Source of the DNA: Bugula neritina
Lineage: Eukaryota; Animalia; Bryozoa
Length of the DNA: 64,000 bases
Reading direction: 5' to 3'
Assembly (NCBI GenBank): GCA_964035545.1
Contig: OZ037770.1
Span: 3,690,662 to 3,754,661, forward strand
Shown piece by piece: positions 1 through 64,000 of the stretch. The position numbers and the translations under genes are program-made. Under the pieces are notes generated by a model, which worked only from the letters and a program-made list of their open reading frames with translations, had not been told where the DNA came from and made no database searches. Positions within the stretch are counted from its first letter, which is position 1. The number at the start of each line of letters is the position of its first letter.

Positions 1-184
1 AACTACGGGCTATTATAATTATGCCGATAAACGAGATACTACACTCAGACTGCCCTGTTATAGTACTATGATTGGCTACTGCAAAATTTTTGCCGATAGA
101 CAACATTTAATTATGATGTAATGTATCTCGTATTGGTACATAAGTGTTATGTCTGAGGACGAGTTACTGTGAAATTATGCCCTG
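1..184. repeat. Left arm of a long inverted repeat (truncated by the window start); partner at 9359-9542
   Basis: 1-184 is the reverse complement of 9359-9542, with about 3 mismatches seen by eye. Confidence 0.9.
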
Positions 185-1545
185 TCTATAAGTTATAAGT
201 TTTATTATGTATGAGTAAAAGTTCAGAATAATGCCTTTTTGTATTTAAAAAAATCAATACTTACGGAATTTTTTAAAACTGAAACAAATTTTCTAATAAG
301 TTAAGGTTAAAATTTAAAACATGAACAGTAATATTTTTTACTAAAATAGGCTTTTAGCTTATAAATAACATAATGACAAATATACACTTATGAGAAGTGT
401 TCCCATTCACAGAATTACAGAAGCATGTTTTATCAATGTTGTTTTCTGATTTTTGAGTAAAATACGCCACATGTATGTTACAAATTGAAGCAAAAGTCTT
501 ACCAGCCTCTTTAGTCTTTGTCCATATTGTTGAGTTTGACTGGAACTGAAATTCAGAAATGGCGGCTTGTTACCTCCCAGCGAGGTGTGATTGAGATGTG
601 ACCAGCTGCTGAGTGGTGAAGATAATGATTGGTTGTTGAGACTAACTGGTTATAGAGACATGCTTTACTCTCGTGATTCTTATCTCTGCTAGTCAATATG
701 TCAATAAACCTCTTGTTTGTTTAAAGGCTCTATCACTGTGAGAAACTGGTGGTGCAGTGTTTGCCCATAACTTATTGGCACTTATATCTGTTATTGAAAG
801 GTAATATTTTAGCGTTATCAATGATCGCTCATATTAATAACTAATAAACTAGTTTGTAATAGTTGCTATGAAGCTGTTTATTAACTTATTATAAGTTCAA
901 ACTGACATTCAACGAATTACCAAAGATGAACTGATATGCGACCTCTACAAGAGCAGTGAGAATAATATAAACACTTAAGATGACTATAGACTTTGCACTT
1001 GCATTTAGCCTGCAATCTAACAACTTTATTATCAAAAATTAGGATGTCCAGATTGTTGTTTAAGTACACAAGTTTATAAAATGTTGCCTATTAACTTACA
1101 CCATCTTGAGACTATATAGCAGTGAAACACAAATTAGTAATAATTACTATAACAGACTGGAACCATTTATTATATCACTATAATTATAGTCATATAAACC
1201 TGACTGAATAAATATTGTAAGCATATCGCTAATAGTTAAATGTTAGATGTCATTGGTTATTTCTCTGCTGATGACATAATAAGAAGAAAAATCATGACTG
1301 CTAAACCTTTAAAATTGTACCCGTGGAATGAAGCTTCTTTTCAAATAATTAGGCCCGGTTTCTATCACCCACATTTCATTACCACTACCATCCTTCACGT
1401 CATGCAAATAATATTATTATGACCACTAAAATTTAATTAAAAAAATACAACAAAGTTAATGAAAAATATGTACAAATATAGTAATCTAGAGACAATTTTG
1501 CAAATTTGCTCAATCGTGTCAGCCTATTTAATTTCGTTGTCATAT

Positions 1546-1720
1546 TGTAGTAATTCGTGCAATTACTGTGTGTGAGTTATCTACTTGCATATAGTTAGTT
1601 GGTTATTCTGCTAGCAATTACTAGGGTAGCTGTCGAGTAATTATATTTATTATCCACAATAAAGCATAAAGTAAACATCACATCAAATTATCCTATACAT
1701 CAGTCAACTACTAATACATG
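1546..1720 (-). repeat. Truncated 3' LTR of element 1 (U3 part and polypurine tract missing)
   Basis: Near-identical to 5434-5608, then similarity stops abruptly. Confidence 0.85.
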
Positions 1721-2188
1721 ACACCCAGCAGTGTCGTCGACAAAGCACCACGGGTAAGCCATTCTCCATTACAGGTTCTTCTTCCATAGGCAGAGAGGTT
1801 GGCTGGTCCCGTGACCGGGAGGTGGTCACACGAGTGTGATCTGAAAGAGTAGCAGTGTTAAAGATTATACACTGAGGTACCGTCGGCGTGTACAGCCTGA
1901 CCGGTACTCTGTTCAGTTACACTCGTGAGATTCAGGCTAATGAATAGTTGATGGAGAACACACTCGCTATGGCAGGTTATTTAAAATCAAAGTCGACGTG
2001 TATTCCCACCACTGTTTATCATTATCGAATCTCCAGCTCGCTAGCTAGTGTAGCTAAAGCTGACTGATGCAGTCTAGTTATCGTACCAAAAACCTAATTA
2101 ACTCACCCTTCGATCCAGAATAGTAAGACATTTTGGAATGAGAGCGGTAAATGATTACTGTTTAGTGGCACGTCTACTCTTGACTGCA

Positions 2189-4500
2189 TCAACGTAGGTA
2201 AAAGACCGGACAGCGTGGTTGTGAAACGTGACTAGGGCTTTTCACTTCCAGCGGATGAATCTCGTGTGAGATTCCGCCGAGGCAAAAGTTGAGATTTCCG
2301 TGGCGTTCACAACTCCCACGTCTCTTTGCCTGTTTTCCCATGCGAGGCCTCTCTAGACTTTCGTTACTGCCGCTTATACCGCGGTCACGTACACAGTCTC
2401 TGCGACACGCTGGAAGTTGCCTAGTGTGTGGTCCTGGAGGCGTCGTCACTGTGGGAGGCGGTGTGCTCACCCGTGGATTGTTATGTCTCACGGGTGGTTT
2501 TTCCAGCCTGTTTGTGACGGTTGTTCCTACGTTGGTATCTCCTTGCGGAGCCCCTCCCACGGGGGGTTTTTGCACTTCAGGACCCGTTTCTGGTCCCGGA
2601 AGTGGTGGTGATGGCAGGCTTGACGTTGGGGGCGGCGGGCGCACTTTCAAGGACGAAAGTGGCCTTTCTCGCCTCGCCAAGTCTTTCTGAGGTGCCATGG
2701 AGGTGTTTCCGGCCAGGACGACAGTCTCCGCTTGCCAAGACCTCCTCGCACAATGCGTCTGCCGCCCCGATTTACCAGGGAGACGGCTATGCTTGTTGGT
2801 CTGGCAGACTTCGCACCGTCTCACTCTGCGCCGGATATCCCGCTCCATGTTGGGCCAGTACCACCGGAGTTGTAGCTTGGTGACCACCCCTTGGACTCCT
2901 CCGTGAGTCTTCTCGTGGGTGTCTTGTATCAACTCCCGGCGGATGGCAGCTGGGCAGACGACCCTCTTCCTGGCTGGCTGTCTGCTGTTGGCAGCCAAGG
3001 TCATGGTCAGCAGACCATCTGGCCCGACCCGCAGAGAGTTCCAACGTTGACAGTACAGCCGTAATTCGGCGCATCCCTGTCGCCGTTGTTTACTACTGGG
3101 TCGTCGCCCTTCCTTTTTCGCTCGGTACACGTCGGCTACCACCCCAGGAAGGCTTTCCTGGAGCTTCAACAGCTCCCTAACGTTACCAGCCCATACAGGT
3201 TTGGCGCGGAGGCTCTGGACAGCCTCCGGGGGCGTGTCAGCCATCTGTTGGAGTTGCTGAGCAGGGGCGGTCTTCGCCGCCCGTGGTACCTCACGACAGC
3301 CTGCTCTATTTAGGCGGGCGTCGTGGTCTGTGTGGCGGAACACCTCACTGTACCCATGTGGCAACCTAGCCATAGCCTGGCGCTTTCCGTTGCCTGTGCA
3401 GCCACGCGTCCCTGGAGGATGGGAGGCGTGGGTTGGGACGGTCCTCCGCCCTTGAGACGGGCTCTGCTGAGGACCTTCCGTCGTAGCTCCCGACGACGGC
3501 CCAATGGCTTCCTCCTGGACAGGATGGAAGCGGCCCAGCATGGACCTGGGTGGTAGGTCTACTGTCTCTGAGGAGGGGTTGACACAATGCACTGAGATCT
3601 CTCCTTGTCCCGTAAGCCGGCTAAAGCTATGGGCAAGTTGGACTCTTGAGTGCGTATTTTCGACAACTCCCAACTTAGAGGTTTGGCCACCGTCTACCTT
3701 GCAGCGGACGGTAGCCCGGGAGTGGCCTGGTATAGTACAGCTCCGTACTACCTGCACTGCTCCCGCTAGAGGACGACCAAACTTATCGACACAAGTGAGC
3801 TCCCTGTCGCCCATGATCATCGCAGATTTACTGAAATCGATGCGACATCCGTGTCGTTGTAAGAATGGCATCCCGAGGATAGCGTCCTCGTTGAGCTGCC
3901 CGACGATAAACGTCTCTTGGATGGCCTGGTTACGGACGTAACCAGTCAGCTCAATAATGCCGTAGAAGGGAATGCACGACCCGTCTGCCAGGGTGCCATG
4001 ATCCCCTCATACGGTGCCAACCCGTCCTTGACCTTAGCGCTGAGGGTGTCAAAGAATTGACGGCTAAGGAGGTTGGTGGTGCAGCCTGGGTCCAGGAGGA
4101 AGTTGGCAGGCTTGCCGGCTAGCTTTCCTGGCAGGAAGTAGCTACTTCCGTGTAGCTGCAGCTGTGTGTGCCGTGGTTGCACCTCCCTCGCTGTGGGTAG
4201 AGGGGTCCACGGTTGGCGACGACTATTGACCAGCTGCCGAGGTTGAGGCGGTACGCCTTGCGGCGCCTGTACCGTTTCCCTCGCAGGCTCTGAGGTCAAC
4301 CGTCTGCCGGATCCGTGTTGGTGTTGGAGTGGCGTAGAGGACCCAGGCGGCGAGTGGCTTGAGCCTACTTGCCGCGGGGGTCGCCACTTCACAGCATCTC
4401 CGCGCGGCGCCCAGCGGGGCGGCAGACGCGCGGGCCTCCCTGGGTGATTTACAGACGGCCCGCAGGAGGTGGGAACATCTGCGGGCCGTGGTAGTTTAAC
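2189..4500 (-). pseudogene. pol: Deleted pol of element 1: protease (DPG instead of DTG), linker and integrase HHCC domain; no RT, RNase H or DDE core
   Basis: FLLDPGCTTNLLS, DAILGMPFL, HEKTH...CEVC; collinear with element 2 pol apart from two large in-frame gaps; 1-nt frameshift near 4003-4006. Confidence 0.85.
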
Positions 4501-5398
4501 CCTTGTTGGAGTTGAGGGCAGTTCCTCTGGAAATGTCCTGGCCTTCCGCATCCCCAGCAGAAGTTGTGCCCCATGCTTGGTGATTGTACCTGCGGCCCGC
4601 GAGGCTCACGGGCGATATCTACCTGGCTTGGGGGAGCTAATGTGGCGACCAGTTTATCTAGCATGTCAGTCATCTGTGCGACTTTTGATGCTAGTGACAT
4701 CTGGTTCACATTAGCCACCGCGGAGGGTTCCGCGTTTGGTTCGGTATGAGCAGTAGGGTGCTCCGTGGCCACTTGGCGGGAGGCCACGCGGCTGCGGTGC
4801 ATATGAGTCGCCATGAGGTAGGCTTCTCCCACCGCAAGTGCATCTTCGACCGTGGTGACTCCCCTCGCTTGGAATTGATGGTGGAGCCCCAAGTCGTTGA
4901 TGGATTGCACGAAGGCATCATAAGTATACCTCTCACGGTGTACTGGAGGCAGATCGCGGAACGCGATCTGCGCTAGTGGGTACACCGTGGCAGCGTGCTC
5001 TTGTAGCGACGTGTGAGGATCACGCCGCAGCCTTTGTAGACGGCCCGCGCATCTATGGGGGAGATGCCAAAGCGGGCCCGCAGAGAAGCAAAGATTTCGT
5101 CTATGTCAGGTCCCGCTCCGTACGGCTTAGCTTTGTCCGTCAGCGCCATCCTGAGCTTGAGCAATGCCACCCTTGGTGGCCACTGTGCAATTTCCATCAC
5201 ATCTTGGAATTCTTGGATAAACTGCTCCACTGCTTCTTCGCCTGTGAAGGTGGGCGCCTTCAGCCGGTATCTGTCTTCACCATGCTCTCTAGGAATTCTC
5301 ACTTCTTCTTCTAACACCACTGGTTCCACAGGTATATCAACATTATCTCTCTCACCTTCATTCAGTGGAATGGGTAGCTCCGTGCCGTCTTCTGCCAT
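4449..5398 (-). CDS. gag: Gag of element 1 (one apparent 1-nt frameshift near 5042)
   Basis: ORFs 4973-5413 and 4449-4985 join into one Gag matching element 2 (DRYRLKAPTF..VEQFI.EFQDV; CWGCGRPGHFQRNC knuckle). Confidence 0.85.
4455..4500 (-). promoter_or_regulatory. Predicted -1 ribosomal frameshift signal of element 1
   Basis: G TTA AAC in the gag frame, followed after 4 nt by a perfect 11-bp stem ACGGCCCGCAG/CTGCGGGCCGT; the protease ORF is in the -1 frame. Confidence 0.75.
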
Positions 5399-5414
5399 GA
5401 CTGCTATACGCAAG

Positions 5415-5432
5415 ATCCCACCGCTGCCACCA
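5415..5432 (-). promoter_or_regulatory. Primer binding site, tRNA-Leu
   Basis: TGGTGGCAGCGGTGGGAT 1 nt inside the 5' LTR; complementary to the tRNA-Leu 3' end ATCCCACCGCTGCCA-CCA. Confidence 0.9.
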
Positions 5433-5433
5433 C

Positions 5434-5786
5434 TGTAGTAATTCGTGCAATTACTGTGCGTGAGTTATCTACTTGCGTATAGTTAGTTGGTTATTCTGCT
5501 AGCAATTACTAGGGTAGCTGTCGAGTAATTATATTTATTATCCACAATAAAGCATAAAGTAAACATCACATCAAATTATCCTATACATCACTCAACTACT
5601 AATACATGTTTCTCCTTCAAGCCTCCGCTTACAACAACGTGATAATTTGTTAATAACCCGGGAAGTGTCACGTGAGTCGGAAGCATATCTTCCGGTGCTG
5701 CTAATTGGTTGCTACATAAGGGTCTTAGAATTCCCAGAATGGAGAGAGGGCGATTCCCGTATTTGTACTTTGCATGACTCACTACA
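5434..5786 (-). repeat. 5' LTR of element 1 (353 bp)
   Basis: TG...CA with a 6-bp terminal inverted repeat, adjacent to the PBS, followed by the TSD. Confidence 0.85.
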
Positions 5787-6911
5787 ATATCGAAGTGTTA
5801 AGTTTTCAATTAAAATTTTGTTCGAAATTAAACACCACTGCTTCTTCCTCTTGGTTAATGGCAATGCCAAGTGATTGTTTTTATACAAAATATGGGCCAA
5901 TTAGAAACATGTACCAGTTCCACCATGAACCACGCAGTCATGGTGTGCAAATTCAGCTGCAAATTACACCTCATCCTTTTACGTAAATTATTTACTTGAA
6001 GCTTTTTGTAAATTGTTGTTCAAAATTTCCAAACTTCAAGTTACAAAGTACAAGTACATAAAGTGACTATATATTAGCTATTATTGTATAAATACAGAAT
6101 CCTATGTTTTTGCTGTCTGTATCTACATGCTTTCACTGCTCTGCATGTATGTGTACAGCCTTGAAGTTTACCTAAAAGCAATTAATATTTTAGTAGAAGT
6201 AGATACAATGTTTTATTACTTGGGTTCTGATAAAATGATGCCTGTGGTTCAGTGTAATTTCCTGCACTTGTGTTTGTAAAACTTCTAGGAACTTTCTATA
6301 ATATTTTGACTGTAGAAACAATTATTGCTATAAACTCTTTAGAGTCTTATAGAAAACAAAATATAATGTGTCAGCAGTACCAGTAGTTAGTGTAACCTAT
6401 GAGAAGAATTAGCCTTCGCCATGCATAGCAGAAAAAATACAGTGCCTGGTCAATATTGTTGTCGAAGTATGAACCAAATCATTAAATAATCTTCAAACAC
6501 GAAAGTTGAGTGCTAGCAATGTTTGTCTATAATATAAATATGTAATATACTAACAGTTGCTATGAATAAATTTACTAACCTATTTTAAAATTTGAGTGAC
6601 ACTTAGCTGGCTTCTACTTGTGTACTGATATGCTATATTCATGTAAATAATATTCATATAATGTACTATGAATACCTAATTATAACCAGAGCCATTTCAA
6701 AAATTTAAACCCACACTCAAAAACAAATTTAAAAAGACAAAGTTTAAAAATTCAGCCCATTCACATTTTCACTGAACTTTTAAACATTAAAGCGGTTTTG
6801 AACAAGATTTGTCCCTATTAATTTCTGCCATCTTGATTATATAGCAATAGAACACATTGCAGTAAGAATCGGCAACATGCCTCGATTAGTAGTAGCACTG
6901 AGCTGTGAGTG

Positions 6912-8334
6912 ACTAAAGTTGCGTTTATACCTCTGCTGAAAAAAGTAGGGGAAACCTGGGTGATATGGGCCACTTAAGCCCACAGCCCATACTGACTATG
7001 GTTGATTGAAAATTAGTATTTCAACATTTGGGTGCTATCTTTACTAACATACAAACATAATTTGAAGCTCCTATACAGATGCTTGACTGAGCTATGATTG
7101 AAAATTGGTGGACCATATCACCTGGAGATTTTTTGAAATTTCGGGTGATATGGGCCACCACAGACTCCGTCACATAAAGTCAGCTTTTTTGTGTTGAAAA
7201 TGCATTTTGCTATATTAAAAAGTAACATAAAACAATAGATCTGAAATAAGTGTGTAACAGCTTCTTTTAGTGTCTCCTAACCCTAAGCATTTCAAATATT
7301 TTTGGAAGAATATCTTGGCATCTAAAATACATTGCATGAGTATGAATATTTCAAGTACACATTCTACAGCAATTGGCTATAATGTTGTCTAATCAATATT
7401 TAAGGGTTTAATGCTTTAGCATTGTTTGAAATACTTGAGAAATAGTATTATTTCTCTTCAAAAAAGTATATGAAAAGAAAAATTCAATTAGCTGAGTGAT
7501 ATGGTCCACGGTCCATATCACCCCTCAAGTGGCGGTCCATATCACCCAAAAATCATGTCACCAAAAATTTTGAATTCCTACAGAGAGTGGACAAGTATTA
7601 TATATACTATTTGGGTATTTATACATACCCCCCCACACATTACCTGTAGATACAGGCTCCTTACTTCAGGTAATTTTTTTTCAATAAAAATAGATCCACA
7701 AAAGTTGTGAAAAATTATAAGAAAACGAGCAAAAAGAGAAAATGTGTCTTTATTTTCTAAGACAAAGACACAAGTTTGAAACATGTAGACAGAAAGTTAG
7801 ATATTCTTATTTCTAACCAATAAGACACTTTCCAACTTTCTGATAACCTTGGACACTGCAAAACATGCATGGTCCATATCACCCGGGTGGTTCATATCAC
7901 CCAGGTTTCCCCTACCGAGTTTAAGTTAATATGCTTGTCCGGGTACCCCTTTATAGTCAAACTGAAACTCGTTGAAATCATATTGATGCGATTGCTCACT
8001 TTCTGAAATTGAAATTTGACTCACATAATAGCTATTTGATGCCCTTTGTAAACGTCGTGAATTAGTGAAGCGGAAAGCATAAAAGCGATAATTGAGAAGG
8101 CGTAGGCTATATAATTATAACCGTATAAGTACGTTGTCTAATCGCCAAAGTAATAACTAAATAACGATGTTTACAAGGAGTTATTACTCCTATTCTAAAA
8201 TTGGCCGATTAAGTTATCACAGTACAAAAATTTCAACGGGTGGCTTTTACAATGCAATGCAACTCGGAGAAATTTCAACCCGGCCAAATTGAAATTTTGA
8301 CCGAAAATCGTGAAGGTATAAACGCAACTTTAGT
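6912..8334. mobile_element. Non-autonomous TIR element interrupted by a MITE
   Basis: Perfect 21-bp TIRs ACTAAAGTTGCGTTTATACCT (6912-6932 and 8314-8334); diverged uninterrupted copy near 11610-12010. Confidence 0.75.
6948..7912. mobile_element. MITE / non-autonomous DNA transposon, probable TA TSD (Tc1/mariner-pogo type)
   Basis: TIRs GGGGAAACCTGGGTGATATG and CATATCACCCAGGTTTCCCC flanked by TA; internal repeats of CCATATCACC; no transposase ORF. Confidence 0.85.
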
Positions 8335-9293
8335 GCGATGTTTGTATATATGCATTGTTGTTTGAACTCTGAAGCCCTGAAATAATGCTCTGAGTCACTC
8401 CCAGTATGGTGATTCTAGTATCCTTGAACGAATTATTAAGCTAACAACTATAGTAAATAGCTGTTCAAGTTTATTGGCTTAAGCTTCCAAAACCTAGAAT
8501 TTGGCTGTTGGTTAATAAACTTCAAAACGTAGGTATAGGTACAACTTATAAATTTGTACTTTAAATAGCTAGTATTTATATAGGCTCCATAAATTAAGTT
8601 GCACAGATATTTTGTATTAGTTAGCAAATATCATATGATCCTATGAATAGTTCTTCAACAGCTTAATTCTTAAAAAATTGAACTGAGTAAAACTTTTAAA
8701 AAATATATATCTCTTTGAATTTGCTAAAATTTGTTTCTTTTAGTTTATTGCCTCTGTTAACAAGCAATAAATAGTTGCTGATAATCACTATGGATCTTTT
8801 TATGAATATTATGATGATAGATGTAGCCCTTGACAACTGTTTACTATAACTGATATCACATCTTAATAAGAGCAGTAGGCGCAAACACTCATTACTGGTT
8901 GGTGACACATAATAAGTGTTTCTATTACTTCCGATTTGTTGGGATTTGATTTGATGTAGTGTTGCTAAACATTAAATAAAACTGTATTTGGATAATGCAA
9001 AGCTTGGAAACGTGGTGGTATAATGAGGTTGGTATTGCAAGATCAAACTTATTTTACATCACAATATGGTGTTTATACTGGTTCACTTGGTATATTTGTA
9101 ATATTGCTATATATAGTGTTGGGTTCTGAAAAGAGAAACTAAGTAGAAGAAATTGCAAAAAGCCCATTTTCTCAGCATGTTGTTTAGTCTGATAATAAAT
9201 ATCTGAAAAATCTTTCTCTATTTGAATTATTAATTTTTTTACTGTAATGTTTTAATCAGGTGGCAGTGAAAGAAGAACAATGTGAAAAAACTT

Positions 9294-9364
9294 TGCCCTC
9301 CACTGAGATTCGAACCGAAGACCTCTGGCTTGCAATCAAGCATAAAATACCAGTATATCAGGGC
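9294..9364 (-). pseudogene. Degenerate tRNA-like sequence (tRNA pseudogene or SINE head)
   Basis: B-box GGTTCGAATC, GCCCT...AGGGCA acceptor-like ends and a T6 run just downstream; anticodon stem pairs poorly. Confidence 0.45.
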
Positions 9365-9542
9365 ATAATTTCACAGTATCTCGTCCTCAGACATAACACT
9401 TATGTGCCAATACGAGATACATTACATCATAAATAAATGTTGTCTATCGGCAAAAATTTTGCAGTAGCCAATCATAGTACTATAACAGGGCAGTCTGAGT
9501 GTAGTATCTCGTTTATCGGCATAATTATAATAGCCCGTAGTT
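9359..9542. repeat. Right arm of the long inverted repeat (partner 1-184)
   Basis: Reverse complement of the window start. Confidence 0.9.
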
Positions 9543-9870
9543 GAAGATGGAGTTGGAAGCTTTTCAAATACCTCCCGCATATAATAGCATTTATGCTAGT
9601 CCTTAAAACTAAATAAACATTGTGGTAGACCAATAATCATGAAAGCTCTACTCATTTGTAACTGGAGGATTTGCAGCACCACAATACTAAATTTCTTGCA
9701 TTGGAGGTGCTTAGGCTGTGTTGTCATAGTTATATGTACTTATTGGGGCTTGGTATAAAATTAAACCTGACAATTATAAGGATTAAAGTATTATTGCTGT
9801 GGTTTCAACTGACCAACTTTGGAGTTATTATCTCGATTCTTTGTCAGGAATGGTTAGATAATTTCATGCA

Positions 9871-9930
9871 ATAATGAGTTTTGGCTTTATATCATTATAA
9901 ATAATGAGTTTTGGCTTTATATCATTATAA
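9871..9930. repeat. Perfect 30-bp tandem duplication
   Basis: ATAATGAGTTTTGGCTTTATATCATTATAA x2. Confidence 0.95.
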
Positions 9931-11609
9931 ATATCTACATTGATGGCAGCACTGAGCTAGAATTCTAATATCTTTTCAAGCTCATTGGGTGGCAGCTTAT
10001 CGGCTAAATTTTATGCAGATATTGAATAATGTGGTTTGATAGTTATGCTATATTGTTAGGTTCACAAGCATCTTTAAAAAGTTATAATTATTGCGTTGAC
10101 CATAGGTCAAAAATTACCTAAAGAGAGGGCAGACAACTCCAAAAGATTGTTTTCGTGGAAGCAAGTAAAATTCAGCTAAACTGAATACTCCAACTGATCA
10201 ACATTTTCATCTATTGAAATTGAAGAAAAGTTAAATATTATTATTATACTATTCTAATCATGAATAGGCACAAGCTAAAAAGATATTTATTTCAAAAAAT
10301 ATAAAAAGTAAAGTAACACAACAATGTTTGCAAACGCAGACCTAAAAATGTGAATATTCTAGCTTGAAATTAAGTCTGAAATTCAGACTTTTCTAGGTTG
10401 AATTGACTTTAATTGACTCACCAGAAAAAACAATTAATAAAATTATAAAGACAAGCATATAATGAAAAATGTAGTTCATTAGCAAAACTGGAGGAAAGCA
10501 CTTTTTTTTTCTAGAAATTGTTCGATTACATAATACATTTCTGTGCAAATGATATTTTTTAATAAAATGAAACTGTTGTATTGTTTGGCTAGATGAAGTT
10601 TCAAAAGTATTTTTAATATTTTCTCAAATAAAGTAGACATGCACTCCATTTTCACATTTTTTGGCAAAACATATGATTGGGATTCAGTAGTCAATCAGTT
10701 AAGCTCGACACAAGGAGTTGTCACATCCATCCTAAAGAACAAGACCATCTACAATAACAAACATGGAAAGTACTTAAAATTACATTTAAGTTTACAATAA
10801 TCCTTAAAATATATGTTGCCTTCTGCAAATGCTAAATAAAACACGATGTAATGCTATGTTTACTTGGACTAAATCTTGCTGACTTACAATGAAATTCATT
10901 CATTTCAATTTGAAAATTCCTGTCAATAACTTGACTCTATGCTAACAACTAATTGTAATACCAAAATCACACTGCTACTTTTAGTTTAAGGAATTTATTT
11001 TCATTATTAGTTCAATATTCAGCAGAGGTTTTTCTTTAATGAACAAACAATAGGCATACATGCAGATGAAAGATTAGGTCTAGTGAATACTAATTTTGTG
11101 CCTAACAAAAAAAAAATGAAAGACTGCATGAAAAATTAACAACTCTAAAAAATTGCAATTTGAATGAGGCTCAGGCTTTTAGGTGAGCAAGAGTAACCAG
11201 AAGAGCTACTTTAATGGAAGAAATTACTGACTGATTGTGTAGTTGCAGGCTGCATGATGTGTTTTGATTGTCACAACCACTTTTGAAAAGGGAAAATCCA
11301 TTAAATTAAGACTACTGGCAAACAACGGAACGATAAGGAAAAAATACCAAGTAGAAATTCACTTCTCAAAGCAAACTGTAGTTAATACATTATAGATGCT
11401 TAGAAGAAGCAGGCAATAGTGAATGCTATATAGTGTAGATCAGGATTCTATACAATGACAAGTAAACTAAAATTCCAGTGCACTTTGAAACTACTTGTAA
11501 GAATGGGCTTAGTGCTTTATAGTGCCTTGAAATTTGTTCAAGTCTAATTGGCACCATGCTATTAGAATTCGCAGAGAGATGACCCTTTAAACTTTCACTT
11601 TAAACTTTA

Positions 11610-12010
11610 ATACCTTCACGATTTTCAGTAAGAAATTCAATTTATCTAGGTCTGAAATTTCACCGAGTTGCATTGCAAGCCGCTGGTCAAAATGTTTAGT
11701 TTGTGATAACTTAATCAGCTGATTTCAGAATAACAATCATTGGGAATGACATCTTCATGTAGATATAGATATTTATGCTTATAATTATATCGGCTGCCTT
11801 CATCAATCATCGATACTATGCTGCCAAATCAACTAATTAATTACAGTTGGAAACTTCAAAGGGCATTGAATAGCAATTAAGCAAGTTATACTTTTAATAT
11901 TACAAAAAGAACTTATGCATCAATATGATTTAAAATATAGGTGGGCACTCCGCTAGTGATATTAACTGAAACTGGAACTTTTTTCATGCAGGAAAAGCAA
12001 AAACGCATCT
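11610..12010 (-). mobile_element. Diverged inverted copy of the 6912-8334 element
   Basis: TACCTTCACGATTTTC, GAGTTGCATTG and GTGATAACTTAATC match the reverse complement of about 8200-8320; boundaries approximate. Confidence 0.65.
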
Positions 12011-13308
12011 CAACAGAAACCTAAAAATTTCCAGCACACTTTATGCTTTGACAACACGCACACAATAACTTCGTTTATGGTACAAACCTTTTTGTTGATT
12101 GTTTTCCAACATTTTCACTAGAGCAAAGCCGAAAGAAATTTGGAAACTGCATAATGATGCCAGCCACCGTGGCATCATCTTCTCTGGAAAATTATTGACA
12201 AATCATCACCCAAAAACTTCAGCAAAGCCTCCATCAATAGTATGTAATACTTTAGGTGAAACTAAAAAGAAAGAGACAATATTTTCGTGTAATTTAACCC
12301 ATCAATAAACGCATCAATAGTTAGTGTGGCCACGGTTTAAACCTCATTAATTTCATGCTATTTAAGGCTTTTACAACTTAAAAGATGTAATTCATCTGCA
12401 AGAGAAATGTTAGGTATATGAAATGAGTAGAAGTGCAAAAGCAAGCAGGTATTAAGGAAGGAAGAGTTAGTAGGTGTACTTTGACTTGCGATAAATCAAT
12501 GTGATACCAGATGTGAATTTTGAGGTGTGTTTACTCCAATCTCACTGAAAAGGTAGAAATAGCTCAATTTACGAGACACACAATATTTTATAAAATACTG
12601 CACATTCATTAAAACTTTATAAAACTCTAGTGTGAAGGGTGACTCACACTTTTAAACCGTCGATGAGCTAAGTTGTAAAAGTTTGATGAGAACCTTTTAC
12701 TCTATAAATTTATGCAATATAAAATACTCTCCACATGTTCAACAGCTACGAAGTTTTGTTGAAGATAAACTTCCTCAACAAATATACAGAAAAAAGCTAT
12801 TTGAAAGCCAATTTCATTAGCATATTATAAGATTATTTGTGTTTCATCTTTATAAACAATGATTTAGTCATTTACCGGATAACTAATGATTTCACTTTGT
12901 TTTTCATTCAATAAAAACTAAGTGTAGTTGGTATTAAAAACAGCTTTCATTTCTCACTTTTTTTCTCACCCTAATCTGCGTAGGCAAACAATTGGTTTGT
13001 TTCAAACACCACAACAGTAAAGCGTGACAGCATAGCCAGTGGAGAAAACAATCATCTATACTGCTGGATCAGTGGCAACTTGTGAGTGTGTCAGAGTAGT
13101 GTCTTGTTGTGTGACTCTACAAATAAATTATGAATTTGAATATACTACAAAGTTGCAAACATTGTTTTAACAAAACACAGCATTTATTTGATATTATATG
13201 TAAAGCTCAAGTTGGTATAATATATATTAAATAAATTTTAGCTTTCCTTTTGGATACTCTGAAACAAAATAAAAAAATAAACCAAAATTGGGTAAAGCCA
13301 TGCAAACT

Positions 13309-13580
13309 AGAGAGAGAAAGAGAGTGGGAGAGGGGGGGTGGGAGAGAAAGGTTAGGAGAGAGGATGGAAGAGAGATGGGGTAGAAGAGAGAAAGGGAGAG
13401 AGTCAGAGAGATAGTGGAAAAGGGAAGAGAGAAAGGTTAGGAGAGAGAGAAGGTGGGAGAGATGGAGAGTGGGAGAAAGAGAGAAGGTGGGAGAGACAGA
13501 GGGTGGGAGAGAGGGAGAGAAAGAGAGAGAGGTTGAGTGGAAAGTGTGGGAGAAAGAGACAGAGAGAGGAGTGAGAGAGC
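13309..13580. repeat. GA-rich polypurine low-complexity tract
   Basis: Degenerate (GA)n and GGGAGA units. Confidence 0.9.
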
Positions 13581-14838
13581 TTCCAAACTAACACCATTGA
13601 CTTAAAAAATGTTGATAAAAACTGCAGCAAGTCTTTAAAAACGATGCTAGCAAGTTCAAAGCTCACTATAACTTTCAAAATCAATAAAATGTCAAGTTCC
13701 AAAAACTCATCTGCGAGCAAAAAATTGTTACAGAGACAACCAGGTATTGGGCAAGAGCCAGCTAATAGGAGTACCTTTTTAGATAAACTGCATGCAGGCA
13801 CAGTGAGATAGCATCGGTGAGTTGTGTCTTCGTTTTAATTTCCTAAAAATGAACATAAACAAATGCTAGTAATGAAAGTTTCCAGGGTTATTAAGGGTGC
13901 AATTTTATCACTAAACATCATAGCAATAGCAAAAATTGCTCAGTACAAATTTAAGAAAAATTTCTTTCATCCATTACATAATACCCGAAATCAAATCCAT
14001 TTATTCAATTCATCAAGCTGAAAAACCAAGAATAATCAGAAAGACAGTAAAATCACTTTCTAGTAAAAAACAGCTTTAGATCATAATTGTTGGGTTCAGC
14101 TCTTAAGCTAAGACACCGATGCACTGAAATACGAAAAAGATCAGCATACTTTTAAACTGTCACAAAATTTATTTTACGTGCAACAGACATTTTAAGGTCA
14201 CCCGCCACTTGCGCAGGACCACGTTGGTGAAAGGTGACCAGATATTTTAAGGTCAATCAAAATCAAGCAAAGTTCATCGTCATATTGCTTACTGCTTAAT
14301 GCTGCAGCTTATTTTTGCTTACCAAGTTTCTTTCTGCAGAATAATTGTACCTAGCTTCTCGATTTGCCATCTTTATTCCAGTCCAGGTTCAAATGACATC
14401 TTGATCGTTGCAAATATCCATGCAAGCTAAAAAATATTTATCAATCAGTACAACAACAGAAATACTTACAATGATCCAAATATTACTATTACATTACTAT
14501 AACATTACACAGTAACACTATGTTTATAATTGTAATATGGAAGCATGACTTTGTGGTAGTTTGATATGCTATAGCAAAAGGTAGAAAAATCAACTGAAAA
14601 ACCGACAGAAATAATCAAGTACAATTAACTAAAGTAAATAAACTTGCTGAATAGTAGATATTTTACTATACTTAGTGAATTGATTTACTTCCACTAGGTT
14701 TACTTTCATGATTAAATGCTTCTGTCTATTTTCCAGTTTATAGGAATATATTAAAAGTGAAACCAATTATAATTACTATTACCTTATCTAGTTTTGACTA
14801 TATATTTTTCACAAATATAAACATAGTTATATGCGTAT

Positions 14839-15187
14839 TGTGATAAACTTGTGGGTTGAATGTAACTTAGTGCAGAACAAGATAGGTTGAAGTAGTAGAG
14901 TTCCAAATGTTTATTATAGTATAAAAATAATGTCAACTTGTCTAGGCGAGCTCCAGTAGTAGACTGGCTTAACACCGTAACTCGCCTGCTTTTATATACA
15001 GCGAACAAAAGAACATAAAACAAAGAATCTTTTGTGTGTGTGGCCCGAAGTTCGGTAGCTCCGAAATTCGGCAGGCCCGAAGATCGGGGGAACCGATCTT
15101 CGGTCAAGCCGAAACTCGGAACTCCGAATTTCGGACCCCAATTAACATTATTGAACAAAAGAACAAACCAAGGCATAATCTATCACA
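14839..15187 (-). repeat. 3' LTR of element 2
   Basis: TGTGATA...TATCACA; identical to 22280-22628; minus-strand AATAAA at 14910-14915. Confidence 0.97.
15045..15134. promoter_or_regulatory. Array of six CCG-N5-CGG palindromes in U3 (3' LTR copy)
   Basis: 11-mers start at 15045, 15061, 15077, 15093, 15109 and 15124; a regulatory role is inferred. Confidence 0.75.
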
Positions 15188-15220
15188 CACACCCCCTATC
15201 GGAAAGCATGCTTTCCGATA
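15188..15220 (-). promoter_or_regulatory. Polypurine tract and adjacent 24-bp perfect palindrome
   Basis: AGGGGGTGTG abuts the 3' LTR; TATCGGAAAGCATGCTTTCCGATA at 15197-15220. Confidence 0.7.
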
Positions 15221-15396
15221 CGAGGGCGAATAATAACATAATAACAATGAGACAGACAATAAACAAAACAAAAAAAAGAAACAGAAGAGAGAGAACAAAG
15301 AAACAAAACAAAACAAAACACCAAGTACATAGTATAAGGGACAACGAATATGTATAACAGAGAATTGTCATGCCACCAGTCAGGGAGAGGGGGGTC

Positions 15397-16815
15397 TCAC
15401 TCCCTCCATGTCCCATCGTCGTTGTCGGTCTGACGTCGTTCCAGCCGGATCAGTCGTCGTCGCAATTGTGTCAGATCTTCCTCACACCGTGCCACGCGGC
15501 GCCGTAAGTGGCGCACCTCCTCTTCTAGTTGCGGTCGGGAGCGGAGTGTGTTGCGCTCCGGGTGTTGTCTGTGCTCTGGGTGGTGTCTGCTTGCCGCCGA
15601 GGAGCGGGGGTCCAGGTCCGATGTACCGGGTCTGGCACCATCCCCGACCCTTGTCAGCATGACCCGAAGAGGCTGGGTGGCTGCTGGTTGGAGGGCGGCG
15701 GCGGGTTCTCCGTCTTCTTCTTGAATTGCTCTGCACGCCGGAAACCCTTGGCCGAGGGTGGCACGCTTGTGGGGGTCCGCGACGTGCGGCAGGATGAGGT
15801 CCCGGAACTCCGGAAATGTGGCCTGATCCACGGTGAACACGTGACCTGGGTGGCAGCGCGAGATGCGCTGGTGGCGCAGCACATAATCCCGCTGGTAGGA
15901 GTATTCGCCGCAAGGGCAGAATACGTTGATGAAATGTTGTGGGGCGTGAACACGCAACCGCCGGGAGGAGGAGAATTTCCTCCGACATTGCCGGCAGATG
16001 CGGTTGCCCGCTGCCCCGCATGCTTCACTAATCTTCTGATTAGTGTCGCGAGAGACCCAGGACTGGCGGGCGACCAGTGCCTGGGGTAGAGCCAAGGTGG
16101 GGGTGTCACCGTCTTCAGCTCGAGTAGAGGAGGGCACACCGCATAGTATTCCCTGTTCCTCCCCGGCGGCTAATTGTAGCTCAACTGGGTTGGCGACAGG
16201 GTCACTATTCATGGTGGATAGCACCTCAGTTCGGTCTGTGGCGACCCGCGGGCTGCAAGGAGCCGTCACGGGGGCTGGTGGAGGGGGGGAGTCGACTCGA
16301 CTGACCTCCACCTCATCACACTCCATTGCAGTGTCTACAATAGACAGCAGAGGCCGAGTAAGGCCGGTCTCGCCGTCGCCGAAATTCGGCATCGCCTTAT
16401 AGGGTACTTTGTGGGTGGTAGGGAGCCGAGGTGAGTCATGGAGAGTGACTGACCCTATGTCCTGGTCTAATAAAAACTCATTTAGAGAGTCTTCTCCAAA
16501 ACTCACATCGACTTCCTCCGTTAATAAATTAGATTCTAACAAATCTAAACTAGCCCAATTAATTACAGTTGAGTCAGACTCCGGTACGGGAGGCTCTGAC
16601 TCTAATGAAATACCTGTGTTTGTAGTGTTGTTACCGGGAAGAGTAATACCCATATCCAATTCGTGATTAATTCGATTACAAGTTTCAGCTTTAAAATTGC
16701 GTGTTACTAGTGGGTTAGTAGTAGTGCAAATGGCCGAGCCTCGTGTTTCAATATTTTTACCTGCTACGCGATCGTGGGGAATTCCCATCGAGTTTTGAAG
16801 GGACAACTCAGACAA
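15397..16815 (-). CDS. Element 2 ORF3: acidic region, tandem zinc fingers and C-terminal coiled coil (not Env); true start uncertain
   Basis: 472 open codons; CRQC-x12-HAPQH followed by CPC-x12-H-x5-CH; heptad LEEEVRHLRRRVARCEEDLTQLRRRLIRL; no signal peptide or TM segment visible. Confidence 0.8.
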   Translation of the reverse strand: MSELSLQNSMGIPHDRVAGKNIETRGSAICTTTNPLVTRNFKAETCNRINHELDMGITLPGNNTTNTGISLESEPPVPESDSTVINWASLDLLESNLLTEEVDVSFGEDSLNEFLLDQDIGSVTLHDSPRLPTTHKVPYKAMPNFGDGETGLTRPLLSIVDTAMECDEVEVSRVDSPPPPAPVTAPCSPRVATDRTEVLSTMNSDPVANPVELQLAAGEEQGILCGVPSSTRAEDGDTPTLALPQALVARQSWVSRDTNQKISEACGAAGNRICRQCRRKFSSSRRLRVHAPQHFINVFCPCGEYSYQRDYVLRHQRISRCHPGHVFTVDQATFPEFRDLILPHVADPHKRATLGQGFPACRAIQEEDGEPAAALQPAATQPLRVMLTRVGDGARPGTSDLDPRSSAASRHHPEHRQHPERNTLRSRPQLEEEVRHLRRRVARCEEDLTQLRRRLIRLERRQTDNDDGTWRE

Positions 16816-16892
16816 TCGCGTGCCCTCCGAATTTCGGTTTGCAACTGTTCCTTTTTGTAGTGATTCTCCAGGAGGTTGGAAGAATTTACTAA

Positions 16893-19800
16893 CTAAGGAG
16901 GAGTAATGGCCCTGGACAGATGGATTCCCACTTGGGGGGGGGGCAACCCTAGGTGTCCTATGTGATAGTCTGCCAGATATCTGGGTGGTTTCCTCGCTCG
17001 CTGGCTCCTTTCCAGCGGTGTGGGTGCTGGTGGTGCCAGTTGCTCCTCAGTTGCCACCGTAGGGGGGTCCCCGCCTTCACCCGTAATACGGGTGGGGGTG
17101 TCCTCCCCCCAGAGGGGTGGTGGCTCTGGGGCGTGTTGCTGCTGCTGCTCCTGCCTCTGTTGTTGTTCCAACTGTTCTCGTAGGGCAGCCTGCTCCTGCT
17201 CTGCCTCCCTTCGGATGACAATTTCCACCTCCCGGGGCCGGGTGGCTCTCCCCCGCTGGTTAGGCTGGCGGTTGGGCTCCAGGAGGGGTGGAGCCTGACC
17301 CACCGCGTCTGGGCTGGCATGGTATGGTTTCAGGCGCTGTTCGCTCTGGACTGAGACCTGTCCAGAGCGCTCCACACGGTATGTGTGGTTGGCCAGCACC
17401 TCCACCACGCAGTAGGGACCCACGAACTTGGGCTGAAGTTTAGCCGACTGTCCGCGTCGCCTACGATAGCTCACCATCCAGACCCAGTCTCCCACCTGAT
17501 ACAATGGGGGCTCTTCTGAGTCCTCTGTGCGGATCTGCCACTGCTGGGCCCGCAGTGCATCATGGGCTTTACCCATGATCTCTGTCAGTCTTTCGACGTA
17601 CTCATGTACCGGCGATTCGGGGGCGGGAACGTGGTATGTCAGGTGTTCCGGAACCCGCGTTTCCCGGCCTAGCATCAGGAAGTTTGGGGTCTCCTGTGTG
17701 GTGGAGTGTGGTGTGCTGCGGTAAGCCCGCATGATTTGTGGCAGCACCACGTCCCATTCTTCCTGACCTCGACCAAGGAGCAGGCTCCTGAGGGCGTCAC
17801 CCAACATCCTGTTGTTCCGCTCGACGACTCCGTTCCCTTGTGGGTGATATGGGGTGGTCCGACTCTGGTTCACCCCCCATATCCGGCAGAGGTCTCCCAT
17901 GAGCTGGGACTGGAACTGGGCGCCCTGGTCCGTATGTATCTGCTCGGGCAAACCGAGGTAACAGAACACATGTTGGTCCAGGGTCCGGGCCACCGTGGGG
18001 GCAGTTGCGTCTGGGATAGCCAGAGCATCCGCCCACCGGGTAAAGTGGTCCGTGAGCACCAGTATCCAGGTGTTCCCTCTGGCGGATAACGGCATAGGCC
18101 CGACAAGGTCTACCGCCACTACTTGCCACGGTCGACCAGCGTACAGCCGGCGTCGACCAGTGGTTTCCGTGGGGCGGCCATGCTTGCTAGCTTGGCAGAC
18201 CTCGCATTGCCGTACCCGCAGTCGTACGTCCCGAGTCATTCCGGGCCAATACCAACGCAGCCGCAGACACCTGATGACCCGACTGACTCCAGAATGAGCC
18301 TGCTTATGGGTGTCCCAGATCAGTTCCCGTCGGAGGGCGCGTGGACAGACGACGCGGTCCCTCTCCTGCTGACGGTTGTCTGCTGCTAACGTTATCATCA
18401 GGAGGCCATCAGGACTGACCTTGAGGGCATCCCAGCGACGACAGAGGAGTTGGAACTCAACGTCTCCCTGCCGCTGCTGTTCCTCGCTAGGTCGTCGGCC
18501 CTCCTTCTTGGCCCGGAAAATGTCCGCTACCGGGCCGGGTAGCGTCTCCTGGAGTCGGCACAGCTCCTTGACATTCTGGTACAGAGTGGGGTTGGCGTGA
18601 AGCGCCTGGACGTCGTCTGAGTGGGTTTCGGTCCGAAGATGGCCGTGCTCCCACCGATAGACGGCGCCCTCCCCTAACTCTGTTTCCACGTCAAGGCGAG
18701 CGGGTCCCCCGTCCCGTTTTTCAATGTGCAGGCATTGCTTACAGTCTTCTACCGGCCGGCGGCTCATGCCGTCGGCGTTTCCGTGCTTCCGGCCAGCACG
18801 GTGTTCTATCCGGTAAGAGAACTCGGCAAGAATCTCTAGCCAACGAGCTACCTGGCTCGAGGGCTCCGCACGTTTACACAGCCATATCAGTGATGCATGG
18901 TCTGTTCGCAAACGGAACGTTCTCCCATACAGATATGGCCGAAAGTGCTTGACCGCCTTGACTACTGCTAGGAGTTCCTTCCTAGTGGTGCAGTAGTTCT
19001 TCTCGGCGGCCGCGAGAGTCTTGCTGTAGTAAGCCACGACCACCTCACTTCCACCCTGGACTTGAGACAGGACAGCTCCCACGCTGTGGTCACTGGCGTC
19101 GGTGTCCAGGATGTACTCCTTGGCTGGATCAGTATACGCCAGAATTGGCGCCTCCATTAGCCGTTGCTTGAGGTGGTCGAATGCCTGCTGCTCCTCCTGC
19201 GTCCACTGCCACCGGACCCCTTTTGCGGTCAGCCGATTTAACGGCTGAGCCACTCCTGCGAAGCCAGGTATGTACTGCCGGTAGTACCCTACTAGGCCCA
19301 AGAATGCGCGCAACTCAGGGAGGTCACGGGGGACAGTCCACTGCTTCACAGCCTGTACCTTCTCTGGGTCGGTAGCGACCCCATCACGGCCCACCACATG
19401 GCCCAGGTACGTGACTTCCGGCTGCAAGAGTGCACACTTGGAGGGCTTCAGCTTGAGTCCAGCTGCCCGGAGGCGGTCAAAGACCTCCCGCAGACGACTG
19501 ACATGAGTCGAAAAGTCTGGCGAGATGACAATGACGTCGTCCAGATAGATGAGGAGGGTCTTCCAGTGTAATCCACTGAGGACCTGCTCCATGAGCCGTT
19601 GGAAAGTTGCCGGGGCGGACGTTAGTCCAAATGGCAGTACTTTCCACTTCCAGAGCCCGTCGCGAGTAATGAATGCTGCTTTGTCCTGGGCATCAGGACT
19701 GAGAGGCACTTGCCAGTACCCGCTAAGCAGATCCAAAGTACTGAAGTACTTGCTACCCGCGAGGGCATCCAGAGACTCATCTATCCGTGGGAGAGGGTAG

Positions 19801-21352
19801 GCGTCTTGGATGGTAACGCTGTTGAGTCTGCGGTAGTCCACACAGAACCTCCAGCTACCATCTTTCTTCTTGACCAGGACTACTGGAGAGCTCCACGCAC
19901 CGTGGGCAGGCTCAATCAGATCCCGGTCGAGAAGATCCTGTACCTGTCGGCTCACCTCCTTCTCCTTCTCCGGGCCTAGACGCCGGGTAGGCTGCCTGAT
20001 GGGAGTGGTGCCGGCTGCCAGGGGTATCTCGTGGGAGATGACCTTGGTCAGCCCCATGTCTCTATCTCCACGACTGAAGACATCACTGTACTCCGCAAGT
20101 AGTTGAGCCAGTACTTGGCGTTCAGTACTACTTGTACAGTTTCCACACGCCCCATCATACAGGTCAGCCATATGCTCCGGGACTGCTCCTCGTCTGGTGT
20201 GAGGGGGGTTCCCCTGGGTGTCGGCCACTGTCTCCAGTGCCGGACCCACATCCGCTTCCTGGATGGAGTGGTACTTCCCCACCAGCGCTCCAGCCGATAA
20301 TCGGACAGGTTCCGTGAAGGGGTTGATGCACTGCACGAGGAGCTCCTGCCGACAATCTAGCCGATTCAGGCTGTTTGCTAGTCGGATCGCTCCGTGCGTT
20401 CCCTCAACCACCCCAGGCCGGCGATCCCCTTGCAGTTGACTCTGCAGCGAAGAGTCGCCTGGGATCTTCCCGGAACCGTGCAGTCCCGCACTACCTGGAC
20501 TCCGCCCACCAAGGGCCTTCCGAACTTGTCGACGCAGACAAGCTCCTTCCCAGCCATCACCACCACTGACTTCTGGAAATCCATGTGACACTGGTGTTTC
20601 TCCAGAAACGGCATTCCCAGGATGGCGTCCTCCTTCAGCTGGCTGACTATGAACGTCTCGTGAATTGCTTGATCACGGACGCGTCCAGGTAGTGAAATGA
20701 CGCCGTAGAAAGGAATGCATGATCCGTCCGCCAACGTACCATGCGCACCTTCATACGGCTCGAGGCTCGCCCGCTCTCGTGCACCAAGAGTGTCAAAGAG
20801 ACGCCTACTCAGCAGGTTGGTAGTGCACCCAGTATCCAGTAGGAATGTGGCAGCTTTACCCGAAATCTTTCCGGGCAGAAAGTAGCTGCTTCCATACGGC
20901 TGGGCGCTCCTGGAGCGGTCAGTCTCTGGGGGAGACACAACTTGGGTCCGCACAGCGGGCCTCCTCTTTGTCTTAGAGACAACGGGGGTTTTCTGAGGTC
21001 GGGAGGGTAGCTTGGGGTACTCTTGCGAGTAAGCTGAATCCTCCTCCACAACCTCCTCGGGCAACCCCGCGAACCGGTTCTGGAGTGGCCAGGCCGGAGG
21101 ATCGGGTAGACCTTGCGGTCTCCGAGATCTCCGAGGTGCCTGCCATCCTGCTTCTTCTAGCTGCATCCGGGTCTCGAGTGACACGGCCGGAGGATCGGGT
21201 AGACCTTGCGGTCTCCGAGGTCTCCGTGGCCTCTGCCACTCGGTATCGGCAGACCCTGTGGAGGTCTCTTCTCCTCTTCGAGTCCTATCCCGGATGGGAT
21301 TGGCGTGAGGCCCACGGTTGGCGGAAGTTACCGTGAGCCTTGGGTGTTTAAA
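16893..21352 (-). CDS. pol: Pol polyprotein (protease, RT, RNase H, integrase) with one apparent 1-nt frameshift at 20411-20414
   Basis: LLDTGC; LPFGL and YLDD; TDASDHSVGAVL; HKQAH..CEVC; DLVG..TDQG..VERNN (DDE); GPY motif. Confidence 0.95.
21308..21352 (-). promoter_or_regulatory. Predicted -1 ribosomal frameshift signal of element 2
   Basis: T TTA AAC in the gag frame, 5-nt spacer, 11-bp stem AGGCTCACGGT/ACCGTGGGCCT; the -1 frame is open into the protease. Confidence 0.85.
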
Positions 21353-22233
21353 GGCCCTTGGCCTCTAGGGCAGTGCCTCCTCACATGCCCTTGCACCCCG
21401 CACCCCCAACAGGTTAGTAGAGATGGGCGGACAGGGTTGTCCCGTGAACGGGGAGCCCGCCTATCCGCCTGTTCGCTCTGCAACTTCGTCACTGTAGCCT
21501 GCAGGCCTTTCATCATGTCCATTAACATGGTGAGCTGCGTCTGCTCGAGTGATTTAGTTGCTGCGGCCGCTACTTGGGGTTTAGCAGGCAGGGCGGTCTC
21601 CTCATCGACCACCTGGCGGGCGGCGAATCTTGGTCCTTGAAGCTCTTCTACCTGGAAATAGGCTTTACCCGTTTCCAGAGCTTCGTCCAGGCTGCCCACC
21701 TTGCCAGCCATCCAATAGCGTTGGAGGTCAGGATGATTTATACTCCGGAAAAACGCGTTGTACACCAGGCGCTGTCTTTCCGTTCCGGTAGCCTGGCTGA
21801 AAGCAGCCTGGGCCAAGCGTTCCACCACGTTGGCGTGGTCCTCCAATGATGTCCTCCTGTCCCTTCTCAGGGCCTGTAGGCGGTCAGACGCCTCCTCTGA
21901 CGTCATGCCAAACCTGGCCCTTAGGGCACGTAAGATGTGTGCTTCATCGGGCCCCAGAGCGAAACTCTTGGCCCGGCCTGTCAAACAGGCCCGGAGTTGG
22001 AGGACGCGCACCGGCACTGGCCATTCAGCGATGGTGGCCACGTCCTGGAACTCCCGGATGAATTGCTCCACATCCCCATCACCTCCAAAAGTTGGGGGAC
22101 TGAGGCGGTACCTGTCACCAGGTGGCGCCTGCCCTGTCCCCTGCAACTTTCGGAGGGCTGTCACCAAAGCCTCCACAGTGAGGGTTGGTGTCGCGGCTGC
22201 TCCAGGGGTTGCCTCCTCACCCCCTGGAGCCAT
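21328..22233 (-). CDS. gag: Gag of element 2 (301 aa)
   Basis: ATG shortly after the PBS; CWGCGVQGHVRRHC zinc knuckle. Confidence 0.93.
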   Translation of the reverse strand: MAPGGEEATPGAAATPTLTVEALVTALRKLQGTGQAPPGDRYRLSPPTFGGDGDVEQFIREFQDVATIAEWPVPVRVLQLRACLTGRAKSFALGPDEAHILRALRARFGMTSEEASDRLQALRRDRRTSLEDHANVVERLAQAAFSQATGTERQRLVYNAFFRSINHPDLQRYWMAGKVGSLDEALETGKAYFQVEELQGPRFAARQVVDEETALPAKPQVAAAATKSLEQTQLTMLMDMMKGLQATVTKLQSEQADRRAPRSRDNPVRPSLLTCWGCGVQGHVRRHCPRGQGPLNTQGSR

Positions 22234-22260
22234 CTTGTTCTTCTTACACTAGTATTCAGA

Positions 22261-22278
22261 ATCCCACCGCTGCCACCA
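22261..22278 (-). promoter_or_regulatory. Primer binding site, tRNA-Leu
   Basis: TGGTGGCAGCGGTGGGAT, identical to the element 1 PBS. Confidence 0.92.
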
Positions 22279-22279
22279 A

Positions 22280-22628
22280 TGTGATAAACTTGTGGGTTGA
22301 ATGTAACTTAGTGCAGAACAAGATAGGTTGAAGTAGTAGAGTTCCAAATGTTTATTATAGTATAAAAATAATGTCAACTTGTCTAGGCGAGCTCCAGTAG
22401 TAGACTGGCTTAACACCGTAACTCGCCTGCTTTTATATACAGCGAACAAAAGAACATAAAACAAAGAATCTTTTGTGTGTGTGGCCCGAAGTTCGGTAGC
22501 TCCGAAATTCGGCAGGCCCGAAGATCGGGGGAACCGATCTTCGGTCAAGCCGAAACTCGGAACTCCGAATTTCGGACCCCAATTAACATTATTGAACAAA
22601 AGAACAAACCAAGGCATAATCTATCACA
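22280..22628 (-). repeat. 5' LTR of element 2, with TATA box (22431-22437) and palindrome array (22486-22575)
   Basis: Identical to the 3' LTR; minus-strand TATAAAA lies about 50 bp downstream of the array. Confidence 0.97.
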
Positions 22629-22739
22629 GTATTCCTATTGTGACTGCAGATACCATTGCGGTAACTGAAATCAAACTTCATTCTACTTCAAGTTTCAAAC
22701 ATTGTCCCAGTTCAAAGACTAACAAGTAAATAATTAATA

Positions 22740-25700
22740 ACTGTGAAAGCTCCAATAAGTTACTTCATTATTAAATAAGATACAACTGATTCTACTGTAT
22801 ATGATACTATGGTATCTGTATTAAATTAAAACATAATTATGAAAATCAAAAGTTGTATTTTGAGCACTTATATTATAGTAATTAAATTAACAGCTTAAAA
22901 TAGGCACATTAAACCATGATTGGAATTTTTATCCATTTATCTTTATAATTATATTTATTCTTTATTCTGAAAGTTGACCCAACACTGGTAACAAAACTAA
23001 AAGTAATTGATTAAGTATGATTTATTCTTACACACTTTACCATTATATTTAGTCTTCCTGACTTTCAGTCTGTCATAGTGATTACTACTATATGAAAATG
23101 ACTTTGACTTAGGAGTCATAATTATAGTCACAGTGTTGATAAGTCAACAGTGTAGGATTAACACAGCACTAGACTAGTACTACCTCCAGCTTTCAAGTTT
23201 ATGTTAGGGTATCTCTAAGACTAAAGAGTAACCCTAATAATGTAAGCAAAGAGCAGTGAGTAATAAGCATGCTATTCAACTTCAAGTTTCACTAGTACTA
23301 TAACCAATACCACATGTATTTTAATAAAATTATGTAGCTGGTGAGTGAACTATAAAATTAAATAGGGATCAAACTTTGAGCAATATTAATAGAAATAATA
23401 TTAGGACAGAGGTTTCCAATTATTAGTATGTGAAACCAAAGGGGAATGGATAACTACTATTAGTATTATTACATTTACTTTATATTTAGTTTTACCAGTT
23501 CGTATTATGATTATCTTACTTTGAATTGTAAAGTATAATAATTATAATATTCATAGTAGTATATTTATATTAGTAATTAATATGTATATTAGTAAAAACA
23601 TTTGTTTTAAGTTGCTTGTTTATTAAATTATTCTAAATCCTAATAACGATAATCTTAATATTAGTGATAATCATTATGCTCATCACTGTCCCCAAGTGCT
23701 ATCAGTATGACCATCGCAATGTGAACCTAGACGTGAATGTAAAAAGGCACTGCAAAACAGAACATGGGATGGAGGCAGATATCCATACCACAATACAAAT
23801 ATCGATATTGAATTTGATAATCATAATTATTATACAAATATAATGATAATAACTACAATGATCAAAAATAAATAATACCAAAGAGTTTTCGAATTACTAT
23901 TCATAAAATCAAATATCACATTTATAAAGATATAATCATATATATTATTAAATTTAAGTCAATTATACTAATAGCAATAGTAATATAAATAGAAAAAAGA
24001 ATCATTGACCAGGAGTAGGTGCAAAATAAAAGTCAATTTTAAGACAAAGAGTAAGAAAAATACTAAATCGATACTTAAAATTACTTATTTTTAATCTTAG
24101 TCACTTACAGTCAGTCTTAGTTTAATTTTTACTACTAAGTCTTTAATTTTAAGTTCATTTTGACAATAAACTTGAAGACTTTAACTAAGAATATGTATAA
24201 TTCAAAATTCCAAACTGGTACAAGTAAAAGTTGCTACTGAAGCTTTGTAATATTATTTTAAATTATTGGTATGATAGCATTATATTTTGATTCATAGCAA
24301 TACTGATAGTGACAATTTCAAACATACCCATACCATTACTGTTACAGTTTAAGTTACTATTGCCATTGTGATTGCCGGTAATGAGTAAATATAACTTAAA
24401 TTTATATGACTATTACTATTAGTATTACTATTAGTACTACTATCACTTTCAGTACCGGTCTAGTATCAGTATCACCTTAATTCAAAATCAATGTATAATT
24501 TATCAAATTACTTTTATATTATCATTTATCAATAATATGTCTATCACTATGATATTATCATGATATTGATTTTTAATTTAAACATAATAAAATCATAGGT
24601 ATAATCATAATGATAATCATAATCATAATGCCTAATTTTACTTTTAGTTCAGGTTCAATGATTTAAGAGTAAGTGAAAGTTACTATAACTATTGCCATTG
24701 TGATTGCTAGAAATAAGTAAATATAATTTAAATTTATATGACTATTATTATTACCAACACTCAGACTTACTCGGACTCACTCTGTCTCTAACTCTAAGAG
24801 TAAGTCTGAGTCTCACTCCACCAGAGTGAGAGTGACACTGAATTACTATAACTATTACTATAACTATTAGTATTACTATTAGTATTAGTATTAGCAAAAT
24901 ATATCAACCTTATGATTATCTTATTAGTTATTACAATATGTTCGGCATTGATGTTGAACTAAAAATATTAATAGTTATTACAATCACAATGACAATGCCA
25001 ATATGATCAAAGACAAATGATTCCAAGCAGTTTCAGTTTGAGTTTGAGTTGAAGGTAAGTTATAAGTTGAAGTAGTACGTAAGTGGTAGTTGATACTGAT
25101 ACTATCAGTGATAGGTCTATACTCCATACCGATGAACTCAATAATATTACCTATATATTACCATAAATTATATTACTATTAGTATTACCTATAATTAAAA
25201 TATATTCTTTCTTTTCCAGCTCAGTGCTTCATACCCTCTACTTAGTCTAATGCCGCGCACATGACGAGAATGTGAGGTGAAGGTCACTCACAGCTAAAAT
25301 CGCCAAGGATCTGCAATCCATCACTAGTAGTAGTAGTTCTAGTAGTCGTACTACCAGTAATCTGGCTTCGCTATGACACTACGAATTGAATGTTGACAAG
25401 ACGCATGCATGTTTGCTGTTGGTAAACTAATTTTTACTGAATTTTAATCATGCTAAGCTGCAACCTATTTTCTAATGAAATAATATATATAATAAATATA
25501 ATATAATAAATATAATAATTATCATTATGATTATCATTATAATATTTTATCATTTAATTTTATAACTTTTACTTTTAGTTTTAGTATTTTGGTTTTACAT
25601 CAAAATTTACATCATTATGATTATCATTATGATTACAAAATGAAAATAATTATCATTAATCATTACCTTTTAATTTATGATTATAATTAATGTTAGAATT

Positions 25701-27160
25701 ACCACAATTACAATCATAATGATAATGGCATAATGCCAATGATAATCACAATCGTAACACTAATAATAATAGTAATAGTCAAACTCAAGGATTGAGCCAA
25801 TGATTCAGATTGTCTAAATTTAATTAAATAAATTTCAGCCTTGGGTTTAACTTTACAGTTCACAAGTTTATTTTACATTACGACTGAGAGTCACAGTAAG
25901 ACTAAGAAAAAGAGTAAGTCATACCTTTCTTGCAGTTATTTTCAAAGTTTGTAGTTGTACTAGTACAGTAGTAGACCTAGTAGTAGTACTAGTAGTGGTA
26001 GTAGTAACAGTACTATTAGTAGTAGTAGTAGTAGTAGTACTAGTACTAGTAGCAGTACTAGTACTAGTTGTAGTACTAGTATCAGTGGTAGTAGTAATAG
26101 GACTGCGATCTTAGATGTAAGTCTAATGAAATACGAATAATAATAGTAGAAGTATAACTTTTACATATTTAGTTTTACTATAAGTGTAAATATAATGAGT
26201 AATAGTAAAACTCAAAGTATATACATTAACTCAGTTTAGCATTAATGATAAAATATAATAATTATAATAAAGTAATATGATCACCATTACGATTATAATT
26301 AAAATTCTTAGTAACACTTTTATGATACTCAGTTTAATTTATTAATATTAAACATTAGTTTGGCTACCACAAATAACTAATAAGTGCTACTATAGGTAAC
26401 TGTAAAGATAAGTATAAATTTAACTATAACATAGACTATCAGCAATAATAATATATCATATTGATATTAAACTATATATGGATAATGCAAATCATAGATC
26501 ATACCTCACGATAATTATTCCTAATGATCTTACTTTTTATATGCTGATGCTAATAAGTAGTAATTTTAAATTTGATAACTCATGAATGATGAATAAGATA
26601 ACAAGAATAATACTGGACCTAGTAATACTATTAGTCCTACTACTAGAAGTTTATTATCTTATATGTGTAATACGCTTCTTTTAGTAATACTGCTGGTCAA
26701 AGTTAGTGTTAATCATATTTATAGTTAAATGTTGAAGGAATAAATTAGTTCATAACATAAACATTGCACTATGTGAATATGAAATTTAATATGAATATCC
26801 CAATTACACTTGCTGTTGCTCTTTAGAGACTAGAGTTATAACTTATAACTATGATATAATAATGAATACCATTATTTTAACTAATCATATTACTCAGCTA
26901 ATGTTAATGATAACGGTAAGTGTAAAAACCATTACGGTTATAGGTATCACTGACTAATATTATTAATAATATAATCCTTCATTTTATACTTGTACCTATA
27001 TTTATATTTATACTTATACCTATTTTTATACTTATGATCATATCTATACTTTCACGTATGCTTGTACATTTTACTCATAGTATCAGGGTGGCAATCGAAA
27101 AGTCATAATCGATATGCTAATATAATAATAGAACCAACTGCACTAATATAGTTGTATATT
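22740..27160. repeat. Extended AT-rich low-complexity region of degenerate tri- and hexanucleotide repeats
   Basis: TAG, TAC, TAT and CAT runs, purest near 25950-26100; boundaries approximate. Confidence 0.7.
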
Positions 27161-27169
27161 ATTATTATT

Positions 27170-30097
27170 GTTGATTGACCGTAGTTTTTTAGCTGGTGTA
27201 ACCTTTTACCATTGGCCTAGTTATCACACTAGGCTGGAATGGCTAGAACTTTCCTCAAGATGTGAGCTTATCCTGATCCTAGTAAGGGTGTCTGCTGAAT
27301 TAATGAGCATCTGTTTTCAGCTACTCCAAGTAGTGACAGCCAGTCTACAATCTTGTATAAAGGTCCAAAGGCTCCAGTTACAACGGGATAACTTTTTTGA
27401 TGTTTTCCAAAGGCGGGTTTATTCTAATGCTAAATTCTGATATTTTCCTAACTTTTCGAATTTTTTTCTTTTACTCTGTAGTTAACAGGGACTGTGATAT
27501 CAATTATCGTTGTTTCAGCATTATGCTTGTCAACTACTAATATATCGGGTCTCCTAACTTTGATGACTACGTCAGTGTGTAAGTTAAACTCTTACAAGGT
27601 TTTTACATTATCATTTTCCAGTACTGATTCTGCTTGATGGCCGTACCAATTCTTACTTTTCTAAACCCACGAAGTTCACACAACTACTATTGAAATTATC
27701 AATGCCAAAAGGTTGTGTTTTTTCTTATATTCTCCTTCTGCTACCTTCTCAAACTCACTCAATACGTGCATCGAAGTTTTGTCTCTTGCGTTACACATTC
27801 CACACTTCTTGCTACCCTGTTCTCTCATCATAGCCACTTTATAATTTCTAGTAGTGAATAGTTGATCTTGCGCAGCTGTCAGTCCTTCTGTTTCCTTTTT
27901 CAGCCAACCATACTTCAACCAGTTCCAGGAAAATGCTTTCATGTCTTCCACCATTTTGATGTATTGACCACGTGAAGCTTTTCTTTACACTCATCAGTTC
28001 TTTCTATCACTTTATCATTGTTTAGTTCTACCACCGTTTTGTCTTTTAGGAAGGTATTCAGTGTGGTGTTTCTATCAGTCTATGTTATATTTATGTAGTC
28101 TGACATGCTGCAGTTTTCAATCTTTATGCATTTTTCAGTTGACAACATTCTTCTACCGCCTTCCCTTCTGCTAAAATACAGCCTGCCTACATCTGCTCTC
28201 GGATAGGGTGCACGGTTTGTCTTTCAGTCCATATTTTTTAGCTCATGAAACAGTTCAGTCAAGTATTCTAGCTGTGTAATGCACTGCTGTTACTGCCCAT
28301 GTGTTTATTGCTTTGATTGTGTTCTCACCATTCAGTTTTGAATCCAGAACTTTTCTTATTTGTTTGTAGTACTCCTTGATCTTATTTTTCATTTCATATA
28401 TTTGTATTCTATCAATCTCAAGAACTCCTAGATATTTATACGGCTTCTCACCCAGATCTTTGATTACCTGTTCATCAGGCAAACTGATTCCTGTGTCCTT
28501 GATTTTCTTTCCCTTTCTCATAACCAGTGTGGCACATTTTTTAATCCAAATTTCATTTCTATATTCCTTGTGAAGATCCGGGCAGTGTTTACCAAAGCTT
28601 CCAGTTCTGACTTTGATTTCCTATTTACCTTCAGGTCATCCACATACAGGAGATGGTTTGTTTTCTGTCTCGTCGAAATTTGCATCATTGAGCCGCTTCT
28701 GTCATGCGAATCGGTAGTTGGAGAAAAGGGATAGAGATAAAGAGTCTCCTTAGAAAATTCTTAGTTTGATCTTTATGTCTCCTATCTTTTCTTCCAGGTA
28801 TTTCAGTTGTGTTTTCCAGGTTTCATGCTTTTTCTTATCAACCTTATGACATTAATTACTATTCCAGTTGTTTGCATCGTTTCTAAGATCTAATTTCCTT
28901 GTCTTTACATATGCTCCAATTTGTTGCTAACTTTATTTAGTCATTCTGCATTGGTATTATTTTTAGTTGGCTGACCTCATATATTTTATCAGAATGCTTT
29001 TGATTTCCTTGTCAGGTGCCTCTTTAGATGTACATTCATTTCCTCGTAATGCTTGATAAAAGCGCTTATCATTGTAAACATTGTGTTCTGATTATATTGA
29101 TCAACTCATTCTGTATATCTGTTTATCTTCTGGCTTACAGCTCTCAGGTTTTGCTTCAGTTTTTCAATCACTACACCACACTCTTTGTTCTTTATCCTAT
29201 ATTTTTCTTCAACCATTCTTCTCAATGAATCATTGTAAGCTCTACTTTTTCACTCTGCTATTTTACTTAAGTCTGATCTAATTTCTTTTTATTTCTTCTG
29301 CAGTCGTATTTTCCATACTTGTACATTATCAGTTTTTCGTTTTCCTTTTTGTTACACACTTGTTCTGTTACTATTTTTCGCACAAGCCATGGTGGTGTTA
29401 TTAAGCTCAATGGTATTAATAATCTCAACACAGTTTAGCACATCATTAATCTGTTTTACTGCCTGTAGTAATTTGACCCTCTCAATGTGCCTAAGGGCTC
29501 TTAGTGTTGGTCGATCATTAGATAGTTTTTTTATGCTCATTTATAATTTTTCTACTAACAATTTTTCTACCTCTGAACTAGGTACTCTTAAAATTCTCAT
29601 GGCTGATTTATATGCTATCTCATGTTGTACTATAACATCCTCTATTTGCAAATTTAGCTCTTCATTATCTCCTTCATCAATTGATGTGCCTAGTTCTTGC
29701 AAGGTTCCTTCTTCAATCTTATGGAGTTCTTCTTCCATAAAATGCTTGTGTTTCTTCATAGTTCTTGTTTAATCCGCTAGTCTCTATTCGCTGATGTTAA
29801 ACTCTCCTCTGTTTTCCAGCGTTTGCACATTCTTTTTAAATAATTCTTTGATCCGGGTCTACAGAGCTCATACATTGTTTTTCTATAACCTCTCAATTTG
29901 GGTGTACTTTTGAAGCAGCATTTCATGACAACTTTGTTGTCTTCTCTTGAGTATCTTCTTCTAGTTGTGCCAGTAACGGGTTGACGGCCGTAGGTTGCCT
30001 GGTCCTCCACATACCCACTGCCAGACGAGACATGCCATGTTTAGTTAGACATACCATTAACGTCGTTGGCTTTATTAGTTCTATTTTAATGGATCAT
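27170..30097 (-). mobile_element. Decayed non-LTR retrotransposon with restriction-like endonuclease (R4/Dong-like)
   Basis: HLLYVDDLK (about 28630-28655), YKYLGVLE, IKAINTWAV, KETEG..AAQDQ, a Cys/His knuckle remnant and RPDILVVDK; many stops and frameshifts; (ATT)n on both flanks. Confidence 0.85.
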
Positions 30098-32168
30098 ATT
30101 ATTATTTTTAATTATTATTATTATCACTATCAGTAGCAAATAAATAATTTTATATTTGTTATTAGTTACTACTTATAGAAATTGAGTGCCACAGCTTGAG
30201 GGTTATAAAGTCAGTCTTAGTCAATGTAATGGGGATGCTGATACTGACATTTGGCTTTGAGCTCATAGTTAAATTGCTAACAACTATACCTAAGGATAAC
30301 AGGAGTATTAAAATGTTAATTTATAAGGATTATAACCTTAGAGTGGAGATATTATTCTCAATTTATTTAGTTTTTACTTTACTAACTTATTCTATTCATC
30401 AACCTTACTGTCTATTTAAATAGCAAACTAAAGAATAATTATGAAGGCCTTTGAATTGAAGTACTTTTCTGTAGCTGATTAGATTTCAAGTATTAAAATA
30501 ACATACTAAGACAGAATACCATTATATGAGCTAGATTAATAAAGTAAAGAAGATTTCTTTGTTAATCAAAATATAGGTGTCACATATGCCTATTTTTAAG
30601 ATTATGTTCTTATATGTGCTGTCTTTTTAATATTTTTAAAGTGCTACATTTTGAGGGTAGCCTACATCAATATGACTGCCCTGTAATTGCTTGTCAACTA
30701 TAAGAGTTAGACCTATAAACTGTCTCATTTTCAAATTATCTTTACTTTTCTAATTGATGTTAACAGTACTATTCCTATTAGTATTTTGGTGTTTACCATT
30801 AGTAATGTTTGAACTAACATCAATATCATTGTTAATTTGTCTAATTATTCAAATTTTAATATTCATCATTTGTGAACAGTAATACAATTTTGTCTTTCTT
30901 AAATTAATGTGATGCTAGATTAGCTACTCTAGCAAGTGTGTATTGTGCAATGAGTACTAATGCCATATTTTTGCACTTCTTGTTCTATATAATTTAGATT
31001 TAAGGTAACAATTCCTAAAGCTATCACATAATGCTGCTATCAGTTATAAAGATGTCACTGATCCAAACATTGAAAACCAGCTGAGTGCATGCAAGGTTGA
31101 AAACTTATTTTCTCTGGTTAGGTAAGTAGAAAGGTATTTGCTGTAATTTACAACTATTTTGTTTTCAACATCCTTGATGTTCATCTCTAAAAGATAAGTA
31201 GCACATAATGGTACCTGTTTTACTTAGCAGAAGAAATTATTGTCAAAGCTCTATTACTACATTTTAAATTGTATGACACTCTTTTGACTACATTTGATTT
31301 CATATCTCAAATAATTATATTTCTGACTCATGAAACTGTAACCACACACTTGAGAACAAAATAAATAATGATATGGAAGCTTTCTTTAACTTTGTCAATT
31401 TAGTCAACAGCCAATGACTGAAAACATGTTTTGTACACTATTAATTGCCTCTCTATTTCCGCTATAAGGCAGAAACTTTAATCTCAAAATTTAGGACACT
31501 GGCAATTCTTCCCAATAATACGTTGTTCAAAACAAATATTTTTTGCCAAGTAATATAGTATTTAATTATATTTTTTAGTCAAAGAAATTTGTTTGGTTTC
31601 TTGTGTCATCTTGAATAGCTTGTTATTCATTATCTTTTTCTTCGTGTTATGACTATGAGTGTATATAACTTTTGCTGACAGGTTTTTCCCCCATCACTAT
31701 ATGTTTCTCTGTTTACTCTCTAACAGTTTTATTTCCGTTCATTTTTTAGAGTTTACTAAAATGACATGGGTGTGCTTTGTTGTGGCTCCTAATTGAGGGC
31801 ATCCGTTGAGATTATTGGAAGTTTTGTTGAAACTGAGCTGAGGCCTCTTACTCCTAAAGGCAAGAATTTGAGTCATCTTAGCTACTTGTAGCATATCAAC
31901 ATCGGGAACAGCACCATTCCACTACTCTAAGCTTAAGGTTTTGGCTGCATTAGATCAACAGGTAAGTTTAATAGTTTGTATTTCGTACACTATTTCATGA
32001 TGTCTGTTCAGCATTTACTTGGTAGCACACATTTATAGATTTTGTATTCTTTTAGTTTTTTGCAGTACAACTTTTCTACGCAACTATTACACTGTTGTTG
32101 CTGTTAATTGTAGTTTATTCTGCTTGACCATGCAATTATTGCATTATGTTGCAAAGGTGATTGAGTCC

Positions 32169-32550
32169 TTTTATTTAATTTAGTACACACTGGAAATCTG
32201 CAGTTTTTAGCCATTTTTACAATTTAGCTGCTAATGAACAATGCTTTTTGCTTAAAATTAGTGAGACATCAAGAAATACACCTAAATAATCAAGGTTCTT
32301 CTTAATTTTGCATGATTTCTCATGTTTTTTCCTATTTATTCATTTCATTTGGATTGCCTACTGTTACAAACTAACCGTGGCGATCCCCAGTCAGAAGTTG
32401 CTGTAGTTAGAAAAAAGCATAGGAAATCAAAGAAAATTAAAAAGAGCCTTGATTATTTAGGTGTATTTATTGATATTTTTTTAGTTTCGGCCAAAACTCA
32501 TGTTCATTAGCAAAAACTTGAGATCTTCAGTATGTACTAACTTAAATAAA
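32169..32550. mobile_element. Diverged fold-back / MITE-like inverted repeat
   Basis: AAATACACCTAAATAATCAAGG and CCTTGATTATTTAGGTGTATTT, plus outer CTAATGAACA/TGTTCATTAG and TTTTATTTAA/TTAAATAAAA. Confidence 0.7.
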
Positions 32551-35500
32551 ATGAACCAATTGCAGTAAATTTCTGCATTTTCTAATACTTCCTAAATTTA
32601 CACCTAAAATAGTGCTGTCTTAAGAAAATGACACTAGCTGCTGTTTTCATGTATGTGCCCCAATTGTATATAATGCTGTTGATTTGTTTAGTGCTTTTTC
32701 TATTTGTTTGTTATATAACTTTTCTTTTATGGTTGTTGCCAGCACCTAAAGCATTATTCATTAGTGTCAATTAATTTCTACTCACAGTTTTACTGTTACA
32801 TAGTTTATAAAGCCCTTGTGTCAACTTTTCTAGATATCCTGGTTAAAATTGTTCCACTTGATGAATGGCATAAGGCATATGCAATAGCAAAACAGTTGCA
32901 GGCTGTTTTGGAAAAAAAATTGTGCATATGACCTTTATTTTATACATGTTATTTAGGCTTTGGTAGAACTGTTGGAGAGCCTTCCTCTTGAATAAAGCTA
33001 CTCAACTTCCCGGATTCTACTTTATTGACATTAACCCACTACCTACAAAACGCCTTGAAATTTAGCTAATAAATTATGTATTTTGTGATTTTTTTTAAAT
33101 GTACAATGTTATGTATAAATTACAATCAGTTTATATATATATACATGTCTTTTACTACTTAGTATTACAGTGTAAAAAGCATTTCAGGGTTAACAATTTA
33201 ATTAATTGGCCCTAACAGTAATTATGTATAATACAGATTTGCAGATGCTTTAAATGAACCCAAAAAGCTGATGTTGTTAAACAGTGCACAAAATAGTCAC
33301 CTCATATCAGCCAGACATGCTTAGTCATTACCTAGCATTAAAATCATATTATGAATGCAGTCAAGTTTTGATATGCATCCCTATTATTGATAGTTTGTGA
33401 ACCAGCAATTAAATATCAAGAAGCAATATTACTAACCAATGTGCTGGTTAAAGAGTTTCAAGTTGTAGTTATAGTATCAAACTATTATAATGGCATAAAA
33501 ACTATCAGTTAAAACATCTTATTAATGTTTACTACAGGAATACATATTATAGGTGTGCTAAAAATCTGTTAGAAGCATCAATTATTTTAGATGTTTTGGA
33601 TTTAGTATCTCTGTACTATAATGTAATATACAGAACATCAGGTGCTGTCTCCACAGTGCATTGATGGCACTAATGAATATTAATACATGCAGGCAGTGTT
33701 GGTAATGATTTATTGAAATAGGAGTTTAAAAACTGTTTAAACAACAATGAAAAGCCTGAGATTAGTCCAAGGAGAGGGGTATTTCAAGCTAGCAGATGAG
33801 CAATATAGATGCGAAAGTCTTGCCTAAAAATCATTATTGTTATATCTAGTCATTAATTTCTTGCAATAGATCTATTTCACTATTGAGAAGAACAAAATTA
33901 GCTAGTAAACACTGTAATAGAGTCAAGGCACTTTGGCAGTGCTAGTTTAAAATAAACCTGGGATAGTCAAATAGCAGAAGTACTTTTTGATGCATAATAT
34001 AATTATGTACAGCTTAAGTTTTTGCAATACTGTGTTTTCAGTGAGATATTAATTTCAATAGCTACATTAAAATAATGTACAATTCTAGCAAGTGATGCAA
34101 AATCTTCTAAGATGCTATGACTGAAGCAGTTTGCTACTAGTCTCAAGTAACAAACCAAATAGCCTTTCTTTGTACCATCATCCAAATGCCAAACAAATAA
34201 CTCATTCACTCTGTAACAACAAGGTTGTCTCCCAAGTAGATTGTTAGACATTTCAGGCATTAATAACCAAAGGCTTTTCACTTTGGCATAATTGTATAGT
34301 AACCCAGCTAAATAAATAATGTATTCATGGTATTGTAATCGCAAGCCATGCATTTATCTGTGAATGCAGCTAAGTAGTTAATACGGCCATATATTTATGT
34401 ACTATGTAGCAATGCCTAATGTAGCTGTCAAGCTTCTACTTATACTCATTTTACTGATGCTTTACTTCTGATTACATGATTACAAACATATCAGTTCAAA
34501 CAAAATTATTTTAGATAGGAATAAATATAATGCTCCTAGCAAATGTTGTAAAACTATTTTCCAAAAACATTTACTTTGCAAACAAACTTTTCAGAAAGTT
34601 ATAATGCATTTATCATATTATTGTTTCATTTAAAAGTTATAATGATAGAATATTATACTTAAAACACACTCAAATTTTTAGATTCTTGTAATATTGTTAA
34701 ACAAGAGTTAACAGTAAGATTGGCTGTAGAGTAGAATGTTTAGCTGTTTGTACTAAAGCTAACAAGTAACTGGCATTAAAAAGAGATGTAGATAAAAAGT
34801 GACAGAATAACAACTGGCTTGTATATTGGTAGCGCAAAAAGCTGTATATAACAGTTTAAACAAATACCCATTAGAATAAGTGGTAACCCAGTACATAAAA
34901 TGTGGTATGTCATAATACATCTTTGTGGTGTATTATTGACTAGGCTAGATCAACACATAGCACTATGTAATTGCTTTAGTATTTACAATTAGTTTGTGGT
35001 CTGGTGGGATTTGTTGATAGCCATTGTCTTTATTAACATAACAGTTTCATAAAATTAGCAGTTTTCCTTATTCACCTAATTAATTTTTAAGATTTATGTA
35101 CAATATTTACATATTTGGATATAAAAAATATCTTCAACCAGTGAATATCAAAATAATGATTAAAGACATATTTTATGTCATATTTTTGTGGCAATCTAAA
35201 TAATAAGCTGGTCTAATTTGTACTTGTGCAAACAGAACCAGCTCATGAATATATGTTGTCTTTTTTCAACTTGACAGTTAATCTAATAATATGGATGTGT
35301 ATTTTATACTTGCTTTTGTGTTTAAGGTGACAAAATTGCACTGGTAAGGTAAATAAACATTGCTTGTTTGGCATGCTTTTGCGTGGCATTGCATATTATG
35401 CTAAACTAATGGCCAGTTTTGCAGTAGCTTCACCATAACCTTCAAAAGAATGCAAATATCATCTAATTATTGTAAGCTTTTTAAATTAATTTGTCTAGCT

Positions 35501-38500
35501 ATAAACACATATAAAACTATTAGGCTATTCCAGTTTCACGATATACATAACTCTATAATTCTGAAAAACTGCTAGGTAGAGTGGAAATTAAACATGATCT
35601 ATTCATTGCTAAAGTATTACAGCTATGAATAATATATATGTGATTACCTGAGTGATATCACAATCTCCACTTGCTAAGTTAGTTTAAATACAGGAAAAAA
35701 AATTAATCTGGAGAAAGATTATATATGAGAAGCTGTTTTTGTAATAATTTCCTGCTCTAGAGTGATTTAGAAGAATTGTGTTAAAGCAAAACTTTTGCAT
35801 ACATGAGTTGAATAAAATCATTGAGAGTTTTATGAAGGTCTATTTGTGTATATGTCACAACTCAAGTTTTTAGACTTTATGCAATTTGTGGTGCAAAGTT
35901 GCAAATAAAAACCTTATTTTAATAATACTTAGACATATGCAAGCAATAAAGATAATGAAAAAAATGCTATAGTTGCTAATTAGCTAATATTACTTGCATA
36001 TGATGCAAATATTTGTATGCATGCATGTTTAGTTTATTAGCATTGGTTAGATATAATTGAATATATAGATTTGATGTGGAGATTGAAGAAAATCAATATG
36101 TTGTGTTCTATATACAACAACAGTTTTTACATTGATTCGTTAATTCCTTCATAAATCATTTATTACTTCATGCAATATTTGTTCCTGCAACTTTGCAGAG
36201 TGGCAAAATGCATTTCAAAGACATATATTAAGTGATTCTAATTATACTAGAATTTTCAAACTAAGAATTTTTGTGGAGTTTTCTTCTTCCTAAGACATAT
36301 GTGGCAATTGAACACATAATAAGTTGTGGGCTACAACTCCTTTATACAACCTTGCAAGAAATTATGCAGCTATCTAAATAGAAAAGGAATTATTGAATTT
36401 ATTTATTCAACATTATTAGTATTTTATAAATATTTGTTGCATTTAATTAATGAGCATAAAATTTGTTTTACAAATACTGTAATTAACAGCATGGTAAAAA
36501 TATATTATATATACTGGTATATATTTTGTATTGTATTAGATTTAGGCTACATTGCAAGACATTTATAATTAAAATGAGTTAATGGCTAAGTTTAAATATC
36601 TTCAACTTATAGATTACATTTTTATGTGCTATAAAAATTTAACTCGTTTGTTACGACATTTCTCCATGCATAAAAGCAAAACTTACTGCAAGAAATCCTT
36701 AGCTAGAAAGATAAATAATAATTTACTTTAATTACATCAAAAGCTAATATCAGCAAGCATTCTATAAATAATGGTAATTTACCTAGTGTAATTTTTCTTA
36801 AACTAGCTAAGCTTGCTTGGTACTTTAATAAGTTTATTGGCATAGTGTATTATTTTATACTTATATATTTTTAAGACTTTAAGGAAAATGATGTTTTAGC
36901 TGCGTTATTCCTAATGCAAGCCTTATAAATTTACAATATGTACTAAAATATTATATTTGTAATTAGAAAGAAAACAAATTACTTTCATAAACTTATAATT
37001 ATTGCATTCTGTTATTTATAATGCTAGAATGCTAGAACGCGGCGTATGCTTCCCTAACCAGATGCTTTTAAACGGATTAAAAATAATTTGTCAATTTCTA
37101 ATTATGAGGAACAAACTCCTCGATAGTTTCTACATTTGCGCATGATTTTATCAAGATAGGCTTGCTTTTGTGTCAACCTGTAGCCAGTGCAACTATACTT
37201 TATGTAACGAGTAAAACAGACTCATTTCAAAGTACACAGTCTAAAGGGTAGGAATTACTACAAAGAAAAGTGCCGGTTAAAAGTTAATTATAATTGGAAA
37301 TAAGGTGAAATATCAGTCAGAAATTAAAAAGTGTCAACTAAAAAAGTGTATTGTTATTTCTTTTTGGCTTAATGAAAATGTTTTTTGAGGAAGAAGTACG
37401 AAAAACATCTAGGAGGGGTTTATATCCACCACTGGCAACTACCTGTTTATTGATGAAGAACTATCCAATTATAGTACAGTATTATGGTCTTTTGCCTTAT
37501 AATTGGCTTTGATTTTTTTATGTCTAATTACGAGATACTAAACAGATGCAAAGTATGTTGTGCATAGGCAGTTTTTTTATGTCTCTAAACAACATTCTAG
37601 GAAAATATATACTGCAGTATATCTATTCCTCTACTGGACATTTTAAGTCCTATCACGGCTCGACGGGAGTCAGTGAGTGGCAGTGATCACGAATGTTCAC
37701 CTACTCTGGTGAGCTAATATGTACAGATTCGATTGGCTGCATGTGATAACCAATTCAATTCGATTGGTTAAAAGACTGCTAGTAGCTTGAAGTACTAATA
37801 ACAACTAGTGGTGGATATCAAGGGGGTTGATGCCTATACACATATTTTTAGCAGCAATATGTATTCAAAAGTACAATTTTTTAACTACATAGTTTATATA
37901 CTTACATATCATAAAGATAATACTAAAATCTTTTGGTTTAGATAAAATGTTTATAATAAATTAAAATGCATTGATTTGAAAACAATCCACCCCTTGTAGA
38001 CTTCGCACCAGCTTTTCACAATTACAACTATAATGAGCAAGTAGGAATTTAGTCTTACAAACTCAATTCAAAAATAGTTGTCCTCTCATTTTATGTTGCA
38101 CCTACTAAAATTATTTTTATATTCTAGGAAGTTATGTGCACTGATATAAAAAGCCCAAATATATATTACGTTGATATATAATGTTATTTATTTATAATTA
38201 TCATATTATATATAACAATATATTTTTATTTTTATATACCAACGCAATATATTATATATTATACTAAATTATATACATTTTATATGTTATAATTATGTAT
38301 CATAATTATTATTTATATGTTTTGTATATTATATATATATATATATTTATAATTAGATACAGTTTTATTTATTAATATTGATTTAAGTATATGTGTTTGA
38401 TATATTTTTCGATTGCGTTTTATCCATTATTTTTATCGTTTATTTATGTTGCGAGATGTACTCATAAAAAGACGTAGCTTTGTATTGGGTTGATCAAACT

Positions 38501-38949
38501 TGTAAATAATCATTATTATAACTCGAAGTTCACTTCATGGGCAAATGGCGCATGTTCTTTAGGAGTTGTCTATTCGATACATGAAAAGTTTCGAAAAGTA
38601 AAGTGTTGTGATAAAAGTGAAAACGAAAATAGCTTTTCAAAAAACTTTTTGTCATTAAAAAATGACTATAATATAAGCTCTATTAGTATTTGATTTGTCA
38701 CAAAAAGGCCCAAATATTTTGTCAACCTATTCTCTTAAAAACTTGAATCATAGTATAGAAATATTTTATTTCGGGTTTTAAATATATTAATTGCAGGCAT
38801 CCGCTACGCATAATAATACATCAGGACCCAATTTGAAAAATTGAAAATCCTTCTCATTCATGTAATTTGTACCAGTTTTTCGCAAATAAATTAAATGAAG
38901 AGATGTTCTTGCCAATCATTAAAACTTAAATCAGGTGAGTGTTTATGGC

Positions 38950-40100
38950 ATTCTAACTATTAGTGACTCTGGTTTATGACTATTTAGTATAACTATATAA
39001 TTATATTCAATAATTCATACTTATTAACTACCAGTAACTTATACTTATAGTAATAGTTATAACAATAAATATAATATTAATAATATTAATAATAATACTA
39101 TTACTATTAGTATTACTATTAGTATTACTATTAGTATTAAGTAATTAACTACAATAATAAGTTATAGTAGAGGTATTAGTATTACTTTAGTGTTATTCAT
39201 ATTCATATTGTAATTGTTATTACTGCTACTACTAGTACTACTACTAATACTGTAATACTAATAGTAATAGTAATTATACTAGTAGTCGTACCAGTATAAA
39301 ATATAGTAACACTTATACTAATAGTAATAGTACAGGTAGTACCAATACTAATAGTAATAGTAATAGTGATCAGTGATCACTAATAGTAATACTAATTATC
39401 TAATACTAGTAATAGTAGTAATACTATTACATAATCATAATGATAATCAAGTTCAAATTTTTAATAGTAATAGTATTACTATTACTATTAATATCAACAA
39501 GTTTCAACTTGATTATTATTACGATTATGTATTACTATTACTATCAGTATTGGTAATCACTGTTAACAGTAGACGTAGTAGTACTTTTACTAGGTTTAGT
39601 ATTACTATTAGTACCACTGCTAGCAGTAGTACTAGTACTAAGTGGTTAATGTTAGTGATACTGCTATTTTGACTTTCTATTACTATTAGTATTCGACTTG
39701 CACTCACAGTTATTATATCTGTTACTCTTCAATTGCCTAAGTATTGTCATTACCAATCCTTTAAGCTATTGGTATTTTTATTATTATTAGTATTGATTTT
39801 AGATTTAGTTACATAATTATTACTTAGAGTTCGTGCCACAAAATTAAATATCACAATAATCTATATATTACTACACCACAACTCCTAGTAACACTAACAG
39901 TATTTACATTTACTTAATGCTTGTAGTTGCACTGCTACCAGTCTTTGTAGGCTACTAGATATTAATTCTTGCTGTTGCTATTATTCTAAGTTAGCAAATT
40001 GGTAGCACTAGCGGTACAAGTATTACTTGTGTGTAGTATAACATGTATTTGCAATAAAATTAGAATAATTTAATTGCAATAATAATCATATTAACATTCT
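38950..40100. repeat. Low-complexity TAGTAA/TACTAT region
   Basis: Degenerate hexamer repeats; boundaries approximate. Confidence 0.7.
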
Positions 40101-40750
40101 ATAATCACTCAATTATAGAAGTTGAATGAAATTATAAATGATTCAATTTAATATAAAGATAGGCTGAGATCTTTTGCAAATTATATAGGCTCTCTGATTT
40201 TTGTAAAGATACGATGTTTATTTTAGGTGTTGTGGCAGGTACGAAGCATAACAGACAAAGATAGTTTCAAGAATTTTGCTGAAATAACTGATGCAAATGT
40301 GAAAAAATGAAAAAAAAATTCTTCGTTTGTATGAATTGCGATTGTAATTTTCAAGTTGTTAACATATACTATCAATTGTTATAATATGATGTTGTGCAAA
40401 ATAAAGTATATTCTGCTAATAAAAGTATATCTTGATATATTTATGCAACCTATGTACTTCTAAATAGTTTATATAGTATAGCATCAATAAAATGTGTATA
40501 CAGACAACACCACGCTATAAACTGAGTTTGAGACTTTGAGTCATCTTTCTGTTCTGTGCATAACCTTGTAGCTGTTACATAATCATGTTAACAGTCTAAT
40601 GCTTTTGCTCATGTAATATTATGCTACATTATATACTATAATATACAGATATTATACTGAAATCACTAGATTGTAGCATCACATACTGATGATGGTGCCT
40701 CAAACTGTTGGACAGACTTGCACCTGATTTCAATTATATGCAATTTTTCA

Positions 40751-41057
40751 AATATAATTTATAAGTTGACAACTACATGATAGTAATATTATACTGAATA
40801 CTGCAAGCCGCACGAATAGAACATTGATAGAGAATGAACAGCTTTCTGCACTTTTAATTTGGAGTTGTCTCACTATTTCTTTCTTTCTGGAGATGATAGG
40901 TATATATACCACCATCTCCAGAAAGAAAGAAATAGTGAGACAACTCCAAATTAAAAGTGCAGAAAGCTGTTCATTCTCTATCAATGTTCTATTCAGTCGA
41001 CTTGCAGTATTTTGTAAATTATTATAATGTAGTTGCCAACTTATAACATTATATATT
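40751..41057. repeat. Long palindrome with perfect 82-bp inner arms
   Basis: 40814-40895 is the exact reverse complement of 40913-40994; the outer arms are imperfect. Confidence 0.93.
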
Positions 41058-43856
41058 TATGTATAGAAAGAAAGCAGTTTATGCTGCAGCAGACTTATGC
41101 AATTTCTATTTGTTGTACTTCTATTATTTTAATTATAAGTATATAATTAAAACTAATTTAGTTAATATTAGAAAAGTGATGTTTGTGTCAGTTCAACTCC
41201 AAATGAGTTACTTTACGCCAATGTGGCTTATGATATAAATTCTGCGTATTTGTCAGACTTGGCTTTACATATTATCTGTGTATATATATATAATCTAGCT
41301 GCTTATACACTAGATGTTCCCAGCTTTTGTCGGTTGTGTTATTGCTAATTGTTGTGCAAACTACAGCAGTGCTTCTGATTCATGTATTAATCTCAATCTT
41401 GGATACAAAACTGCAAGTATAAACCTCTTTTTAATAATGTAAATTCTTATTGAGTGTGGTATCTTTTTCCTCAATTAGGCTGGTGTGAACAACCAACGCA
41501 ATTTTACTGTTAAACGCTTAGCATACAGGATGTGTCATTAATTTATGTTGCTAAAATAAAACAATTTAATATTTCAGTCCTATAATAATTTATATTATAG
41601 TCTGTTGCATGGATAGCATGCAGCTATAGTATATATAGTTCTGTATACTATAAGTGTTTGTATCTCTTTACTGTCAACTTAATATTTATTTCCTTAAGCC
41701 ACCAAACCTCAATATTCATAAATTATTGTTTTTTATCCTGATTTCTATTTTTTTCTAATATGTTATTAAAAATCTTATAAAAGCTGTCAACAAAGTGTAC
41801 CGTGAAAGATATAACTATATATAAAAACAATTTGTAATTGTAAAAAGTTCATATATTGATCGACTGCATGATGCTTTTTCATAGTGTCTATGCATGCAGT
41901 ACAAATAGAAAAGTAGCAGGTAAAATATTATATTAGAGCACACCTTAGACATGGCAAAAATTGTTTTTTACACAAAGTTAATCAATACAGCAACCTTGCC
42001 AGAAAATGCCTCTTAAACGTAAAGGTGCAATCTGTTTTTCTGAGCATCACCAATATTTGCCTATACACATAATTATGTATTACATTTCACTATTGTAAGA
42101 AGAAATAACCTGTTATAGCAGCTATACATGCCTACAATTTTTGTCACTTACAGTATGTGGGTAACTAGTCAATATTCCGAAAACCCATTAGTCCGAAAGT
42201 GTTTGTTTATTAAAATATAAAACTGTTGTTGCTTTTGTTTTGTAGGCCTATATGCATGTATTGTATTGTAATTAGTTGAAAAAGACGTTTAATGTTCTTA
42301 ATTGAACTTAATTTTTTGCTAGTGCTTTATTTATATTTTCAAGCTTTTTGTTTTTTGCATTACTGTTCAGAATAAATTATATAACTCAGCATTAAATATT
42401 CAGCATAATTTCCAAATTGCATACGGCCCAGTATATATTATAATATATGCACGCAAAGATGGCTAATGATGGCAAAGAAAGTTTTATTTATAAATTCCTA
42501 TTCTTAGTAAAGTATGATTATGAAAAACAGTGCAATATAAGTACCAATAATTTTAAAATCTATTTTACTTCTACTGTAACAATATAGTATGGTGTAATTT
42601 GCACAGCAACTTGTTCCAGTCAGGGTGTACTAGAAAAATATTTTCGGACTATAATGATCCATCCTCTAGCACGCGTGGTAATTGAAAAGCTTATTAAATT
42701 TTAGTTTGGAGTGTAGGTAAAGAATAAATTGCAAGAATGTAACTTAATTTGCTATATCAGATCCCAGGTTTTCTTGATTATTGCACCAGCTCTCAATATA
42801 TTTTACTTATTAAATCCTAAGGTTTAGCCCAGTGCTCAGTATCCAATTGGCATGCATGCATTCATGCTGTCCACCTGTTAAAGAATATTTTAAAAGTAAA
42901 ATAAAGTCTACAGCTATAGTCATATTTATGCTCTCATTGTTTATACATACCGATGTGTAGAATTTGAATAAAAATTTGGCAAAAAAACTACGCTAAGGCA
43001 ATCAATCCTGTGGTTACGGTGCCACTGATAATCCTGTTAACCACTAGGCCACTCTAACGCACACTGATGAGGGTATGCACAACGTGAGTAACTATCATGA
43101 CTTAAACTTATACAGCTAGGGATGGGAACTGGTTATATTAGTTCAGCAGTATGTTTACCAGCTGTGCATAGCAATCTTGTTTCAATTTTTTTACTATAGC
43201 CTATATGACTCTGTGGTTGATGGCCATATGGCTACTGATGCTAATGGTTTTGAATAAACCCAAAAGTTAAAAATAAGTAGATTGCACATTACTATAAGGC
43301 ACAACCTGGCACCTGAGGAGAAGCATTGCAGCTATTCATATAATATTATACTGATGCATAAGAGGTAATTTATCATAATATAGTTCAACATTCCTTCTTT
43401 TAAGAAAAAATACAGCCTTTATTTTAGGTTTACCCAGCAAACCATGAAATGATCTAAATTAATATTAAAAGTGCATTTTGAAAACTCAGGTTAATTGCGC
43501 TTATTCATAAATTAATAATAGATATTAATATGTAAAAATATAATGCATATCATGTATAATATCATTATATTATTATATAATACTATATTATATTACCACT
43601 ATATTTGCGTTATATTTTAAGTTGTGCTTCACATCTTGATTTTCTTAATGTAAAAATTTAAATTCAATATGTGCCTGAGGAGTGCCAAAGAATTGCAAAA
43701 TCAATAGTAGCACAGGCTCAGTATAGTTCGGAGCAAAGTGAACAAAAGTTCTGTGCAATAAAATTTGATTTAAAACTTTTTATTACTATAAGCTCCATGT
43801 GCATTATATATACACAATCATAGGATAAAATGTAAAGATGTAATAGTGTAAGAATG

Positions 43857-43961
<105 letters not shown>

Positions 43962-46849
43962 CAGGATATAATATGAAAATGTCTATGAAAGCTATAAAAT
44001 AAAAATTATAAAGCCGAAGGATTGAAATTATTTATAAATAGATAAAATGAAAGTAAAATAGTTGAAGGATTGAACTATTAAGCCACATTTTCTAAAAGGG
44101 GTTTTCTATAAGCTTGTCTGCATGTTGTTACAGCTTCACGGTGTTTTTAAAAAAGATTAAAAGGTATATTAGAGGAAGTAAGTTCCTCTTTATATTGTTT
44201 GTTGCTGTGACATTCAATCTGTTTGAGCTATCAGTGATGGAATTCATATGAAGTCTTAATTGTTATAAAAATAACGTTGTGACTTGTTATACAGTTTGGC
44301 AATATTTACCAAAATATTGCTTGATTCATAATAGTTTTTACATTGCAATTTATAGCATCAGTTGAGACTTGCACTTTAACAAAATACCAAGAAAACCAAA
44401 CTTATGGCTGTACTACAGTGAAAAGTGGTTGGTTATACTAGTTCTATATAGTGGCTACACTAACCATGGTCCTAGCAGTTGACCTACCATGGTATTGCCA
44501 GGTGTAGAACAAATCCTGGTGTATGCAAGCTATTTACATAGCTAGCTAAAATTATTACTGATGAGTTTACGAAATTGTTGGTTTACATAATGCAGTTTGT
44601 AATGTGCATGACAATGCACCATGCAATTACGTAATCTGTTTTGTAAATATTACTATAGTTGTGTTGTTTTCTTTTGTTTTCTAAATCCCCTTTATCTTTG
44701 TGGTTTGTATATAATATTGTCAGTCTTGGAAATGTATTTGCAGTTCACAACAGGGCGCTAAATATTATATGGAAAGAAATGGTTAATGACACAGAAGTTG
44801 ACAAGTTAACTATACAAGTAGTTCAGGAATGCATTAACAGAATGCATTTACAGAACGTGTTACTGTGACAAAAAGGCCAGCAGCCAGCTAAACCTGTAAT
44901 GCATAACTTTGTGACGTTATGATATGTTTGAAGTTGCTCTGAAGTACTTTATGCCATGGCAGAGACACACTACTCTCCACTTGCAGTAGCAATTAGTTTA
45001 CTATTCTAATCACCAGCCTGTTGAATTTCTATAAGGGCCAAACTGGTGTGCCAAACATCATGCTTGTTGTGTTGTATAGATAAGTACTGCAATGAATTAC
45101 TACCAACTTTCTTACTGTCACTACACTTTATTATCTGAAATCTCGAAGCTAACTGACCCACTTGATAAACAAACAGTATGTCCCAACAGTTACATAGCAC
45201 TTTTAAAACCACAACATAATTACTTTGACAGCATAATTTCATCCCTATAACATTCCACAATATAAGGCTACTAGCAGGTATAAGTCGTGGGATAATATTA
45301 TAAGCATAGCTTTAGTAAACAGATACAAACATTACAATGCTATTCTTTCAAAACATAACCGCTGCTTTGCACATCAGTTTTAGCAGACAAAGAATGTATA
45401 CTAAATACTACACTGTAGCAGCAAAGTTACAGGAAGTCTATTGAAGTAGAAAGTTTATTCTTAGATTACTATTGAGCTGTGCAACTGTACAGAGAACTAA
45501 GCACACAAAGTTTAAATATTTGGCACCTGAGCCACAATCCAAAAAATAATAAAAGTATAGCACGTGTGCATAGTTAATACCAGTAATAGTTCTTATTGGT
45601 TGTTTGCCTTTGGCAGTAGGTAAGCCTTGCAGTTGTTTTAAATAGAGTACTTTCATAATGGAGAAATAACTTGAAACATGTAGCAAAAAACTTGTTATTG
45701 AACAGGGCCTGTGCAACTACTCTGCTAACTATTTAGTTGGTAGTTATTTAGGTCAAAATTGACCATGGTTGACATTGATTTCCTCATTACTGGCTTCTAT
45801 GACTGAGCATTATGGGACTTATTTGCAATTGCAGCTTGCAATAACTTATCTATTGTGGTTTCTGTTTATGTAACTTTTAAATTCTTATTATGCGATGAGA
45901 CATTCATTGTACAATGCAATGATAATGATGGGAGCTAAGTGTGTAAGCTGCTGCTTGCGAAAATAATTTGAAGTTTTTTAAATGAATCATTATGTGTACA
46001 AAAAGGCAAAACCTAATGTCGTTATTGTTGGAGAGAAGATGTGGTTAACTGTCTAAAAATACTAGCTAGCATTGGATAAAAGATAATAAATGTAGCTTTT
46101 TGGTCTTTGAGACCTATTATATTATACATTACAGATAATTTGTCATGCAATGTTCATAGATTTAGAAATGTATCAGGTTAGTATTATTTCCTCACCACTC
46201 AAGTGAAAAATTCATTAATACTCCTATATAGCTAGAATTTTGTGCTGTGTAACTAATTACTAAGGTGTAAGTTTGAGAAACCAATGGTAGAATATAGTCC
46301 TTGTGGTTATGGGAGAGAGATGAGGTATTTGTTTGTCAACCAATATAATATATATATATATTGCAGGCTTGCTTATTACAGAGCGCAATACAATAAAAAT
46401 TATAAAAATAAAGAATGATAGTATGACAACATAACCATATATAAGTATCATATCAATCAGAGTGCAACTGTCACTGCAAATCATCTCTATTACATAGCAG
46501 AATGTTCTTTTCTTATGCAAGTGTTCTTGTAAAAGTGCAACTGCACTTAAACTCAAATGGCCACTTTCTTCTAGATCTGTAAAACAAAAATATGTTTTAA
46601 CAGTCAAAGTAAATAAGTTGAAGTGAGGGCTTCATTAAAGTGACACATAACAATGGAGTACCTGAACCAGAGGTAGAGAAAAGCATAAGGTAAGTGGAGA
46701 GATTTTGCTTGGTTGTTGCAATGCAAGAAGGCTCCAACAAAATTGAAAATGCTGATATGAAAATGTGCATCTGACCGGCAATATTTTATGGCAGTAAATT
46801 ATGGCCGCTGACAGCACCTAGCTCCTAGTACCTAGAGGATCAATGAAGA

Positions 46850-47050
46850 TGAGTTGCGATAAATCTATGGACAAAAGGAATGAGGAGATCTGAGACAGGG
46901 CAGCAGTAAAAGCATTAACCATGTGGGGAAAAGAAGGCTGAAATGGTGTGGGCACCTATGTAGCAGAGAACAATAAAACAAGAAGGGATCAGCTACATCA
47001 GTGTGAAACTGGAGAGAAAGGGAGCAAGACCAAAACATTTAAGCATGGGG
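46850..47050 (+). mobile_element. Short decayed RTE-like LINE fragment
   Basis: Remnants RNEEI and RRLKWCGHLCSRE, typical of the RTE C-terminal region. Confidence 0.5.
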
Positions 47051-49329
47051 GTTAAAAATTAAAAGAAATCATCGATTGAGTTGGAAATGAACAAACCCTG
47101 TCACCTAAACGAATGCAGTGAAGAATAGGGGGATGGTACAATTAAGTAAAACAAGAAGTATGAGAGTGACACCACTTGTGAAGCTGAAGTAATATTTAAT
47201 TTAATTAATTTGTAAAATATATCAATACAAACTTTAATGACAGTCTCATAGGCTGGCAGTGAGATGAGATGATATGTACTTAGCAGCAATGAGTAAAATC
47301 TGACTGAAAACCAAAGCAGACAGTGAGGTAAACATTTGATTTATAGCAGAATACATTCAAAATTGAAACTACCTCAAAATAAACTCTAGTCCTCGTCAGA
47401 TGAGTCAAAATAGATTGGCTGTAAGTAGTCATCATCCATAATTTCATCTGATTATACTGCAAAACAAAATGAAGAATTTTGTTAATCACATGTACGAGTT
47501 TGAAATAAATTATGGTTACAAAAATTAACATAACAAATTGTCCCGCATTTAGTGCATTTTAAAGCCTTTAATCATAAACCACAATGGCATGCAGTGTAAA
47601 TGTTGCAGCTGTGGCCTGGTGAATACGGATATTTTCCAACTGTAGCCCTTTTTTCTATATAAAAAAAAAACAATTTCGAACCTAAAAGGCTCAAAGTCAA
47701 AAATAGTTAATTTTAGAAGTTTGATTCTATAGTTTAAATCAACATTTCCATAGGGGTAGTTGGAGTCTAAACATTCACTAGATTAACATAGTAAAAAATT
47801 GGAAACATACATTATTTTCAACGTTATACGTTACCTAAAACTAAAATATATTCAATACTAAAACATCTATTAAAGCGTAGTAACTGACATGTCAAAATGT
47901 GTGCCTTAGCGAACATCACACTCAAAAAGTAATCGTGAGAGGAAACAAGCTTTGTTTCCATTTTAGACGTCAGGGGAAGTACTGTCACACTATGTTGGTG
48001 GCAATAGATTATGCACTAAGAAATTATTTTTTAAAACTTCTCAGAAATATAATTAAACGTTGAAGATTCTGCAGGCAAAAAATTTCGAATACCGAATATG
48101 TTTTTAGAAGCAGAGGACAAATTACATTTGCAACTAATTTCAAGCAAAAATAGTCGCTAAACAAACTTTAAATGCATTCTATGAATAAAAGTCAGCAATG
48201 CCTTAATTTACTCACTTGCATTATATAGGGATAGGCACATATCTCCCCCTCTCCATACCCAATGCCTTACATATAAATGCCTGAAGCTGTCTTTGCAGCT
48301 TTCCATTCAATTCCTCCATAGTGGCCACCAACTAAAATCTTCTGAAAAATTAAATAATAATATCATACTTACAATTCTTATCTGTTCCCTTACATTCAAA
48401 AAAGCAAAAATGAGACACTGTGCTTTCAGCGGTCACTTAACAAATAAATAGTCTAGCTAGACTGAGCATTTAACAGCAGAACAAGCTACACACGCACGCA
48501 CCGAACTGTTTGAACATCCAACTCACAAACAGATGAGAGCTAAGATATTATAAATAATTATTGCATTAGTGTATAAATTGTGTCAGAGAATTTTTAAATA
48601 TTAGGAATAGACACAAATTGATGTAAAATCAAGCAAGCAAACTAAACGTAGTATTTTAATAAATATGTACAATGCACTTACTTCTTTCACGCAGTTTCAA
48701 TCTTTATTTTTCAAGTTTCAACTGCAGCAACATTTCTGATGTTATTTTCTGCCATACTCTTTTCAGTCAATGTCTCAAGTTGTGACAAGCACAGGGAATA
48801 GCTATAGCTTATTTATCATTATTCAGAGTCTATAAGAAATCATTCCAAACAGATAAATTTTAAGTTATAGCCAGCAGCTCATATGAACGGAGTTGTCATT
48901 GTGAACATTTTAATAATGATTATGTTATTTATATTCTTATTGAGCTTAACTATCCCCATAAGTACATCTAGTATCACTGCAAAACTCTCTTTTAAAATAA
49001 CTTTAACATAGCATTAACAAAATAATGTAAAATGGCAAAAGTAGTTTAAAAACTACTTCTGATAAGAAATTTAATTAATCTAATATTGCTTTTCTATTTC
49101 GATTGGAACTTATCGCAAGCAAACTTTGTGGTATGGATATAAATGCTGTTAAACAAAAGCCATGATTTTCAATAAATCGGCACCACATTTAAAATCAACA
49201 CGACCCTAGGGCCTAGATGCTACATCAGTACAACAAACAATAAAAATGGTAAATCTTGGGAGCGTTAAAAACTGATATTGGATGGTAAATGTGAACGAAA
49301 AATCAAGAGAAGAATTGAAATTCCGAAAA

Positions 49330-49817
49330 ATGTTTTCCAGAATATTTCTCAAGTATATTGACATTAAGAAAACGAAAATACAAACACAAAAGATAATATT
49401 ACTTCCATGCTTTGTGTGCAGTCAACACTACTATATAAATGTAAAAGATAGTCACCACTTAAATCAACAATTAAAAGATTAGAAGTTTTTGGAATGTGGC
49501 CATATAAAAGAATGGTGAGAGCATCTTGGACAGAATATAAAACTGATGAAGGGATATTAAACATGGCAAATACAAAAAGATTATTAATGAAATATATTTT
49601 AAAACAAAATTGCCGATATTTTCAATATATTCAAAGAACTACACTAGAAGCAGAGATTGAATGAAAGAGATGAAGAGGCCAGCCTAAAGTTATATGGATG
49701 GACAATTTCAAAGACTGGACTAAGATTAGCAACAGATACTGTTTATGAATGGCATGAGAAATATCCAAATAGAGATTCATGACAGTCAATCTGCGACTAG
49801 TGGATGACATATGATGA
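49330..49817 (+). mobile_element. RTE-clade LINE 3' fragment
   Basis: LEVFGMWPYKRMVRASWTEYKTDEGIL and RGQPKVIWMDNFKDWT; ends in a TGATGA-like tail. Confidence 0.7.
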
Positions 49818-50399
49818 ACCAACTCAGTTAGACTCAGAAAAAGTTGAAAACGGGTAGAAATAACGTAATACTAAAAGTCCCACTGCGGCCTCTTGCAATT
49901 TAACAAATGCAAAAAATTCTTCCCCATATAACAAGCAGATATCATTAATTATTAATCAGTAAGACATCTGCTAAGCATAGACTTCCAAGGTTTCATAGTT
50001 GATTGTAAGAACAAGGTTGGTAAAGGTTTTTGAGTATTACAATAAAGATAAAAATCAACCCTTAGTGTTTTAGGGTAAATGAGCAAAAATTCTGCTTAGG
50101 AAACAGCAGCTGGTCTTGAGTCTTAGGAAAGTGGAGCAAAACTTATGACGTTGACGGCTATCATTATTTATGCTATATCAGATGTATATCATACTAATAA
50201 AACTATAACCGTAAATGTAAAAAATATATTTCATATGGGAGAGTACTCACTCAAAATGGCTTATTCATTTGAAATTGCAAATAACACTCATAAGTAACAA
50301 AACATATACCAATATAAGAACAGTCACTATAAGACAATGAGTATCATATAGGCTACCACAAAAACTAAAAGCATCTACACTTGTGATACATTTAGTACT

Positions 50400-53300
50400 A
50401 AAGCACTTGCATACCTACAGTAGCAGTCTGTTGTCAATAATGATTCTCACAGTTCCCAATCCAAAGTACACTTTGCAGTTATTATAATTGACATAATAAT
50501 CAGTAATGATAATTGCAATATTATTATTAATGTAAATCATGATAATATTGAAAATAACTACAACCATGAGTATCTTAATTATGATTCAAAAAAAATTAGA
50601 ATTATTATAAATGTGAGTCTTTGAGGTACCGCTAGTAAATGCTATAGGTATATTTTTTACTTATGTTTATTGTATTAGAAAAATAGTACTACCAGTATCA
50701 GTATTACTATCACATTGAAGTATGAGTATGACCAAAATGAATTACTTATTTACTATACTAAAAATGCGTAATCATACTGTACAACTTTAAATTTTAGCTG
50801 CATACATAGAAACCTAAGTGATAACAATAATGCTATAAGTGTTATTACTATAGTTACTGACTCACTCAGTAGCTGAGTACGGAGTAGTACAAATTTAAAA
50901 ATAGTAACATTTGGTAATACAAATGATACAGTAATACTAATAGTATTAGAAATAGTAAAACTGAAAGTATTAAAAAACTATCTAATTCTATGTGTTTATA
51001 AGAAAACTTACAACATAAAATATGAATATTTAATATAAATAAATGGGTGCAGGTCATTCCGTACACACATGATAGGTCGGTGTCATCCCACATGAACGCT
51101 TTCCAGTTAGTCGCGATTTATTTATATTGGTACAATATATATTTTATGTGCCATTTGTTTGAATATTATTTAAATATATGTATGTACTCAAATAAAGCAG
51201 GCATTGAGCACATAAATAAATCTCGTTGATTTGCATTAACATATTTATTTTACACATTTTTTGCTTCTTGTTTGAACAGATATTTTATTGATGAATATTC
51301 ATTAATTAAAGATAATGTTTATTAATAATATATTACTGCTTTTTGTCCCACACAAATCTATGAAAATTAAAGTATTATTCCAGATAATTCATGTTAGCTA
51401 ATATAGCTATTAGCATTTTAGCTATTTAGCAATCAATACAACAGTTATATAGGTATACATATATTTATATATATAAGTATATTACTAGATAATTATATAG
51501 CACTAAAATAAAAAATAGCTTCTAACTGGGAATCATTCAAGTGGGAAATTTAGCCTATCATCTAACTGCAATGCAACCGATAGGTCGTTTTGCACACATC
51601 AATATAAATTAACCAAAATACATATTTTTAATTTTTTTTATTATCAATTAATGTAGGAGACTACGAGCCATACAGTACTTGTCACAAGTAACTTGAACAT
51701 TTCATAATAGATGATAGATTAATATACACCACTGATCAAAATTAAACCAAAAAATAGTACTAGTAGTGTGTTCAATTAAAACAAAGATTACCTTATTTAT
51801 CATAATCGTTACAGATAAATTAATGTAAAATATTGATCAATAAGTAACATGGGAAGTGTTATAGATACATGCTTAGATGCAATAAATAAGGAAACTAGTA
51901 TCATTCAATTGGTTATCTAACGGATTAATCCATTTTCTATAAATTGCGTACGAAATAGACGGCAGTTTGTGTAAAAAGCAGCATATATTGATAATGGTAA
52001 TAATGATTGGTAACCACGTGCGTTATAATTATATTGATGAATTGACATCCGAAAATATAATAATATTATTATATTGATTATATTATTAGAATTATAACCA
52101 AGAATATTAAGTAGTACTATCAGGCATCAGCATCATTATGATTATCAATATAACTTATAGTTATAATCATAGGGCAAGAACGACAGCCACCTTAACCACA
52201 ACAACCTGACCACAAATCTAATAGTTAGCACAAGGCAGATGAGTAATGCCTACTGATGTATGTCACCCAAACATAAATAGGAAGTTGATGAGGTCAATAG
52301 TTATTTATAGTGGGCAACACACAACTAGTTACAGTAACTCACCTCGTAAAAATTAGAACACTCTGCTAACAGTGATAATCTAAATCATAATGAATTTATG
52401 ATGATGAATTGAAATAAAAAATACAATATCATTATCAATTTCTGTGAATTTGAATATCACCATCACCGTGAACTTGTTTATCATTATCACCATGACTATG
52501 AGTATGACTATGAGTATCAGTATGACTACAAAACTAATTAGTTATTTGTTAATTAGTCTATTAATATAAATATCACTATCAGTATCACTGTGAGTGTGAC
52601 TGTGAGTATCAGTACGATTCAGATTGTGATAGTTATAGTGACACTGACTGTGACAAGCATACAACTGTTTACGTTTCACTTTTGGTATGTAATCTTTCAT
52701 ACTCATACTCATACTGATACTCATACTGATACTCGAAGTCAGTTAATATTCAAATTGACATACTCATAGTAATAGTTTAACTTTAGGTTTAAGCGATATT
52801 CATATTGAGTTATTTATACTCATATTGAATTTGATATTTATATTTTATATAATACAGATATTGATAATGATATGGCATGTGCTAAGCCTAATGCCGAGTA
52901 ATGCATATTCTCATTCTGATATTGAATTTGATATGCATATTGATATTCATATTGGATTTGATGTATTGCAAAAACAATTGTCATGGCTTTCAGCCATCAA
53001 TACGTCGCTTTTAAACTAATAATTATAAAGATTAAATTAAATAAGAATTTCATTAAGATTTCAAGTAAAAAACTTAAATTAAACTAAACTAAATCAAATT
53101 AGTTGGAGTGATGGAGTGAGCGTCCAGATTTTAAGCACTAGGGAATTGCTATAAGCAGCACGAAATAGGTGTCGTTAAATGCTGAGCTGTGCAAATTCCA
53201 GACGCCAACTAACGAACTTTCGACTACTGCACTCAGTGATTATGTATTTTGTGCTGCGTCAAGCGTTGTTCAAATAACAAAAGTGACTTGCTTCGCTGTC

Positions 53301-54060
53301 CCATATTTTGGCCAATAAAGCTCTTCAGTGCAAAGTCAAGGGTCATCATAGGGTCGCAAAGTAGATCGTAGTAAATCGTACTCACCGACAACTGATTATA
53401 AGCAATCTCAAACTCTACCAAATTTAATAGTTGTATATAAATTTCTAATCAACTCTAGGTTTATTCCCTGCAAATCGTCAAACGAAATTAAATTGAAATT
53501 GGAACTGGTTTGAAATTACCAGATCTTGTGCTGTAGTAGTACTAGTGTAATGATTTAAATTATCAAATATGGAAAGATTTAGATTATTCGTTATCGTTAT
53601 CAGTATGAGTATCACTCAATCTCATCACATCACTCATCACCATCACTATGACAATGATAATCATATTGATTCATGATTATGATAATCATAATTATTAGTT
53701 ATTTTTTTAACTTTATAATCGTATGGATAATGATAATTATAATGAGTTTATACTTACAGTTTGGACTCATACTGATAGTGATATTCATGGTCATACTCAT
53801 ACTGATACATTAACTCATAGTATCAGACATCAGTGATACATATACTTATAGTTATAGTATACTCATATACTTACAGTTAGAGTGATAGTGATACTCATAC
53901 TGAATCTGGTACTCATAATCATACTGATAGCAGGGTTAGGGTCAATTATATATGAATGTAATTAATTACAATTACAAGATAATTTGTCAATTACAATTAT
54001 AATTACCGTTGAAATAAATGTGAATAATTATAATTACTGCTGCTGCCTACTATGCTCAGT
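50400..54060. repeat. Low-complexity ATACTC/ATCATA-rich region
   Basis: Degenerate hexamer repeats interspersed with unique islands; boundaries approximate. Confidence 0.6.
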
Positions 54061-56713
54061 TATAACTTACAGTTATGTGTCACCGAATATAAACATGTGT
54101 AAAACTCATGCAGGCACTTTGTTTTTAGACTATTATTAGTGCTATAATATCTTTTACTATGTTTAATAACTTTAGAAATAAGTCAAAGAAAGAAACTAAC
54201 TGAAAAAGTAAGTAGGCGTCATAGGGTCTCAACAACCACCATGTTTTAATATTGTGAATAAAATGTAACTGCAGGTGAATAACAATTCCAATTGTAATTT
54301 GATGTACTCACATTATTTTAATTCTAATTTTAATTGTTATAACATATGGAGTTAAATTTAAATAATTTTGCCTCGATTTAATAAACAGCCATAGGAATAT
54401 TCTAGCTCAGTTTATATTACCTAATAGTAAAGTAACTTATTGCAGTTCTTATACTTATTCATTTTTCCCTAATCAATTTTTGACTTGGACAATGTTTAAA
54501 AGTAGGACTATGTCTGATTTCAGTCACCTAATTGGATTGATGCTCATAGCATTTACAATGCTAATATGCATATAGTTACATATATTAATTTGTGAAAAGT
54601 GGTTGGTTGGGTGAAAGTAAATAAACTACTAGTGATTTCATTTAGCTGTGCATTTACTATTCGAATAATTTAGTTTTGTTTGCTTAACATTGTGTCGCCC
54701 CTTTCTTGATTTGTACCTGTTGTGCTGCTTTTGAACCATCTTGCTGCAGCATATTATGTTGATTATGTGTAGTATCCACATTTAATTTTAATGAGTAATT
54801 TACAAGGTATCTCACGATATTTATTTGTCAGCTTTATGAATCTCTTTTAATGGTATTATACAGAACTGACAATTGATTCAGGCTGTTATAGTGGGTTTGC
54901 TAGTTGCTGTAGTTAGAATTGTTGAGAGAAACTCCATTCTAACATTGCCTAAAAGTCTCCTACTGCCTTAGGTTTTTATTTCATGTGAAAACCAGTAGTT
55001 TACTAGTGAAAATGTGTGTATGTGCATGCATATAATTATGTAAATGAAGCACCATTATCAGCATGCATTTTTATTGTTATTTGGTACTTTCATATTAAAA
55101 TAGTTGTGGAAAATATAACAGTATTAAAATGTATTGCTGTCATGCTTTATCTAAGCTATTGTTGTGGGCCATATTTTGTATATATCGGTTGTGTCAACCC
55201 AAAATAAATGGCTGTCTTGAAATTATTGGCAATTATAAAGAGATCTTTTGCAATGTACAGTTCGTTTAGTTTATAGTAAAATTAAAATACATAGTTTTAG
55301 GGTATCACAATTTTAATTAAATTCCAATTAAAATAGTTTGACTTGTGTGCACTATTTAAAAGACAGATAACTCCCACTTGACATGCAAGAATGCTTGATT
55401 TTAAAACTTTCTGTTTTAATTAAGAATTGGCCAACAAAAGTGTTAGTGGTCGTAATTATACACTGAAAGTAGAAAGCTTGGGTCATGAATTACAAATTGA
55501 ATATTCAATAAGCATAAATATCACATGCCCTTTTCGTTGTACTATTAACTATTTCAAGGTGAATGATTGTTGCTGCAACTGCTTCATCATGCTGATAGAT
55601 GTATTTAAAAATTTCCCCTAAAGGTTTTATTAGAGTAGTAATTTTTCTGGTTGGGCAACCACTTTTGTATACTGGTTTTATTTAAAGGATAGGTTTTGCA
55701 TTTGTCTTTTCAGGTAGACTTTGAGAGAACAACTCCATGTTGCCTGTTAACTGTTTTCTACCAAGAGAAAAAACATCTGTTAAATTCTAGAAGTTTGATG
55801 TGGAAAGAATATTATATGCTGTGGAAAAAGACCTTTTAATAGCAATAAACTTATGCTGTGATTTGTTTTCAGTGGTAGTTTATATACACTCTTGTAGATA
55901 ATCAGTGTACTATAGTGAGACAACTCCAAAATGTTATGCATTGGACAGTCTAGTAGAATAGAGTCATATTTTTAAACAATTGATGTATTGTCATTGTGTC
56001 TGTTGCAGTAGCTTTTTTACGAAATAAAGTGCAATCCTAGATAGATATTGGCTCTAGATTTATATAAAATAGTAGCCAGTTGAATGCAGGCTGTAAAACA
56101 CATAGCAGCATTTAATATTTAATATGTTGTGTAGCTTTGCGGAGGTATTTAATATATTAAGGCTTGCTAAGCAAAGTTAATTGTAAAACAAATTGACAAT
56201 TAGCTGTTAATGCATTATCCTCAGTGTTCTGTGTTTTGGAAAGTATTAATGGCAAGATATAAGCTAGACAAGCAATTTAATAAATAAGGTGTGTCTATGG
56301 GAGTTGTCTTCTCAGAGATGCTGTTTCCATGCTTACTACAGTAGCCATAACAACATGCATGCATAGACTGCACACGTTAAATTTGAGAAATTTGATTTGT
56401 TGAAAGCAGTGACTTGAGCGGGTCAACATTTATGAAAAATTCTCTTGGACAGCTTTTGTCCTATTGCTTCAACTCCCAGGGCCCAATCAGCTGAAGACAG
56501 CTTGGCCTGATCAGGACAGGGTGGGTTAGCACGTCCAGTGGTCTGTTTGAGTCCTATCTCCTAAAAATTCTTCAGCCAAATGAGCTGAAAAGACCGACTG
56601 ATGTACTGTAAAATACCTAACATTATAGCTATAAAACTATAATTAAAGTTATAATGATGTGTGTTTGTTGTTTATATGTTAACATAATGTAAAAAGAGCT
56701 TTCAATGCTCTTG

Positions 56714-56916
<203 letters not shown>

Positions 56917-57526
56917 AAAATAGTCAACAAGCTTGGTTTCTATAGATACATAGTGCTATGACTAAAATCAAAGCTGAAGATGTCAGCAAGAGCTGCAATC
57001 AAGGTTATCTTATATATATACAGACTGCATATAGAGAGTCAGCCAATTTACTAATGGCAGTGAATTGGTTGACGCTATACGCATGCAGCTGTCATTATTT
57101 GTGCTGTTTTGCTTTCAGTAACATTACTAAAGTAATTGATTGATAAAAATAAAATCCAAAGTTTGAAAGGTTTTGTAAGCTTTAGGAACACCGCATATAC
57201 ACTTTTATCGTGATGAATCATAATAATATAATACTAAGGATAGCTATGGGCAAATTTGGTTTAGTATTACCAAACGATACAAGTACAAGCTCGCTTAAAA
57301 CATTTAAACAGCATTAGCATTTATAAACATTAAAAGTATATAGCCATAGGTTATAATTTACAAGACATTGTTTTACAAATAGACAGAAAAAGTTAAAATA
57401 GATTAATTGTTGAACTAATTAGTGTCTACGGGTCGCACTACTCTGTGAGCAGAAGTAGGTCTTCTTAAAATACGTTTCACATGGTTAACGTTATTTGGGT
57501 GAAAATAAATAAACATAAAAACATTC

Positions 57527-58331
57527 TCAACACCGTACATTGAAAGCAAAATTTAAACTGCTGTTTCTACAGCATGCAATGATAATTGATGTGGATAAAA
57601 GTTTAACGCTATGGCAAATCAGAATTACAATAACAAACAAGAGGTTTACTTGGTAAACTATGAAACACCAAATAATATATTTACTGTCCGATATTATTAG
57701 TTTATCTTCAGGCAAATTTCTTTGGGTCATTATTTTCAATTCTTTCCATACTTTGACAAGCATTGCTGATATTATTTGCGAGAGAATGATACTTTGAATT
57801 CCAAATGAAATATACGCTACATTGTGTTCTAGAGTTTTAGGCACCATTTGAGTTTCCAGGGGTGTCCAGCAAAACTTTATTTCTGGTATCATGATATGTG
57901 CAAGTGAGCTCGGCAATCTAAAGAAATATATCAGTAGTGATACAGACTTTATATTTCGTATAAAGAAATGTGTGCTATAATCCTATTGCTGCTAGTGCAA
58001 GCTTTGACATCCAATAACTTGTTGGTCTAGGAAGCTGTAAAATAGTTTCTCTGGTCTCACAATTGTAAAATGCAATATTTGAAATGCTGTATAAAACATC
58101 AGAGACACCCAAGTCCATCAGAATCCAAAAATAGTTGGCTTTAATCTCTTTTATCTGAGATAGTACAAGGAGATGCATAATGTTAATAATTATGAATAGG
58201 CAGTTTACCCCATCCACAATCTTTGCAAATGGGTCAGAGCATTGACTAGTGTCATTGTAACAGGGTAATATTTCTGTATGCGACAAACTGAAGTTTTCCA
58301 TAGTCATAAATATAACTGATTTGACATGCAT
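57527..58331 (-). pseudogene. Intronless 7TM/GPCR-like pseudogene
   Basis: Two consecutive hydrophobic ORFs in different frames: TM1 (IIINIMHLLVL), TM2 with LGVSD, and TM5/TM6-like segments; the end of TM3 appears deleted. Confidence 0.55.
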
Positions 58332-58539
58332 AAGTGTCTACATTGTTGGGCATCCTATACTACCCATGAACAGGGTAGAGCAGAGATAGGGGAGGTGAGG
58401 AGTATTATATTATGATATAATGTTCTCTATTAAACCATGTGAAATATTATGCTTTGTGCTGAATTCATGAGTTGTAGATTGCTCGTTTATATTTTTCAAA
58501 AATTCCAAGAATGTTTTGGCTATTGTTGGCTGGTAATGG

Positions 58540-58559
58540 TATATATTATATATAATTAT

Positions 58560-58646
<87 letters not shown>

Positions 58647-58687
58647 ATATATATATTTTATATATATATTTTATATATATATATATG
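58540..58687. repeat. Degenerate (TA)n microsatellite
   Basis: Read directly from the sequence. Confidence 0.95.
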
Positions 58688-60417
58688 TACATTGCTAACG
58701 GAGCTATAGTCTCTTGGAACTTAATTTTATAATAGCTTGCATTCTATAATATATTGTCACCATTTCTGTTGCAGGTATTTGTACATGCATAGAGGTTGTG
58801 AGGGGGGGTATACGACCCACAGCCACTACAATGTCACTGGTGGTGCAAACCAAACTAGGTGTGGGTGCTTAAATAAACATATCGTACAAACCTCTATTGT
58901 TGGCACAACTTTCGTGTGAGTTTAAATATAAAAAAAACTTTACTAGATTGGGTGACTAGCAGCTGACTCATCTATATAGTAAATAAAAATCCCAACTGTT
59001 TATTTACAAGTGAGTATACTGAGCAGGTGCTCTTTCATAGCCGTGACACATTTTTTATGAATTTTTGAGAGTCTTCAAGTCATAATTTTTTTTTGTATTT
59101 CAGCTTTTTATGATATATATTGTCATCATAATATACAAGTTTACTTTTGATCTTGAATTAGGTAATCAGTTTTATATTCAATATGATATATGTTTTACAT
59201 AAAATGTAAATAAACAAAAGACAGTAAAATAAAACATAATTGTTAAAATAAAACTCTAGCAAAGTGCAGTAAATCTACAAAACGACAAAATAGCTTTGCT
59301 TGCTATAAGCATTATGGTTTAAACAATTTCCTGTTACATTTATAATAAACCTTTGTAGTCTACATGAATGCTAGACAAGCTATATTTGCTGTAATCAAAG
59401 TGTCAGAAATAAACATCTTTGGCTTTATTTGTTGGCTGGTTGATGCAGTAGTTCATTTATTCTGTTTAGAGTGCACAGGTTTGTATTATAGAAAGTAAAA
59501 CCATTTCCTTCTGCATTACACAGTAGTTATATAATATTTTTTACACTGGTACTATATTTTACTGCTTCCAGTCCGTTTAGTTACGAAAGACTCTTTTTGC
59601 CCGACAAGTACTTCAAAAGTATACTATAAATAATTGCATACTTGTTTTGTAATGCTATGTATAAAACTAGAAGTTGTTTTGCACATTCTATTGCAATATT
59701 TTGGTACTTTATTAGCCTGCTTGAGAGATGAATAACTTGCAGATGTATATTAATAAAATTTGACAGATTTTATAATTGCTATTTTTAGATTATGAACTTA
59801 TTATTTTAGTCACAGGTTACTGAAGTTTGATTTTAACACGCCAATTGGAAAAATTATACAAGCAAACGTCAGCTGTTATTTTTAGATTATGGATTGATTA
59901 TTGCAGTCACCAAGTATACTGAAGTTGAATTCTAAAAGACCTTGAAAACCATTTAAAAGCAAACATTTTAACATAATATATTCGAATAAAATTTATTGAT
60001 AAAATATGAAGAGCAAACTTTGATATACTAACAAGCTAATTGATATAATAATATTGATAACATGGCAGTTAGAACATGTGCTTGAGGCTCAACCTAGTCA
60101 GAACTTAGTGTCACATCAAAATAGAAGGAATAAAAAACTTGGCTAAATAAAAGGTGTGATATAAATAGGGGTTGTTAGTGTTCAAAAAGTCATAAAATCA
60201 ACTGTTACAATACATTGATAATAAATATTATAACATAACATTCTATATACTGTAGGTATAATTAAAATATAGTAGTTAAAAACCTATGCTAGATAATATA
60301 TGGCTGTCAAGTAATAGTAAACAAGTCACACAGATTCGCTCTTATAAGTTTGGAGTCAAGAATCTTAAATAGTTAAATAAAGCTTTGTGTAGCTTCAAAT
60401 AGGAGTTATGTACTGAG

Positions 60418-63400
60418 TTAGGGGTTGTCCTTTCTATTAAACCCATCGAAGCCAGGAAAAAGGTAAAGTCTTTTACCATAAGGAAGAGTATTCCAGATTA
60501 CAATCAAATTTCCGTTTCTCTCTGAATCTTGATCTGCATACAGTTTCTTCACTAGTTTAGTCTGCACCTGTAGAGTAAGTAATGACTAGTAAGATTGTTT
60601 ATCAATTCACTGTTGTAGCTGAGCCAAGATGTAAATATGGTATCCTACTTGTAACAAATATGAACAGCAAACACTTTGGGAATTGTCTACCACCGTCTAA
60701 TCATATAGCATATAGCAGTACAGTGGCACTAGTTATTAGCAAATTACAAGAACATATTGACAAGGAAAAGAAACTATAGAGCTAAAGAAATTGTAAGAAC
60801 AAAAGCTACTAGTTAAACTAAAGAAAACTAGGAATGACGTTCTGTTACTAAAAATAGTAGATATCTTTTTTCAAAGGATAAAAGAGTTCAAACATAGAAA
60901 CGAATAAAATGATACGATGAGAAATAATTTTTTAATTTCTTAAATAAAAATTGAAATAGTAAAAAAGTTTGTGATTTTTAAACTCACATGCTGGAAAATG
61001 GTGTAGAGATCACGGTGACAGGCATGTTTGTAGATTGAAGATACTAAAGCTCTAATCATAGGAGATCCATACTTAAGATGTCTCTTTGATGCTATAATAA
61101 AATTGAATGCAGTCAAAATACAGGTCAAGATAGACCAACTCTAACACGTTTTAGTTTTAGTGGAACATAAAATTTTTAATCTCAAGTTTCTGGAAAATAC
61201 TATCCTCATTTTGATGCTGCAATAACAGTATATGGTGTAGTCAGAACAAGTTTTTTTTTTTTATTTCTGTTTAGTTTTTAGCATTAGCAAGCAATATGGC
61301 TAGTACACGGAAAAGCTTAAATAACATGGTCATATTAACTTTAGGAAACAAACTTTTAGATTGACAAAAACTGTAGCTGCACACTTATCAAACCAATGAA
61401 TAACTGTCTCCTGCTATACTTACAGCAGACATTACTCTTCAGAACAAGAAGATCATCTATATCCCGTAGAGTTCTACACTCTTCTATTCTAGGTTCTGGT
61501 GGTGAGACTGGTCTACTGGGTCTAATTCTTTTTCTTGGCGGTTCAGGATATTCCTCATCGTTTTCTTTATTAGCTTCAGAGTGTGTAGAAGAGACAGCTT
61601 CAGTTTCTTCTTCTTGAGCTGCTGCAAAACTTGATCTATCTGGATTCGCCTCAATGTCTGCTGCAAGACAAACATTTCAAATATCTTGACTTTGTGAGCT
61701 AAGCAATCTCGAGACACTCAGTTACTCAAGCATCAAGACTGTGAATCAAGTTAAAGTATATATTGATTAGATGACTGGTCTCTGACAGGAAGTCTTCACT
61801 AGTTTAACCATTGAACTAAAAGTTCCAGTTTTTACCACAAAACAACTACCTCCACTGCTGGCTTCTAGGATGACAACTTTAGGTTTTCTCCTCATCCCAT
61901 CGAAATACAAAGGAGTGAGTAAATCATGAAGTTCAGTGAGGTTGACCTTCCTAAGGTCAGTTCCATAGATGCAGTTATCTTCCCCACCATGAGTCATGAC
62001 AACCAGCATATGACATCCCAAGTCTTTGTGTGTTTCTTTTTTCACCTCAGTCTTCACTGTAGACAGCATTTCCTGAAAATTTGAAAATGTGTATATAACC
62101 AATGATATAAATTTACTTTATTTTAAGTTGTCAAATGACTGTGATTTATGCAATGCAAACAAAAACTTTTCACATGATTCTACCTATCAAAAGACCAAAC
62201 AGTGAAAAAAACCAACAAGCTCCAGAAATTTTGATGCAGTTGTAGAGAAATTCTAAAAACAATAAAAAAAACATACCTAATATAATGGATGTAAGAAATA
62301 ATTTCATTTTGTTAAAATATTTTACATGCTTCAAAAATATTTGATTAAAGGACAAAAAAACATTATACATGAAAATTTACTTGATGGTCAAATAGTGTTC
62401 GCGCATTACCTTCACCATAACAACATACCTCTGCCTTTAGATCTGTGTGTGTCTCAACATCAAACTTGAGAGATTTCAACATGACAGACATGTTCTCAAC
62501 ATCAGCATCTGAACCTTCCCTGCATAAGTCTGGTCTTTCAACAAAGTTCTTGTTGTTTATTATCAGAGCTTTTCCTCTCTCTCTGGTCATACTGAACACC
62601 TGGATATAAATATAATTAGAGTATCACATACAGTAGTGACACACATGAGCCAAAGTTGAGAGTACATAAATAGTGGCATGCTTTCAAAATAAATAGTAAT
62701 AGTTAATTTAGCTCTCAAGATGCCATATATGGTGCCTCCAATTTCTAGATCTGACAAAAAGCAGTAAAACACTCTCTTAATTGCAAAATCAATTTACATC
62801 TTTATGCTAAAATTTAAATTTGTTACTTTTTAGGTATAACATGAACTAAGCAAACTTTTGTTTAAGACACCAGTTGTCATTTTTTCCAACAAAACATGTA
62901 GTCAATTAGGTATGCTGGTTATTTTTACAAAATCATTCAGGATATTATTGAGATTACAAAATACGAGTTATTACACTGCATGATATTATATTATTGAAAA
63001 TAGTTTATATTTAGCATGAAGTTTTTACAAACCAATTATGTATTTGCAAGGCTGTAGAACGAAATAAAGACAATTTATGGGTATAATAAAATTTGTTTGC
63101 ATATAACACTTTGCTGATCTTAAAGTAGACCATGGTCTAATTTATGTAAACAGAATTTTCGAAACCAAACCATCTGCAAAACGTTTACCTAACTTTCAAA
63201 TACAATTGATCGCAATAGAAAATTATGGTAAATTCAACTTCAAGCTAAAAAGTCAGAAAAGAAATCATAATATAAAATGTTTGCCCCACTAGGATTACTC
63301 TATGGCTATATAGGAGTTACTGGGAAATCCCAATCTTTCATTCTAAGCAATTCTTTTGAACTCGATTTACAACTCCTTCAGTCTTCAGGTTCTCTTAGCC

Positions 63401-64000
63401 TCTCACCTCCTTAGAAGTACTGCTACTGCTACTACTACTTTTTACAAAAGGTCAAAAGAGCCCACAAAAATGCCTTTCCCGACGAGAATTCAAATGGCAG
63501 AAGTCGAGCTTTCAAGCATGCAAGGCAGGATAAACATTACACCACAAGGACTAATAAGTAATCTCTACACAACAGTTGCTTTCTAATCACGACAAGCAAT
63601 TGAACCCTAAACTAATAAAAGCAGAGCAGAAACTGTTATGGTGAAACCAAAACATCTAAGCATAGTAAAATGATGGAAGTGGAAAATTTGCATGCATTCA
63701 GATCAATTGATTTTTAAATCTAATTGAACTGCACATAACAATCTCAGTAAAAGAAGTTTTTAGAAACCGAAGTACTCTAATTGGTGGAAAAAGGAGAGCT
63801 GCTATAACTTATGTTCATCAGCTGATAAACTCACCTTGTCAGTTTTTGAGAAGAGTTGTTTTATCCTTGCATTGTTGGTTGGCTTTAGTTCAAGTTGTAC
63901 CAACTTCATGTCTTCATCATTCCCTTCATCAGGGTACAGATTGTCATCATCTTCAGAGAAATCACTCATATTATCATCATCAAATTCATCTGCAGTCATA
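60418..64000 (-). CDS. Caspase-like (peptidase C14A) gene, 5' part outside the window; exons >=64000-63835, 62599-62429, 62072-61850, 61657-61424, 61091-60988, 60567-60418
   Basis: Phase-compatible GT-AG introns give an uninterrupted frame: RGKALIINN..REGSDAD, MTHG, KPKVVILEASSG, DLLVLKS, SKR..GSPMIRAL, TL..KRLYLFPG. Confidence 0.9.

Follow-up and report, generated by a model that had tools for sequence, protein, structure and literature searches.

A Gypsy retrotransposon of the bryozoan Bugula neritina with a possible self-encoded zinc-finger regulator and a palindrome array in its LTRs

Self-encoded trans-activators are a mark of complex retroviruses, where the virus-coded proteins Tas (Bel1) of foamy viruses and Tax of HTLV act on U3, and Tas, which binds DNA, additionally activates an internal promoter close to the 3' end. 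To our knowledge, LTR retrotransposons are assumed to be reliant on host transcription factors, and we know of such self-coded switches so far only from complex retroviruses and plant DNA transposons. The element described here shares with Tas and Tax an element-coded trans-activator on U3, here a predicted one, but differs from these env-bearing vertebrate retroviruses in being an env-less Gypsy element whose C2H2 module is continuous with Pol in other copies. The Ty5 targeting domain is a chromatin-directed module at the integrase C-terminus. The chromodomain of chromovirus integrases is likewise an extra module of this kind in this position (PMC2774666). The present element differs from both in its double zinc finger, LxVxL motif, coiled coil and matching LTR array, and a chromodomain was not found.

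Among plant DNA transposons, VANC of VANDAL is similar in being a transposon-coded, sequence-specific protein with tandem target arrays that differ among related elements (PMC5735166; PMC12844716). The protein is a different one, however, and its demethylating activity has been shown experimentally, whereas for the Gypsy element we infer regulation. TnpA of Spm is an accessory factor which binds clustered cognate motifs to activate its own family (bioRxiv 10.64898/2026.08.24.746577). Depending on the lineage, the DNA-binding domain of TnpA is either fused to the transposase or separate from it, and the module described below stands in the same relation to Pol. Spm differs in being a DNA transposon with helix-turn-helix domains, and the terms “retrotransposon” and “LTR” are absent from the available text of that preprint. 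A literature search, mostly at the level of titles and abstract openings and with subscription journals and Repbase reports outside it, returned no Gypsy element combining a self-coded C2H2 regulator with an LTR array.

The window, that is the whole stretch of 64,000 nt of Bugula neritina (OZ037770.1) that was analysed, contains a Ty3/Gypsy element on the minus strand, extending from LTR to LTR at 14839-22628, with the following features.

22280..22628, minus strand: 5' LTR, 349 bp, identical to the 3' LTR
14839..15187, minus strand: 3' LTR, 349 bp
14989..14998 (3' LTR) and 22430-22439 (5' LTR), minus strand: LTR TATA box TATATAAAAG
14961..14967, minus strand: initiator-like CCAGTCT, ~30 nt past the TATA box, role putative
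22260..22279, minus strand: primer binding site
21328..22248, minus strand: gag ORF with one CCHC knuckle, weak zf-CCHC Pfam match
21346..21352, minus strand: TTTAAAC heptamer at the end of gag
20378..21364, minus strand: protease frame, with a frame break to RT near 20410 in the window copy; other copies differ there
16893..20672, minus strand: pol, with RT, RNase H, integrase, SH3-like domain and integrase tail motif
15192..15197, minus strand: short purine tract preceding the 3' LTR

Both LTRs have TG...CA ends with a short terminal inverted repeat, and the element is flanked by a 4-bp target duplication. With its LTR pair identical in sequence over 349 bp, the Gypsy element is young. The LTRs, target duplication, primer binding site and purine tract, together with the domain order of gag followed by PR-RT-RNase H-integrase, are those of Ty3/Gypsy, and no chromodomain was among the Pfam matches of pol and ORF3 at E<=1, hence the element is not classed as a chromovirus. 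By consensus, TATATAAAAG is a TATA box and CCAGTCT is initiator-like, and the primer binding site is presumably of tRNA-Leu type. Likewise by consensus, TTTAAAC is likely a -1 ribosomal frameshift site leading from gag into protease.

A third reading frame, ORF3, overlaps the end of pol and has the following parts.

15397..17046, minus strand: ORF3 / Pol C-terminal module, an open frame of 549 codons between stops, read from 17046 to 15397
16788, 16653, 16392 and 16326, minus strand: in-frame ATGs of ORF3
16447..16602, minus strand: acidic and hydrophobic segment of 52 residues with a net charge of -14 and a conserved D-F/Y-L-L-D-Q-D motif
15724..16101, minus strand: basic double zinc-finger domain, one finger C2H2 and the other CxC..H, flanked by helices
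15655..15669, minus strand: LRVML, predicted HP1 chromoshadow-type LxVxL motif
15421..15537, minus strand: C-terminal heptad helix, likely a coiled coil

ORF3 thus has the acidic stretch, the two fingers and the coiled coil that an earlier note on this DNA had described. That note made its reading depend on ORF3 being conserved as a protein, and this is the case, the zinc ligands being retained in 93-100% of 88 aligned rows. Differences between copies, in contrast, weigh against the regulator reading favoured below: of the 29 listed within ORF3, from more than 2000 for the element, 16 change a residue, and only four fall in the finger domain, three of them silent. The ORF3 profile resembles DNA-binding tandem C2H2 proteins (best E 1.9e-7), and Cys/His spacing and conserved ligands are those of a tandem C2H2 protein with a second finger of CxC type, the linker between the fingers being HFINVF and not of TGEKP type. 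Structure prediction gave a confident double C2H2 fold for the finger region (pLDDT 94), the best structural matches being DNA-bound finger pairs at Z 3.5. Structure searches with the finger core returned nothing at E<=0.001, from which a new fold does not follow, and the full-length fold from 12 sequences was poor (pLDDT 38.5). The recognition-helix residues (-1, 2, 3, 6) are S/R/R/V and Q/D/Y/R, and the C2H2 code fails to predict the palindrome half-site from these helices.

A profile search placed 214 clusters in the ORF3 family at E<=0.001, with the best 150 representatives no longer than 596 aa. Named members are bryozoan, with homologues in Bugula and Watersipora, and cluster-atlas look-ups for ORF3 gave solely unnamed or generic C2H2 clusters. 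The family is large and apparently undescribed, and its double-finger domain lacks a Pfam model of its own. Some double-finger members carry annotations as host genes of bryozoans, so that element and host may have exchanged the domain.

The palindromes that this module might recognise are distributed as follows.

22486..22575, no strand: U3 array of six CCGA-N3-TCGG palindromes, 5' LTR
15045..15134, no strand: U3 array of six palindromes, 3' LTR, with a ~16-bp period and overall mirror symmetry
16827..16837, no strand: internal palindrome A
16379..16389, no strand: internal palindrome B, where relatives code P-[N/K]-[F/I]-G
20294..20304, no strand: additional palindrome within pol, alone not significant (79/1000 shuffles reach it)

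Six palindromes in each U3, about 50 bp before the TATA box, and two recurrences at sites A and B had been reported earlier. All were recovered, with 46 nt measured from the end of the last palindrome to TATATAAAAG and start-to-start spacings of 16, 16, 16, 16 and 15, and the copy at 20294 had been overlooked. In total the 64-kb window holds 15 copies of CCGA-N3-TCGG, every one inside the element, against 0.03 expected from shuffles, and none occurs across the ~52 kb of host DNA in the window. The ORF3 region contains two against 0.042 expected, and none of 1000 shuffles reached two. Chance products were rejected on these window-wide and ORF3-region shuffle controls. A clustered, element-specific motif at a promoter is the pattern expected for the target of a trans-regulator.

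Host sites commonly accumulate in LTRs, and the array could instead be bound by a host factor, DEAF1 or another CpG reader, with the zinc-finger module unrelated to it. The DEAF1 core, TTCG/TTCGG, is present in its half-sites, and paired CpGs are bound by DEAF1 when unmethylated, the repeated half-sites tested having 6-11 nt between CpGs and a 7-nt gap being the weakest (PMC4274154). However, CpG gaps here are 5 nt within a palindrome, ~7 nt between units and ~14 nt between same-strand half-sites, and the motif is missing from the host DNA as well as from a related element that lacks the module. We regard binding by a host factor as improbable.

The array might also act as RNA, a hairpin in the 3' U3 being bound by the module for export or stability of genomic RNA, in the manner of CERV of Cer1. 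CERV, encoded by an LTR element of Gypsy type, is a regulatory protein of the nucleus and an example of an LTR retrotransposon export protein, but its action is on RNA export from a spliced mRNA, and the abstract mentions neither zinc fingers nor a DNA array (PMC10309623). The array RNA is predicted to fold into a single hairpin of -68.6 kcal/mol, which beats 967/1000 order-permuted and 995/1000 letter-shuffled arrays in which the palindromes were retained. These controls nevertheless average -55 to -61, 20/64 orientation variants fold equally well, and the bulk of the folding energy is the palindromes' own contribution. Furthermore, the lone sites A and B cannot build such a stem, site B flips freely, and an Rfam search gave no match for the array, so that a role as RNA seems very improbable.

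Two further candidate features lie within ORF3, close to the internal palindromes.

16729..16764, minus strand: block common to diverged copies, AT-rich to initiator-like, candidate internal core promoter
16396..16401, minus strand: TATAAG coding conserved Tyr-Lys, candidate second internal TATA box

Residue 136 at site B is Asn or Lys in 37/37 well-aligned relatives (27 and 10, respectively), and the full palindrome is encodable there in 29 of the 37. Exchanging Asn for Lys at this residue amounts to flipping site B in orientation, and the swap is recurrent, with at least eight changes on a tree of 40 rows, some of them poorly aligned. Judged from these coding patterns, palindrome B looks conserved as DNA. 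Site A is encodable by the relatives P0006, P0066 and P0008.

Site B falls between the TATA-like word and the next conserved Met, an operator-like placement which favours a module that binds the palindromes yet represses, recruiting HP1 to the LTR and limiting copy number. HP1 partners carry PxVxL-type motif variants in a disordered, basic-flanked setting (PMC12526061), and the LxVxL/PxVxL motif here has a conserved core in just such a position. HP1-type motifs (PxVxL/LxVxL/CxVxL) occur in 21 of 37 tails against 8.4 in shuffled ones (maximum 16), where the rows are not independent, many of the 21 being closely related, and strict PxVxL by itself is unenriched (7 against 4.5). The acidic-hydrophobic motif is conserved as well, and we take it to be of a type typical of activators, while six sites before a TATA box form an enhancer-like arrangement. 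The two motifs would therefore point to opposite signs of regulation, and repression appears rather improbable.

How ORF3 is joined to pol differs between copies, at one feature in particular.

16930..16945, no strand: run of G where pol and ORF3 overlap, longer or shorter in the window copy than in the deepest family contig

The register of the G run near 16934 in this deepest contig carries the integrase frame on into ORF3, and in the proteins P0006, P0008 and P0105 the integrase tail and ORF3 share one frame. Of the third ORF in the env position proposed in the earlier note, the separate ORF stands for the window copy only, since ORF3 is in frame with integrase elsewhere, and it is not Env. 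An Env identity was rejected as no membrane segment is present (peak 19-residue hydropathy 0.57, residues from 16791), and Pfam gave no env family match, hence the element does not class as an errantivirus. Bdelloid LTR elements also have a non-env third ORF after pol (PMC5408684); theirs are of lipase, exonuclease, transmembrane or coiled-coil types, and the word “zinc” is absent from the available text of that paper.

The in-frame linkage (one deep contig, three proteins) suits a role in integration, in which the module would mainly be an integrase extension that tethers the integration complex, either by LxVxL/PxVxL to HP1-marked chromatin or by the fingers to the U3 palindromes of the element itself, much as chromovirus chromodomains or Ty5 targeting do. 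A distant Gypsy element, L035, is also in frame at the integrase tail, and where aligned copies differ in length before the fingers, the frame is mostly preserved (gaps add up to 3, 12 or 15 in five listed records and to 16 in another). The frequency of HP1-type motifs in the tails, subject to their relatedness and to the unenriched strict PxVxL, is in agreement with tethering, and the insertion site lies at high coverage depth, as expected of a host repeat. A separate product, however, is favoured by the promoter-like conserved DNA block and by internal methionines, which are conserved, where the protein reaches further upstream, at 16653 in 8/12, at 16392 in 26/37 and at 16326 in 29/43. This methionine pattern suggests an additional, separate ORF3 product. 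Tethering would also leave the palindromes by the ORF3 start unexplained, and the array is at the TATA box, not at the LTR tip. None of 5412 candidates scored when long fusions of Pol and ORF3 (1044-2980 aa) were sought among proteins, which is weak evidence. We consider tethering unlikely, yet it and repression are live alternatives because the module is in frame with integrase elsewhere and carries an HP1-type motif.

The protein P0045 continues from ORF3 into an LTR whose six compatible sites are spaced 16 nt apart, and P0100 has three compatible sites (both seen as translated protein only), while a related element at 1546-5608 of the same window, itself deleted for RT, is without ORF3 and without the array. 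For the co-occurrence that the earlier note proposed to check, there are thus two close relatives with both parts and one related element with neither. L035, with Pol 35% identical, encodes a pair of C2H2 fingers beyond the integrase tail, together with an acidic tail. It contains GCGGAG 11 times where 1.04 are expected, in a cluster before the fingers and also in U3. By the finger code, its helices fit GCG GAG, a word that also resembles a host GC-box. The match of the L035 fingers to those of ORF3, at a probability of 56%, falls short of establishing homology, and the parallel is a single case found after the fact; L034, another distant pol relative, has neither module nor enriched word. Alignment-based scans of viral, metagenome and genome contigs confirmed no DNA of an ORF3 relative, and integrase and RT queries of viral contigs gave no matches. 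A degenerate finger pattern hit no viral loci and eight in metagenomes, of which none belonged to the family or to a retroelement, and the 25 viral loci that a three-unit array pattern hit all lacked similarity to pol and ORF3.

Taken with the conserved tandem C2H2 protein, the constraint on site B and these relatives, the reading we favour, with a probability somewhat short of even, is that the module is a self-encoded, sequence-specific regulator which would bind CCGA-N3-TCGG and switch on the LTR promoter in trans. The zinc-finger module at the end of the Pol frame is likely also produced alone from an internal start: downstream of site A, a promoter near 16729-16764 would give a short mRNA with its start at the conserved Met 16653. 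The module likely pairs through its coiled coil, and the dimers would read the two half-sites of a palindrome. Co-activators recruited by the acidic motif would close a positive feedback loop at the six sites in U3, and site B, just past the TATA-like word, together with the LxVxL motif could damp the loop. CpG observed/expected is 1.08 in the LTR against 0.39 in the host, and such CpG-rich sites in a CpG-poor host may make the switch methylation-sensitive, or protect against methylation. The dimeric zinc-finger autoregulator of the earlier note is thereby retained in part, its weak points being the frame shared with integrase and the HP1-type motif. More doubtful is a broad invertebrate Gypsy group with a transcription factor at the Pol end, in which finger pair and DNA word would have co-evolved lineage by lineage, the word being CCGA-N3-TCGG here and GCGGAG in L035 and having multiplied in U3 and near an internal promoter.

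If the favoured reading is true, a Gypsy element that encodes a DNA-binding regulator and carries the matching operator array would blur the line between retrotransposons and complex retroviruses, and would be an animal counterpart to the plant VANC and TnpA systems. If the broad reading is also true, LTR retrotransposons would have a family-specific, self-coded switch or anti-silencing system.

A self-coded regulator is the simplest account of the palindrome array, the internal sites and the ORF3 protein together, a reading we hold tentatively, at a little under even confidence. The ORF3 module is proposed to bind the palindrome: a dimer would read it, LTR activation would fall to the acidic motif, and either site B or the LxVxL motif would restrain the loop. 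The features concerned, with one probable neighbouring gene, are:

22628 to 14839, minus strand: Gypsy-type LTR retrotransposon, delimited by its LTRs and a 4-bp flanking duplication
1546-5608: second Gypsy element, related to the first, whose 175-bp LTRs are 98% alike; RT and RNase H deleted
61770-62117, minus strand: exon-sized frame with a caspase domain match (E 1.2e-8), probably a host caspase gene

The first element is Gypsy by structure, and neither errantivirus nor chromovirus. Its two 349-bp LTRs show zero differences, a 4-bp target duplication lies on either side, Pfam recovers the Gypsy order of protease, RT, RNase H and integrase, and the primer binding site is presumably of tRNA-Leu type. 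Sequencing run X1, which includes other family copies, also shows an unoccupied form of the insertion site, at a high depth that suggests a host repeat as target, hence the unoccupied site need not be an allele. Fragments at 27676-28620 resemble a decayed non-LTR retrotransposon, and Pfam yields nothing for them at E ≤ 0.01.

The 64-kb window contains 15 copies of CCGA-N3-TCGG against 0.03 expected, and every one falls inside the element: six per LTR, two in the ORF3 region (site A, 16827-16837; site B, 16379-16389) and one in pol (20294-20304). The six U3 palindromes that the earlier note placed near the TATA box are present in both LTRs, with a period of ~16 bp and the last 46 nt ahead of TATATAAAAG, beyond which an initiator-like word stands at the usual distance. 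The extra motifs it saw upstream of and inside ORF3 are likewise real and exceed chance (0 of 1000 shuffles reach two); the single pol palindrome does not (79 of 1000 reach its count). CpG observed/expected is 1.08 in the LTR vs 0.39 in the CpG-poor host DNA. Were the array instead to act as an RNA hairpin, its fold of -68.6 kcal/mol, which beats 967 and 995 of 1000 palindrome-keeping controls, would be in keeping, but 20 of 64 orientation variants fold equally well and we consider this very unlikely. It is also improbable that a host reader such as DEAF1 binds the array: it has a TTCG core in common with the palindromes, but their spacing fits poorly (PMC4274154). Directly before the purine tract (15198-15219) stands a perfect 22-bp palindrome with outward-facing TCGG and CCGA half-sites, perhaps an additional site or else an RNA hairpin. 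CCGA-N3-TCGG arrays, many at a 15-bp period, also occur in 25 viral contigs; they look to us like phage replication-origin iterons, and no link between these 25 and the element was seen.

ORF3 (15397-17046, minus strand) belongs to a family for which a search of 1.84 billion representatives gave 214 clusters (E ≤ 0.001), or 101 at the stricter limit of 1e-10. Its named homologues are those of two bryozoans, Bugula neritina and Watersipora subatra, which makes a bryozoan, or else another marine invertebrate, the likely host. Its conservation, which the earlier note had wanted checked, is clear, seven zinc ligands being retained in 93–100% of 88 core-covering rows (87 relatives and the query, drawn from 158 proteins). 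The acidic segment and C2H2 fingers described there are borne out by a net charge of -14 over 52 residues, with a D-F/Y-L-L-D-Q-D motif kept (D109 in 33 of 34 rows), by profile matches (best E 1.9e-7) to tandem C2H2 proteins that bind DNA, and by a compact 135-residue AlphaFold domain (82 sequences, pLDDT 94.2, pTM 0.86). Structure searches of the core gave nothing at E ≤ 0.001, the best being a weak match of the finger pair alone to Kaiso (Z 3.5), and a Pfam scan of the window's ORF3 protein found no family reaching its own cut-off. The coiled coil agrees with a C-terminal heptad helix in 26 of 37 tails, by a rough measure, these being the tails long enough for scoring among 81 relatives. A P/L/C-x-V-x-hydrophobic motif occurs in 21 of the 37, many of them close kin, vs 8.4 in shuffles (maximum 16, 500 shuffles), and strict PxVxL by itself is not enriched in them; LxVxL and CxVxL are listed among variants of the HP1-binding PxVxL motif in PMC12526061. 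HP1-based self-repression, with the same palindrome binding and the opposite sign, seems quite improbable to us. P0021, P0126 and P0160 are family members annotated as bryozoan genes, and P0021 and P0036 have the double-finger domain twice; these four are possibly host genes, domesticated copies or the module's source.

ORF3 had been described as a third ORF in the env position. It is a separate frame in the window copy, overlapping the pol end, but not Env, which was ruled out because a membrane segment is absent, and elsewhere it shares a frame with integrase. The deepest run X1 contig (depth 745; covering 15676-17067) has one other letter and a G run near 16934 that differs in length from the window's; there the integrase frame runs on into ORF3. 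Integrase tail motif and ORF3 also form a single frame in P0006, P0008 and P0105, and the distant P0141 begins with integrase sequence. A full-length Pol-ORF3 fusion was not found in the protein collection, which is weak evidence as most records are fragments. A second frame break in the window copy, protease/RT near 20410, is at a point where other copies differ, and both breaks may be assembly errors or copy-specific mutations. If the module tethers integration, its HP1-type motif and its link to Pol would be accounted for, though not where the palindromes lie; we judge this reading unlikely. Signs that ORF3 may also be made separately are a Met kept in relatives reaching further upstream (8/12 at 16653, 26/37 at 16392, 29/43 at 16326) and a block common to diverged copies (16729-16764), with an AT-rich word at its start and an initiator-like word at its end. 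These copies, from three runs, align as far as 16839-16841, just beyond site A, and we infer an internal promoter for ORF3. On the minus strand, a span of ~72 nt (16690-16761) contains a donor-like CAG/GTAAAA, a TACTAAC word resembling a branch point, and an acceptor-like AG: a candidate in-frame micro-intron or part of the internal promoter.

Site B looks conserved as DNA, judging by its codons. It codes P-N-F-G, the second residue being Asn in 27 and Lys in 10 of 37 well-aligned relatives with no third residue, and these forms correspond to CCGAATTTCGG and CCGAAATTCGG, one site in either orientation. The whole palindrome is encodable in 29 of the 37 (30 of 45 without the alignment filter). 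Within residues 47-230 so strict an alternation of Asn and Lys is seen at no second position (four residues mix at position 201). On a 40-row tree the swap takes a minimum of 8 changes, part owed to poorly aligned rows. Just upstream, the Lys of a Tyr-Lys pair is found in 33 of 35, coded with its Tyr by TATAAG in the window copy.

Co-occurrence of ORF3 with the U3 array had been proposed as a check. P0045, 79% identical over the finger-domain end, continues into an LTR where six sites compatible with the palindrome recur at intervals of exactly 16 nt; P0100 carries three such sites, and one other of 162 proteins two. The element at 1546-5608 has the same primer site and related proteins (gag 35-55%, protease 53-64%, integrase piece 57%); it has neither ORF3 nor an LTR palindrome, yet its RT is also deleted. 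It carries a 3' region of its own and is probably non-autonomous. Inverted repeats of 184 bp (1-184 and 9359-9542, 98% complementary) enclose it and may be DNA transposon ends.

An RT search recovered two distant elements, L034 and L035, on contigs that had strayed into bacterial bins, in the case of L035 that of a symbiont. L034 lacks both a finger pair and a comparably enriched word.

L035:7-5770: Gypsy element, one 1728-residue frame

RT, RNase H and integrase come first in this frame, then the tail motif and a pair of classical C2H2 fingers, with an acidic tail last. GCGGAG occurs 11 times vs 1.04 expected, and 500 shuffles gave at most 5. Four copies stand immediately upstream of the finger pair and one inside it; U3 has two, of which one directly precedes the TATA box, and the remaining four lie at other places in pol. 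Six of 11 Ala-Glu pairs are coded GCG GAG, though GCG accounts for 15 of the 88 codons for Ala; a further three copies are out of frame. By the zinc-finger code, the helices (finger 2: R, Y, K at -1, 3, 6; finger 1: L, N, R) fit GCG GAG; the same code does not yield the palindrome from the window's fingers, whose linker and flanking helices are of non-classical type. The layout appears to parallel that of the window element, as a single case noticed after the fact in which any finger homology to ORF3 is putative.

The proposed mode of action would be like that of foamy virus Tas, which is unrelated to the window element. It would also resemble those of VANC (PMC5735166) and TnpA (bioRxiv 10.64898/2026.08.24.746577), with no relationship. 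The extra proteins of LTR elements described in PMC5408684, PMC13524379, PMC2774666, PMC2836005, PMC12844716 and PMC10309623 are of other kinds. The combination of a Gypsy element, its own C2H2 regulator and an LTR array was not found described in a full-text search of openly available literature. The element's arrangement is real and unusual, and its palindrome binding putative.
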